A stretch of DNA of 56,182 nucleotides, the filler included, from Limisphaerales bacterium (GTDB lineage Bacteria > Verrucomicrobiota > Verrucomicrobiia > Limisphaerales > SIBE01), in NCBI GenBank assembly GCA_044225505.1. It is 5 parts of 5 records of this genome, joined end to end, with 100 filler letters (N's around TTAATTAATTAA, not from the genome) between each part and the next. Parts side by side here need not be neighbours in the genome. Positions count along the whole stretch, not along the records: positions 11,954 to 23,013 come from JBGAIN010000219.1; 4 more parts are not named here. One strand, written 5' to 3'. Below, piece by piece: positions 1 to 56,182 of this stretch. How positions within the stretch are numbered: the stretch's first letter is position 1; every line of letters starts with the position of its first letter. The position numbers and the translations under genes are program-made. The notes beneath the pieces were generated by a model. That model made no database searches. It was given only the letters and a program-made list of their open reading frames with translations, and was not told the DNA's origin.

Positions 1-8
1 GGGCGACC

Positions 9-1058
9 TTGGACGTCAAGAAAGCGCGGGACCTTTTGGCCGCGTCGTCTTGGTTGGATTGGATTGGCCCTTGGATGCATCATATCACCGGAAGCAGTGC
101 GTGGGTGGAACTTCCATCAGGAAGCGCTCCTCTCGTGCAGTGGTTCTGGCACGAGCCCGAAAAAACAGTTCTCCCCGATGCTTCCACCGCTCTACTGGCG
201 GACACCGCCGTGCCGGAGAATGCCGAACCGCAATCGCCGCACGATCCTGGCGTTGCCGCACTGGCGGCGAGAATCGCGTGGCGCTATCCGTTTGCCCATT
301 CGGTTCAGGAAACGGCGAAAGTATCCGTATCGCGGATTCGCGCGGCTATAGTGGCCGAGAGTGACCTGGAAGTGGCGTCCTCTTGGCGAAATCCTGCGGT
401 CCCGCCCAGCGTCGGTCGTTCGGAGGGACTAACTCCGGCGGAGGTGGGCACGGCCCATCACCTTTTCCTGGAGCATGTTGACCTGAGCAGGGTGCAAAGT
501 CTGCAAGAGCTGACCAGCGAAGCCGAGCGTTTGTCGCACGAAGGGGTGCTCACCGAGACTGAGCGTAAAGCCATCAGTCTCTCAAACATCCTGGCTTTCT
601 GGGAGTCCGAGACCGGACGCCAGATTTTCGAACGCCAGGGTTGGGTTCATCGCGAAGTCCCGTTCACGGCGCGACTTCCCGTTTCTGAGATCCATCGCTT
701 CCAGCGGACCCCATCACCAAGCGCCGAGAGTTTCGCGAACCGCTCGCCCATCGCTTCCAACGCGCCGGCAGCGGTGGACGACGATTTCGTGATTTTGACG
801 GGTGTCGTCGATCTGGTTGTGCTGATGGAACGTGAGATTTGGATTTTAGATTTCAAGACTGACCAGGCGACGCTGGACGAATGGCCGTCAAAAGTCAGCG
901 CCTACGAACCGCAAATGCGGCTTTATGATTATGCGCTCAGCCGAATTTACGGCCGTCCGGTCACACGCTGCTGGTTGCACTCTCTTCCTCTTCGGCGGAC
1001 AACCATCGTGATATCGAGTTCGAATTTTGTGTCGCCAATTGCCTCGGCGCGAGGTTGA
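9..1058 (+). CDS. addA: AddA/RecB-family helicase-nuclease, C-terminal PD-(D/E)xK nuclease domain (5'-truncated at window start)
   Basis: VSVS, GTAHHLFLE, LTGVVDLV, ILDFKTD and YEPQMRLY match RecB-family nuclease motifs of AddA/UvrD C-termini. Confidence 0.8.
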   Translation: MDVKKARDLLAASSWLDWIGPWMHHITGSSAWVELPSGSAPLVQWFWHEPEKTVLPDASTALLADTAVPENAEPQSPHDPGVAALAARIAWRYPFAHSVQETAKVSVSRIRAAIVAESDLEVASSWRNPAVPPSVGRSEGLTPAEVGTAHHLFLEHVDLSRVQSLQELTSEAERLSHEGVLTETERKAISLSNILAFWESETGRQIFERQGWVHREVPFTARLPVSEIHRFQRTPSPSAESFANRSPIASNAPAAVDDDFVILTGVVDLVVLMEREIWILDFKTDQATLDEWPSKVSAYEPQMRLYDYALSRIYGRPVTRCWLHSLPLRRTTIVISSSNFVSPIASARG

Positions 1059-1094
1059 ATCCGGTCAGGCTCGTTGGTGGAACAAAGACCTAGT

Positions 1095-4000
1095 ATGAAG
1101 CGATCTCACCTCTTTATTACTGCTTGGCTGGCCGGATGGACCCTGGCCGCGAATGCGGCCGAGTTCAAGTTTCCAAACCAAACCTTGACCGTGCCAGACG
1201 GCTTCGAAGTGGAATTGGTGGCGGCTCCGCCCCTCACTGACCGTCCAATCACCGCGGATTTTGACGAATTAGGCCGCTTGTATGTGACGGACTCTTCTGG
1301 GTCGAACGACAAAGTCGACAAGCAACTCCAGGAAAAACCGCATCGCATCGTCCGTCTGGAAGATACCGACGGAGATGGCCGCTTTGATAAGAGCATCGTC
1401 TTTGCGGATAAAATGATGTTTCCCGAGGGGTGCCTCTGGTCGAAAGGTTCGCTCTACGTCTCTGCGCCGCCCAGCATTTGGAAGCTCACAGATACTGACG
1501 GCGATGGAATCGCGGATCGGCGTGAAGAATGGCTCCCGGCAAAAACTCTCACGGGTTGCGCCAACGACTTGCACGGCCCCTATGCCGGTCCGGATGGATG
1601 GATCTATTGGTGCAAGGGAGCTTGGGCAAGCCAGACCTACGACCGCGTAGGGCAACCGCCGTTTGTAACTCGGGCGGCCCATATCTTTCGAGCTCGACCG
1701 GATGGATCGGGAATTGAAGCTGTCCTCACGGGCGGGATGGACAACCCGGTTTCTGTTACGTTCACGCCTGCTGGAGAGCGCATTCTGACCGGGACGTTTT
1801 TTGTTCACCCGGGAGGTGGACAACGAGACGGCCTGATTCACGCGATTTATGGTGGGGTCTACGGCAAGGATCACGACGTTTTAAACGGGCACAAGCGCAC
1901 AGGCGACCTCATGCCAATCATGACTCACCATGGTCCGTCGGCGAGTTGTTTCGTTTGGTCTTATCAATCGAGCGCGTTCGGCCCGGAATATCGCGACAAC
2001 CTGTTCGCTTGCTTGTTCAACCTCCATAAAGTCGTGCGTCATGTCCTGGTGCCGGAGGGCGCGACGTTCACGACTCGCGACGAAGATTTTCTGGTCTCTG
2101 ACAATCCCGACTTTCATCCAACCGATTTGGTTGAGGATTCCGATGGGAGCCTGCTCGTTGTTGACACCGGCGGTTGGTATAAAATCTGTTGTCCAACGTC
2201 GCAGCTTTGGAAGCCCGATGTGCTCGGCGCAATTTATCGAGTCCGGCGGAGCGGAGCACCTAAGGTCGCTGACCCGCGCGGCCTTCGGATCGCTTGGGCA
2301 AAAGCGACGCCTGAGGAATTGACGGCATTGCTGACCGACGCGCGGCGGACAGTGCAACAGCGAGCCATGGACCAGCTGAGCCGCGGGGGAGCGGCAGCGG
2401 TCACCGCGTTGCAGCAGCAGTTGGGCTCGTCACCTGTGCAAGCGCTGCGTCGCCAGATCCTCTGGACGCTGACGCGCATGGAAGACGCCGGAGCGCGTGA
2501 GGCCGTCCGGCTAGGATTGAAGGATGCCGACGAAACCATCCGTCAAGTCGCCGCGCATTCGGTGAGCTTGTGGCGAGATCGTTTAGCACTTGAAGGCCTC
2601 TTGGCCTGTGTTACGACCGGACAACCACCGCTGCAGCGTGTGGCGGCGGAAGCGCTCGGCCGTCTGGGCGATTCCCGGGCGATTCCCACATTGATCAAGG
2701 CAGCTGGGCACGCCAACGATCGAGTGCTGGAACACTCGCTGACCTACGCGTTGATTGAAATCAATGATCCTGCCGCGACGCGACAGTCTCTAAGCCAATC
2801 GGCGTCGCCTCACGCCACGCGTGTGGGACTGATCGCGTTGGACCAGATGCCTAACGGAGAATTAAAGTCAGACAGCATCGTGCCGCTCTTGGCCTCCCGT
2901 GAGTCGATCGTAAAAGAAACGGCCTTCTGGATTGTCGGGCGCCATCCGGAGTGGGCGGCTGATCTGGCTACGTTCTTCGATGCTCGCATGCGTGCCACGG
3001 ATCTGACGGAGGCAGAAACTGCCCAGCTTGAAAAACAACTGAGCGACTTTGCCAAGGAGGCACCGGTGCAGAAACTCTTAACTCAAGCGGTCCAAGAAAA
3101 TGCGAGTTCGGGCCCTGCTCGGCTCATCGCATTGCATGCCATGGCTCGGTCGCATCTCAAAGAAATGCCGACTTCATGGATCGACGGGGTAGGGCAGGTT
3201 TTGAAGTCCGACCAGGGTGTATTGGTCGCCGCTGCGGTTGCGTGTGCTCGGGCATTGCCGATCGCGAAAGACAGTGCATTGGTTGCCAGCTTGCGCCAGG
3301 TAGCGGCCAATTCAAGCCAGCCGACGGAGACTCGATTGGGGGCGCTCGCAGCGCTCCCTGGGACACAAAACTCGATCGACGATCCCACATTCGATTTCTT
3401 GCGAGCGAACCTCGACCCGGCGAAGCCTGTAACTATTCGAAGCCTGGCGGCGGATATTTTGGCCAAGGCCCGACTGACCCGAGATCAACTCTCGAGCTTA
3501 ACCGAGGGGATCAAAGCCGTTGGACCCTTGGAATTACCAAAACTATTAGGGGCCTATGAAAAGGCCACGGACGAAGCGCTGGGAATGCAACTCTTGGCGG
3601 CTGTGAAAGCGTCGAGTGGTCTCGCTGGATTGCGTCCAGACTCGCTCCGGCCGCGCCTGACGAATTTTCCTGAGCGCGTGCAACAGGAAGGAGAGGGGAT
3701 AATCGCATCCCTGAACGTGGATGCGTCCAAGCAGCACGCCCGCTTAGATGAGTTGATGGCGACCTGTAAGAATGGTGACGTTCGCCGCGGACAAAGCGTT
3801 TTCAATAGTCAAAAAGCAGCCTGTGCAACGTGTCATGCGATCGGTTACCTGGGTGGGAATGTCGGGCCTGATCTGACGCGGATTGGTCAGATTCGAACGG
3901 AGCGTGATTTGCTTGAAGCGATTGTCTATCCGAGCGCCAGTTTTGTCCGCAGTTTTGAGCCGATGGTAGTCTCGACTAAAGGTGGCGACGATTACAGCGG

Positions 4001-4193
4001 CGTGGTGCGCAAAGATGCGCCCGACGAAATCGTGCTGGCGACGGGTCCGGGAGCGGAAGTGCGCGTCCCGCGATCGGATATTGCCGAGATGCGGCCGGGA
4101 ACAGTTTCGGTGATGCCCGGGGGATTGGAAGAACAGTTGAGTCGGCAGGAGCTGGCCGATCTCATTGCCTTCCTGCGCGCGACGCGTTGGTGA
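1095..4193 (+). CDS. PVC-type membrane-bound dehydrogenase-domain protein with HEAT repeats and C-terminal heme c (CxxCH) domain
   Basis: Signal peptide MKRSHLFITAWLAGWTLAANA; VPDGFEVELVAAPP, DTDGDGRFD, GPDGWIY and GMDNP motifs; HEAT-like helices; CATCH...VGPDLT...SVMP (TIGR02604/TIGR02603-like). Confidence 0.9.
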   Translation: MKRSHLFITAWLAGWTLAANAAEFKFPNQTLTVPDGFEVELVAAPPLTDRPITADFDELGRLYVTDSSGSNDKVDKQLQEKPHRIVRLEDTDGDGRFDKSIVFADKMMFPEGCLWSKGSLYVSAPPSIWKLTDTDGDGIADRREEWLPAKTLTGCANDLHGPYAGPDGWIYWCKGAWASQTYDRVGQPPFVTRAAHIFRARPDGSGIEAVLTGGMDNPVSVTFTPAGERILTGTFFVHPGGGQRDGLIHAIYGGVYGKDHDVLNGHKRTGDLMPIMTHHGPSASCFVWSYQSSAFGPEYRDNLFACLFNLHKVVRHVLVPEGATFTTRDEDFLVSDNPDFHPTDLVEDSDGSLLVVDTGGWYKICCPTSQLWKPDVLGAIYRVRRSGAPKVADPRGLRIAWAKATPEELTALLTDARRTVQQRAMDQLSRGGAAAVTALQQQLGSSPVQALRRQILWTLTRMEDAGAREAVRLGLKDADETIRQVAAHSVSLWRDRLALEGLLACVTTGQPPLQRVAAEALGRLGDSRAIPTLIKAAGHANDRVLEHSLTYALIEINDPAATRQSLSQSASPHATRVGLIALDQMPNGELKSDSIVPLLASRESIVKETAFWIVGRHPEWAADLATFFDARMRATDLTEAETAQLEKQLSDFAKEAPVQKLLTQAVQENASSGPARLIALHAMARSHLKEMPTSWIDGVGQVLKSDQGVLVAAAVACARALPIAKDSALVASLRQVAANSSQPTETRLGALAALPGTQNSIDDPTFDFLRANLDPAKPVTIRSLAADILAKARLTRDQLSSLTEGIKAVGPLELPKLLGAYEKATDEALGMQLLAAVKASSGLAGLRPDSLRPRLTNFPERVQQEGEGIIASLNVDASKQHARLDELMATCKNGDVRRGQSVFNSQKAACATCHAIGYLGGNVGPDLTRIGQIRTERDLLEAIVYPSASFVRSFEPMVVSTKGGDDYSGVVRKDAPDEIVLATGPGAEVRVPRSDIAEMRPGTVSVMPGGLEEQLSRQELADLIAFLRATRW

Positions 4194-4229
4194 AGGTGCC
4201 AGACCCGAAGTGTGGGGCGGATTGACCGT

Positions 4230-4258
4230 TTGACATCGGATTAAGCCGCAATTATAAC
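4230..4258 (+). promoter_or_regulatory. sigma70-type promoter of peroxiredoxin gene
   Basis: TTGACA (4230-4235), 17-bp spacer, TATAAC (4253-4258), about 40 bp upstream of ATG 4300. Confidence 0.75.
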
Positions 4259-4299
4259 CCACCCCGAAACGACGGAGTGAATTACAAACAACACGACCT

Positions 4300-4794
4300 A
4301 TGCCAATAACTGTTGGAACAAAAGCGCCGGATTTTGAGCTCAGCGCCAAAACGGCCGAAGGGCCAAAGAAGCTCAAGCTCAGCAACAACTTCGGGAAAAA
4401 GAACACTCTTCTCTTGTTCTTTCCGATGGCGTTCACCAGCGTCTGCACGAAAGAAATGTGTGACGTTAGCCAGGGCTTGAACGGCTATTCTGATTTGAAT
4501 GCCGAAGTCTATGGAATCAGCGGAGACAATCCGTTTGCCCAGGAAGCTTGGGCGCAAAAAGAAGGCATTAAAGTCACGCTGTTGAGTGACTATGAGCACC
4601 GCGTGGCGCAGGCCTACGGTGTCGCCTACGACAGTTTCCTGCCCCAGATCAATCTGGGAATGGGGGGCGTGCCCAAGCGCTCCGCTTTCGTCATCGATAA
4701 GCAAGGGGTGGTCCGCTACGCCGAATCGAGCGATGATCCGAAGCAATTACCGAACTTCAGCGCGATCAAAGAAACGCTGACCAAGTTGAAGTAA
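4300..4794 (+). CDS. Peroxiredoxin (AhpC/TSA redoxin family)
   Basis: VGTKAPDFEL; peroxidatic motif PMAFTSVC; GISGD; KRSAFVIDKQGVVRY. Confidence 0.9.
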   Translation: MPITVGTKAPDFELSAKTAEGPKKLKLSNNFGKKNTLLLFFPMAFTSVCTKEMCDVSQGLNGYSDLNAEVYGISGDNPFAQEAWAQKEGIKVTLLSDYEHRVAQAYGVAYDSFLPQINLGMGGVPKRSAFVIDKQGVVRYAESSDDPKQLPNFSAIKETLTKLK

Positions 4795-4975
4795 GGAAGA
4801 ATTCAATGAGTGCCGCGCCTGTGCGCGGTTCCCCAGTTTAAGCGCGGCTAAGCGCCAGCCTAGCCGCTGCTTTTCCTCTGGGGCCAGTTCCAGCCCGCGA
4901 GAGTTCAAACGAGGCGTCACCAGCTCGCTCCAGTTCTGTGCCGCAACGTCGCTCCTTCGATTGGAGATGACCGGC

Positions 4976-5455
4976 CTAAGGTGAAATTGCCAGCCGGTGG
5001 TCGCTCTGTTCGCGCGTCATGAGGACTCCTTGTTCCTTATACGGCTTGAGCATAAAGTGCGTGGCCGTCGAAATGACACCTTGAATCGTAGCCAATTTTT
5101 CGGAGACAAAACTGGCGACGTCTCGCAGATTGTGGCCTTCGACAACGACCAACAGGTCGTATCCACCTGACATCAGGTAGCACGAGATCACTTCGCCATA
5201 CTTGGCAATCCGTTCGGCCAAACGATCAAACCCGCCCCCACGCTCGGGAGTGATTTTGACCTCGATGACCGCTCGGACGGTCTCCAAACCGAGAGTCTCT
5301 TCATTCAAGATCGTCCGGTAACCTAGGATTATCTGTTCCGCTTCGTACTGTTTGATCTTAGCGGTCACCTCGGCTTCGGAAAGATTCAGCATCCGGCTTA
5401 TGTCCGCCGGCTTGAGCGAGGCGTTTTCCCGTAACAACTTCAACAAAGGATCCAT
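4976..5455 (-). CDS. Lrp/AsnC family transcriptional regulator
   Basis: N-terminal HTH (LLKLLRENA...ISRMLNLSEAEV); RAM domain YLMSGGYDL...STATHFMLKPYK; start taken at MDPLL. Confidence 0.9.
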   Translation of the reverse strand: MDPLLKLLRENASLKPADISRMLNLSEAEVTAKIKQYEAEQIILGYRTILNEETLGLETVRAVIEVKITPERGGGFDRLAERIAKYGEVISCYLMSGGYDLLVVVEGHNLRDVASFVSEKLATIQGVISTATHFMLKPYKEQGVLMTREQSDHRLAISP

Positions 5456-5518
5456 GAGCCGGACCTTAGTCAGGATTGATTCTCTTGAACATGTTTTTTT
5501 CACCCGTTAACGTTCTAC

Positions 5519-7015
5519 TTGACCATTGCCCAAGTCGCTCGCATTTTGCGCAGCGTGCGATGCATCGTTCTCCTTTCCCTTTTGGCTCTGCTCGGGGTTC
5601 TGCCTGGCGTGAAATCGGCCGAGCCGGAAAAGTCCGTCATCCAGATCACCACGTTCTCTCAGCAACCTTCCTGGGATGCACCATGGAGGTTTGATGCGGT
5701 CCGCCGGGCGGGCGGTTCTGGGTTTGTCATCCGGACAGCCCAGGGCAAACGAATCATGAGCAATGCTCACGTGGTGAGCTGGGACAAGCAAATCCTGGTT
5801 CGGCGATACCAGGATCCTCGCCCGTATGTCGCGATGGTCGAGTTCATTGGCTACGATTGCGACCTGGCGTTGCTGCGCGTCGAGGATGAATCGTTCTTTA
5901 ACGGAATGGAACCCCTTGGGTTTGGCGACCTGCCGAAGGTTCGATCCACCGTTATCACCTATGGTTCCGCGGGCGGCGAACAGATTTCTTACACGCGCGG
6001 CGTTGTCTCTCGAATTGAGATGCAGACCTATGTCCACATTGGAAATCGCAGCTTGCTAGGAGTGCAAACGGACGCCGCCATCAATCCTGGCAACAGCGGG
6101 GGACCTGTGATTCAGGACGACCTGGTCGTTGGTGTCGCGTTTCAAGGGGTTCAGGGTCTGGAGAACACTGGGTTTTTCATTCCACGGATGGTTATCGATC
6201 ATTTCATGAAGGACGTAGAGGACGGGAAGTATGATGGGTTTCCCCAGGCTGGGATGAGGCTAATGGCGTTGCAAAACCCGGCCTATCGGCGCTTTTTGAA
6301 GCTGCCGGAGAACGGGTTGGGAGCCCGCGTGGACAGTCTGTTGCCGCTTCCCAGCACGACCGGGGTGTTACAGGAGGAGGACGTGATTCTGCAGATCGGT
6401 CCGTATCCGTTAGGCAGTGACGGCACGATCCTTTATCAAGGCAATCGCGTTTTTGGCGCTCTGGCATTTCAGGAGGTCCAGCATGGACAAAAAGTCCCCT
6501 TGCGGGTTTGGCGTGGGGGCAAAGAGATCAGCGTGTCCCTTCCGGTCTTTTATTATGAAGGCGATCGCAACGTGGGTAACCAGTATGGAACGCTGCCGCG
6601 CTATTTTGTTTACGGCGGGCTCGTCTTCGTGCCTCTCAGTTTGGACTACATGAAAACCCTGGGAAGGAACTGGTCGGATCCAGTGAACGGGGATTTAGTC
6701 TACGAACTTTACTATCGCCGTCATGAATCGCCCGCGACCGCCCGGGCTGAACCGATTGTGTTGGCTTCGATCCTTGCCGATCCGATCAACGCCAACTTCA
6801 ACAATCGCGGACATAGCCTAGTCGATAAAGTGAACAACGTGCGAATCGAGAAACTGGAAGACCTCATTCGCGCTTTCGAAACCTCCACGAACACCTATCA
6901 CCTGGTTGAGTTTCTCCCGAACCACAGTTTCGATTGCTTGGAACGGGTTCCGGCAGAGAAATCGAATCCGAAAATACTGGAGACTTACGGGATTCCGCAG
7001 GACCGCCGGCTGTGA
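5519..7015 (+). CDS. Deg/HtrA-type trypsin-like serine protease with PDZ domains (plant Deg2-like), secreted
   Basis: GSGF, SNAHVV (His), DCDLALL (Asp), DAAINPGNSGGP (Ser); PDZ regions including YFVYGGLVFVPL; signal peptide. Confidence 0.9.
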   Translation: MTIAQVARILRSVRCIVLLSLLALLGVLPGVKSAEPEKSVIQITTFSQQPSWDAPWRFDAVRRAGGSGFVIRTAQGKRIMSNAHVVSWDKQILVRRYQDPRPYVAMVEFIGYDCDLALLRVEDESFFNGMEPLGFGDLPKVRSTVITYGSAGGEQISYTRGVVSRIEMQTYVHIGNRSLLGVQTDAAINPGNSGGPVIQDDLVVGVAFQGVQGLENTGFFIPRMVIDHFMKDVEDGKYDGFPQAGMRLMALQNPAYRRFLKLPENGLGARVDSLLPLPSTTGVLQEEDVILQIGPYPLGSDGTILYQGNRVFGALAFQEVQHGQKVPLRVWRGGKEISVSLPVFYYEGDRNVGNQYGTLPRYFVYGGLVFVPLSLDYMKTLGRNWSDPVNGDLVYELYYRRHESPATARAEPIVLASILADPINANFNNRGHSLVDKVNNVRIEKLEDLIRAFETSTNTYHLVEFLPNHSFDCLERVPAEKSNPKILETYGIPQDRRL

Positions 7016-7077
7016 AGGGTTGGTTTGACGCGTCGAGAAAAACTTTTGTGCACGAGATGAGGACAAGGATGACTGCG

Positions 7078-8587
7078 ATGAAAAAAGCTTTGGTGGCGCT
7101 TTTGTGGTTGGGGTTCATGGCGCCAGTAGTGTTTTCCGAGGAACCACGCGTCCAGGAGCCTTCGCCATGGGAGCGGTCCGTCGTGACGATAGATGCCACC
7201 CGGAAGCAATATGATTATCTCCAACCGTGGACCAAGCGGCTCAAGACGAGCCAAAAATCAGGGCTGATCCTGGATCAGCGACAAATCCTGACGACGGCCG
7301 ACGAGTTGTTCGATCGCACCCTCGTGCGAGTGCAACGTCAAGGTCGCGGGAAATGGTGGGCCGGAGAGTTGGTCTGGATCGATTACCACGCCAACCTGGC
7401 GTTGGTCTCTGTGGCCGATGAAGGCTTTTGGAAGGGACTCGTGCCAGCCAAGCTTTCCGAACCGACTCGGGGTGAAGGGGATTTTCAGATCGTGCGCTGG
7501 CGTCAGGGCCGTCTGGAAACCCGTCGTGCCGAGTTTAATCAGTTTACCTCGAACGAAGGTCGGCTGAGCTACGCACCCCATTTGCAGATGGAACTGATCT
7601 CGGAGATTCAAGGTTCAGGCTCGGCCGAGCCGCTTATCTCGAAAACAGAAGTGGAAGGGCTATTGTCCGGACAAGAAGGGAAATACCTGCACGGCCATCC
7701 CTTCATCCTTTTATTCGGTCGATCCTGGAGGCGCGCCGGAATGGCAGCTACAAAGGACTCGGATACTTCGATTTTGTTTGGCAACAGGCCGAGAATCCAG
7801 CGAGTCTCGCGTTCCTGAAGCTGGAGGGAGAACCGCGTGGCGTGCTAGTGATCAACATCCCCTTCACGCCTGGGGTAAAGCCAGTGCTCAAGGCGCGGGA
7901 TATCATTTTGAAGGTCGACGGGTTCGAGGTCGATATCCAAGGGGATTATCAAGATCCAGACTACGGCCCGCTCATTCTGGAAAACCTGGCGACGCGTCGG
8001 AAATGGGCCGGAGACGAGGTCAAACTTGAAATCGTCCGTGAAGGAAAAGTGCAGGAGGTTAGTTACACCTGCCTCGAGCGGATTACCGTTCCCAACTCGT
8101 TCCGGATGAGGTCTTCGACCAGGATCCGGAGTATCTCATTGTGGGAGGCTTTTTTCAGCCACTGACCGATGCGTTTCTGCATAGTTGGGGACCTGAATGG
8201 AAGCGCCGATCGCCTTTTCGCTTGTTTTACTTTAATAACGAACATCCTACCCCGGAACGTCCGGCGCTCGTCCTTCTCTCCCAGGTGTTGCCGGACATCT
8301 ACAACCTGGGTTATCAGGAGCTGAAATACCTGGTCGTTGATGAGGTGAATGGTCAGAAGATCAGTCGTTTGCCCGACCTGCGAGAAGCTCTCAAACATCC
8401 GGTGAACGGCTTCCACACGCTGCAATTCGTCCAGAGCGACTCGCTACGCCGCATGGTCCTTGCCGCAGACGACCAGGAGCCGGCGACCAAACGAGTACTC
8501 GCTCGCTATGGAATTACTCGCGAATATTTTTTCGCGGAGCCTACTTTGGAACCGAAGCTGGGTAGCTCCACAGCGAAGGTGCCCTAA
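7078..8587 (+). CDS. Deg2-like paralog lacking the catalytic triad; reading frame broken by three single-base homopolymer indels (about 7681, 7710 and 8068)
   Basis: Collinear with the upstream protease once frames are joined (GQEG/NTCTAIPSS/FIRSILEARRNGSYKGLGY...YT/LPRADY...YLIVGGFFQPL); triad positions read TTADEL, HANLAL, GSGSAEP. Confidence 0.75.
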
Positions 8588-8613
8588 GCTCTGTGCTGCC
8601 AGGGGCTCCGAGG

Positions 8614-9297
8614 ATGACTCCACTCTTGGACGTACGGAACTTGACGAAAACTTTCGTCAGCGGATCGTCTTCCTTGACGGTGGTGAACGACGTTAGCTTC
8701 TCGGTCGACACAGGCGCGACCTGCGCGATTATTGGTCCCTCCGGCAGCGGAAAGACGACGTTGCTTGGCTTATGCGCAGGGTTGGATCTCCCGAGCTCGG
8801 GGAGCGTCTCGTTGGCCGGGCATCGGCTCGATCAGATGAGTGAGGACGAGCGTGCGCTGTTGCGGAACCAATCGATTGGATTTGTCTTTCAGAACTTTCA
8901 ACTCATCCCTTCGTTGACGGCCCTTGAGAACGTCATGGTTCCCTTGGAGATTCACCGGTCTGGCTTCGTCCGTGACAAGGGAGTGGCGCTGTTGCAAAAG
9001 GTTGGACTTGGCGAGCGACTGACGCACTATCCGGTGCAGCTTTCCGGCGGCGAACAGCAGCGTGTCGCTTTGGCGCGGGCGTTCATCAATGAACCCAAAG
9101 TGTTGTTTGCGGACGAGCCGACGGGCAACTTGGATGCCGAAACCGGGCATACGATCGTGGAGACGCTGTTTGAAATGAATGCCGCTTTCGGCACGACACT
9201 TATTCTGATCACACATGATCCCGAGTTGGCCCGGCGCACACGATCCGTCCTTACGATGAAAGGCGGTCGCCTGGTGTCCGTGGAACGATTGAGCTAA
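8614..9297 (+). CDS. ABC transporter ATP-binding protein (YbbA/LolD-like)
   Basis: Walker A GPSGSGKT, LSGGEQQRVALARA, Walker B FADEPTGNLD, ITHD. Confidence 0.92.
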   Translation: MTPLLDVRNLTKTFVSGSSSLTVVNDVSFSVDTGATCAIIGPSGSGKTTLLGLCAGLDLPSSGSVSLAGHRLDQMSEDERALLRNQSIGFVFQNFQLIPSLTALENVMVPLEIHRSGFVRDKGVALLQKVGLGERLTHYPVQLSGGEQQRVALARAFINEPKVLFADEPTGNLDAETGHTIVETLFEMNAAFGTTLILITHDPELARRTRSVLTMKGGRLVSVERLS

Positions 9298-11853
9298 ATG
9301 GCCGGGAACCTTTCTCTGTGGCAATGTTTTCGGACACGCTGGACCTGGCAAATGGCGTGGCGTGACAGCCGGCGGAGTCGTGGACGTTTGCTGCTCTATT
9401 CTGCGTCGATCATTCTGGGAGTGGCAGCCCTGGTTGCGATCGGATCCCTGAGCGAGAACCTGCAGCGATCGATCAATGACCAGGCCAAAAGCTTGCTCGG
9501 CGCGGATTTGGTGGTTGCTGCTCGAGAAGATTTCAATGCGCCTGAAACCGAGTTCCTTCGTTCCCTCGGCGGGGTCCAGACACGCGAGATCAGCTTTTCT
9601 TCCATGATCTATTTTCCGAAAGGAGAAGGGACTCGGCTGGTTCAAGTCAGGGCGCTTGAGGAAGGGTTTCCTTTTTATGGAAGCCTCGACACGACGCCGC
9701 CCAGTGCCGCCAAAAGCTTTCGCTCAGAAATGGGAGCGCTGGTTGAAAGCAGCATCATGAAGCAGTTTGGCGCGCAAGTGGGGGATCAGGTCAAGATTGG
9801 AGAGGCACACTTCAAGATCGCGGGCGTGTTGGAAAAGGTGCCCGGGGAATTGATGGCTTTCGGCAGTCTAGCACCGCGCGTTTATATCCCTTTGGCCGGC
9901 CTGGCGGAGACTGGCCTTCTCCAGCGCGAGAGCCTGGTGCGGTATCGCGTTTACTTTCAGTTTGGAAATGAGGTCGATGTTCCCAAGCTCGTCCAGCGAA
10001 TTATACCGAAGTTGCGTCGTTTTCATCTCGAGTATGACACCGTCGATCAGCGCAAGAAAGAGATGGGGCAGGCGATGGCTAATCTGTATCACTTTCTCAA
10101 TCTGGTTGGGTTCATCTCGTTGGTTTTGGGTGGCATCGGCATTGCCAGCGCTATTCACGTTCATGTGAAGCAGCGATTGCAGACGGTCGCCATTCTTCGG
10201 TCGATCGGATGCACCGCCCGCCAGGCGTTTGCCATTTACCTCGGGCAAGCCGTTGTCCTCGGACTGATCGGCGCCGCGTCCGGTGCCGGGTTGGGAGTGT
10301 TGCTCCAAGTGGTTTTGCCAAAGGTTATGGCCGATTACGTCTCGTTGCGGTTTGAAGCCTCGATTTCCTGGCTCGCCGTCGGGCGCGGGGTGGGATTGGG
10401 ATTTGCGATTTGCGTGACCTTTGCGTTGTTGCCCCTGCTGGCCATTCGTCACGTTGCACCGTTGGCAGTCTTGCGCGCGACATTCGAAACGGTCGGGCGC
10501 AAAAGGGATTCGTTGGTGGCCGGCGTCTATGCTCTGATCGCCCTGGGTTTGTTGGTATTCAGTATCTCGCAAACCCGAAATTGGATGCAAGGTTTGGGAT
10601 TTGCGTTGGGGATCGCTGGAGCGCTCGGAATTCTAGGGTCTTTGGCTTGGGCGGCCGCGATGCTGGTTAAACGCCAAGCTGGGCGGATCCGGGCTTTCAC
10701 CTGGCGCCACGGGCTGGCGAGTCTGTATCGCCCCAATAACCGTACGAGCTTGCTGCTTGTCACCTTAGGGCTCGGGACGTTCTTGATTCTGAGCCTCTTC
10801 TTGCTGCAGTCGAATCTGGCTCGAGAAATACTGCCATCGGCGCAGAAAGATCGTCCTGACGCTGTCCTGTTCGACGTCCAACCTGACCAGCGCCACGAGG
10901 TCCGCTCCGTCCTGGAAGCCCATGGCCTGCCCGTGCTGCAGGATGTGCCCGTGGTGACGATGCGTCTAGCCGAAGTCAAAGGACAGAGCGTGGAACGACT
11001 GCGGAAAGATCCGCGAACGACCATTCCAACCTGGGCGTTGCGCCGCGAATATCGATCGACTTACCGCGCGGCGTTGGTCGACTCAGAAACGCTTCGGTCT
11101 GGTCGCTGGGTCGAGCGGGTCCCCAGCGCCACTTCGCCAATTCCTGTTTCGGTGGAAGATGGCATCGCCCGAGCGCTGCAAGTGAAGCTAGGAGATGAAC
11201 TTGTCTTCGACGTGCAAGGGGTGCCAATGCGGACGGTCGTCGCCAGCTTGCGGGAAGTAGACTGGCGCCGACTGCAACCGAACTTCTTTGTCGTTTTTCC
11301 GGAAGGAGTGCTGGAAGAGGCTCCCACCTTTCGGGTCCTGGTCACGCGGATGGGTTCCAGCGAAATGTCCGCCACAGTCCAGCGCGAGCTCGTTCGTCGC
11401 TTTCCAAATGTGTCCACCATTGATCTGGCTCTAGTGCTGCAAACGATCGATGGGGTCCTGCGCAAGGTGGCAGCCGGAATTCAGTTTATGGCCCTGTTCA
11501 CCGTGGGCACCGGCGTCATTGTTTTGGTGACAAGTATCCTCAGTGGAAGGTATCAGCGGTTGCACGAAAGCATTCTTCTGAGAACTTTGGGCGCGTCGCG
11601 TCGCCAGATCTGGCGCATCCTGGCGATTGAGTATTTTTCTTTGGGAACCCTCGCGGCTGGGACGGGAATCCTGCTCGCGCTCGCCGCGAGTTGGGCGCTG
11701 AGCGAGTTTGTCTTCAAGATACGATTCAACCCAACGTTTCTCCCGCTGCTGGTCACCTGGGGGAGTGTGGTTGGTGTGACCGTTCTCGTTGGGCTGGTTA
11801 CGAGCCGCGGGATTTGCACTCATCCGCCGATGGAGATTCTTCGACGAGAAACA
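9298..11853 (+). CDS. ABC permease, FtsX/YbbP-like (two FtsX domains); stop codon lost at contig end
   Basis: MAWRDSRR, LLGADL, FPFYG, AILRSIG, NFFVVF, LLRTLGASRRQI; multiple TM helices; abuts ATPase gene. Confidence 0.88.
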
Positions 11854-11953
11854 NNNNNNNNNNNNNNNNNNNNNNNNNNNNNNNNNNNNNNNNNNNNTTA
11901 ATTAATTAANNNNNNNNNNNNNNNNNNNNNNNNNNNNNNNNNNNNNNNNNNNN
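11854..11953. other. Artificial contig linker
   Basis: N44-TTAATTAATTAA-N44, stop codons in all frames. Confidence 0.98.
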
Positions 11954-11954
11954 G

Positions 11955-13424
11955 CGCACTCCCGACGCAACGATCTACCCGCCCGGAACAGTGGTCGAAC
12001 TCACGGCGTCCCCGGGAAACGCCCGCCCGTTCCTTGGATGGAGCGGCGACCGATCGAGCCCGGAGCATTCCTGGCACGTCACAGTCGATCAACCTCTCCA
12101 TCTCGTCGCCAATTTTCAGATTGTGCCCGGTGATCCCCGATGGGAATTCGTCACCCGCGGTGGCCAGATGAACTCGTCTCCAGCAATCGGTCCCGACGGC
12201 ACGATTTATGTCGGAGCGAACGACGGTGCCATCTATGCCTTAAATCCAATCTCCGGGGCGAAACAATGGGAATTCCTAACGAGCGACAGCGTGATCGCGT
12301 CCCCAACGCTCGGGACGGACGGATTCCTTTACGTCGCCTCGTCAAACGGTCGCGTGTATGCGTTGGACGCAACCAGTGGAACGTTGCGATGGGCCTTTCA
12401 AACCGGAGATACTATTCGTTCTTCTCCCGCCATCGGCCCGGACGGTCTGGTCTATTTCGGATCGCGAGATGAAAAGCTTTACGCTCTGGACGCGAAGACC
12501 GGCCTTGAGAAGTGGGATTTCGGAACGTACGGCGAAGTTTACTCATCTCCGGCCATTGGCGCCGATGGAACAGTCTACTTCGGCTCCTGGGACTATAAGG
12601 TCTACGCGGTGGATCCAAAGTCCGGGGTTAAGAAATGGGAGTTTGAAACAGGTCACCGCATCTTGTCTTCTCCTGCGGTAGGCCGCGATAACACCGTGTA
12701 TATCGGTTCCAACGACCACAAGGTGTATGCTTTGAACGGCGCGACTGGCGCCAAGGAGTGGGAGTTTCTGACTGGCGATGCGGTAACGGCTTCGCCCGTG
12801 GTCAGCGATGACGGAATCGTCTATGTCGGTTCCCAGGACCACAAGTTTTATGCTCTCGACGCCGCCCTGGGCACTCCGAAATGGGTCGTTGAGACAGGCA
12901 GCGCCATTGTCGCTGGAGCTGCTCTCGCGCTCGACGGCACGGTGTATGTGGGGTCTTACGATTCGAAGATTTACGCGCTAGACGCAGCCAGCGGTGAAAC
13001 CAAGTGGATCACGGCCAGCGCCACCGGCGCGATCGCCACTTCCATCGCCCTCGGAAACGATGGAACGATCTATGCCGGGTCTTACTACGGCGTCCTGCAT
13101 GCCTTCCACGGGGCCGCCACCTTGGCGCAGACAGCCTGGCCTAAGTTCCGCGCCGACGTATCGAATACGGGGCGCGCAACCGCTGCGGCTGCTCCTCTCC
13201 CACGAATTGACTCCGCCCGGTTTTCCGCAACCGGCTGCACGCTGCAAGGATCATTCGTTCCCGGCCAGACATGCTTTCTGGAAACGTCCGAGGATTTAAT
13301 CCATTGGACCATCCTGACGACGGTAACGGACTCTCACGGCGTCATGAACTACAACGACAGCCGAGCCGCCGCCCTAACCTGCCGCTTCTATCGACTCCGC
13401 GCGCAGGCTTCCGCCGCTCCATAG
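11955..13424 (+). CDS. PQQ-like beta-propeller repeat protein with InlB-B-like repeat and C-terminal FYR tail domain (5'-truncated)
   Basis: About 8 repeats of SSPAIGxDGTVYxGSxDxKVYALDxxTGxKKWEF; N-terminal YPPGTVVELTA...FLGWSGD; C-terminal LETSEDLIHW...RFYRLR. Confidence 0.85.
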   Translation, partial: RTPDATIYPPGTVVELTASPGNARPFLGWSGDRSSPEHSWHVTVDQPLHLVANFQIVPGDPRWEFVTRGGQMNSSPAIGPDGTIYVGANDGAIYALNPISGAKQWEFLTSDSVIASPTLGTDGFLYVASSNGRVYALDATSGTLRWAFQTGDTIRSSPAIGPDGLVYFGSRDEKLYALDAKTGLEKWDFGTYGEVYSSPAIGADGTVYFGSWDYKVYAVDPKSGVKKWEFETGHRILSSPAVGRDNTVYIGSNDHKVYALNGATGAKEWEFLTGDAVTASPVVSDDGIVYVGSQDHKFYALDAALGTPKWVVETGSAIVAGAALALDGTVYVGSYDSKIYALDAASGETKWITASATGAIATSIALGNDGTIYAGSYYGVLHAFHGAATLAQTAWPKFRADVSNTGRATAAAAPLPRIDSARFSATGCTLQGSFVPGQTCFLETSEDLIHWTILTTVTDSHGVMNYNDSRAAALTCRFYRLRAQASAAP

Positions 13425-13627
13425 CTCATGTCTTGGAGATATTGCTTTGGTCAACGAAGGTGCCGCCAGTCGTTCGAGTTCCAGTGTCTTCCCAAGTCTA
13501 AGCTCGCGCGTTCAAACGAATTCCGCGTTTCCATAATTGCCCAATCCATGATTCAATGACCGTCATTCCGCGTTCCGATGATTACCCAATCCGTTATGTG
13601 GCACTCATCAAACGCCGCACCGCGCGT

Positions 13628-14860
13628 ATGAGAATCTGTTATTTGGCGATTGTCGCTGGACTACTGACGCACAGCCCGACGTGCATCCGCGGAGCTGACG
13701 CCGAGCCTGCCACGGCGGTGGTCGGCGTATCAGCCGTCCCTGCTCTGCTCGCGCCCGAAACCGCAGTCGAACGGTATCGAGCCGAACTGGACAGTTTCCG
13801 GCAAGCGTTCGGAGGCGCGCGCGCACTGCCTGACGAACGGTTCTTTCTTTTCGGAATGGGTTTGCGCGAGAAGCTGGTTTATCAGAAGGGCCTCCTTCAA
13901 AAAGCGCTGTCTGGTGAAGTCATTGGCCGCTGGACCGTGCGCGAGGACTTCATTCTGCCGGCCGATTACACTGTGGTCATTCGGACGGCTGACCATCGCG
14001 ACGTGCGTATTATCGAGGACGAACGCGGCGTGTGGCTGGTGGAGGGAGGCAAGTCGACTCAGGTGCCAGGAACGGAAGGGGCTGTGCATTTGCCGAACTT
14101 CGCTGGACATCGTTTCCCAGCTGTCCTCCGCGTTCTGCACCAGGAACTGCTCATTAACGTAACACCGCACGGTCCCGTACCGAACTTCTTCGTTTATCCC
14201 CGGCCGTGGTATCGCGACGGTGCGATGATGGCGCTGGCGTTTCGCGAAACCGGCAACCTCGGATGCGTTCGCGATTGGATTCTAGGTCTGCGCGAAGCGT
14301 TTGATCGCAACAATGCCGGAGAAACCGAGGCGGACAATCTGGGCCAAGCCCTGTTTCTAGTTTCGCTCGTCTCGGACAAAAACCATCCGCTCGTGCCGCG
14401 AATCCTAACCGAGGCCCCGCGGTTCGAGACCAACGGACCCGCCGGGAAGTTCCTGCAGGGGCGCTCCGACTTCGCTTTTCATCCGGTTTATCAAACCCAA
14501 TGGATGAAGTTCGGCTTGCGAGCGCTGGGATTGTCGGATCCCTATACCGTGCCGCCGTTGCAGGATTCATATGCGGCTCTGTTCTGGATGGAGACCCGGG
14601 ACGCTTACGTGCCTGGCCGCGATGCGAACGATCGCGACCGGTATCCGTACCTGGGTTGGGCCTGTGACCATTTCCACGGCACAAAACAAAGCCCGATCAG
14701 CAACCGCGACTACCCGTTAACTTGGGAAGCGCACGCCAGTCAGGCCCACTACGAGGGCATCGAGCCGTTAAGTGAAACCTACTCGGCGCAAAAGCTGGCC
14801 GCACCCCATACCTGGCACGCCGCGGAAGTGTTCCTCTACCTCTTAAAACCCAATCCATAG
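13628..14860 (+). CDS. Secreted hypothetical protein, possible (alpha/alpha)6 glycoside hydrolase-like
   Basis: Signal peptide; PWYRDGAM, DRNNAGETEADNLGQ, YPLTWE and PHTWHAAE resemble six-hairpin glycosidase motifs; carbohydrate context. Confidence 0.5.
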   Translation: MRICYLAIVAGLLTHSPTCIRGADAEPATAVVGVSAVPALLAPETAVERYRAELDSFRQAFGGARALPDERFFLFGMGLREKLVYQKGLLQKALSGEVIGRWTVREDFILPADYTVVIRTADHRDVRIIEDERGVWLVEGGKSTQVPGTEGAVHLPNFAGHRFPAVLRVLHQELLINVTPHGPVPNFFVYPRPWYRDGAMMALAFRETGNLGCVRDWILGLREAFDRNNAGETEADNLGQALFLVSLVSDKNHPLVPRILTEAPRFETNGPAGKFLQGRSDFAFHPVYQTQWMKFGLRALGLSDPYTVPPLQDSYAALFWMETRDAYVPGRDANDRDRYPYLGWACDHFHGTKQSPISNRDYPLTWEAHASQAHYEGIEPLSETYSAQKLAAPHTWHAAEVFLYLLKPNP

Positions 14861-15101
14861 AAACCTATCTTCGCGAATTCTGTCGGACCAAAAGAATGCA
14901 TTGCACAAATTCCCCAGTCCGCTCTCACTGGAGGCGCTCGGCCGACGCCAGAATTGAACTAACAGATCGAGGTCGCACCTTTCCGTCTATCAAACATTAG
15001 GAAAGTCCGGCCGATCAAACGGTGGAAATGAGAATGCCGTTATGGCCACATCGACACCCAAGGCCTTCGGCGGGGTGATTGCGGAAGAACAGGAATTCCG
15101 A

Positions 15102-16496
15102 ATGATAAAGCGATGGCTTTCGTCCGGGCTGCTTGCCTGGTTGGTGCTGGCCGGAGGCCAGGCCGGATCAACTCCTGCCGCTGGTGAACCGATCGCTGTC
15201 CCGGACGGGTCGACCGGTGCGAAGTCTCCCTCGGAGCGAGTCGCCGAGATGCGGGGATGCGTGGCCTTCTGGGACTTCGTGAAACGGGAAACGGCTGAAC
15301 CCAAGCGGTTCGCGGCCCATGTCCCGATAGGTGCGACGAACGACTTTCCCCTGGATGCGGGAAACTACGTCCAGGATTTCTGGGGCGAAGGGCGGGCCGC
15401 AACCGACCGCGATTTTCCGCAACTTGGCCGTGGGCCATTCGGCAACGCGATTCTCATCCGGAAAGAGACGGACCCGAACTTCCGTCCTTTCCTCTTTGTA
15501 CCCAGGGAACGGCTCCATGACACGCCGCTGGATATCAAGGGAGCCAACAAGTCGGTCACTGTCGTCGTCTGGGCCATCCGCGAGAGCGGAAATCACGCTC
15601 TGGCGGGAATTTGGCATGAGGGGACGGATCTGGACCAAACGGAAGCAGTTAACGTCCGAAGGGTTCAGCGTGGCCAGCGTCAATACGCCCTGTTTGCCGG
15701 ACTGAATATCGAAGGCAGTGCTTGCGGACACGTCTCGGAAACCGGCGCGAGTTCGTTCCTGAACCGGTATGCGTTACACAAGAGCAATTCGGCCGGCGCG
15801 TCGCCTAGAGTACCCGCGGACTCTCCCGACGCGACACTGGATGAGTCGTGGCAGTGTTTTGCCATGACTTTCGATCACCAGCGCCAAGAGCTAACCGGCT
15901 GGCTGAACGGCGTGTCCGGCGACCGATGGCTGGAGAACCCGAAGGCGGACAAACTGATTTCCTCCGCCTACCGGGCCTATATGCAAGGGCACTACGCAGG
16001 GATGCCAAGTGTGCAACCTGGCGAGGACGTGAGCTTCCCGAAGGACCAGTTCTACAATCCGCCCGAGGAAACCCCCGTTTCGACGAAGGTAATTCGCTCG
16101 ACTGACAACGAACGGGTGGAACTCCGTGAGTATCGCTACACGAAAGTGGAAATCACTCTGCGGAGAGGCGACGACAGGCACTTCGCCGAGTCCAACCGCG
16201 ACCTCGTGGGATTGAGACTGAACCCCTGGTGGTACCCACATGGAATCTACAAACCGAAGGACGATGGAAGTGGCGGACCGTTCACCATCGGGCGTGTGAT
16301 TCACACCTCGCGCGGGGTGGGGTTCACGGGCTGGATCGGCGGAGTGGCGGTATTCGACAGGGCTCTCAACGCCGCTGAACTCGCGAATCTTTCGGACTAC
16401 AGCAAGTCGGTGTCAGCAGGAGATGCGGTCTCCACGGCCCAGCAACCGAACCAGGCGCTGCACCTGCGGGCCCCCCAAAGCGGCGCTCGCAGGTGA
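15102..16496 (+). CDS. Secreted LamG/concanavalin-A-like hypothetical protein
   Basis: Signal peptide; VAFWDF, VTVVVW, WQCFAMTFD, FTIG, FTGWIGGVAVFDRALNAAEL. Confidence 0.6.
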   Translation: MIKRWLSSGLLAWLVLAGGQAGSTPAAGEPIAVPDGSTGAKSPSERVAEMRGCVAFWDFVKRETAEPKRFAAHVPIGATNDFPLDAGNYVQDFWGEGRAATDRDFPQLGRGPFGNAILIRKETDPNFRPFLFVPRERLHDTPLDIKGANKSVTVVVWAIRESGNHALAGIWHEGTDLDQTEAVNVRRVQRGQRQYALFAGLNIEGSACGHVSETGASSFLNRYALHKSNSAGASPRVPADSPDATLDESWQCFAMTFDHQRQELTGWLNGVSGDRWLENPKADKLISSAYRAYMQGHYAGMPSVQPGEDVSFPKDQFYNPPEETPVSTKVIRSTDNERVELREYRYTKVEITLRRGDDRHFAESNRDLVGLRLNPWWYPHGIYKPKDDGSGGPFTIGRVIHTSRGVGFTGWIGGVAVFDRALNAAELANLSDYSKSVSAGDAVSTAQQPNQALHLRAPQSGARR

Positions 16497-16511
16497 GCTG
16501 AATCGTTGGGC
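16445..16511 (+). mobile_element. Solitary attC-like integron recombination site
   Basis: R'' ACCGAAC (16445-51); arm GCT-G-CACCTGCG pairing with CGCAGGTGAGC (one extrahelical base); R' GTTGGGC (16505-11); 67 bp. Confidence 0.7.
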
Positions 16512-16548
16512 AACAAGAAACGCGCTTTACCACCAACGGCAACTTTTT

Positions 16549-16821
16549 TCACAAATCGGCGACTCGCTCCCGAAAGGCATAGTGCGACGTCTGAATCTGT
16601 CGGCCCAGGTCCGCGCTGTTAATGATGTTGCCGGGATGCTCCTTGCTGGAGATCAACGTCACCGCCCCTCCCAGGGCCAGGTCCATACCAATCCGGACCT
16701 CCCCGTTGTCCAGATACGTCATGTTCGGCTCTGGCATTGACGAGGCGCCGTAGACGGCAACGCGGACACTCACGAGCAAGCCGGCCGTCAGCCGTGCTCG
16801 ATACCGGGGGCTGGTGCGCAT
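16549..16821 (-). pseudogene. Probably truncated secreted protein, last gene of the GH29 operon
   Basis: ATG 16 bp after GH29 stop; signal peptide, then YLDNGEVRIGMDLALGGAV...NIINSADLGRQIQTSHY, ending abruptly near the attC-like site. Confidence 0.55.
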
Positions 16822-16837
16822 ACGAGCAAGCTGGATT

Positions 16838-18454
16838 TCAGGAACGGATCTCCAGAGCCAAAGCGGTCTTGGCCTTGAACCCCTCCGGCAGGACAACCTG
16901 CACGCCTGCGGCATCGCGGGTGAACTTGAGTTTACCGCCCCCCACCAAACGGACGCTGCCGATCTTGCCCGGCCAGTATGGGGACTGGGTCCCCAGCGAG
17001 CTCACCCTGATTTGGCCATCCTTCGGAATCTCCAGCACGATCGCGTAAAGCGTCTTGCCATCTTTCGATTGCGTGAAGCGGATGTCCTCCGCGGTGAACG
17101 GGGCTTTTTCCACGTCTGTCTGCCCGGCGAACTGGCCCTTCTCGTGGCGCGCGGTAGACGGTCCCTCGCCGTAGACCTTCCAGGGACGCGTGGCGTAGAT
17201 CGCCTTGCCGTTGATCTTCATCCACGCGCCGATTTCATTGATGATCGCAATCTCGTCGGAGTCAGGTTGTCCGTCGCCCCGGAGCGGCACGTTCAGCATG
17301 AGATTGCCATTCTTGCTGACAATGTCGGCGAGCATGCGAATCACCGACGGGGCAGACTTGTATCGGTGGTTAGTGAAAACGTCCCGGTCGTAATGCCACT
17401 CGCCGATGCAGGTGTCGGTCTGCCAGGGCTGCGGCATGATTCCCTCTGCTTTGCCCCGCTCGAAGTCCCAAACCAGGGCCTGGCGCTGCATTTCGTTGAG
17501 CATTTTGCCGTTCACCACCGCTTCCGTGCGACCGTGCTTGTCCAGGCGCGAGTTGTAGGCATGCGCGGCGAGCTTCAGTCCCACTTCATCCGTGACGCCG
17601 ACGAACGGAAGCACCGTGTCGTCGAAGTAGATCTGGTCTGGCCGGTAGTCATCCCAGAGCTGTTTGGTGCGCTTGAAGAACTTCTCCATGTAAGCGGCGT
17701 CGGGCACGCTGCTGCCTTTGCTGGCGTCCCAGGACCACTCCAGGGTTGTTCCGGGCTTATGGTTTTGAGCGTAAAGATCCTGCGGGTCCAGCCCCTCCCA
17801 CCATTGGCCTTTGCCGTCGGCTTTGGTCAGCTTGCCGTCGTAGGGTACCCCGGCAAACGGACCTTCCTTGTCCGCCCCCTGGGCTGGCTCATACCATGAC
17901 CACGGGCGCGAACCATGCACGCTCACGGCAAAGCGCAGACCGTGCTTGCGCGCCGCCCTGGCCCAACCGCCGATCAGGTCCTTTTGGGGCCCGAGCGCGA
18001 CGGAGTTCCACGGCTGGTACTTGGAGTTCCAGTTATCGAAGTTGTCGTGGTGGTTGGCCAGGGCCATGAAATACTTCGCGCCGTTGTCCTTGTAGAATTT
18101 GAGCAGTTTGTCGGGATCGAAGTGCTCCGCTTTCCAGACGTGGATGACGTCCTTAAAGCCGTTGGTCGAGGGATGGCCGTATTCAACGACGTGGGACTTG
18201 TAGTTGCGGCTGCCAGTCTCGTACATGCTACGCGCGTACCAATCCCCATGCTCAGGCTGGCATTGGGATCCCCAGTGCGCCCAGATGCCGAACTTGGCAT
18301 CGCGGAACCACTCGGGCGTTTGGTAGCTCGTGAGCGAATTCCAGTCCGGCTTGAATGGGCCGTCGGTGATGGGCGGGAGTTGGAGGGGCGTGGTCTGCGC
18401 CGCCGCCGCGGAAAAGCAAGCGGTCAGGAGCATGAAGGAGGTCATTTTCTTCAT
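16838..18454 (-). CDS. GH29 alpha-L-fucosidase-family glycosidase, secreted
   Basis: PEWFRDAKFGIWAHWG, HHDNF, IYFDD (nucleophile), WQTD, DIVSKNGNLMLNV, W..NG.AIY.TRPW. Confidence 0.92.
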   Translation of the reverse strand: MKKMTSFMLLTACFSAAAAQTTPLQLPPITDGPFKPDWNSLTSYQTPEWFRDAKFGIWAHWGSQCQPEHGDWYARSMYETGSRNYKSHVVEYGHPSTNGFKDVIHVWKAEHFDPDKLLKFYKDNGAKYFMALANHHDNFDNWNSKYQPWNSVALGPQKDLIGGWARAARKHGLRFAVSVHGSRPWSWYEPAQGADKEGPFAGVPYDGKLTKADGKGQWWEGLDPQDLYAQNHKPGTTLEWSWDASKGSSVPDAAYMEKFFKRTKQLWDDYRPDQIYFDDTVLPFVGVTDEVGLKLAAHAYNSRLDKHGRTEAVVNGKMLNEMQRQALVWDFERGKAEGIMPQPWQTDTCIGEWHYDRDVFTNHRYKSAPSVIRMLADIVSKNGNLMLNVPLRGDGQPDSDEIAIINEIGAWMKINGKAIYATRPWKVYGEGPSTARHEKGQFAGQTDVEKAPFTAEDIRFTQSKDGKTLYAIVLEIPKDGQIRVSSLGTQSPYWPGKIGSVRLVGGGKLKFTRDAAGVQVVLPEGFKAKTALALEIRS

Positions 18455-18549
18455 AGTGTTTGCATCGACTTCGGGAGCCTTGGGTATCTTTTTTTCTGTG
18501 AGCGTGAGTTATGAACTATTACTTTGCACGCTCGAAGTGAGGCGCAGAA

Positions 18550-19365
18550 TTAGAATCCTCGAAGCTCGGTACTGCTCCGTTTTGGCAGGCCGGGCGCCGG
18601 CGTGCGTTTGAGCACGAGGTATTCAATGCCGAGTTGCCGGCAATATTCTCTCTTGCCTCCCTTGTCGCCGTCTTCGTTGACAACGTAGATGTGAGGTTTT
18701 AGCCGGCGGATTTCCGGATCGGCATCCATCCACCCGGAACCGGAAGCAATGAGCGCCTGCTTCACGTATTTGATCGAGCCCACCACGTAACGGCGTTCCT
18801 CCTGCGACAAGAGTGGATGGCCTTCACCCTTGAGCAGGCGCACATTCGCGTCGCTGCCGACGCAGACGTATAGATCTCCGTAAGCCGCCGCTTCTTCGGT
18901 GAAGCGCACGTGGCCGGAATGAAACCAGTCATAGCAGCCGGTGGCGATCACTCGTTTCTTTCCGGGAGCAGAGGGCATGGGGGGCGGTTCAGGAAAGCCC
19001 GTCAAGTCAGACTCCGTGAAGACGCGGTACTCGATGTTCCTTTCCTCGCAGAATTTCCTCCGTGCTGGATTGGCCGAGGAATCCATGTCCGCCCAGATTC
19101 GCGAGCACACTCCCGGAATCTCCGGGAGTGCATTCAGGTTGGCCAGGTCTCCCAGCGAGACGACGCGGCTGACAGTGCGGACCGCGCCAAGGAAGTAGCT
19201 GCGCTCCGCCAGAGAGAACCTGGGCGGTCTGCCCGTCGTCTGGCGAATGGCAGTATCCGGCCAAAGCAGGACCGTCAGCTCGCCCAGCTTAGCGGCTTCT
19301 TCAAAGAAACGCAGATCGCGCGATTTGAGGTCGTCAAAGCTGCCGGAAACGATGACAGAGGTCAT
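18550..19365 (-). CDS. Tandem cytidylyltransferase-like (HxGH) nucleotidyltransferase; domain 1 degenerate, domain 2 intact
   Basis: Domain 1 VSGSFDDLKSRD; domain 2 ATGCYDWFHSGH...GSD...ERR...RSST; ATGA overlap with upstream kinase stop. Confidence 0.85.
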   Translation of the reverse strand: MTSVIVSGSFDDLKSRDLRFFEEAAKLGELTVLLWPDTAIRQTTGRPPRFSLAERSYFLGAVRTVSRVVSLGDLANLNALPEIPGVCSRIWADMDSSANPARRKFCEERNIEYRVFTESDLTGFPEPPPMPSAPGKKRVIATGCYDWFHSGHVRFTEEAAAYGDLYVCVGSDANVRLLKGEGHPLLSQEERRYVVGSIKYVKQALIASGSGWMDADPEIRRLKPHIYVVNEDGDKGGKREYCRQLGIEYLVLKRTPAPGLPKRSSTELRGF

Positions 19366-20177
19366 AGCCTGTGTGGCTGGTTCTTCTGTCGGGTCGTGCG
19401 CACGGTCACGTGAAGCGCCCCTGGCACGGGCTTCTCCGAAGCGACGATGAGGTAACCGCCGCCACAACCGGAATACATCGCGCCGGGGTATTGCCTTTGA
19501 TAGGCCTTGAGAATTGGCTTCAAGTCCAGGCGGAGAGCCGGATGACGAAGGATCTGGGGCAGCAACGTTTCCCAGCACTTCATGTTCAGGTCAAACGACG
19601 CGCCCAGTTGTTCAACGTCCATCGCCCGGATGGCGTCGAAACAATCCTTGCCGGATTGCCCGAGTCTGGCCACCCACTCAGGTTTCAGGTTCTTCACCCC
19701 CAGGGGGGAATAGCCGTCCGGGCGCGGTTCGATTGGAATAAGGTGCAGCACTTGGCTCAACCACTGTGCGACGCGCCGCGAGTTGCACGACTCGATATGC
19801 GATGGGAACACGCCGCCGTGGATTTTGAAATCGTAGTCGAGCCGGTTCACGCCTGGGTAAACCAGGCCGATCATGTCCTGCGAACCGCTCGGCTCCTTCT
19901 TCCCTTCGTTCTCGGCGGTGTATAACTCGCGCACCAACTCGTCCGGCGGACGGTTAGGCAGTCTACCCCGCCACAATTTCATCGCCACCTGGCGCGTGCC
20001 GCTCGCGATGCCGCTCCGGTCCATCGGCCGGAAATCCGGTTCGATCTGGACCACGACCATGGAGCCGGGCGGACTGGGATTATGCCTGGATACGAACGGC
20101 TGGTCGATCCAACCGCCCGCGAGCTGCAGCCGGTTTGGAATGGCGCCCAGGAGCTTTGATACCGGGGAGACTTTCAT
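19362..20177 (-). CDS. GHMP-family sugar kinase (fucokinase/HddA-like)
   Basis: PNRLQLAGGWIDQP (cf. fucokinase PVRIDLAGGWxD), RSGIASGT, SGSQD, SGCGGGY. Confidence 0.75.
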   Translation of the reverse strand: MKVSPVSKLLGAIPNRLQLAGGWIDQPFVSRHNPSPPGSMVVVQIEPDFRPMDRSGIASGTRQVAMKLWRGRLPNRPPDELVRELYTAENEGKKEPSGSQDMIGLVYPGVNRLDYDFKIHGGVFPSHIESCNSRRVAQWLSQVLHLIPIEPRPDGYSPLGVKNLKPEWVARLGQSGKDCFDAIRAMDVEQLGASFDLNMKCWETLLPQILRHPALRLDLKPILKAYQRQYPGAMYSGCGGGYLIVASEKPVPGALHVTVRTTRQKNQPHRL

Positions 20178-20210
20178 CGCAGGTCGCAAGAGGCAGGTGA
20201 TCGCTGTTGT

Positions 20211-21257
20211 CTAGCCAATGCCCACACGCTGGCCAGCGGCGCGCTTCTTGTGCTGCTCGTAAATCCAATGGAATGTCTCCTTCAGACCCTTATCCAGCGG
20301 CGTGCTCGGCTCCCATTTGAGCACCTTCTTAATGAAGGTGTTGTCCGAGTTGCGACCCGCGACGCCTTGCGGCGCATGCAAATCGTACTTGCGATTCATC
20401 GTCACGCCCGCGATGGCCTCGATTTTGGTCAAGAGCGTGTTGATGGAGACCATTTCGCTGGAGCCGAGATTGATCGGGGTGGCGATCAATTCGTCCGAGT
20501 GCATGATCTTGTCGATGCCCCGCACACAGTCATCGATATACATAAAGCTGCGGGTCTGGTGGCCGTTACCCCAAATGGTGATGTCTTTCTTGCCCAGCTC
20601 AATGGCTTCGATGACTTTACGGCAAAGCGCGGCGGGGGCCTTTTCCCGACCGCCGTCCCAAGTGCCATGCGGGCCATAAACATTATGGAATCGAGCAATG
20701 GCGGTCTTCATACCGCGTTCATGCCAGTATTCTTCGCAGAACTGTTCCGAGATCAGCTTTTCCCAGCCATAGCCGCGCTCGGCCATGGCTGGATAGGCGT
20801 CGGATTCCTTCAACGCGCGCACGTTCGGGTCTTTTTGGAGCAGCGTGTTGTAAGCGCAGGCTGAGCTCGAAAAGAAATAGCGGCGTGCTCCTGCGCGGTA
20901 AGCCGCTTCAATCATGTTTGTATTGATGAGAATTGAGCGCAGACACTCGACCCGAAAGCGTTCGATAAAACCCATCCCGCCCATATCCGCGGCCAGATTA
21001 TAGACCTCCACGGCGCTTTCGCAGGCGCGTTTGCAGTTGGCGTCGGTGCTCACGTCGAGGCAGAGGTTCTGAACTCCCGGAACGTGCAAGTACCACTCGT
21101 AAAGCGGCTTCTTGTCGACCGCGCGGATGTTGGTGAAGCCCTTCTTCTTGAAGTAGAGGGCGAGGTTGCCGGCAATGAAACCGCCGGCGCCCGTGATGAC
21201 GATGAGATCGTCTTTCTTCAGCTGCGGGTCCTTTACCACTGCTCGTCGCTGTTCCAT
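20211..21257 (-). CDS. GDP-mannose 3,5-epimerase-like extended SDR
   Basis: TGAGGFIA, NLAADMGGMGFI, SSACAY, YGWEK, RFHNVYGPHGTWDGGREKAPAALCRK, QTRSF, GRNSDNT. Confidence 0.88.
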   Translation of the reverse strand: MEQRRAVVKDPQLKKDDLIVITGAGGFIAGNLALYFKKKGFTNIRAVDKKPLYEWYLHVPGVQNLCLDVSTDANCKRACESAVEVYNLAADMGGMGFIERFRVECLRSILINTNMIEAAYRAGARRYFFSSSACAYNTLLQKDPNVRALKESDAYPAMAERGYGWEKLISEQFCEEYWHERGMKTAIARFHNVYGPHGTWDGGREKAPAALCRKVIEAIELGKKDITIWGNGHQTRSFMYIDDCVRGIDKIMHSDELIATPINLGSSEMVSINTLLTKIEAIAGVTMNRKYDLHAPQGVAGRNSDNTFIKKVLKWEPSTPLDKGLKETFHWIYEQHKKRAAGQRVGIG

Positions 21258-21394
21258 GGGTATATCTTGCTTTGGCCTGTTCTTTTCGCTGTTAAAAGGG
21301 AGCGGCTGCTCCGAGTTCCGCCTACAGCATTGTATTTCTCCGGGAATTCGGGAATATCCATCATTGACCGCTGCATATCCGTGGTTGTCTTTTT

Positions 21395-22300
21395 ATGGAA
21401 AACTCTCGTGCGAGCACCCCGGCCAACCCCGACTTCTTCTCAACGCAAATTCTGCAGGCGCGACGTTTCTTTCTGAATCTGAATCCCCGACCAGGCAACT
21501 CCCTTACGGTCGCCTGCGGCGGTATGGAGCACTGCGACCCGAACTATGCTATCCAACGAAGCTCATTCCCGTTTTGCTCCATCGAATTCGTGGCGCGGGG
21601 CCTTGGGCGTTTAAGTCTGGGGGCCAAAGAACATCGCCTCCACCCCGGAAGTGTGTTCTCATACGGGCCGGGCGTGCCCCACGAGATCTCCACCGATCCA
21701 CAGCAACCGCTGATCAAATACTTTGTAGACTTCGCCGGTTCCGGCGCCAGCGCGTTGCTGAATTCGTCTGGGCTTCGCGCTGGTTCGGTGGGTCAGGTCT
21801 TTCCCCCCACGGAGATTCAACCGCTCTTCGATGAATTGATTCGCAATGGGCTGCGCGGCAGCCGCCAGTCCCCTCGGATCTGCGCGATTCTGCTAGATGC
21901 GTTGGCGCACAAGATAGCTGAGGCGCGTGCACCCCGGTCCGGCCGCGAAACGCTTGCGTTCGGGACGTACCAGCGATGCCGAGATCATATCGCCCGTCAT
22001 TTCCAGCGACTTCGGTCGGTGGAACAGATCGCTCGGGAATGCCACCTCAACAATGCCTACCTATGCCGGTTGTTTAAGCGCTACGACGAAGGCACGGCTT
22101 ACAGTTATCTCCTGCGCATAAAGATGAATTACGCCGCCGAGCGGCTGCAGAGCCCCGCTGCGCTCGTCAAACAAGTCGCCGAAGAAACCGGATTTGCCAA
22201 TCAATTTCACTTCTCGCGCACCTTCAAAACTACCTTTGGCATCTCGCCAAGTGCGATGAGTAGAATGCGTGGATCGCAAGCCTTCCCACGCAGCGCATAG
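21395..22300 (+). CDS. AraC family transcriptional regulator, divergent from the GME operon
   Basis: Cupin sensor domain (FSYGPGVPH); C-terminal YLCRLFK...VKQVAEETGFANQFHFSRTFKTTFGISP. Confidence 0.92.
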   Translation: MENSRASTPANPDFFSTQILQARRFFLNLNPRPGNSLTVACGGMEHCDPNYAIQRSSFPFCSIEFVARGLGRLSLGAKEHRLHPGSVFSYGPGVPHEISTDPQQPLIKYFVDFAGSGASALLNSSGLRAGSVGQVFPPTEIQPLFDELIRNGLRGSRQSPRICAILLDALAHKIAEARAPRSGRETLAFGTYQRCRDHIARHFQRLRSVEQIARECHLNNAYLCRLFKRYDEGTAYSYLLRIKMNYAAERLQSPAALVKQVAEETGFANQFHFSRTFKTTFGISPSAMSRMRGSQAFPRSA

Positions 22301-22526
22301 CCCTTTACTGCGATGCGATCAGCGTAATGAAGCGATGGGCTGTTTCGACGCGCTAATTCCCCTGCTGTGGAATATCGCTGCGCCCAATCGACCCGCGGCG
22401 CCTGACTTGACAGGCCGGAGTGCCCTTTGGCAGTGTCCCGTCATGCTCGGTATGTCCCCAAAACCAAGTCTGCCTTACCCGAGCAACGCTGATCGTTCGC
22501 CGTGCTCAAACAGCCATTTCCTAATC

Positions 22527-23013
22527 ATGAAAATGCGTCGCAGAGACTTTCTCGGGCTCGTCCCCGCCGTTCTCGCTGCAGTTGCGTCCGTGGGTGAAAC
22601 GCCGCGTCGCAACCCGTTCCCGCGCTGGCGCGGTTTCAATCTTCCGGGCGCGCCCGACCAGATTCCCGAAGACGACTTTCGCATGATCCAGGACCTCGGT
22701 TTCGACTGGGTGCGGTTGCCCGAGTCCTACTGGAACCTGGTCGATTCGGACGCGACTCGGAAGGGACGCATTGAACTGGCTGACGTGCGCAAAGTGAAAG
22801 AAAGCGCGCTGGCTCACATAGACCGCCTGATCGACTGGGGACGCAAGTACTCCATCCACGTGAACCTGGCCTTGCACCGCGCGCCCGGGTTTTGTATTGC
22901 CGATTACAATCCGGGCCGAAGCCCCAGCGAACCATTCAATCTCTGGAAAGACCCGGCGGCAGAGGACGCCTTCGTCTTTTACTGGGAGATGTTCGCGCGC
23001 CGCTACCAGGGTG
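22527..23013 (+). CDS. GH5-family glycoside hydrolase with Tat signal (3'-truncated)
   Basis: MKMRRRDFLG; WRGFNL, LGFDWVRLP, IHVNLALHRAPG, WEMFARRY. Confidence 0.8.
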
Positions 23014-23113
23014 NNNNNNNNNNNNNNNNNNNNNNNNNNNNNNNNNNNNNNNNNNNNTTAATTAATTAANNNNNNNNNNNNNNNNNNNNNNNNNNNNNNN
23101 NNNNNNNNNNNNN
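23014..23113. other. Artificial contig linker
   Basis: N44-TTAATTAATTAA-N44. Confidence 0.98.
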
Positions 23114-24685
23114 TTCGTTAACCAGGACATTCGCGGGAAGTTCCAATCGGAGGGCGAGTTCGTGATGTTGCGTCCGCTCCAGGACGGCAGCAGCGGCGTC
23201 GACGAATCCTCCGATTCCTACGACACCATCGAGTGGCTGATTCGCAACGTGCCGTACAACAACGGAGCGGTCGGCATTTTCGGGACTTCGTACGTGGGCT
23301 GGACCACCCTCATGGGGACGCGGCGTCCACACCTGGCATTGCGCGCGGCGTGCGAGGAAGCGAGTCCGGCGGACATGTTTCTCGGCGATGACTTTCATCA
23401 CAATGGTGCGTTCCGGTTGAGCTATGGCTACGAATATGCATGCATGATGGAGACGGCGCGCACCAACGTGGACGTCCGGCTGGATCACTATGATGCCTAT
23501 GACGCGTACCTGCGCCTGGGCAGCCTCGCCAATGTCGCCAAACGGTGGTTGCAGGGGAAGACGCTACCCACTTGGAACAACTTTGTGCTCCACCCGAACT
23601 ATGATGAGTTTTGGCAGCGGCAGGCGCTTGCCAGTTTCCTGACCAATGTCACGGTCCCGATCCTTCACGTCGCCGGCTGGTGGGATCAGGAGGATTTCTA
23701 CGGCCCACAGAAAGCGTATGAACTGCTCGAGCAAACCGATTCTGCGGGAAAGAACTTCTTTATCGCCGGACCCTGGAATCACGGGGGCTGGAGCGGTGAC
23801 GGCCGCCGCCTGGGCAAGATCGACTTTGGCAGTGCCACGGGCGAGTTCTTTCGCAAGGAGATTCGTGCGAAGTGGTTCGCGATGCACTTGAAGGGACGCT
23901 CCTCCACCAACTTCCCGGAGGCGATCACCTTTCAAACGGGCGCCAACAAGTGGGAGAGCCATGACCGCTGGCCGCCGCGCGATGTCCAGCGCCGCTCCCT
24001 CTATTTTCACGAACAGGGGCGGCTGAGCTTTGAGAAGCCCGCACGCGATGGCGGCTCGGAGGCAGACCGCTTTGTTTCTGACCCAGCACACCCAGTGCCC
24101 TATCGGACTCGCCCAATTGAGACGACCTATGGCGATGGCTCCCGCTGGTCCACCTGGCTGGTCGAAGACCAACGCCATGTTCACCAGCGTCCGGACGTCT
24201 TAACCTATGAGACCGAAACGCTGGGTGAGGATCTGGTTGCGACCGGGGAAGTGGTGGCGCATCTGTTTGCGGCCACGTCAGGAACCGACGCCGATTGGAT
24301 TGTGAAGCTAATTGACGTCTATCCACCCCATGTCGCGGACAATCCGACCATGGGAGGTTATCAGCTCATGGTGGCGAATGAAGTGTTCCGTGGTCGATTC
24401 CACAAAGGGTTCGATACGCCCGAGGCCATTCCAGCCAATGAGGTCGTTCCTTACCAGTTCAGCTTGCACTCGCTCAATCACCGTTTCCTCAAGGGGCACA
24501 AGATCATGGTGCAAGTCCAGAGCACCTGGTTTCCGCTGATCGACCGCAACCCGCAAAAGTTCGTGCCCAACATCTTCTGGGCAGACGACTCGGATTTTCA
24601 TAGTGCTACTCACCAGATAATGCGCAGTGCCATAGCTCCGTCCCACGTGGAACTGCCCGTTCGGGAATCGTCGTCAGATCCTTGA
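23114..24685 (+). CDS. CocE/NonD family hydrolase (alpha-amino acid ester hydrolase-like), 5'-truncated
   Basis: QDIRGKFQSEG, DTIEWL, GTSYVG, GWWDQED, GPWNHG, RPDVL, QVQSTWFPLIDRNPQ. Confidence 0.9.
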   Translation, partial: FVNQDIRGKFQSEGEFVMLRPLQDGSSGVDESSDSYDTIEWLIRNVPYNNGAVGIFGTSYVGWTTLMGTRRPHLALRAACEEASPADMFLGDDFHHNGAFRLSYGYEYACMMETARTNVDVRLDHYDAYDAYLRLGSLANVAKRWLQGKTLPTWNNFVLHPNYDEFWQRQALASFLTNVTVPILHVAGWWDQEDFYGPQKAYELLEQTDSAGKNFFIAGPWNHGGWSGDGRRLGKIDFGSATGEFFRKEIRAKWFAMHLKGRSSTNFPEAITFQTGANKWESHDRWPPRDVQRRSLYFHEQGRLSFEKPARDGGSEADRFVSDPAHPVPYRTRPIETTYGDGSRWSTWLVEDQRHVHQRPDVLTYETETLGEDLVATGEVVAHLFAATSGTDADWIVKLIDVYPPHVADNPTMGGYQLMVANEVFRGRFHKGFDTPEAIPANEVVPYQFSLHSLNHRFLKGHKIMVQVQSTWFPLIDRNPQKFVPNIFWADDSDFHSATHQIMRSAIAPSHVELPVRESSSDP

Positions 24686-24687
24686 AA

Positions 24688-26031
24688 ATGCGCCTCCAGC
24701 CTTTAGCCCCGTCCGTGAGGTTCCTGGTGGCCATCAGCCTCGCGACGCTTTTCCCTGTGTGGTTGACCTGCGCCAGTGCCGCAGAGGGTGTCGACGAACG
24801 GCTGTTGGACCCGACGGTCGCGTCAAATGGCGTCAGGCTTGGCCGCTCTTCCGCCGGCCGTGGGAGCGAACCCCAGGCCAACCCAGATGCCTTTGCGGGA
24901 CGGCGCGCCTTCCGTGATCCCGCAGATGTGGCTCGCAAGCTGCAATCCGCGCAAACAGTGTTCCCGTTTCGAGTGGTTCACCATGGTGACGATCTGTGGA
25001 AGCTCCCGGCCGCCGAAGCGGCTTCGGCGTTCGCGCCGGTCTACGCCTGGAAAGGCCGCACCTACGGCCTTGGGGAGTTCAACGAACGTACGCATACCAG
25101 TGCCATGCTCATTCTCAAGGACGGCAAGATTGTCCATGAGACCTACTTGGCGGGGGCATCGCCGGAAACGCTCTTTTTCGGCTACTCGCTCTCGAAATCC
25201 TTTACCTCAACCCTAGTCGGAATGGCTCTCGAAGATGGCTCGCTCGGGAGCCTTGATGAGCGGCTCAGCCACTATCTCCCGACCCTGGCCTGTGGCGCAT
25301 ACGAGGGCGTGACGATCCGAGACGCGCTCCAGATGCTCTCCGGGGTCGAGTTCATGCCGGGACACTTCAGTTGGACCGACGAGTCGATCCCAGCTGCGCG
25401 CGTCTACCAATCCTCTCTCGTGAACCAGCGCTATCGCTATATCGAAGGAGCCAATTCGCTCAAACGCGCTTACCCCATTCGATCCAAATTCAGTTACTGC
25501 GACATGGATGCCGCCCTACTCGGCGGCGTGCTCGAAAACGCTACTCGACAAAGGCTGGCGACCTACATGGAAGAGAGACTCTGGAAGCCAGCTGGGATGG
25601 AAGCCGACGCGGTGTGGATCCTGGATGGGCCGCCAGAAATCGGACGGGAGGTCGCCGCCCTGAGCTTTGCCGCAACGTTGAGAGACTACGGCCGATTTGG
25701 GCTTCTGGCGTTACAGCGGGGAAACGTCCGGGGCAAACAGTTGGTTTCTCCGGATTGGTTTCAATCCGCCACGACCCCGGGCCGACGAGCCGTCGAGTTT
25801 GGCCAACTAAGCGAGAACTATCCACTGGGCTACGGCTATTACTGGTGGCTCTTGCCGAACGGCGCGTTTACCGGTCAAGGTGCATTCGGCCACTTCATTT
25901 ACGTCGTGCCACAGGCCAATGTGGTCATCGTCAAGCATAGCCATTGGCCCAAAGAGTGGGATGATGAACTGGAAATGGAGATGTACAGCTTTTGTGACGG
26001 AGTGGTCAGAGCTTTGGGGACAAGAGACTGA
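24688..26031 (+). CDS. Serine hydrolase, beta-lactamase class C / NylB-like
   Basis: SLSK (SxxK), LQMLSG, FSYCD, LWKPAGME, RDYGRFG, YGYYWW, GAFG; signal peptide. Confidence 0.85.
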   Translation: MRLQPLAPSVRFLVAISLATLFPVWLTCASAAEGVDERLLDPTVASNGVRLGRSSAGRGSEPQANPDAFAGRRAFRDPADVARKLQSAQTVFPFRVVHHGDDLWKLPAAEAASAFAPVYAWKGRTYGLGEFNERTHTSAMLILKDGKIVHETYLAGASPETLFFGYSLSKSFTSTLVGMALEDGSLGSLDERLSHYLPTLACGAYEGVTIRDALQMLSGVEFMPGHFSWTDESIPAARVYQSSLVNQRYRYIEGANSLKRAYPIRSKFSYCDMDAALLGGVLENATRQRLATYMEERLWKPAGMEADAVWILDGPPEIGREVAALSFAATLRDYGRFGLLALQRGNVRGKQLVSPDWFQSATTPGRRAVEFGQLSENYPLGYGYYWWLLPNGAFTGQGAFGHFIYVVPQANVVIVKHSHWPKEWDDELEMEMYSFCDGVVRALGTRD

Positions 26032-26080
26032 ATTGTGCGGACCCCGCGGACCAACAGTTAGATTCGATTTGGGAGAGACA

Positions 26081-26323
26081 ATGAAGACTTGCTATTGCAG
26101 ATCGCTAAAACACGTCCGGCCAATTCTAACAGCTCGCCTTCTGCGCGGCTTGACGGCGGCCTTAGTCCTTGCGTGGAACGTGAACGCCGATGCCTTCGTC
26201 TACTTCGCTCTTACGCCGCAAGGAACGATTGAGGGCATGAAGATCCGAGCGATCTCTTCCCTCATGGACCCCGGTTTTTGCTTCCAGGATTTGAACCTTG
26301 TTCCAAAAGGCGATCGAGAATGA
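26081..26323 (+). pseudogene. Signal peptide fused to a DUF3471-like C-terminus; probable internal-deletion remnant of a serine hydrolase
   Basis: RBS-like GGGAGAG; hydrophobic leader, then NADAFVYFALTPQGTIEGMKIRAISSLMDPGFCFQDLNLVP. Confidence 0.5.
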
Positions 26324-26487
26324 GCTTTAACTCGAACGAGGTTTCGAGGGCCCCCTCCCAGGCGCTCCTGGCGGTGATTGATCTTCCGTCTAACCAGCTA
26401 TTGAAGAGCTTGCGTGACAGCCGCGACCTCACCTCTCTTGAGGGCATAACCCGTTCCAAATGGCTGTCCAAATTGAATCTGAATCGC

Positions 26488-29256
26488 ATGATCATGAGAA
26501 TCCAGTCTATCGTCCTTACCATCTGTGCCGCAGTGACGTGTGGGTGCGTTGAGATCGCAGCCGCCGAGCCCGATCGCGACGCGGCGACGTCGCCCTCTCT
26601 TGTACGGCCAGATCGCCCAACACAACCATCACTCTCCGTAACGGCCACCCAACTCTTTGCCAACTATTTCGAGGAACGGCTGAAGCTGTTTCCATTGGAG
26701 GCAACGCAGGCAGGCGACCATCGCTATGATGACCAATTGCCTAATGATTTGACGGAGGCATTTCGCGCTACCAAGCATGACTTTTTTCAACGTTACTTGC
26801 GAGCGGTGCGCGACTTGGATCCGGAACGGCTTTCGCATGAGGAACGCTTAAGCTGCGGCATTCTGATATCGGAATGCGAAGCGGCGCTGGACAGTCTGCG
26901 CTTTCCCACGCACTTGATGCCCATCAATCAGTTCGAGTCTCTGCATCTCAAGATTGGCCAGTGGGCGGCAGGCACAGGGGCGCAACCTTTCAAAACCGTC
27001 AAGGATTACGAGAATTGGCTCAAACGTCTGGATGGGTTTGCGGAATGGTCCCATACCGCGGTGACGAACATGAGGGAAGGCATCAAGAGAGGCTGGGTGC
27101 TGCCCAAGGCGCTCATTCGTAAGACAATCCCGCAAATGGCGGCCATGGCCCGGCTTCCCGTCGAGAACCATCTCTACTATAGCCCCATCCGGCATATGCC
27201 GGAAACGTTCTCTGCCGCGGACCGGGCGCGGCTTTCCCAGGCCTATTCCAGGACAATCCAGGAGACGATTATACCGGCTTTTAAAGAGCTGGAGGAATTT
27301 CTAACTCGCGAGTATCTGCCCGCCGGTCGCGATTCATCGGGAATCGCAGCGATACCGCTGGGTTCGGAATTCTATCGTAGTCAAGTCAAGCGATTCACGA
27401 CCACAGCGGTGTCGCCGGACGAAATCTTTGAATTGGGCCAACGCGAGGTGGCGCGGATTCAAGGCGAGATGGAGAAAGTCAAGCAGTCCGTTGGATTCAA
27501 AGGTGAACTGCGGTCCTTCTTTGACCACGTCCGTTCCCGCAAAGAGTTGATGCCCTTTACAGATGCGCTGCAAGTGCTGGAACGCTTTCATGCCATTCGC
27601 GAGAGCATGAGCCCCTCGCTGACGCGCCTGTTTCGCCTCAAGCCCAAAACCCCGTTGGAGATCCGCCGCACCGAGGCGTTCCGGGAAGCCAGTGCGAGCG
27701 CGGAATGGGTCAGCGGTTCGCTGGACGGGGATCGGCCCGCAATCTTTTACGTGCCCATTCCAGAGGTGCATAAATATAACGTCCTTCAGGATGAGGCCCT
27801 GTTCCTGCACGAGGCCATTCCGGGGCACCATTACCACCTCTCGTTACAGCGAGAAAACAAAGACCTCCCCATGTTTCGACGTGTGCTGGACCTGTCTACG
27901 TTCAACGAAGGCTGGGCGCTCTATTGCGAATCGCTCGGGAAAGAGCTCGGCCTTTATAGTGATCCGTACCAGTATTTTGGCATGCTCAGCATGGAGATGC
28001 ACCGGGCTATCCGGCTGGTCGTCGATCCCGGTCTGCATGTCAAGGGCTGGACACGTGAACAGGCGATCCAATACTCCCTGGAGCACGAAGCGGATTCCGA
28101 GGAGGGTATCATCTCTGAGGTCGAGCGCTACATGGCCTGGCCAGGTCAAGCTGTCGCCTACAAGATAGGGCAGCTCAAGATCCTCGAACTGCGCGCGCTC
28201 GCTGAACAGGCATTAGGCCCTGCGTTTGAGATGCGCGATTTTCATGACTGGATTCTGGAATCCGGGGCCATGCCTCTGCCGCTCCTGGAAGCGAAGGTGA
28301 ATCGATCGATAGCGCAGAAACGTGCTCGCTCCACGGCGGACACCCAACACGCACCCAAAGCAGAGTCATCTTCCCTCTCGCCGCGCGAAGGGTTCATCCC
28401 CGTGGAGGGCGGGCCAGTCTGGTACCGGATCTTCGGAGGCGGCCGTGCGACACCCCTGCTTATGGTTCATGGAGGGCCCGGAGGCAGATCTTGCACCTTC
28501 GAACCGAGCGCGCAAATCCTGAGCCAAGATCGGCCGGTTATCCTGTATGATCAACTGGGGACCGGTCGATCCGGACGTCCACTCGATCCGACCCTGTGGA
28601 CTGTCGATCGGTATGTGCGCGAGCTCGGCCAGGTCAGAGCAGCTCTCGGTCTGACCAACGTCCATCTCTTGGGACATTCCTGGGGAACAGGTTTAGTCGT
28701 GTCGTATTTGCAAACGGCTGGTTTCGATGGTGTCCAGTCCGCGACGTTTCTGGGTCCATTCTTCAGCACCCGAATCTGGCTGGAAGATGCCCAACTTCTT
28801 TTGGCTCAGCTGCCCGCGGATCTGCAAGCGACAGTGAAACGACACGAGCAAGCGGGCACGACTCAATCCAAAGAGTATCAGGAAGCAACCGAGGTCTTTT
28901 ACAGTCGCTTCTTTTATCACAAAAGCAATCCACCGCTTCCTGCCTCTTGTGACGAATCCAGGAGGAATGACGAGATCTACCAGCAGATGTGGGGACCGAC
29001 AGAATTCCATGCCACCGGCACGTTACGAGACTTCGACGTCACCGACGTCCTGCCTCGGCTTCGTATGCCAGTGCTCCTGGTGGTGGGGCGCTTTGACGAG
29101 GCGCGCTCAGAAACCGCGGCCCGCTTTCAAGGCATGATGCCCGATGCACGTCTGGAGATCGTCGAGGATTGCGGGCACATGGTCCCTGTCGAGGATCCTG
29201 CGGGGCTCGCTCGAATCGTCCGCGAATTCCTGCGAGAGCGACAGCGTGGACGTTAG
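26488..29256 (+). CDS. DUF885 protein fused to proline iminopeptidase / L-amino-acid amidase (alpha/beta hydrolase)
   Basis: DUF885: QPFKTVKDYENWLKRL, HEAIPGHH, EGWALY, RAIRLVVD, EVERY, AYKIG; then HGGPG, YDQLGTG, GHSWG, GRFD, CGH in one frame. Confidence 0.85.
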   Translation: MIMRIQSIVLTICAAVTCGCVEIAAAEPDRDAATSPSLVRPDRPTQPSLSVTATQLFANYFEERLKLFPLEATQAGDHRYDDQLPNDLTEAFRATKHDFFQRYLRAVRDLDPERLSHEERLSCGILISECEAALDSLRFPTHLMPINQFESLHLKIGQWAAGTGAQPFKTVKDYENWLKRLDGFAEWSHTAVTNMREGIKRGWVLPKALIRKTIPQMAAMARLPVENHLYYSPIRHMPETFSAADRARLSQAYSRTIQETIIPAFKELEEFLTREYLPAGRDSSGIAAIPLGSEFYRSQVKRFTTTAVSPDEIFELGQREVARIQGEMEKVKQSVGFKGELRSFFDHVRSRKELMPFTDALQVLERFHAIRESMSPSLTRLFRLKPKTPLEIRRTEAFREASASAEWVSGSLDGDRPAIFYVPIPEVHKYNVLQDEALFLHEAIPGHHYHLSLQRENKDLPMFRRVLDLSTFNEGWALYCESLGKELGLYSDPYQYFGMLSMEMHRAIRLVVDPGLHVKGWTREQAIQYSLEHEADSEEGIISEVERYMAWPGQAVAYKIGQLKILELRALAEQALGPAFEMRDFHDWILESGAMPLPLLEAKVNRSIAQKRARSTADTQHAPKAESSSLSPREGFIPVEGGPVWYRIFGGGRATPLLMVHGGPGGRSCTFEPSAQILSQDRPVILYDQLGTGRSGRPLDPTLWTVDRYVRELGQVRAALGLTNVHLLGHSWGTGLVVSYLQTAGFDGVQSATFLGPFFSTRIWLEDAQLLLAQLPADLQATVKRHEQAGTTQSKEYQEATEVFYSRFFYHKSNPPLPASCDESRRNDEIYQQMWGPTEFHATGTLRDFDVTDVLPRLRMPVLLVVGRFDEARSETAARFQGMMPDARLEIVEDCGHMVPVEDPAGLARIVREFLRERQRGR

Positions 29257-29431
29257 ATTGCATCAGATCCGGGTGAACGAACCGTTCAAACAAACGGTTG
29301 TCGCCATGTCACTTCTTTCATCCCTGTGCCTTTGTGCCTCCGTGAGAACCCTTCTAGCAATCTAACCATTTTCGTGCTCAAGCCAGTAAATGCGCAAAGC
29401 GGGCCTTGATGATTGCGGAACTCCCGTCTGA

Positions 29432-30190
29432 TTACGGGTGTTCTCCCAGGTAAAAGGAGGAGACCTTGCCATCGGGAGCCAGGCCAATCCGCACATAACG
29501 CCTTTCCCCGGCAAAAGTGAGTTCGTAAAGGTAGAGGCGGTCGTCTCCGCGCTCGCTTCGCTCCATCAGCTGCATGCGGGAAGGCGTTCCTGCTTTCCGA
29601 AGTTCATCGCGATAATAGTTTGCGGTGTCGGGAAAGAATCCCGCGCGGGCGTAGGCCATTTCGCCCGGGACGAGCTTGCCGTCGCGAAGTGTGTTGAGGA
29701 AATGAGCCAATCGTTCGGCAACCTGCGGTTCGCGATCCTCAATCGGGACCGGTGTCTTAACAGCGAGTGCAGGGTTGAGGATCGACGCAATCCCATCCAC
29801 GAACCGAGGCGGTTCGGCTTGGGCGAGATTGGCGAGAACGAGTATGTCGAGATCATCTTCGATAAAGCGCGAGAACTGCGTTTTGAAGCCTTGCCACGCG
29901 CCTCCGTGATGTTGCAGCGGCTTGCCGTTGCGTTCGTCCAAAACCCAGCCCATCCCGTAAGGATAAGTCTTTCCGCTGTTCAACCGGGCGGGAGTGAGGA
30001 TCTCGTTCCAACTTTCAGGCTTGAGCACCGCGCGCTTCTTCACAGCAGTATCCCACGCGAGGAGATCCCGCAGTGAAACGTAGAGCGAACCGTCCGCGGT
30101 CGTGTTGAGAGCGGGGGCGACCCAGTCTTGGTTCTTGAGCTCATCTTTCACAAGCTGGTAACCGGCCGCACGGTTCGGAATAATATCCGA
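29432..30190 (-). pseudogene. C-terminal half of a beta-lactamase-family serine hydrolase (SxxK region missing)
   Basis: DIIPNRAAGY, TTADGSLY, YGMGW, HGGAWQGF, VLANL; no upstream SxxK or signal peptide in frame. Confidence 0.7.
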
Positions 30191-30464
30191 TGCTGGTAGA
30201 AAGCTCGTGTGTAACCAGTAACCAAGGGGCTATCGCGCAGAGGAACAGGTGCCAGGGTGACATGCCAGGAAGCTGTCTGGCGTGCTCTGGAATGTCAATT
30301 GGATGTGATTCGGCATGGATCGACCACGCGATCGACGCCCCACCACTCCTTCATTGCCCCGTGAGAATGCTGAGGCTACAAGATTCGCGGCTATTCCAAA
30401 GCGGGGTAAATGCGTTGTCACATTCGTCTTCTTAAGAGCAGGACAGCGTCATCGCCCGAGACTC

Positions 30465-31136
30465 TTACTCGGATGCCTCGCCTGCCAAAGGGGCCACGTG
30501 CCCGTCCATGAACACCACGTTCTTGCCGGGTTTGGGTGGACGAGAGTGAAACTCGTCGTAGTCGAGAAGGAGCGGAGTCGCTGCCGGAGGGAATGTGAGG
30601 ACGAAGTTTGTGATTCCTGCGGAAAGGTCTCCTTTCTTAATTAACAGGAATGCGCTATCCGTTCGAGTTTCGTCAATCCGATGCCCGTTGAGCTCATAGT
30701 TCCATTCGTAACTCGAGCCTTCGGCGGCGAACCGGCCCCTTTTATCGGACGGGCATTTGAAAACCGTGACACTGTTTGTGTTCGTGCCGCTGCTCCTGCC
30801 CACATAACTCGCCAGCACATCGCAGATGCGCGGTAACGGATGTTGAGGATCGACTGGATTCGTTGGAAGGATCTCGGCACTCGGCAAGCGCTCCTGATTA
30901 TCATCGGCATAAACACGGGTGGCCATCCCCAGTTGCCGTAGATTATTCACGCACACCGAATTATAGGCTTTGGACTTCCCTCGGCCCAAAGCAGGCAGGA
31001 GCAGGCTGGCCAGGATCGCGATAATCGCAATCACGACGAGCAATTCGATGAGAGTGAAGGCGCGACGCGCGTGCCAAAGGAGAGAGAGGTGGCGCACTTC
31101 TACGCGGGGGTTCGGCTCAAAAGAGGTTGTGTTCAT
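30465..31136 (-). CDS. Prepilin-type N-methylation domain protein (PVC pseudopilin, H-X9-DG type)
   Basis: [44 protein letters not shown]...[10 protein letters not shown]. Confidence 0.9.
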
Positions 31137-31194
31137 AAGCAGGGTCATCGTTGGGCAACTGTCGATCGAGAAGTTTGGGCTTTCATTTGTTTCT

Positions 31195-31449
31195 CTATCC
31201 GCCCGGACCATGTCCTTTTCTGGCGAATTCAACCCGTTTCTCCGGCGTGAAATCCCTAAAACGCCGGGAGGGATTTGGGGGCCGGATCACATGTCCGGGC
31301 TTGGGTTGGTGGTCTGAGGCTTCGAGGCCGATGCCCTGGGTCGATTTGTTGGACGTGTTCGTGTGTCGGTCCGATCGGGCGAGCCACAATCCAGCCAAGG
31401 CAACAAGCAGCACTACGAGCCCTAGGGAAAGACGTTTTATTTTCATCAT
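31195..31449 (-). CDS. Small exported or membrane-anchored protein (84 aa)
   Basis: [24 protein letters not shown] leader; C-terminus [28 protein letters not shown]; lies between LytTR boxes and pseudopilin. Confidence 0.65.
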
Positions 31450-31516
31450 GTTTCGCTTTCTTGGTTTAAACTTCGCCTCCACTTTTTCCCCGATTCGCGG
31501 TGCGCGCGAAGGAAAT

Positions 31517-31567
31517 GTGACCAAGGCAGATCGATTCCGGGACGAGAACGGCAGAGTGGGGGACGGA
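31517..31567 (-). promoter_or_regulatory. Putative LytTR binding direct repeats (3 boxes)
   Basis: + strand GTGACCA, GGGACGA, GGGACGG with GAC at 31519, 31541, 31562 (22 and 21 bp spacing). Confidence 0.6.
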
Positions 31568-31578
31568 GAAGAACCGGA

Positions 31579-32340
31579 CTAGAGTTTGCCGAGGCGGGTT
31601 TCCAGTTCGCTCAGACTGCAGGTCATGTCCAAACGGGTTCCGTTCTTTAACAACAGCGCATACCGTCCCGATCCAGCCGGTTGTATCTCGCGAATGTAAG
31701 CGAGGTTCACGATCACCGAACGGCTGATGCGCATAAAACCTGCCGCAGCGAGCCGAGCTTCCATGGCCGAGATGGTTTCGCGGATGATATGTTGCTCTTT
31801 GCCCGAGTGGAGGACGACATAATTGCCCGCCGCTTCAACACGAACGATCTCTTCAGGCTTGAGGAAGAGGATCCGCTCGGAAGATCGGACAAAAATCCGG
31901 CCGCCACCTGTTACGGGTGCGTGGAGCTGGCTTAAGAGAGCTTTCAGTTGGGGATCCGCTTGGCGGAGACCTTTTTCTAAGCGGTCCCGAGCCCGTTGCA
32001 GCGACATCTTGAAGCGTGCTTCAGTGAAGGGCTTGAGCAAGTAATCCAGGGCATTGAAATCGAAAGCTTGAATGGCGTGCTCATCATGGGCGGTCGTGAA
32101 AATCACGATTGGAATCGGGCCTGGCGCAAGGGCCTGGAGCACCTCGAAGCCGTTGAGCCGTGGCATCTGCACATCTAGAAAAAGCAGATCTGGTTGGCGC
32201 TTCTGCGTTTCCTGGAGAGCCTGAGCGCCGTCGGCGCATTCGGCCAGGATCTCTACGTCGGGTTCATCTTTAAGAAAAGACCGAACCCGTTCGCGTGCGA
32301 GCGGTTCGTCATCCGCAAGGATGGTGCTAATTCTCTTCAA
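31579..32340 (-). CDS. LytTR family response regulator
   Basis: ADDEPLAR, FLDVQMP, FTTAHD, DYLLKP; LytTR domain EAAGNY...FMRISRSVIVNL. Confidence 0.93.
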   Translation of the reverse strand: MKRISTILADDEPLARERVRSFLKDEPDVEILAECADGAQALQETQKRQPDLLFLDVQMPRLNGFEVLQALAPGPIPIVIFTTAHDEHAIQAFDFNALDYLLKPFTEARFKMSLQRARDRLEKGLRQADPQLKALLSQLHAPVTGGGRIFVRSSERILFLKPEEIVRVEAAGNYVVLHSGKEQHIIRETISAMEARLAAAGFMRISRSVIVNLAYIREIQPAGSGRYALLLKNGTRLDMTCSLSELETRLGKL

Positions 32341-33791
32341 ACCTCGGAAGAGCCGGCCGTTTCGGAGGATGTTTGTGGACGCCAGGGAATCTCCACACGA
32401 ACGCTAGTGCCTCCGGTTTCGCCCGGCGTTAGTTCGAGTCTCTGTCGATCACCGTAAAGGGCTTGGAGCCGTTCTCGGAGGTTGCTCAAACCGATTCCGG
32501 TCCCGGGCTTGGCCAAGACCACGCTCGTCGCCGAGCTCTCCGCAGGCGCCGGCGAACTTCGGTTGAATCTTGGAGGATCGTCCGGGCCAACGGAATCCGG
32601 ACCACCTCGGGCGAGGCCTACCCCATCGTCTTCCACGGTCAGGACAAGCTTGCCATCGCGGAGGAATGCGCTTACTCGCACCATCCCCGCCTTTTCAGCC
32701 GGCTCGATTCCGTGCCGAATGGCATTCTCCACCAGGGGTTGCAACACCAGTGTCGGAACCAAACACTCCAGCGCCTGCGGCTCAATATCCTGTTGAATGC
32801 GCAGCTTGTCGCCGAATCGGGTTTGTTGAATCTCCAAGTAACGTTGGACGAACTCGAGTTCCTCGCGGAGGGCTCCCTCCTGTCGCTCCGACTGGCTGAG
32901 GGCCAGGCGTAGCAACTCACTCAAGGCCACCAACGTCGTTTCGGCCAGCCGTGGATCACGACGGAGCAGGGCAGCAATCGCATTGAGGCTATTGAACAGG
33001 AAGTGCGGCTGCAATTGAGCTTTGAGGGTGTGGAGGCGCGCCTTGGCCAGGTTGGATTCCAGAAGGAGTGCCCGACTCTCTCTCTCACGCAAGCGTCGGT
33101 AGAAGTTCACAGAATGGACTAGACCGGTCATTGCTCCATAAGCGAGCAGGTCCAGAATCGTCGAGCGCAAAGACACTTTCGGGGCGCGTGGCAGGAATTC
33201 GAAACCGGTAAATCGAGCCGATGGACGCCTGAACTGAACTGGCTGGTCGTTTGGGATCAAACGGCTGGGAGCGCGCTCCGCCGGAGGCTCGTTCGTTTCG
33301 GAAGGCTCCGTTTCGAGACCGGGAGCATAGTCGGAGTTAACCAGTAAAAACCTTGGATGAGGCAGGTTCGTTCGGAGGGCGATCGCCTGGCAGGCGCAGA
33401 TGAAAGCCAGGCAAGCCGCGGCGTTGAGCGGCAAGTTGCGGCGGAGGCGCTCACGTTCCAGGGGAAAGTGCCAAGCGATCAGGGCCAAGTAGGGGCCGAA
33501 CAAGATCCAGGGATAGGTGCGCTGCAACCCAAGCTCGCCGCGGAACATCGCTTGAACTTTCTCGCTAAATCCGGGCAGAGCCAAGTCTCGGTCCGGCAAG
33601 ACCCACAAGGCAATCGCCCCGTGGCCTTTCGCTAGCCACCAAAGGGCGATGCTGACAAAGGCTGTCCATCCCAGAAAACAAATCCATAAAATCCGGCGAC
33701 CGCGTAAAGGATTCGGCGGCCCCTTTCCAAGACCGCGTTGGGCTGCCTGGATCCAATCGGCTCCCGACGTGGTCTGGGCTTCAGTCCTCAT
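32337..33791 (-). CDS. LytS/YehU-type sensor histidine kinase
   Basis: TM N-terminus; LKAQLQPHFLFNSLN, YLEIQQTRFGD, LQPLVENAIRHG, VEDDGVG, GIGLSNLRERL; 4-bp overlap with regulator. Confidence 0.93.
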   Translation of the reverse strand: MRTEAQTTSGADWIQAAQRGLGKGPPNPLRGRRILWICFLGWTAFVSIALWWLAKGHGAIALWVLPDRDLALPGFSEKVQAMFRGELGLQRTYPWILFGPYLALIAWHFPLERERLRRNLPLNAAACLAFICACQAIALRTNLPHPRFLLVNSDYAPGLETEPSETNEPPAERAPSRLIPNDQPVQFRRPSARFTGFEFLPRAPKVSLRSTILDLLAYGAMTGLVHSVNFYRRLRERESRALLLESNLAKARLHTLKAQLQPHFLFNSLNAIAALLRRDPRLAETTLVALSELLRLALSQSERQEGALREELEFVQRYLEIQQTRFGDKLRIQQDIEPQALECLVPTLVLQPLVENAIRHGIEPAEKAGMVRVSAFLRDGKLVLTVEDDGVGLARGGPDSVGPDDPPRFNRSSPAPAESSATSVVLAKPGTGIGLSNLRERLQALYGDRQRLELTPGETGGTSVRVEIPWRPQTSSETAGSSEV

Positions 33792-33813
33792 TCAAGGCAA
33801 AAGAGAGAACTTC

Positions 33814-33883
33814 GCGACAAAAAGCAATCTCGCAGTGACAAAACCGGGGCAAAGCGGGACTAGATGAACGGAACAAGTGACGA
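33814..33883 (-). promoter_or_regulatory. Putative LytTR binding direct repeats (4 boxes), autoregulatory
   Basis: + strand GCGACAA, GTGACAA, GGGACTA, GTGACGA with GAC at 33816, 33837, 33858, 33879 (exact 21-bp period). Confidence 0.7.
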
Positions 33884-34073
33884 ACACGGGGAGGAATCGC
33901 CGAAGCTTCAATTCGCGGGTCGCATCCAGCGGTGTTTGGCACCCAAGTAGCGGGGGCCAGCGCGACCTGGGCCAATGACTGTGCACAATCCACAGCGCCA
34001 AAATTCGCAGAAGGCCTCCGGTAACGCGAATCCATATCGCGCTTCGATTTCCCTGAAAAGCGGGTCCATTGCC

Positions 34074-34173
34074 NNNNNNNNNNNNNNNNNNNNNNNNNNN
34101 NNNNNNNNNNNNNNNNNTTAATTAATTAANNNNNNNNNNNNNNNNNNNNNNNNNNNNNNNNNNNNNNNNNNNN
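34074..34173. other. Artificial contig linker
   Basis: N44-TTAATTAATTAA-N44. Confidence 0.98.
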
Positions 34174-34174
34174 G

Positions 34175-36529
34175 CTCGAGACCGGAGGAAACTATGATCC
34201 GGTCGAATTCACGGTTAGTTCTGCTGGAGAAGAGCAAACTCCCGCTCAGAAATCAGGGACTGTCTCGAGCACGCGCCAGCGCGATTCCTTCCTTTTCCAG
34301 GCAGCACCCAGTTCGACCATCAGTGTCGTCGTCAACGGGAAGAACAGTGCCTCGGACTTCGATCCAGTGGTCGAACTGTACGATCCAGAGGATTTCTTGA
34401 TTGGCGCCAGCGATAACGGGCCGGGCCGGGGCCGGAACGCGGCCTTACTGGGTGTCACTCTCCCCGCCACCACGGTTAGCGGCAACGGGGCGCCGGACCC
34501 TAGCACATATCGGGTGGTTGTCAGTGCGGTCGACAACTTCTCCAGCCCTAATCCGCTGACCGTCGGAAGCGCCTATGTCCGCCAGGCCGCCACTGGTGCT
34601 TACGAGCTCAAGGTATTCACCGGCTCTGGACCACTCACGCCTCCGCTAAATCCCCCGACCATTACCGGGTTCCAGGCAACCATTATCGCTCAGTTGGAGA
34701 AACCTGGAGGCATCGCCGTCGATTCCAACGGCAATGTCTTTATGATTGGCCGTGACTCGGGAACCCTCGTTAGAATTACCCCGAGCGGTTCCCGCAGCCA
34801 GATCGCCCAACTGAGCCCCGAACCGGGAGGCTGGTTCGCGCTCGTGGTCGACAAAGTCGGCAACATTTACGTCTCCCATCCCACCGCCAACCAGGTCGTT
34901 CGTGTTGCGCCATCCGGCACCCCGACCGTGGTGACCTCGGCTATCTCCCAACCCACAGGACTGGCGCTGGACGCGGCCGGCAACCTTTACGTCGCGAGCC
35001 TCGACACTGGGAATATCTTCAAAATCCCCGCCGCCTCCGCCGCCGGAGCTGGCCCTGGCTCAACGAGTGGATCGGCATTGGTGAGCGTAAAGTTGGCAGC
35101 CCCAAGCCCCTCGCTCTACGCTTCTGGTCTATCGCAACCTGTCGCTCTGGCCTTTAATACCCTGGGCGAGCTCTTCGTCGCCAATCGGGGCAGCAAACAA
35201 ATCAGCCGCATCCCAATCGGCGGTGGCACGGGCAGTACCGTTCAGCAGCTGGAACAGTCGCCCGAATCGCTGGTGGTGGATCTCAACGGCGACGTGCTGG
35301 CTGGTTCATCGGACGGAAAACTGTTCCGCATCCGCCCAGACGGCGCTATCCGCATTGTTAGCACAGACCTATCGCTTGTGAGTGGCCTAGCGATCGACCG
35401 TCTGGGCGTTCTCTTTTTGACCGATGCCAAACGGAACGGCGCCTTCAAAGCTGTGCCAACCGAGCCAGACCCGAATACCCCTGTGCCGCCGACCCAGCCT
35501 GCTGAAGTTCACCTCTATGGTCTATCCCTCAAAATTCATCCCGCCACCGTTCAGGCCGATGGCGATCGCTTCACTCTCGAGCTCTCCACCAGCACCACCG
35601 GCCCCGCGAACGGTGAGTTGTATCCTCTGTTCGACCAGTTTGATCCCCTAGCACCGATCGATCCCGCCCATGGTGGCTCGTTTACGTTAAGCGCGTCGAG
35701 TCTCAGTGAACCAATGCTCGGCGATCTCTTCCTCGATCTGCCCTTTGCGGCCAACCCATCCTTCGGCAGTGTCCCCGATTTCTTTACGATCAACCGCGCC
35801 ATCGGGCCTGTGACGACCGAGGGCGATTTCTTCAACGATTTCGATCAAGGCACCATCACGGCGACCTGGCAACGGGCCGCGAATTCCGCCAGCGGCACCG
35901 TGCAACTGCGCGTGGAGAGCGACCTTCTGGGAGCCCTGCCGGAATTCACGCATGCCTTTGACATCTTTGTATACGCCGGAACCATGAGCTACACACCGGG
36001 AACGAACGTGACCGGAAATATCAAACTGTTAGGCCAACTCCGACCGGATACAGCTCTCAACGGGCCCATAACATTTCGCCACTTTCCCGGGAACCAGACC
36101 AATACCCTCGAAGTGCTCTCCGGAACATGGAAAGATCAAACGGGGGGTACCCTGTCCTTCCTGGACACTTCCGTCGCGCGAACCGCCTCCGGCACGACCT
36201 ATTTCGGGTATCTCAATTTCGACGATGGCGATCTCACGACCCAGACGTCCGACTACTACAATTGGGTCTTGCTCATTGACGACCCGAACGACGCCAACGC
36301 TAATGGCATCCCGGACCTGAGCGACACCAATGCCCAACCTCCGTCCCTCTCCGTTATCCGTATTCAACGCGAGCCCGGGCAAGTAGCCCTCACGTGGACG
36401 GGCCAAGCTCGACTCCAAGGGTCAGACACGATCACCGGCCCTTGGACTGACTTGCCTCCATCAACGCCGCCCGTTTCTTTGCCTGTCACGAATCGTCAAC
36501 AGTTCTACCGGCTCACACGGGCGCCTTAG
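34175..36529 (+). CDS. Secreted NHL/SMP-30 beta-propeller protein with PPC-like domain and FYR tail (5'-truncated)
   Basis: FDPVVELYD (PPC-like); repeats PxGLAxDxxGNLYV; DPNDANANGIPD; C-terminal LTW...GPW...QFYRL. Confidence 0.75.
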   Translation, partial: LETGGNYDPVEFTVSSAGEEQTPAQKSGTVSSTRQRDSFLFQAAPSSTISVVVNGKNSASDFDPVVELYDPEDFLIGASDNGPGRGRNAALLGVTLPATTVSGNGAPDPSTYRVVVSAVDNFSSPNPLTVGSAYVRQAATGAYELKVFTGSGPLTPPLNPPTITGFQATIIAQLEKPGGIAVDSNGNVFMIGRDSGTLVRITPSGSRSQIAQLSPEPGGWFALVVDKVGNIYVSHPTANQVVRVAPSGTPTVVTSAISQPTGLALDAAGNLYVASLDTGNIFKIPAASAAGAGPGSTSGSALVSVKLAAPSPSLYASGLSQPVALAFNTLGELFVANRGSKQISRIPIGGGTGSTVQQLEQSPESLVVDLNGDVLAGSSDGKLFRIRPDGAIRIVSTDLSLVSGLAIDRLGVLFLTDAKRNGAFKAVPTEPDPNTPVPPTQPAEVHLYGLSLKIHPATVQADGDRFTLELSTSTTGPANGELYPLFDQFDPLAPIDPAHGGSFTLSASSLSEPMLGDLFLDLPFAANPSFGSVPDFFTINRAIGPVTTEGDFFNDFDQGTITATWQRAANSASGTVQLRVESDLLGALPEFTHAFDIFVYAGTMSYTPGTNVTGNIKLLGQLRPDTALNGPITFRHFPGNQTNTLEVLSGTWKDQTGGTLSFLDTSVARTASGTTYFGYLNFDDGDLTTQTSDYYNWVLLIDDPNDANANGIPDLSDTNAQPPSLSVIRIQREPGQVALTWTGQARLQGSDTITGPWTDLPPSTPPVSLPVTNRQQFYRLTRAP

Positions 36530-36755
36530 CGTCCATTCCACCTGGCCTTCGGGCGACGAGATGCATTCGCCTGTCTCCCTAACGTTACGGTTGCTTTCGC
36601 GACATCAGCCATCATTGGAATTCGGCCTGATTGGCCTCACCAGGTCACATACGAACTGGCTTTGAGTTTGACTTAAGGCCGCTTGAGCCGTAGAAAGACA
36701 CCCAGTCCGTTCCCATTTTCCCGTAACAGTCCGAGGTCCGTCGTGGTAATGCTCA

Positions 36756-39700
36756 ATGAAACCACTGCTTCGAACGGCTGAGGCTTGCTGCTCGATCGTC
36801 TGCCTGATCATTTGTTTGCTGGTCTGGACTGAATTCCAAACGATCCGAGTCCAGTCCGCACCGACGCTGGAAATTCGCAGCGAGGGCGCGGATCTGCTGC
36901 TCTCCTGGCCAGCAGCCACGGACGGATTTCGCCTCGAAACCACGGATCCACTTTCAACCACAACATCGTGGAAATCGGTCGCAGGTTCGCCTTTGCTTCG
37001 TGGCGATCAATTTGTCGTCAACCTGATCGCGGCAGACAAGGCGCGTTTCTATCGGCTGGCCAGCCGTGGCGCATCTCCAACTTTGACCGACGTTGCCTTG
37101 GACACCACCTTTATATCTCCAGCCAGCGTGGCCACGCTGCATTTCGGTTATTCTGCTCCTGGCGGCGAGCCGCATTTCGTCGTCATCACACGTTCCAACT
37201 GGACGGGGGTCGTCACGGAACGAGTCCCCGCCGCCCTGGTTGGCGTCACGGGAACATCCGGGATGCTGGAACGCGAGATGCAAGTCGGATCGCTGGCATT
37301 TGGCCCCAATACCATTTGCATCGCGTTGGAAGATGCCGCTGGACACGTGAGCGAACGCTCTTGCGTTGATCTCGTCTTGGGCGGCGACCAGCGCGGCACG
37401 TCTCCTCAATTAGTAACGCTGCAACCGGAGCACATCGAACAGCGATTGCCGTTGTCTCCCGGCAAAGTCGTCCGCGAATTCGCTCTCACTTGGAACGACG
37501 CGGATGGCGATGTCGAGCGGGCTCGCGTCCGTATCGTGCGACCTAACGGCGCAGTGCAAGCGTTCGAACTGGAGGCGCGCCAGGTCGGAATCATCGGCCC
37601 GAGCGGCACAGTCCAAGTTCCGCTACTGACGCTTCGGTCCGCAGATGAAGCGGGCGACTACCGCATTGAAGTCAGCCTGGTGGATGCCAGCGGCCAGATT
37701 GGGAACAGCCATAGCATCGTCATCACTGCCTCTCGCGAGTCTGGGGAAGAACATTTGCGCGTCCTGAGCGCAGCGGTGGAAGACAACCCAGACCTCATGA
37801 GCCGAGTGCTAGTCATCCGCGGGATTGGTTTTGAATCGGAGAAGCCGGAGAGCAACCGCATTCAGCTGCAAGGCAAAGAATTGGTCGTCCTCAGTGCGAC
37901 CGCCAACAAGCTGACTGCGCTGCTGCCAAACGACGTGGCCCCGGCGCGGGTGCGGGTAAGTAATCGCCGCGGCAGCGCTTGGTCTGACGCAGCTCTGGAA
38001 GGTCTGCCGTTAGAACTCAGCCTAGTCCCGCCCGCTCCCACGCTGGCTGTCGGCGCTGCCCAGACGTTCACCGCGCTGCTCTATGGCCAGCCCATGCCGA
38101 CGGTGGAATGGGCCGTGGACGATATTCCGGGCGGCAACGCCACGGTCGGTTTCATTTCCTCATCGGGCGAATATGTCGCGCCGGCAGTCGCGCCGGCGAA
38201 CGGGCAAGTGACGGTCTCGGCATCCTCGCCCGAGCTTCAGATTGCCGCACAGACCAAGATCCTCTTGCTGACTCCGCCGCCAATCGCAGACACCGGCATT
38301 ATCCGAGCGAAGCAGGGTGGCACAATCACCAGCAACGATGGACGAGCGGTCGCGGAGTGGCCGCCGCACGCCCTGACCGACGACTCCGTAGTTTCGCTCC
38401 GTTTGCTGCAAGAGCCAGCGCCTCTGCCTCCGCCCGGACGCAAAGTGCTGGCGGCATTCGAACTCATGGCACAACCGGCCCAGGGCTTCCCAACCGCGGC
38501 CCCTAAAGTCGGCCTCCAAGCCGTTGTCGCGCCATTGCTGCGAGCACCCGTCGCGGTCACGGTCCCGCTTGCCAACACGCAACCGCCCGGTGGTAACCCG
38601 ATCCCTAATTTGGAGGTGAGAATCGGAGGTGTGCTATTCGAGTCGGTGCCAACGGTGGTCACGGATGACGGTAACGCGCTGAACCTCTTGCTTCCTGCCT
38701 TGGGTGAAGTCATCGTCTTCATTCCCGTTTTGCAACTCCCACTCCCTGCGCCCACGCTCGGACCCATCTCTGTTTGCGGCCGACTCGAAGAAGGTCGCTC
38801 GACCGCGGTGAGATTTTCCGGGCAGAACCTGACCGAAGACATGACCGCCGAAGTCTTGACGCAACAAGGTCAACCGACCGCGAATGTGACGCCCGGAACG
38901 CTGCATATTCGGGGGAACGATGGGGGAATTACTTTGCATTGCCGGACGATTCGCGATCTGGGCGAGAACCAATCTCGAGTGTTTCAACTCTTGCTGAGAC
39001 GGCCTGACGGGGCGTCGGTAACCACCCCGTTTACCGTGACTGGACATGACGAACTCTTTCTCAATCCCGGTCAGCGATTGCTCTGGACGAACGACGCGGT
39101 TGTCCGCTTCTCCGAGATTGACATCCCCGCTGGCGCTACGGTGGAGATTGCCAAACCACGACTGGAAGGCAGCAGGATCGTCGGAGGCATCCGACAAGGG
39201 GGTAGCCTCCTTGGAGGCGTGCTGAGATGGGAGAGCACTGGACGCATCCGTATCAACGGCCAGATTGACGGCCGCGGTGGACCTGGCAGTCCTGGCAGTC
39301 GTTCGAATGGGGGGGGCCCGGGCGGTAGTGTTGGACCCGGTGGCGGGATCGGCGCGCTGGCGGGCTCAGGCGGTTTGGGACGAAGCGGTAGCGATTGCAG
39401 CGGCGTTGTTCAATGGCCATTCGATCCGGCCGGGTATTTGGCGATCGGCACCGTCAACAGTACTTGTCTGTTCTTGTTGGAACGATCGATTGGCGATTCC
39501 GCGAGCGATCGTTCGGCAAGGTCGAGTGAAGGGTTGGACTACTTCTATCGGCATGGCTTTGGCGGATTGGCCGGAGCGAATGTGAGCATTCTTGAGGATA
39601 TCGCGGCAATCGTGGGGGTATTTGCCGATCTCGTTTCCACAGCCTTTAATTTCGCCGCTTGTTTTACCACGGGCACGACTTGCGCCACTCTCGTGCCGAA

Positions 39701-40900
39701 TGCCGCACAGACGATCGACGGTGTCAGTGATCTGATCGAGCATTTCGACAGCAACGCCTCTCGTGGCGAACCTGGGCGCCCTGGCGAACCCGCTTCCCTT
39801 TCCGGACAACTTCGCGGCCACGGCGGCGGGGGTGGCGGCGGGGGCGGACGCTATAACTATGTCTTCGGGACGGATCCGGCGGCGGCGGGAGGTGGGGGGG
39901 TGGTGGAAGAGGGATCTCCTTGATTGCGGCGAGCGACGTCACTTTGGGTGGAATGTTAGACACGCGCGGCGGAAATGGCGGGGACGGCTCTGAAGACGGC
40001 GACTTCGTCCCGCGTCCCGGGCAGCCTGCAGTCCCCGGTCGATTTAGTGGCGGTGCCGGCGGCGGTGGAAGCGGCGGGGACATAGAGATCCGTGCGTTAG
40101 GGCAAGCGTTTGTCCCGACCGCACTGGTAACCTCTGCCGGAGGTGGTTCGGGTATCTCCGGAGTTTCGGTTCCTCATGAAGGCAGGCAATACCTCTTTGT
40201 TGACCCATCTTTGACGCAAGCGCCTTCCGGCCAGTTGAATTCGCGGGGCACGCCGAGGGCACCCACGCGTGAACTTGTGGTCTCCGAACGGCTTTATTCC
40301 GTGAACGGGTCGGGGCTCGCTTCTCCCGCAACCCTCATTGTGCAAGCGCAGGACGGCGCCACTCGTCGGGTGACTGTCACCCCAGGCCAGACGACGCAAT
40401 TGACTCTGTTCGATGGGTTCAACCGCATTTATGATGCACGCGACGAAAGCAGCAGTGATCTGCTGCACCGCTGCGTCCTGTACCTGCCGGAAGGCCCCAT
40501 CTCCGTAATGCCGGACGACACTGACGGCGATTCGTTTCCCGACTCGATCGAAGTTGCCTTCGGCTCCAATCCCGCCAACCGGCTGAGTACACCGCTCAAC
40601 TCCGGTCTAGCGTCCGGGCCGCATCGAGGGCTCATCGGAGCCAAGCCTTCCAGTGCGCGCGTCGTTCGCCCATCCTTTGGTGCCTCCCAGGGCACCGCAC
40701 CAAGCGTGGTGGTGGCGACGGCGCCGGGTCTCCGCATCCTTCGACCGTCGTTCGATTCTTCCGGAGGATTGCCTGGTGGCACCGTGATCGCGACGCCATG
40801 GGACTTGCGTGTCGTGCGGCCTGCGATTGGTCCGGCCAGCAATCTGCCTTATAGCGTCTTCCTCAGCCAACCGCCCTCCGTGCGCGTCTTCCGCCCATGA
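36756..40900 (+). CDS. Large secreted multidomain protein (N-terminal FYR domain, Ig/IPT, ZU5-like, Gly-rich, TSP3-like); split by a frameshift at G7 run 39894-39900
   Basis: ORFs 36756-39923 and 39920-40900 join as GGGG/GGRGISLIAASDVTLGGMLDTRGGNGG if one G is added; WAVDDIPGGNATVG (Ig-like); DTDGDSFPDSIE. Confidence 0.65.
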
Positions 40901-40929
40901 TTCTACTCCCAAGCCAAACACCCACGATT

Positions 40930-42114
40930 ATGAGAACATTTCAAACAGCTGTCGCGGTTTGGATGCTGAGTTCCGTTTTTGTTGCTTCCGCCGCCAATCA
41001 GAATTTGTTCCTTCCCAACGTGAGCGCCGGGACAGGATCTTTCTCGCCGACCTTTGCATCCACTGGAAGCACCGGCGTGACCAACCTGACGTTGCCTCCG
41101 GACGGTCGCCTGCAATTTACCACCATCACCATACCGCAGAATATCACCGTAAAATTCATCCGTAACGCGCTGAACACTCCGGTTTATTTGCTCGCGTCCG
41201 GCGATATCTCGATTGACGGTACCATCGAGGTCAACGGCGAGTCCGGCACGGACTCCCGAGGCGGCTTCGGCGGGCCCGGTGGATTCGATGGAGGCGCTCC
41301 CAGAGATAACCGGCCCGGGAGCGTCCCGGGCGATGGCTACGGCCCCGGGGCTGGGGCAGCTGTCGTTGGCGACAGGCTTGCCACTATAGGCCGAGCGGCC
41401 TATGGGACATTGCCGCAAGTTGCGCCTGCACCGGCCGATGGGCAGATCTACGGCACGCAACTACTGATGCCCTTGGCGGGCGGCTCGGGCGGTGGTGGCT
41501 ATAGTCTCGAAGCTTTCGCATCCGCCGGCGGCGGCGGCGGCGGCGGAGCCATTTTGATCGCGTCAAGTACCCGGATTCGACACAACGGCGCGGTGCGCGC
41601 TTGGGGTGGTGCTCCGAATGGTTCCGGAGGAGCCATTCGATTGTTAGCGCCCGCTATTGATGGTCAAGGTTTGCTAGACGTCACCGGCGGCGGAACCGCT
41701 GGACATGGACGGATTCGATGCGATTTGATCGAGCGCAGCAGCTTCGCCCTGGTCTTTGTGCCAGCCTCCGCTCCGGTAACGACGGACCAATTCTTGGCCC
41801 TGACTACTCCCCCCGCGGATGTGCCAACTCTGCGAATCGTGCGGGTCGGCAACCAGACCATTCCATCCAACGCGGACGCGGGCTACACCGTTCTTCTGTC
41901 TCCTCTTAACACCCCCCTCCGGCAGGATGTCGTGATCGAAGCCTCGGGATTCAATGCATCCGTCCCGATTGCAATTAAACTGACACCGGTGACGGGTGTT
42001 TCATCCATTACCGAGGCCACGATCAACAATGGGGCGATCAATCCGGCCCGGGTTACCAACTCACTTCCGTTCCCAGGGAATGTCCCAATCACGGTCAGCG
42101 TGTGGACGCGGTAA
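40930..42114 (+). CDS. Secreted glycine-rich protein
   Basis: Signal peptide; STGSTG, LPPDGRLQFTTITIP, GGPGGFDGG, GGSGGGG, GGGGGGAILIAS, GSGGAIRL. Confidence 0.75.
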   Translation: MRTFQTAVAVWMLSSVFVASAANQNLFLPNVSAGTGSFSPTFASTGSTGVTNLTLPPDGRLQFTTITIPQNITVKFIRNALNTPVYLLASGDISIDGTIEVNGESGTDSRGGFGGPGGFDGGAPRDNRPGSVPGDGYGPGAGAAVVGDRLATIGRAAYGTLPQVAPAPADGQIYGTQLLMPLAGGSGGGGYSLEAFASAGGGGGGGAILIASSTRIRHNGAVRAWGGAPNGSGGAIRLLAPAIDGQGLLDVTGGGTAGHGRIRCDLIERSSFALVFVPASAPVTTDQFLALTTPPADVPTLRIVRVGNQTIPSNADAGYTVLLSPLNTPLRQDVVIEASGFNASVPIAIKLTPVTGVSSITEATINNGAINPARVTNSLPFPGNVPITVSVWTR

Positions 42115-42361
42115 TCACGTTGCCGAAGTTCGGCTGAGTCGCCTCGCTTTAGGAACTTCTAGACCCGGCACAAGGGCAATCGAGGCGTGGGAACTCCCGT
42201 GGAGAGGCCTACCGTAAAAGTGCTTCAAGGCGTCGCTGTAACATTCCAGAAGATTTCCTGTGGTAACAGGTGGCGAGGAATCGCCGAACCAGCAGCGAAA
42301 CAACTCTATAATGCTTAATAAACGGACCTGACCAGGTCTCCTGACAGAACGAAAGAACGAT

Positions 42362-43132
42362 ATGCAACACTCCCATTCGCAAATAACTCTGAACCGGCCC
42401 GCGACCAAGCCTGCGCGTAAATCCGCCTGGACTGCCCGGCTGTGCCTCCTTGCGATCGGCGCCGCTGTCCCGATTAGTTCGACCGCGTTCGCTCAGTCTG
42501 AAACCACTGCAACCGAATGTGAAAAAGTGGCGGGCGCGTTCGCCACCAACTTTATTGCCCAGGATCAAACGGCAGGGACTGCCACCGGCGATTTGAAGGG
42601 GGCGCTTGGGGTCAAAATCCTCTCGTTGACCGGGGAGGTCGGAAACGGAAAGCCCGTTACTGGCAAAGCGCAGCATTTTTGGGTGACCGAGACGGGCGAC
42701 ACGATTTACAGCTCGGAAGTCGTCGCTGAATTTTATCCCAGTGCGAGTCCCAGCCAGCCGACGCTGTATGCGTTGGTTGAGCAAGAAGTAAAAATCACGG
42801 GAGGCACGGGCAGATTTGACGGAGCTTCTGGCAGCTTGAAAGTCTGGGGTGGCGCCGATTTCGCCGCTGGACAGGCGGTGGGGCGCTATTCCGGCACGAT
42901 CTGTTTCAAAGTCCCAACCCCGCCTAAGGTCACGGCGAGTTCCGTGCAGGATGGCCAGTTCCGATTTCAAGTCCAGGCCGTCGGAGCACGTGAAGTGGTT
43001 GCGGAAACATCCTCCAACATGAAGGACTGGGAGAAACTCGCCGCCAAGGCGCCGGTCGACGGTTTGGCCGAGTTCAGCGAAGCGAACGTGGCCACGCAGG
43101 CCCAGCGATTCTACCGAGCAAAGGGACAATAA
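42362..43132 (+). CDS. Secreted protein with dirigent/allene-oxide-cyclase-like barrel and FYR tail
   Basis: Signal peptide ending AFA; ITGGTGRFDGASG; C-terminal ETSSNMKDW...RFYRAK. Confidence 0.65.
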   Translation: MQHSHSQITLNRPATKPARKSAWTARLCLLAIGAAVPISSTAFAQSETTATECEKVAGAFATNFIAQDQTAGTATGDLKGALGVKILSLTGEVGNGKPVTGKAQHFWVTETGDTIYSSEVVAEFYPSASPSQPTLYALVEQEVKITGGTGRFDGASGSLKVWGGADFAAGQAVGRYSGTICFKVPTPPKVTASSVQDGQFRFQVQAVGAREVVAETSSNMKDWEKLAAKAPVDGLAEFSEANVATQAQRFYRAKGQ

Positions 43133-43474
43133 CCGCCGTTGCCCATTTCCGACGACGATACCCGATCGACAGGGCAAATGTTACGGGCCTGGGCAGGCCA
43201 AGCCAGGGGCAACCGACCACAGCCTGGCGCGTTGCCGAAGCTAGAAAAGAGCGCGACTGTGTTATCGGCGTAAAGCCGAGCACAGTCGAAGTTCTTTGAG
43301 AGGGTTCAGTGTTCGTTGACGGGACGATGCTCAATGATTTGGTGCGGCGGTTTTGTAAAGGAGTTTGCGTATGTGGTTTTTCTTTTTGGTTTTTGTTTGC
43401 TGTCGTTGAGATTTCCAAAGCCTCCCGCAGCGAGCTAAAACGAGCAAGGGGGGCAGGCTGCGAACCCACAGCTT

Positions 43475-43986
43475 GCGTCCAGTCCCGCCGCTTGAGTTCT
43501 TCGTTCACGATCCGCCGCCTCTTTTGCTCCCCTGTTTCCTGCCGCTCCGCTCCGTATTGATTGCCTCTCGCCTGGGCGTGCGCGGCTTCCAGCAATTCCT
43601 GCCGAAACTCTTCGTCCCCCAGATACCATCCCCGCCGCACCCCCTTCCATTCCTCTCCGGTGACCTCCAGGTGGCGCTCTTCCATCCTCCGCTCAGACTG
43701 CTTTCGACTCACCGGACTGTCCTTGGGGATCCCCATCTCACCTAACAACCGCTCCACGCGCAGCCAAGGCGGACGCCGGCTTGTTGACTTCAAGTATTGG
43801 ACATAATTGCTCCACGGATATTCCCGAAGCTTTTGTTCCCCACTGAGCAACTTGCCTCGCACCGGATTCAAATGGGCGTAGTCGCAGACCGTCTTTAAAT
43901 AACCATCGCCGCTGCCGTCCACGCTCAGCGATTTGTAACGTCCGCTGAACGAATGCCCAGAATTGGATGCGCAGCGGGCGGGGCAA
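43475..43986 (-). pseudogene. REP-associated tyrosine transposase (RAYT/Y1), internally deleted and 3'-truncated
   Basis: TTG-PRPLRIQF joined out of frame to GHSFSGRYKS...YLKTVCDYAHLNPVR...YPWS; HUH region absent; palindrome GTGTCA-N11-TGACAC at 44016-44038 upstream. Confidence 0.8.
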
Positions 43987-44075
43987 TCGGACGACTCCGA
44001 TCTTGTCGAACCTCTGTGTCATTAGTGAGGACTGACACCTTCTCGCGTGAAGATGGAACTACTGTCACTTTGCGT

Positions 44076-44104
44076 TTGGATAAACGAACCGGCCGTCGTA
44101 TATT
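44076..44104 (+). promoter_or_regulatory. Putative sigma70 (Pc-like) promoter upstream of cassette
   Basis: TTGGAT, 17 bp, TATATT. Confidence 0.45.
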
Positions 44105-44167
44105 GGAAAAACGGCGGCTGAAAGTGAACAGCTTACGCAGGCAAAGGTCGGCGATTCCCGGCTTTCA

Positions 44168-44201
44168 ATAAACGAACCAACCGTCGGATAATCGGTTAGG
44201 C
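44168..44201 (+). mobile_element. attI-like site (R' core GTTAGGC) with upstream direct repeat
   Basis: ATAAACGAACCaaCCGTCGgATAatcgGTTAGGC; near-copy ATAAACGAACCggCCGTCGtATA at 44080; core lies 14 bp before the GNAT ATG. Confidence 0.5.
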
Positions 44202-44215
44202 GGCTAAGCACGTCC

Positions 44216-44647
44216 ATGATCCAGATACGACAGTGTCGAGCTGAGGATTTTAAAGATGTTTTGCCGTTGCTGCGCCAGCTTTGGCCCGACAAACCGCTGG
44301 ACCGAGCATCACTGCAGACCGTGTTCGGGCGGGCTCTAGCTTCTGAGCTGCAGTTGTATTTGTGTGCGACCGAGAGTCAGAAAATTGTTGGCTTCGGTTC
44401 GCTCACCCTGAAGAACAACCTATGGCAAGAGGGCTATTTGGCTCACATTGATGAGTTGATTGTCGATATCGCCTATCGGGGGCGAGGTATCGGCGCGTTG
44501 CTATTGGATCGACTGCTTGTAGAAGCCACCGAGAGAGGGTGTCGCCGAGTGGAGTTGGATTCCGCCTTTCACAGGAAGCAAGCACACCAGTTTTACGAGC
44601 AACGCGGTTTTCTGAATCGTGCATTCCTGTTTTCTAGGGAGCTATGA
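44216..44647 (+). CDS. GNAT family N-acetyltransferase (gene cassette)
   Basis: IDELIVDIAYRGRGIG, RVELDS, AHQFYEQRGF; flanked by GTTAGGC and attC. Confidence 0.9.
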   Translation: MIQIRQCRAEDFKDVLPLLRQLWPDKPLDRASLQTVFGRALASELQLYLCATESQKIVGFGSLTLKNNLWQEGYLAHIDELIVDIAYRGRGIGALLLDRLLVEATERGCRRVELDSAFHRKQAHQFYEQRGFLNRAFLFSREL

Positions 44648-44654
44648 CCACGCC

Positions 44655-44744
44655 GCCTGACCATCGGGTGGAGGCAACCGCCGGATCCGCACCCGTTCTG
44701 TCATGGAGCGTTTGGTCGGCGGTGCCTCACCCGTGTCGTTGACA
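44655..44744 (+). mobile_element. attC site
   Basis: R'' GCCTGAC (one mismatch to the complement of upstream GTTAGGC); arm CGGGTG-G-AGGCA-A-CCGCCG pairs with CGGCGGTGCCTCACCCG leaving two extrahelical bases; R' GTTGACA; 90 bp. Confidence 0.78.
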
Positions 44745-45137
44745 ATCGCAAGATGACTACCACGGACCGTCTCCTCGATGTGGGGAAAAGAAGGCAGTGG
44801 GGTCGTATCTAAAGAGGCAGATTCCGGTGAAAAGAGATAGGTTTTTCAGCAGGAGTTTGAGGCTTGCAGAAACCGGTCGTGGAGGTCGGTTGCGGGATCG
44901 GCTACCGTGGATACTACGAGGAGGAACGAAACGCTCAGAAGGGAGATCGCTCAGATCCGGCCTTGGGACGCCGGGACACGGTTGGACGTCGATCTTTAGC
45001 GCGGGGACCAACTTCTCTCTTGCGTCAGTCTGGCGTGGTGGCCTGCACTTGACCTGCCGCGACTAACAGCGCCTGCCGGATTGTCCAAGCTTCCCGGCGC
45101 AACCACCGTTTTACGTTGCAGGCTGCGCCAATAAAGT

Positions 45138-45237
45138 NNNNNNNNNNNNNNNNNNNNNNNNNNNNNNNNNNNNNNNNNNNNTTAATTAATTAANNNNNNN
45201 NNNNNNNNNNNNNNNNNNNNNNNNNNNNNNNNNNNNN
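45138..45237. other. Artificial contig linker
   Basis: N44-TTAATTAATTAA-N44. Confidence 0.98.
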
Positions 45238-45597
45238 AAGGCCGCCGCCACCGCGATGCAGCAGATTCTTATCGACATCGCCCGGCGCAAGCAGCGACTG
45301 AAACACGGCGCTAACCAGGCCGCGGAGGAACTGCACGAGTCCCGCATCGCCGTGGCCGTGCCGTCGGAGGAATTGCTAGCGGTGAACGAAGCGCTGGCCG
45401 CCCTGGCGCTCGAAGATCCTCAGGCGGCGGAAGTGGTTCAGATGCGCTACTTCGTCGGCATGACGGTTCCAGAAATTGCCAATGCCCTCGGCCTCGCTCC
45501 CCGCACGGTGGACCGGCATTGGGCCTTCGCCCGCGCCTGGTTGAAGCGCACGATTCGGTCGTCGCTTTCCGGTTCGGCGGGTTCGGACCAAAAGTAG
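45238..45597 (+). CDS. ECF sigma factor, TIGR02999 type (5'-truncated)
   Basis: AAATAMQQILIDIARRK, LLAVNEAL, VVQMRYFVGMT, TVDRHWAFARAWL; directly upstream of Ser/Thr kinase. Confidence 0.9.
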   Translation, partial: KAAATAMQQILIDIARRKQRLKHGANQAAEELHESRIAVAVPSEELLAVNEALAALALEDPQAAEVVQMRYFVGMTVPEIANALGLAPRTVDRHWAFARAWLKRTIRSSLSGSAGSDQK

Positions 45598-45607
45598 TCC
45601 CAAATCT

Positions 45608-45639
45608 GGTGGCGTGTTTGACGCCGAAATATCGCCTTG
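45608..45639 (+). promoter_or_regulatory. Putative ECF promoter, copy 1
   Basis: GGTGGCGTG-N16-CGCCTTG upstream of kinase start 45686. Confidence 0.6.
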
Positions 45640-45685
45640 TTGGAGCATGGTCGCCAGCACGGACTCCAACTGAAATGATTGCACT

Positions 45686-48600
45686 GTGACCGAACGGGAA
45701 ATCTTCCTTGAAGCCCTGGAAAGGACCACACCCGAGGCGCGTGCGGCCTACGTGGAGAGAGCCTGCGCCCGGGATTTGACACTCCGCCGCAAAGTGGAAG
45801 AGCTGCTGGAGGAACATTTTTCCAACGACGGTCTGCTCGCGGGTTCCGCCCTGGAGCGGGAACGGCTTGGCATTGTCGAAGCCCCAGCCTTGGAAGCGCC
45901 CGCCCACATGATAGGCCGCTACAAACTGCTCGAAAAGATTGGCGAGGGCGGTTTCGGTGAAGTCTGGATAGCCGAACAACGCGAGCCGGTCAAACGTCGC
46001 GTCGCGCTCAAGATCATCAAGCTGGGAATGGACAGCCGGCAGATCGTGGCGCGGTTTGAGGCCGAGCGGCAGGCGCTCGCGCTGATGGACCACGCGCACA
46101 TCGCGAAGATTTTTGACGCGGGCACGACGGACGCCGGTCGTCCCTATTTCGTCATGGAACTGGTGCCTGGGATCAAGATTACAGAGTTTTGCGATCAGAA
46201 ACAGTTGCCTACCCGCGAACGGCTGAGATTGTTCATCTTGGTTTGTCACGCCATTCAACACGCCCATCAAAAGGGGATCATCCATCGCGACATCAAGCCC
46301 TCAAACATTCTTGTCACATTGCACGATGGCGTGCCGGTTCCGAAGGTGATCGACTTTGGCATCGCCAAGGCCACTCAGGTCGAACTCACCGACAAGACCG
46401 TGTTCACTCAGTTCCACCAGTTTATCGGCACGCCGGCTTACATCAGCCCCGAACAGGCAGATATGAGAGGCCTGGACATCGACACGCGAGCGGATATCTA
46501 CAGCCTCGGCGTGCTGCTCTACGAATTGCTGGTAGGCCAAACGCCGTTTGATGCGAAGGAAATGATGCAGGGCGGCCTCGACGCCATGCGCAAAACCATT
46601 CGCGAGAAAGAGCCACTGCGTCCGAGCACGCGATTAACGCAGGCGCTGGTCGCCGCCGAGGTTACGACGCGGACGCCTCGAGGTGCCGAGGAATCCGCCT
46701 CCTCACTTCGGCGGCTCCAGGAAGAGTTGCACCAACTCAAGGGTGATCTGGATTGGATCGTGATGAAGTGTCTGGAGAAGGACCGAACCCGAAGATACGA
46801 AACAGCCAACGGGCTCGCCGCGGACATTCAGCGGCACATAAACGACGAGCCCGTTGTCGCGCGCCCTCCCAGTGCGGCCTACCGATTTCAGAAGGCGTGG
46901 CAGCGGAACCGAGTCGCATTCTCGGCTGGGGCTGCTGTCGCCGCGGCGTTACTCGTGGGTACTGGCGTCAGCATTTGGCAAGCGATCCGGGCCACCGATG
47001 CGAGTTACTCGGCGCGAAGAGCGAATGCGAGCGAGAAGGAGCAGCGCCTTGCAGCCCAATCCGCCCAGGCGCTATCACGTCGATTTCTCTACGCCGCCGA
47101 AATGAATCTCGCCCAGCAGGCTTTAAAGGTGAACAACCTCGGGCGAGCGCGTCGATTGCTCGACCGGCACCGGCCGCAGCCCGGCGAGGAGGACCTTCGC
47201 GGATGGGAGTGGCGTTATCTCTGGCAACTGACCCGCGGTAGCGCCCCTGTCACGCTCACGAACCGGCCGACGCAAGCCTTCTCCGTCAGCTTTTCACCGG
47301 ACGGTAGGAGACTGGCGGTGGGATGGTGGGACGGGCGAGTGGACTTATGGGATGTTTCGACCAGGCGATGCGTCCGACCCTTGACGGAAAGCGAGCTTCC
47401 CCACCCGTCACGCGTGGCCTTTTCCCCGGCGCGGAATCTTCTGGCTGCCACATCTGGACCCAGTGCAATTACTCTATATGACCTCGAATCTGGCCGGGAA
47501 TCGATGCTCTGGCGGGTAACCGACCAGGGCGGTTGGGACATTCGTGACCTGGCGTTTTCGCAAGATGGTTCCAGATTGGTCATTTACGGTGGATCAAACC
47601 CCGAAAAGGGCGACGCGGTCTGGGTCGTAGATGTCGCCTCCCGCCGGGTTGAGGGTCCCTTTCCGGCCGGGCGCAGCCCGAAGGGGTGGACGCATATCGG
47701 AGCGGCCCGACTTTCCCCTGACAATCGGCGTCTATATCAAGTCCGGACTGACGCTTGGGATGGTCGTATCCAGTGTATCGACCTCGACACTAGCCAGGAA
47801 CTCTGGAAATCCGATATGCAAAATGCCCCGCTCATCGCGATGGACATCTCGCCGGACGGGCGAGTGCTGGCTTCGGCTTCGGGATTTACAGACACGCAAA
47901 TCCAGATCTGGGATACTGCCACCGGTGGCCTTCTCAAACGACTTGAGGGCCACACCGCCTCGGTTATCGATATGGCGTTTACCAGGGACGGACGACGGTT
48001 GATCTCCGCTGGAGCCGACCAAACCATTCGCTTCTGGGAAACGAACACCTGGACCGAAACCCAGGTGCTGCGCGGCCACACTCACGAAGTTTGGGCCATC
48101 GCGACGTCAGAGGCGGCACACCTCATCGCCAGTACGGACAAGGACGGAAGCCTCATGTTGTGGCGAATGGATGAGAAGCGCGTTGCCGACAGTTATCGGC
48201 GTTTGTCGGACAGGCTTGGGGATGATGATATCTATCCGCTGGACGGCTCGCGCGTGTTGTTGCTCCCCCCGGGTCAACCGCCCGAGGTGGTGGATCTCAA
48301 CCGCCACTCCCCTCCGTCGCCGTTGCTCGGGATTGGATCTTCGGACAATGTCCTGGGCTGTTTTGGCACGAACCTGCTTGGCGTTTGGAACAATATCCAC
48401 GACCCGCTCGGCGCCGATCTCCTCAGCAATGGTTCGTTCAGCAACGGCTTGACCGGGTGGGCTGCCGAGCAACATGACAACGCCCGCGCCTCGTTCGCGA
48501 GGACCTTTGAGTTCACTAACAACCAGCCGGCAGTCAAAGTTTCAGTCACCAACGCAGGCACCACCGACTGGTGCATCCAGCTCAATTATCCCAACCTCAC

Positions 48601-49792
48601 ACTGGCTTCGAACTTGGTATACACCATCTCGTTCGCCGCTAAAGCCAGCCCCGCTACCAACGCCATGGTTGCCGTCACGCAAGCTCAACCGGACTGGCTC
48701 GACCTTGGCTACTACCGTTCCTTGAACCTCACTCCCCATTGGCAAGGGTTCACCAACACTTTCCAACCCTCCACTAGCGATAGCCGCGCCCGCCTTAATT
48801 TCCGTTCGATGGGAAACAAACTTGCCACCTTTTGGTTTGCTGATGTGCGCCTGCAAGCCGGCACCATCCGGACCAACCAGATCCTCGTCGGCGAGTTGCG
48901 CGGTGCGGAGTTCGTTCAGCACGAAGCCATCACGCTCGACTCTAGCATGCGCCCAACTGGCTTGGCCTACAACCGCGCACGCCGGCTCCTGGCGTGGAGC
49001 GAAGGAACTTCCTCGAGGTCTGTCCACCTCGCCAACCTCGGGTCGGCTGGCCGTCGCATTGAACTGACGAATGATGTTCCAGGGCTCTTACCCCTCCGGT
49101 TCAGTGACGACGGGAAGCACCTGGCAGTGGCGAAGGAGCCAGAAACCCTGCGAGTCTGGAATGTCGAGACCAGGCAAATTGTAGCATCTATCAACCAGAC
49201 CTTCAGCGGGATCGCCCGCACCAGTGGATGGCCAGACTTGGCCTGCTTTGCGGCGAACGGACGTGTTCTGGTCGTGGGGATTCTTCAAAGAGTTCACAAT
49301 CAGATCGCCTTTTACGATTTAGACCGCCCAGGCCAAGCGCCGCGGCTTGTTTCGGGAGGGTTTTTCGAAGAGCAACTGGCGGTTTCACCCAACGGCGAAT
49401 TTGTGGCTGGATCCTCATTTGGGAATGCAGTTCTGTTATTCGATGCCGCAACAGGCAACTTGATTCGGGCCTTCCAAGGGCATCTGGAAACCGTTGCAGG
49501 CCTCGCCTTCTCCCCGGATGGACGTCGATTGTTTTCTACCAATCACGGGCGGGAAACCGTCAAGCTTTGGGACGTCAGCACAGGTCAGGAGCTGCTGACC
49601 TTACCTGGCGCCGACACGCATCCGCGTAAGGCTCGATGGAGCGTCGATGGGAATGTGATCCTGGTCGGCTCGCCGTGGCAGGCCTGGAGCGCGCCCTCCT
49701 GGGAAGAAATCGAAGCGATGGAGGCGGTGGATCCGCCTTCGTCAGACTTGGGCGAGCAAGGAAAGAAGAAGGCGCCGAGCCATAAGCCCTGA
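45686..49792 (+). CDS. Ser/Thr protein kinase with TM helix, WD40 repeats and inserted CBM4_9-like domain
   Basis: IGEGGFG, VALK, HRDIKPSN, DFG, GTPAYISPE; TM; RGWEWRYL; WD40 (FSPDG, GHT..., KLWD); LLSNGSF...FWFADVRL. Confidence 0.9.
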   Translation: MTEREIFLEALERTTPEARAAYVERACARDLTLRRKVEELLEEHFSNDGLLAGSALERERLGIVEAPALEAPAHMIGRYKLLEKIGEGGFGEVWIAEQREPVKRRVALKIIKLGMDSRQIVARFEAERQALALMDHAHIAKIFDAGTTDAGRPYFVMELVPGIKITEFCDQKQLPTRERLRLFILVCHAIQHAHQKGIIHRDIKPSNILVTLHDGVPVPKVIDFGIAKATQVELTDKTVFTQFHQFIGTPAYISPEQADMRGLDIDTRADIYSLGVLLYELLVGQTPFDAKEMMQGGLDAMRKTIREKEPLRPSTRLTQALVAAEVTTRTPRGAEESASSLRRLQEELHQLKGDLDWIVMKCLEKDRTRRYETANGLAADIQRHINDEPVVARPPSAAYRFQKAWQRNRVAFSAGAAVAAALLVGTGVSIWQAIRATDASYSARRANASEKEQRLAAQSAQALSRRFLYAAEMNLAQQALKVNNLGRARRLLDRHRPQPGEEDLRGWEWRYLWQLTRGSAPVTLTNRPTQAFSVSFSPDGRRLAVGWWDGRVDLWDVSTRRCVRPLTESELPHPSRVAFSPARNLLAATSGPSAITLYDLESGRESMLWRVTDQGGWDIRDLAFSQDGSRLVIYGGSNPEKGDAVWVVDVASRRVEGPFPAGRSPKGWTHIGAARLSPDNRRLYQVRTDAWDGRIQCIDLDTSQELWKSDMQNAPLIAMDISPDGRVLASASGFTDTQIQIWDTATGGLLKRLEGHTASVIDMAFTRDGRRLISAGADQTIRFWETNTWTETQVLRGHTHEVWAIATSEAAHLIASTDKDGSLMLWRMDEKRVADSYRRLSDRLGDDDIYPLDGSRVLLLPPGQPPEVVDLNRHSPPSPLLGIGSSDNVLGCFGTNLLGVWNNIHDPLGADLLSNGSFSNGLTGWAAEQHDNARASFARTFEFTNNQPAVKVSVTNAGTTDWCIQLNYPNLTLASNLVYTISFAAKASPATNAMVAVTQAQPDWLDLGYYRSLNLTPHWQGFTNTFQPSTSDSRARLNFRSMGNKLATFWFADVRLQAGTIRTNQILVGELRGAEFVQHEAITLDSSMRPTGLAYNRARRLLAWSEGTSSRSVHLANLGSAGRRIELTNDVPGLLPLRFSDDGKHLAVAKEPETLRVWNVETRQIVASINQTFSGIARTSGWPDLACFAANGRVLVVGILQRVHNQIAFYDLDRPGQAPRLVSGGFFEEQLAVSPNGEFVAGSSFGNAVLLFDAATGNLIRAFQGHLETVAGLAFSPDGRRLFSTNHGRETVKLWDVSTGQELLTLPGADTHPRKARWSVDGNVILVGSPWQAWSAPSWEEIEAMEAVDPPSSDLGEQGKKKAPSHKP

Positions 49793-49964
49793 ATACCTTT
49801 AAAAGGTCATTTCGTTACAGATCTTCTCTCTCGTTAGTGGGCCTTCAACTTCGCTCAGGCCGAGAGACCGATTCCGCCCGGTCCGTGACAAACCCTTGGG
49901 AATGTAAACTCGCGGAAACTGTTCAAGAAATCTCCTTTCTCCCCCAAAAAAAGATTTCAAGACC

Positions 49965-49996
49965 GGTGGCGTGATTGCGCGGCGGAAAACGCCTTG
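49965..49996 (+). promoter_or_regulatory. Putative ECF promoter, copy 2
   Basis: GGTGGCGTG-N16-CGCCTTG upstream of ATG 50052. Confidence 0.6.
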
Positions 49997-50051
49997 GACC
50001 GGTGACACCTCAAATCCAGATTCCCGTATCTCGAACGCACAATTGAAAATT

Positions 50052-50930
50052 ATGAGAACAAACGCGACTTGCCGCTGCCGCGCGGACCACCGTCAAACGA
50101 ACCCTAACGTTCCAGCGCTGCTTCTTCGGCAATGCCTCCGGAGTGCATTGATAGCAGTTGCCGTGGCTCTTGCCGCTTCGATCCATGCCATGAACTCTCG
50201 GCTCATCGTCAATGGAGGATTTGAGACCCCGGATACGCGGACCTATATAGAGATCTATGCGGGCCAGAAGACCATCGCTCCTTGGGTTGTCGGGGGGGAT
50301 AGTGTGGAGGTCGGCGACGCCGCTGGCAATGGCTTTATTGTCGGTCCGGCGTTCGAGGGCGGACAGTTTCTTGACCTCAATGGTCTCGAGCGGGGCCAAC
50401 TGACACAAGCTTTCACCACCACTCCCGGCTCCCTCTACACAGTCACTTTCGCCTATACCGACAACTATTACGAGTCCTCTGAGCCGGCGACGGCCAGCGT
50501 TCGGCTCTTCGACGACCTGGGAGATCGACTGAATCAGACTATTACTCACGTCGGCGCGGTCGCCGGCAATTATCATTGGACGGTCTTCTCTGGACAGTTT
50601 ACCGCGGTTCAGAGCACGACCCGTTTGGAGTTTACTTCATTGAGCGCCTCACCCAGCGGCCACACCGGCAGTGTCATGCTCGATGCCGTCCAGGTGCTTG
50701 AAGGCGGCGCGTTAAGGATTCATTCCATTACCCGCGCCGGAAATGGCGCCGTGGTGCTGAATGTTCGTGGGATCCCAAAGGGTGTGCATCGAATTCAGGC
50801 TTCGACTGACTTGAATGTCGGCAGTTTCACCGACATTGCGACCGTTACCGCCGACGCCGCCGGTCAATTTCAGTATCAAGATACGCGGTCAGACCTAGCG
50901 AAGAGCTATTACCGAGTCGTTCTCCCGTAA
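50052..50930 (+). CDS. DUF642 / galactose-binding-like secreted protein with FYR-type tail
   Basis: IVNGGFETP, FEGGQFLDLNG, QAFTTTPGSLYTVTF, LDAVQV; C-terminal QASTDL...SYYRV. Confidence 0.75.
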   Translation: MRTNATCRCRADHRQTNPNVPALLLRQCLRSALIAVAVALAASIHAMNSRLIVNGGFETPDTRTYIEIYAGQKTIAPWVVGGDSVEVGDAAGNGFIVGPAFEGGQFLDLNGLERGQLTQAFTTTPGSLYTVTFAYTDNYYESSEPATASVRLFDDLGDRLNQTITHVGAVAGNYHWTVFSGQFTAVQSTTRLEFTSLSASPSGHTGSVMLDAVQVLEGGALRIHSITRAGNGAVVLNVRGIPKGVHRIQASTDLNVGSFTDIATVTADAAGQFQYQDTRSDLAKSYYRVVLP

Positions 50931-51032
50931 TGATGCCGAAAACGCCGTAGACCAGTGACAAGCCGACCCTGGTAATCAGCCACGAGGCAGTTTTACCAGG
51001 ACAAATACAAACAAAGACAAAACCCATTGAAA

Positions 51033-52502
51033 ATGTTCAAACCCCTCACATTTCTATCGAACCTTGCCATACTCGGCCTCATCGGCCTAATGCCATTCGG
51101 CGGATTGCGAAATGGACAAGCGACTCCACTGAACCCGGCGGTGACGGTATCTGGCGCCGCTTCTGGAATACCGCAGAAAGGTACGGAATCTCACGACACT
51201 GAACGGTCCCGTGCAAAGCAACTCGGGAGCGTAAGAAATGAAGTCGCCTCAACGCTCTTGCCCGGCACCCACTATGACAATATCGTCAATATCGGCTGTG
51301 GCTGGGCGTCGGGGGTCAACTTCGCCAGCAGCTACGACTGGCCGAGCTTGCTGGAGGCGATCATGAGCGATCCTGCGCATGTTTACGACATCTTGACTTC
51401 TTCGCAAAACATGAAGAGATACCAAAACAGGTATCCGATCCTCGTCAAAGAAGCGCTGGAAGCACGCGACGGAACGTCCATTCGTCTAATTGACGTCGCC
51501 AAAACCGGCCATACGTCGCCTTATGGTCGGTTGGAGATGGATGATCTGGACGCAATCATTGCGGAACAATTCGGCGGCGCGCTCAGCGGCAATACCCTCG
51601 TTCTCTACGAGTTCGGCCCACCCGATTTCATTCGCCTGGTCTCGATGTTGTTCGACCGCGACCCAGAACTAAACCCCATCGCTACCTCATTCGGTGGCGA
51701 ACCGCTTCCACCTGGCGCTGCCGCATTCGGGGATTCCTACTGGCAAGCTCGATTCATGGCAAGTCAGGGTGGTGATCCGTCGATTCCAGACACGGTATTG
51801 CGGAGATATGCGGGGCATTTTCTGCCAACTCAGACCCGGCGCGGAGTTCCTTACGTCGATGAGACGGACGTGCTTGGGCCACCCTATTCAAATAAGTTAA
51901 CGGTGTCCGATCGCTTTTTCGCGAGCTACGCCCGCGATTACCAGCGTCTGCTTGGAAACGCTGGAAGCAAGTATGGCAATAAGGTCGATATCATCGCGAT
52001 CGGCAATGAAAACCCGTACGAAGGCGGGGCGAACTTTCGGCAGTATGGAAACAGCGTCTCAGCGAATACCGCTGCGTGTTTTCCGTGCACGCTGTTCCCG
52101 ACATTCTTTGGCTGCCGGCCCGACACGATTAGCTCGCCGCAACTTGGCATCGACAACGAGTTCGTGCACCCGTTTGCGCGTAAATTAGAGGAGCTCGCGT
52201 TCGACTACACAACAAAGCTGCTTGCACAGGCGAGGGAGCGAGGCGTCAGCATGATCAACGTTTGCAGGCTCTTTGCTGGGCATCATTCGAGATTTGATGA
52301 TCCTACGTCGCCTTACTATGTCGAAGCCGACCCAACGTATTGGGCCTACATGGCGGAGATCAATGCCCTGGGCCATGAAGTGGTCGCGGATGTCATGTTG
52401 CACATTTTGAATACGGGAAAGAGTGTCTACGCCCGGAAGCACAGCGACACATTCCGGCAGCGAGCGCTGGAAAACGAGTTCCCTGGCGTATTCGGTTATT
52501 AA
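51033..52502 (+). CDS. Secreted hypothetical protein, SGNH/GDSL-like fold with altered catalytic motifs
   Basis: Signal peptide; VNIGCGWASG, DVAKTGHTS, EFGPPD, FAGH, AEINALGHEVVA. Confidence 0.5.
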   Translation: MFKPLTFLSNLAILGLIGLMPFGGLRNGQATPLNPAVTVSGAASGIPQKGTESHDTERSRAKQLGSVRNEVASTLLPGTHYDNIVNIGCGWASGVNFASSYDWPSLLEAIMSDPAHVYDILTSSQNMKRYQNRYPILVKEALEARDGTSIRLIDVAKTGHTSPYGRLEMDDLDAIIAEQFGGALSGNTLVLYEFGPPDFIRLVSMLFDRDPELNPIATSFGGEPLPPGAAAFGDSYWQARFMASQGGDPSIPDTVLRRYAGHFLPTQTRRGVPYVDETDVLGPPYSNKLTVSDRFFASYARDYQRLLGNAGSKYGNKVDIIAIGNENPYEGGANFRQYGNSVSANTAACFPCTLFPTFFGCRPDTISSPQLGIDNEFVHPFARKLEELAFDYTTKLLAQARERGVSMINVCRLFAGHHSRFDDPTSPYYVEADPTYWAYMAEINALGHEVVADVMLHILNTGKSVYARKHSDTFRQRALENEFPGVFGY

Positions 52503-52902
52503 GCGTGAGGGTAGACACGGCGCTCAATCGGGCCCGGGAGGCCCCGCTCAGGGGAGCCTCGGGTGTGATTAAAATTGGGTGAGATTAAGGACCGCGGCGG
52601 TGTCGTCAGACCAGCCGCGGAATTTCTACCTTTTCAAGAGCTCTTCGAACCACACGAGGTGTTTTCGCGGATGCGGCGCTGCTGCGGCTAGGCTTCGTCG
52701 GACTCGCCATAGCCGCGCCCCGTGGAAGATATTGCGGCTGACCTCACCCACTTTAATTCATGCCCGGGAGCCCCCGGTGGGACACCCAGGCTCGACCATC
52801 GCAGGCGCGAGCGCCAAACTCAGTCCGAACACTGGCACCATGACAATTCTGCCCAGACCCAAATCACAGGGAGGCTCGAACCCCGGTCAATAGGATTGAA
52901 TT

Positions 52903-55071
<2,169 letters not shown>

Positions 55072-55104
55072 AATCCTTAAATGGCCCACCCCGCCCATGG
55101 CCAT

Positions 55105-55451
55105 AGTCAAGGTCAGCCCTTGAGTTAAAAGTTAACGAGTTACGTCAGCTCGCATGGAGCAACAGGTCGTCGCGTTGACAGCGACAAGGGAAGGAGAAAA
55201 CTGGCGGCGTCGTGGCGAGGTTGCTCCGGATTCAATTCGTGGGGGCCATTTATCCTGTGAGGGTGCGCGGGGCGGCCGCCTGGGTGCTAGTGCGGCACGC
55301 GGGATTAATGGTAATGCCATTCGGCAATTGCCTCCTGGCGCCCCGGATGGGGCAACTCGAGAATAGCTCGGCGTTTTAACGCCGAGGTTGAATGGGCGCG
55401 ATTCCAAGTCCCGACGGGACGGCCGAGGACGTGGCATTGAACGGAAGAACC
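55105..55451 (+). repeat. About 347-bp non-coding direct repeat, copy 1
   Basis: AGTCAAGGTCAGCCCTT...GAACGGAAGAACC recurs at 55837-56182. Confidence 0.92.
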
Positions 55452-55595
55452 GGAGATTAAGCGGATCACAAGGTCGTAGAACCCAAACGCCCTTTCTCGC
55501 CGCACTCAGCCGCCCCTCCGGGGCTTGGGCCCTCTCACGTGAGCACCCGGCGCTAAAGCGACCGGGCTTCTCTCATTCTGTCCCTTCCGGGACTG
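55340..55595. repeat. Inverted pair of REP-like triple-hairpin elements (REPIN-like)
   Basis: GCCCCggatGGGGC, CTCGGCGTTttAACGCCGAG, GTCCCgacGGGAC at about 55340-55430; diverged inverted counterpart at about 55505-55595. Confidence 0.65.
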
Positions 55596-55674
55596 AATAG
55601 AATCACCGAATGGCATTAGGATTAACGGATCGGGCCGCTGGATTCTCAGCGCTAAATCCAGAAACGGCGATTGG

Positions 55675-55795
55675 AACCGCGGAATACGCGAAGCACGCTG
55701 AAAATCAGGAGCTTTAGAGGAGCGAACTCAGGGATCCTTGGCGTGAACAACTCTTCACGGCTTCTCCTTCCGCGTATTCAGCGTGTTCCGCGGTT
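55675..55795. repeat. Imperfect inverted repeat (AACCGCGGAA-type)
   Basis: AACCGCGGAATACGCGAAGCACGCTGAA versus TTCCGCGTATTCAGCGTGTTCCGCGGTT. Confidence 0.55.
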
Positions 55796-55836
55796 TGATC
55801 TGCCGCCCTTAGCCAAAGCGTCCGAGCTGGGCGCGC

Positions 55837-56182
55837 AGTCAAGGTCAGCCCTTAAGTTAGAAGTTAGCGAGGTTTGTCAGCTTGCTTCGAGCAACAGGTC
55901 GTCGCGTTGACAGCGACAAGGAAGGAGAAAACTGGCGGCGTCGTGGCGAGGTTACTCCGGATTCAATTCGTGGGGGCCATTTATCCTGTGAGGGTGCGCG
56001 GGGCGGCGGCCTGGGTGTTCGTGCGGCACGCGGAATTTATTCTAATGCCATTCGGCAATTGCCTCCTGGCGCCCCGGATGGGGCAACTCGAGAATAGCTC
56101 GGCGTTTTAACGCCGAGGTTGAATGGGCGCGATTCCAAGTCCCGACGGGACGGCCGAGGACGTGGCATTGAACGGAAGAACC
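55837..56182 (+). repeat. About 346-bp non-coding direct repeat, copy 2 (runs to window end)
   Basis: Near-identical to 55105-55451; 3' part identical, substitutions clustered in the 5' part. Confidence 0.92.

Follow-up and report, generated by a model that had tools for sequence, protein, structure and literature searches.

A gene cassette that encodes a GDP-mannose 3,5-epimerase and probably feeds L-galactose into mannose metabolism

L-Galactose is a capping sugar of plant pectin and of certain xylans and xyloglucans, and red-algal galactans are built in part from it. A literature search on its catabolism in bacteria found only oxidative routes in print, namely those of Bacteroides vulgatus (BVU_0219/0222) and of Luteolibacter sp. 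LG18 (lgu genes), the latter being a verrucomicrobium as well (PMC12632266). FKP-type fucokinase takes L-galactose as a substrate (PMC11982464). The 3,5-epimerase of GDP-mannose (GME) has an equilibrium which favours GDP-mannose, and in bacteria it has been linked so far to lipopolysaccharide (LPS) or antibiotic synthesis, according to PMC6678494 and PMC8787198; the characterised bacterial enzyme is slow, with a kcat of 0.2 per second (PMC8787198). Here, a set of genes is described which probably feeds L-galactose into mannose metabolism by an undescribed route.

Locus and encoded proteins

The window analyzed is a stretch of 56,182 nucleotides from a sludge bacterium, composed of five contigs joined by N spacers, with the cassette located on an 11,060-nt contig (window 11954-23013). 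The ORF listing and a reading of the minus strand confirmed the observation of the first-pass annotation that four genes are co-oriented on that strand, with an AraC gene diverging from them. These encode a GME of 348 amino acids (20211..21257), a minimal GHMP-fold sugar kinase-like protein of 271 amino acids (19362..20177, with its ATG at 20177), a tandem HxGH nucleotidyltransferase of the cytidylyltransferase fold, also of 271 amino acids (18550..19365), and a GH29 glycosidase of 538 amino acids (16838..18454). The ATGA overlap noted earlier is real, the ATG of the transferase (19365-19363) sharing bases with the TGA of the kinase (19364-19362). A contig 7,296 nt long, assembled independently from a run that belongs to a different study, matches window 14873-22168 with 22 differing letters, so that the gene order is not an assembly artefact. 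The lack of a glycosyltransferase on the contig had also been remarked upon, but with a contig of just 11 kb this carries little weight as an argument. Neither a FucP-type permease, FucU nor an exit enzyme was found on this contig; FucP was not found in this genome, and its sole FucU sits elsewhere (contig C131). A GH5-like gene (22269..23013, plus strand; Pfam Cellulase, E 3.6e-5) is truncated by the contig end at 23013, and GH5-like genes also adjoin the cassette in two other loci (L041 and L085).

In a PDB sequence search, the epimerase matched the solved plant GMEs with E values of 5e-77 (8sg0) and 1e-75 (2c59), with the next family, GDP-fucose synthase, at 5e-23. The motifs SSAC, YGWEK, GGREK and GRNSD, described as intact in the first-pass annotation, are all present in the translation. 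In an alignment with 2c59, the first three fall on its Cys, Tyr/Lys and Lys motifs, and all plant-GME catalytic motifs are kept. The roles ascribed to these residues, those of a Cys/Lys acid/base pair and a Tyr-x3-Lys motif, follow PMC6678494 in part. From its full-length similarity and catalytic motifs, the protein is predicted to be a GDP-mannose 3,5-epimerase of the extended SDR type.

Sequence searches of Pfam, NCBIfam and the PDB at E values as high as 10 gave no match for the kinase-like protein, which belongs to a family with at least 7,572 homologues. Its predicted structure (pLDDT 93.9) has the GHMP two-domain, anomeric sugar-kinase fold. With Foldseek, 98 matches in the PDB had an E value of 0.001 or lower, and the listed top ones were all GHMP enzymes (TMq 0.40-0.66), with the anomeric sugar kinases WcbL (4usk), heptose kinase (3k85), galactokinase (1s4e) and FKP fucokinase (9iip, TMq 0.66) leading. 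The earlier description of a fucokinase-like GHMP kinase is thus backed by the model as regards the GHMP fold, but not by any family match in sequence. The canonical GHMP phosphate-binding motif II is Pro-x-Gly-Ser-Gly-Leu-Gly-Ser-Ser (PxGSGLGSS). It is altered in this family, with a conserved SGSQD-x-x-G at the phosphate-loop position before the helix, while the Gly-rich motif III is kept, as SG(C/A)GGGY near the C-terminus. Among the relatives, only distant ones that carry fusions (P0146, P0166, P0181 and P0213) matched the GHMP_kinases_C model. It is on its modelled fold that the protein may be placed in the GHMP superfamily, as a putative sugar kinase with a minimal version of that fold and a member of an uncatalogued family.

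The transferase contains a PF01467 domain (E 1.5e-11, residues 140-232). Its N-terminal half is without HxGH and its C-terminal half carries HSGH, which is invariant in 34 aligned homologues. The best NCBIfam match was rfaE_dom_II, at an E value of 4e-20 that is under the family cut-off. The model (pLDDT 93) resembles human ECT (3elb) across the whole protein (TMq 0.74), with HldC (5xf2, 28% identity over one domain) as the best single-domain match and TagD also similar. To our knowledge, characterized HxGH-fold transferases use CTP or ATP, and the use of GTP would be a first; we infer it here only from the GME partner, the adjacency of ManC and a GMD-kinase fusion.

Such folds could also suggest a nucleotide-heptose or other ADP-/CDP-linked sugar pathway, in which the GHMP kinase would be heptokinase-like, the adenylyltransferase HldC-like and the epimerase HldD-like. 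The heptokinases 4usk and 3k85 being the best Foldseek matches of the kinase model would fit with this, as would the best matches of the transferase in NCBIfam (rfaE domain II) and among single-domain structures (HldC). However, the epimerase matches GME far better (E 5e-77) than it does TIGR02197, the heptose epimerase family of NCBIfam (E 7.6e-14), no GmhA- or GmhB-type gene was found among the annotated neighbours of related cassettes, and the partners seen are FucP, FucU, GH29, GH95, ManC and PMI. A pathway of this kind is hence regarded as very improbable.

Members of GH29 and GH95 are mostly fucosidases. The GH29 protein of the cassette matches Pfam Alpha_L_fucos (PF01120, E 3e-83) together with Fucosidase_C, and the solved chains closest to it are 7ljj/7lnp, which are of an exo-alpha-L-galactosidase from B. 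plebeius (E about 1e-75), and 7snk. Its nucleophile Asp lines up with the residue that has been changed from Asp to Asn in chain 7lnp. Asp327 of the B. plebeius enzyme (BpGH29), which hydrogen-bonds O6 of L-galactose (PMC9774334), aligns with an Asp inside a WQTDT stretch. The protein is a candidate alpha-L-galactosidase/fucosidase. A hydrophobic N-terminus, read by eye, is the sole basis for calling it secreted.

The regulator (301 amino acids, 21395..22300, plus strand) has the C-terminal double HTH of the AraC family (HTH_18, HTH_AraC) and an N-terminal cupin sugar-binding domain (AraC_binding). The 137 bp between the start codons of GME and AraC (21258..21394) are presumed to hold both promoters plus an operator; a consensus scan of this region detected no promoter-like site.

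Conservation and context of the cassette

Related genome loci numbered at least 548, and gene neighbourhoods were surveyed in the best 80, which come from several phyla. These 80 are the closest relatives of the query and so a biased sample, and ORF calling was crude. GME lies directly upstream of the kinase on the same strand in 60 of the 74 loci with flank, and the transferase lies downstream of the kinase in 66 of 77. AraC homologues diverge from GME in 27 of the 69 loci with sufficient flank. GH29 occurs in 19 and GH95 in three of the 80 loci, a FucU mutarotase in 14 (mostly immediately 3′ of the transferase) and a FucP-like permease in 12, with three of the four permeases scanned exceeding the NCBIfam fucP cut-off; at least one of these four partners is present in 33 loci. 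ManC was found in eight loci, seven times just 3′ of the transferase, and PMI in two: PMI then ManC in L086, and a PGM/PMM-family gene then PMI, after the kinase, in L072. An arabinose/fucose-isomerase-like gene adjoins the cassette in L058. Transferase-kinase fusions are common among the homologues, and other fusions seen involve an L-rhamnose-mutarotase-family domain (P0130) or GDP-mannose 4,6-dehydratase (P0213).

Scanning of 267 immediate neighbours (265 by Pfam and two by NCBIfam) gave, by our own tally, 30 glycoside hydrolases, polysaccharide lyase and carbohydrate esterases (BD-FAE, GH10, GH43, GH51, GH95, GH2, GH28, melibiases and others), in addition to one PMT_2 and one YfhO. The cassettes are accompanied by AraC or LacI sugar-sensing regulators and by hemicellulases. 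None of the 267 was a GT1, GT2, GT4, WecG or Bac_transf (priming transferase) gene. No GalT-type hexose-1-phosphate uridylyltransferase (HIT family) was found in the cassette, the one HIT-domain gene, beside L023, being assigned by NCBIfam as an ATP adenylyltransferase. This survey, a check which the first-pass annotation had proposed, favours its reading of L-galactose salvage, and that interpretation stands as supported.

The cassette is patchy among relatives, occurring in eight of 41 related genomes. The GME linked to it, here termed class A, was present in seven of seven relatives with an intact kinase (69-100% identical) and in none of 33 without the kinase. Kinase-less relatives instead contain a class B GME, 55-59% identical, and in 10 of the 11 loci examined this GME has glycosyltransferases, exosortase or priming transferases next to it. 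A quick tree sets the two classes apart (SH-aLRT of 97 for the class A branch). Embedding in LPS or capsule loci, named in advance as speaking against L-galactose salvage, was therefore seen only for a different GME subfamily, that of the kinase-less relatives.

These contexts bear on the possibility that the cassette supplies GDP-L-galactose, or GDP-L-fucose, for glycans that the cell itself makes. Salvage by the kinase and transferase would then act on L-galactose or L-fucose as in Bacteroides FKP and ManC and GME would form a de novo arm, both converging on GDP-L-galactose for a glycosyltransferase encoded elsewhere. The LPS and antibiotic roles of known bacterial GMEs, as given in PMC8787198 and PMC6678494, are in line with this. 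So too are the fusions of distant kinase-family members to GT2 or DXD glycosyltransferase domains (P0140 and P0155) and, in L020, a distant transferase-kinase pair in a glycosyltransferase-rich locus next to a class B GME. The adjacency of ManC and PMI is compatible with either direction, and ManC, PMI and GME fit an arm making GDP-L-galactose de novo equally well. On the other hand, GT1, GT2, GT4, WecG and priming transferase genes are missing from all 267 immediate neighbours in the class A setting, whereas 10 of the 11 class B loci have such genes. Class A cassettes instead occur together with AraC or LacI sugar-sensing regulators and hemicellulases, and their spread is patchy, so that a supply role is considered unlikely.

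A different substrate should also be considered, namely L-fucose or another L-fucose-shaped sugar (e.g., D-arabinose), the GDP-sugar of which would be converted by the GME-like enzyme to a product other than GDP-mannose, such as GDP-6-deoxy-D-mannose, for a fate not yet recognized. The prevalence of fucosidases in GH29 and GH95, the permeases above the fucP cut-off and the presence of FucU all agree with L-fucose. FucI was not found in this genome with the query used, and a fucose route is thus not otherwise evident, while FKP prefers L-fucose approximately 100-fold over L-galactose (PMC11982464). Yet 3,5-epimerized GDP-L-fucose would yield a 6-deoxy sugar which, on chemical grounds, would be barred from phosphomannomutase and PMI, whereas ManC and PMI recur as exit genes. 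The plant-GME catalytic motifs are moreover all kept, and the isomerase-like gene of L058 hints at a separate fucose route there. We consider L-fucose use of this kind quite improbable.

Proposed pathway

The support for L-galactose as the substrate is all comparative. The analysis shows which genes are present, what folds they encode, that synteny and partners are conserved, and that GME falls into two classes by context; the substrate, nucleotide, direction and regulation are what we infer. We lean, with modest confidence, towards an inducible operon that uses L-galactose, or a closely similar L-fucose-shaped hexose, via GDP-sugars in the order L-galactose, L-galactose-1-phosphate, GDP-L-galactose, GDP-mannose and mannose-1-phosphate. 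Outside the cytoplasm, the GH29 enzyme would cleave terminal alpha-L-galactose off glycans of plants or algae, and the sugar would then be imported, the FucP-type permease and FucU mutarotase serving in related loci. The GHMP-fold kinase would phosphorylate it at C1, and the tandem HxGH transferase would convert the sugar-1-phosphate and GTP to GDP-L-galactose and PPi. GME would run toward its favoured side, giving GDP-D-mannose, from which mannose-1-phosphate guanylyltransferase in reverse would regenerate GTP and release mannose-1-phosphate, to enter glycolysis through phosphomannomutase and phosphomannose isomerase. AraC is expected to activate the operon in response to the sugar. Set against this are the counts of GH29 (only 19 of 80 cassettes) and AraC (only 27 of 69), a permease model that is named for L-fucose, the altered phosphate loop of the kinase, the low kcat of the characterised bacterial GME, and the missing FucP in this genome.

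In its widest form, this proposal amounts to a third, non-oxidative, Leloir-like and GDP-linked L-galactose route with GME running backwards, common to hundreds of soil, freshwater and sludge bacteria of several phyla, involving a new minimal GHMP kinase family and the first GTP-using HxGH sugar-1-phosphate transferase, with PPi and GTP recycled via ManC. We judge the case for this to be evenly balanced. If true, this nucleotide-sugar route would be a new point at which carbon from plants and algae enters central metabolism. Bacterial GME would also gain a physiological role beyond glycan synthesis, a very large family of proteins without a Pfam model would receive a function, and the enzymes could serve to produce GDP-L-galactose and similar nucleotides of rare L-sugars. 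As carriers of the cassette exist in culture, among them Rhizomicrobium electricum DSM 21034 and Limisphaera sp. VF-2, the idea is directly testable.

Comparison with known systems

The nucleotide-heptose pathways (HddA/WcbL kinase, HldC adenylyltransferase and HldD epimerase) share the same three folds and the same reaction order with the cassette. They differ in that the epimerase here is GME and not HldD, no isomerase or phosphatase gene is present, and the neighbours are transport and hydrolase genes of the fucose/galactose type. The oxidative routes of B. vulgatus and LG18 share the presumed nutrient. They begin with a dehydrogenase and proceed via L-galactonate and D-tagaturonate, with no C1 kinase and no nucleotide sugar, and GDP is not mentioned in PMC12632266.

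The GMEs of plants (2c59) and Methylacidiphilum fumariolicum belong to the same family as the cassette GME and have the same catalytic motifs. Their known roles are biosynthetic (ascorbate, cell wall and LPS), whereas the cassette GME forms a separate clade with catabolic-type neighbours and a proposed flow to GDP-mannose.

The Leloir pathway, in its pyrophosphorylase (Isselbacher) form, shows the same logic of a mutarotase, an anomeric GHMP kinase, a nucleotide sugar and an SDR epimerase leading back to a common hexose phosphate. Here, however, the sugar would be an L-sugar, the carrier GDP instead of UDP, and the epimerization a double one at C3 and C5 instead of at C4; no GalT-type exchange enzyme was seen, and no enzyme is orthologous to its Leloir counterpart.

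FKP likewise combines a GHMP-fold anomeric kinase with subsequent nucleotide activation of an L-fucose-shaped sugar, its kinase part being the one matched by the kinase model. Unlike FKP, the cassette has kinase and transferase as two genes (fused in other species), the kinase is approximately 100 residues shorter with a non-canonical phosphate loop, and the transferase has the HxGH cytidylyltransferase fold (PF01467) in place of the NTP_transferase fold. The cassette also differs in having GME attached, which would link the product to GDP-mannose, and in its degradative context under apparent AraC control.

Layout of the operon

The candidate operon was located on contig C336 (11,060 nt; window 11954-23013) of a metagenome-assembled genome of 9.0 Mb in 342 contigs, with a completeness of 95% and a contamination of 4.7%. 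The window consists of separate contigs (C332, C336, C338, C339 and C340) whose junctions, at 11854-11953, 23014-23113, 34074-34173 and 45138-45237, are N runs flanking a 12-letter spacer, and genes of different segments do not neighbour one another. Four genes are encoded on the minus strand, beginning with that for a GDP-mannose 3,5-epimerase, here called GME (20211-21257), followed by a kinase-like gene (19362-20177, 271 aa), a nucleotidyltransferase gene (18550-19365, 271 aa) whose start overlaps the kinase stop (ATGA), and a GH29 gene (16838-18454). An AraC gene (21395-22300) lies divergently at 137 bp from GME, with a GH5-like gene after it that is truncated by the contig end. A 7,296-nt contig belonging to another study's run spans 14873-22168 with 22 letters differing, and therefore reproduces the gene order independently. 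The arrangement described in the first-pass annotation, namely the four co-oriented genes, the ATGA overlap and the divergent AraC, was borne out. The runs holding most of this stretch of the window were labelled as bioreactor, activated sludge and wastewater metagenomes, with no RNA run among those listed. A scan of 16400-21500 for promoter and terminator consensus sequences gave counts not above those of shuffled sequences, with no site in the AraC-GME spacer.

Two large ORFs without a clear family lie upstream of GH29 (13556-14860 and 15042-16496), one having no Pfam match and the other a weak match to Laminin_G_3 (E 2e-4); these may encode further glycan-binding or glycan-degrading proteins. 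It should also be noted that two letters at window 13576, just within the start of the 434-aa ORF 13556-14860, are absent from contigs of three other runs, and this start may be misassembled in the window or strain-variable.

Proteins encoded by the operon

Judged by its sequence, the GME of the window is a true GDP-mannose 3,5-epimerase, matching solved plant enzymes with E values of 5e-77 and 1e-75 (next family 5e-23) and aligning with them at the Cys, Tyr/Lys and Lys motifs. The nearest solved relatives of the GH29 protein are chains of the Bacteroides plebeius exo-alpha-L-galactosidase (E about 1e-75). The nucleophile Asp and the equivalent of Asp327 are kept, with Glu80 replaced by Asp; Asp327 is reported to fix O6 of L-galactose (PMC9774334, from which the residue roles are taken).

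For the kinase-like protein, searches of Pfam (to an E of 10), NCBIfam and the PDB sequences (phmmer) gave nothing useful. A structure model built from 33 sequences (pLDDT 93.9) has a GHMP fold, and its best structural matches were all anomeric sugar kinases, namely the heptokinase WcbL, a Bacteroides heptose kinase, galactokinases and the kinase part of the bifunctional Bacteroides enzyme FKP (TMq 0.66). The Gly-rich C-terminal motif is retained in the family, and a conserved SGSQD stretch stands in place of the usual phosphate loop. The family comprises at least 7,572 clusters in a 90% identity collection and 898 representatives at 50% identity, with homologues in at least 548 species genomes. 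In more distant relatives the kinase is found fused to the transferase. Other partners are also joined to the kinase domain: both an L-rhamnose-mutarotase-family domain and the transferase in P0130, GT2 in P0140, a DXD glycosyltransferase in P0155, a PNP_UDP phosphorylase together with the transferase in P0166, and GDP-mannose 4,6-dehydratase in P0213.

The transferase has a tandem cytidylyltransferase fold, with human ECT matching the entire protein (TMq 0.74). Its C-terminal half bears HSGH and matches HldC at 28% identity, as well as TagD, and the N-terminal half lacks HxGH. A heptose-pathway reading of the cassette was considered and set aside.

Conservation and surroundings of the cassette

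The cassette of GME, kinase-like and transferase genes was surveyed by tblastn in the best 80 of at least 548 genome loci. These are labelled Verrucomicrobiota, Planctomycetota, Acidobacteriota, Pseudomonadota and Spirochaetota, with some doubtful bin labels such as Bifidobacteriaceae, and include the isolates Rhizomicrobium electricum DSM 21034 and Limisphaera sp. VF-2. Among these best 80 loci, GME was directly upstream on the same strand in 60 of the 74 with flank, the transferase downstream in 66/77 and a divergent AraC homologue present in 27/69. Partner genes within the same 80 were GH29 (19), FucU (14, Pfam confirming two examples), a FucP-like permease (12), the BD-FAE esterase (9), ManC (8) and GH95 (3). 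Three of the four FucP-like permeases scanned exceeded the NCBIfam fucP cut-off. A GH95 alpha-L-galactosidase is reported to act on corn xylan, and FucP of E. coli to transport L-galactose. ManC was directly 3' of the transferase at seven of its eight loci, one locus (L086) has the order transferase, PMI, ManC, and another (L072) the order GME, kinase, PGM/PMM-family gene, PMI.

The main rival explanation, regarded as rather unlikely, is an operon supplying GDP-L-galactose or GDP-L-fucose for the cell's own glycans. ManC, PMI and GME would also fit a de novo arm making GDP-L-galactose. Bearing on this are the neighbours of the cassette, for which two ORFs of 150 aa or longer were taken to either side of each cassette (267 in total; 265 scanned by Pfam, 2 by NCBIfam). 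By our tally, 30 of the 267 were glycoside hydrolases, a lyase or carbohydrate esterases; PMT_2 and YfhO each occurred once, and GT1, GT2, GT4, WecG and priming sugar transferases were not found among them.

As a control, GME was searched for in the same 41 relatives as the kinase. All seven genomes with an intact kinase carried the cassette-linked subfamily (class A, 69-100% identical to that of the window), which was found in none of the 33 kinase-less genomes. A second subfamily (class B, 55-59% identical) was found in 11 kinase-less genomes and in one genome having both classes. Genes for glycosyltransferases, exosortase EpsH or a priming transferase lay no more than 6 kb away at 10 of the 11 class B loci examined, and at 8 of the 11 there was one within two ORFs. 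The windows here were somewhat wider than those for class A, whose loci were found via the kinase so that the samples are not symmetrical. A quick maximum-likelihood tree, with its outgroup on a long branch, split 67 class A sequences (all phyla) from the 11 of class B (SH-aLRT 97, branch length 1.07). From this comparison, the GME of glycan building sits among glycosyltransferases, whereas this is never so for the GME of the cassette.

The class B loci (L106, L108-L115 and L020) hold exosortase (EpsH)/DUF3485 with WecG, GT1, GT2, priming transferase, DegT and radical-SAM genes, and probably represent an exopolysaccharide system containing L-galactose or L-gulose. One of them (L020:9263-10402, G023:C3) is a glycosyltransferase-rich locus where, near the class B GME, a single-domain HxGH transferase is followed by a distant kinase (38% identical); this pair may be a biosynthetic salvage form ancestral to the catabolic cassette. 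One Verrucomicrobia locus (L058:11134-12570, minus strand) has an arabinose/fucose-isomerase-like gene placed between GH29 and FucP of the cassette, which hints at a separate L-fucose isomerase route beside it. In Pirellulaceae (L090 and L100, about 12804-13757 in L100; L093:3972-4850), ManC comes after the cassette together with an additional NAD-dependent epimerase/reductase (GalE/RmlD-like SDR), past which are a gene matching NCBIfam PRK13663 and then a glycoside-3-dehydrogenase-like GFO gene.

Elsewhere in the window's own genome, FucP and FucI were not found with NCBIfam models (95% completeness), and the single FucU is on contig C131 with unrelated neighbours. On contig C242 (L102:7294-8337), another class A GME (74% identical) stands alone between TerC and a TRAP transporter, and contig C63 (L013:9799-11432) has a further kinase-transferase pair (72% and 61% identical), which precedes a GFO/IDH/MocA oxidoreductase and a HEAT/3-keto-disaccharide-hydrolase protein. 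These could represent one second system in two pieces or second-strain DNA in the bin. A same-genus genome (63% complete) contains a decayed cassette (L008/L021; G001:C59, about 17368-18146), with three stops (2 TGA, 1 TAG) in the kinase match and only fragmentary matches in the GME region.

Proposed route and known L-galactose pathways

Read together, the partner genes of the surveyed loci suggest a series of steps from import to mannose phosphates. The sugar would be imported and mutarotated, phosphorylated at C1 and activated with a nucleotide, then 3,5-epimerised and returned via mannose phosphates. On the sequence evidence, the operon is somewhat more probably than otherwise a system for GDP-linked, Leloir-like L-galactose utilisation. 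The first-pass annotation had proposed such a salvage with GME run in reverse, and this interpretation is supported by the comparative evidence of the conserved cassette, its partner genes and the class A versus class B contexts. L-galactose is favoured over L-fucose because GDP-L-fucose would give a 6-deoxy product unable to pass phosphomannomutase and PMI.

Regarding direction, one study gives about 15 g/L GDP-L-galactose and 5 g/L GDP-L-gulose from 100 g/L GDP-mannose with GME, the equilibrium favouring GDP-mannose (PMC6678494), and a review terms the equilibrium unfavourable in the forward direction and describes the turnover of characterised GMEs as slow (PMC8787198). This slow turnover and the altered kinase loop are weak points of the L-galactose reading, as is the GTP use it would presuppose for an HxGH-fold transferase. 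Uncharacterised enzyme families would make up part of the pathway, and cultured carriers exist for testing.

No description of a bacterial kinase-plus-nucleotide-sugar route for L-galactose was found in open-access papers and bioRxiv. An oxidative L-galactose pathway has reportedly been described in B. vulgatus. The roles given for bacterial GME in the 2022 review are LPS and antibiotics (PMC8787198). FKP phosphorylates L-galactose and yields GDP-L-galactose, with an affinity about 100-fold weaker than for fucose (PMC11982464). In Luteolibacter LG18 the L-galactose route is oxidative, and the term GDP is absent from the 2025 paper on it (PMC12632266).
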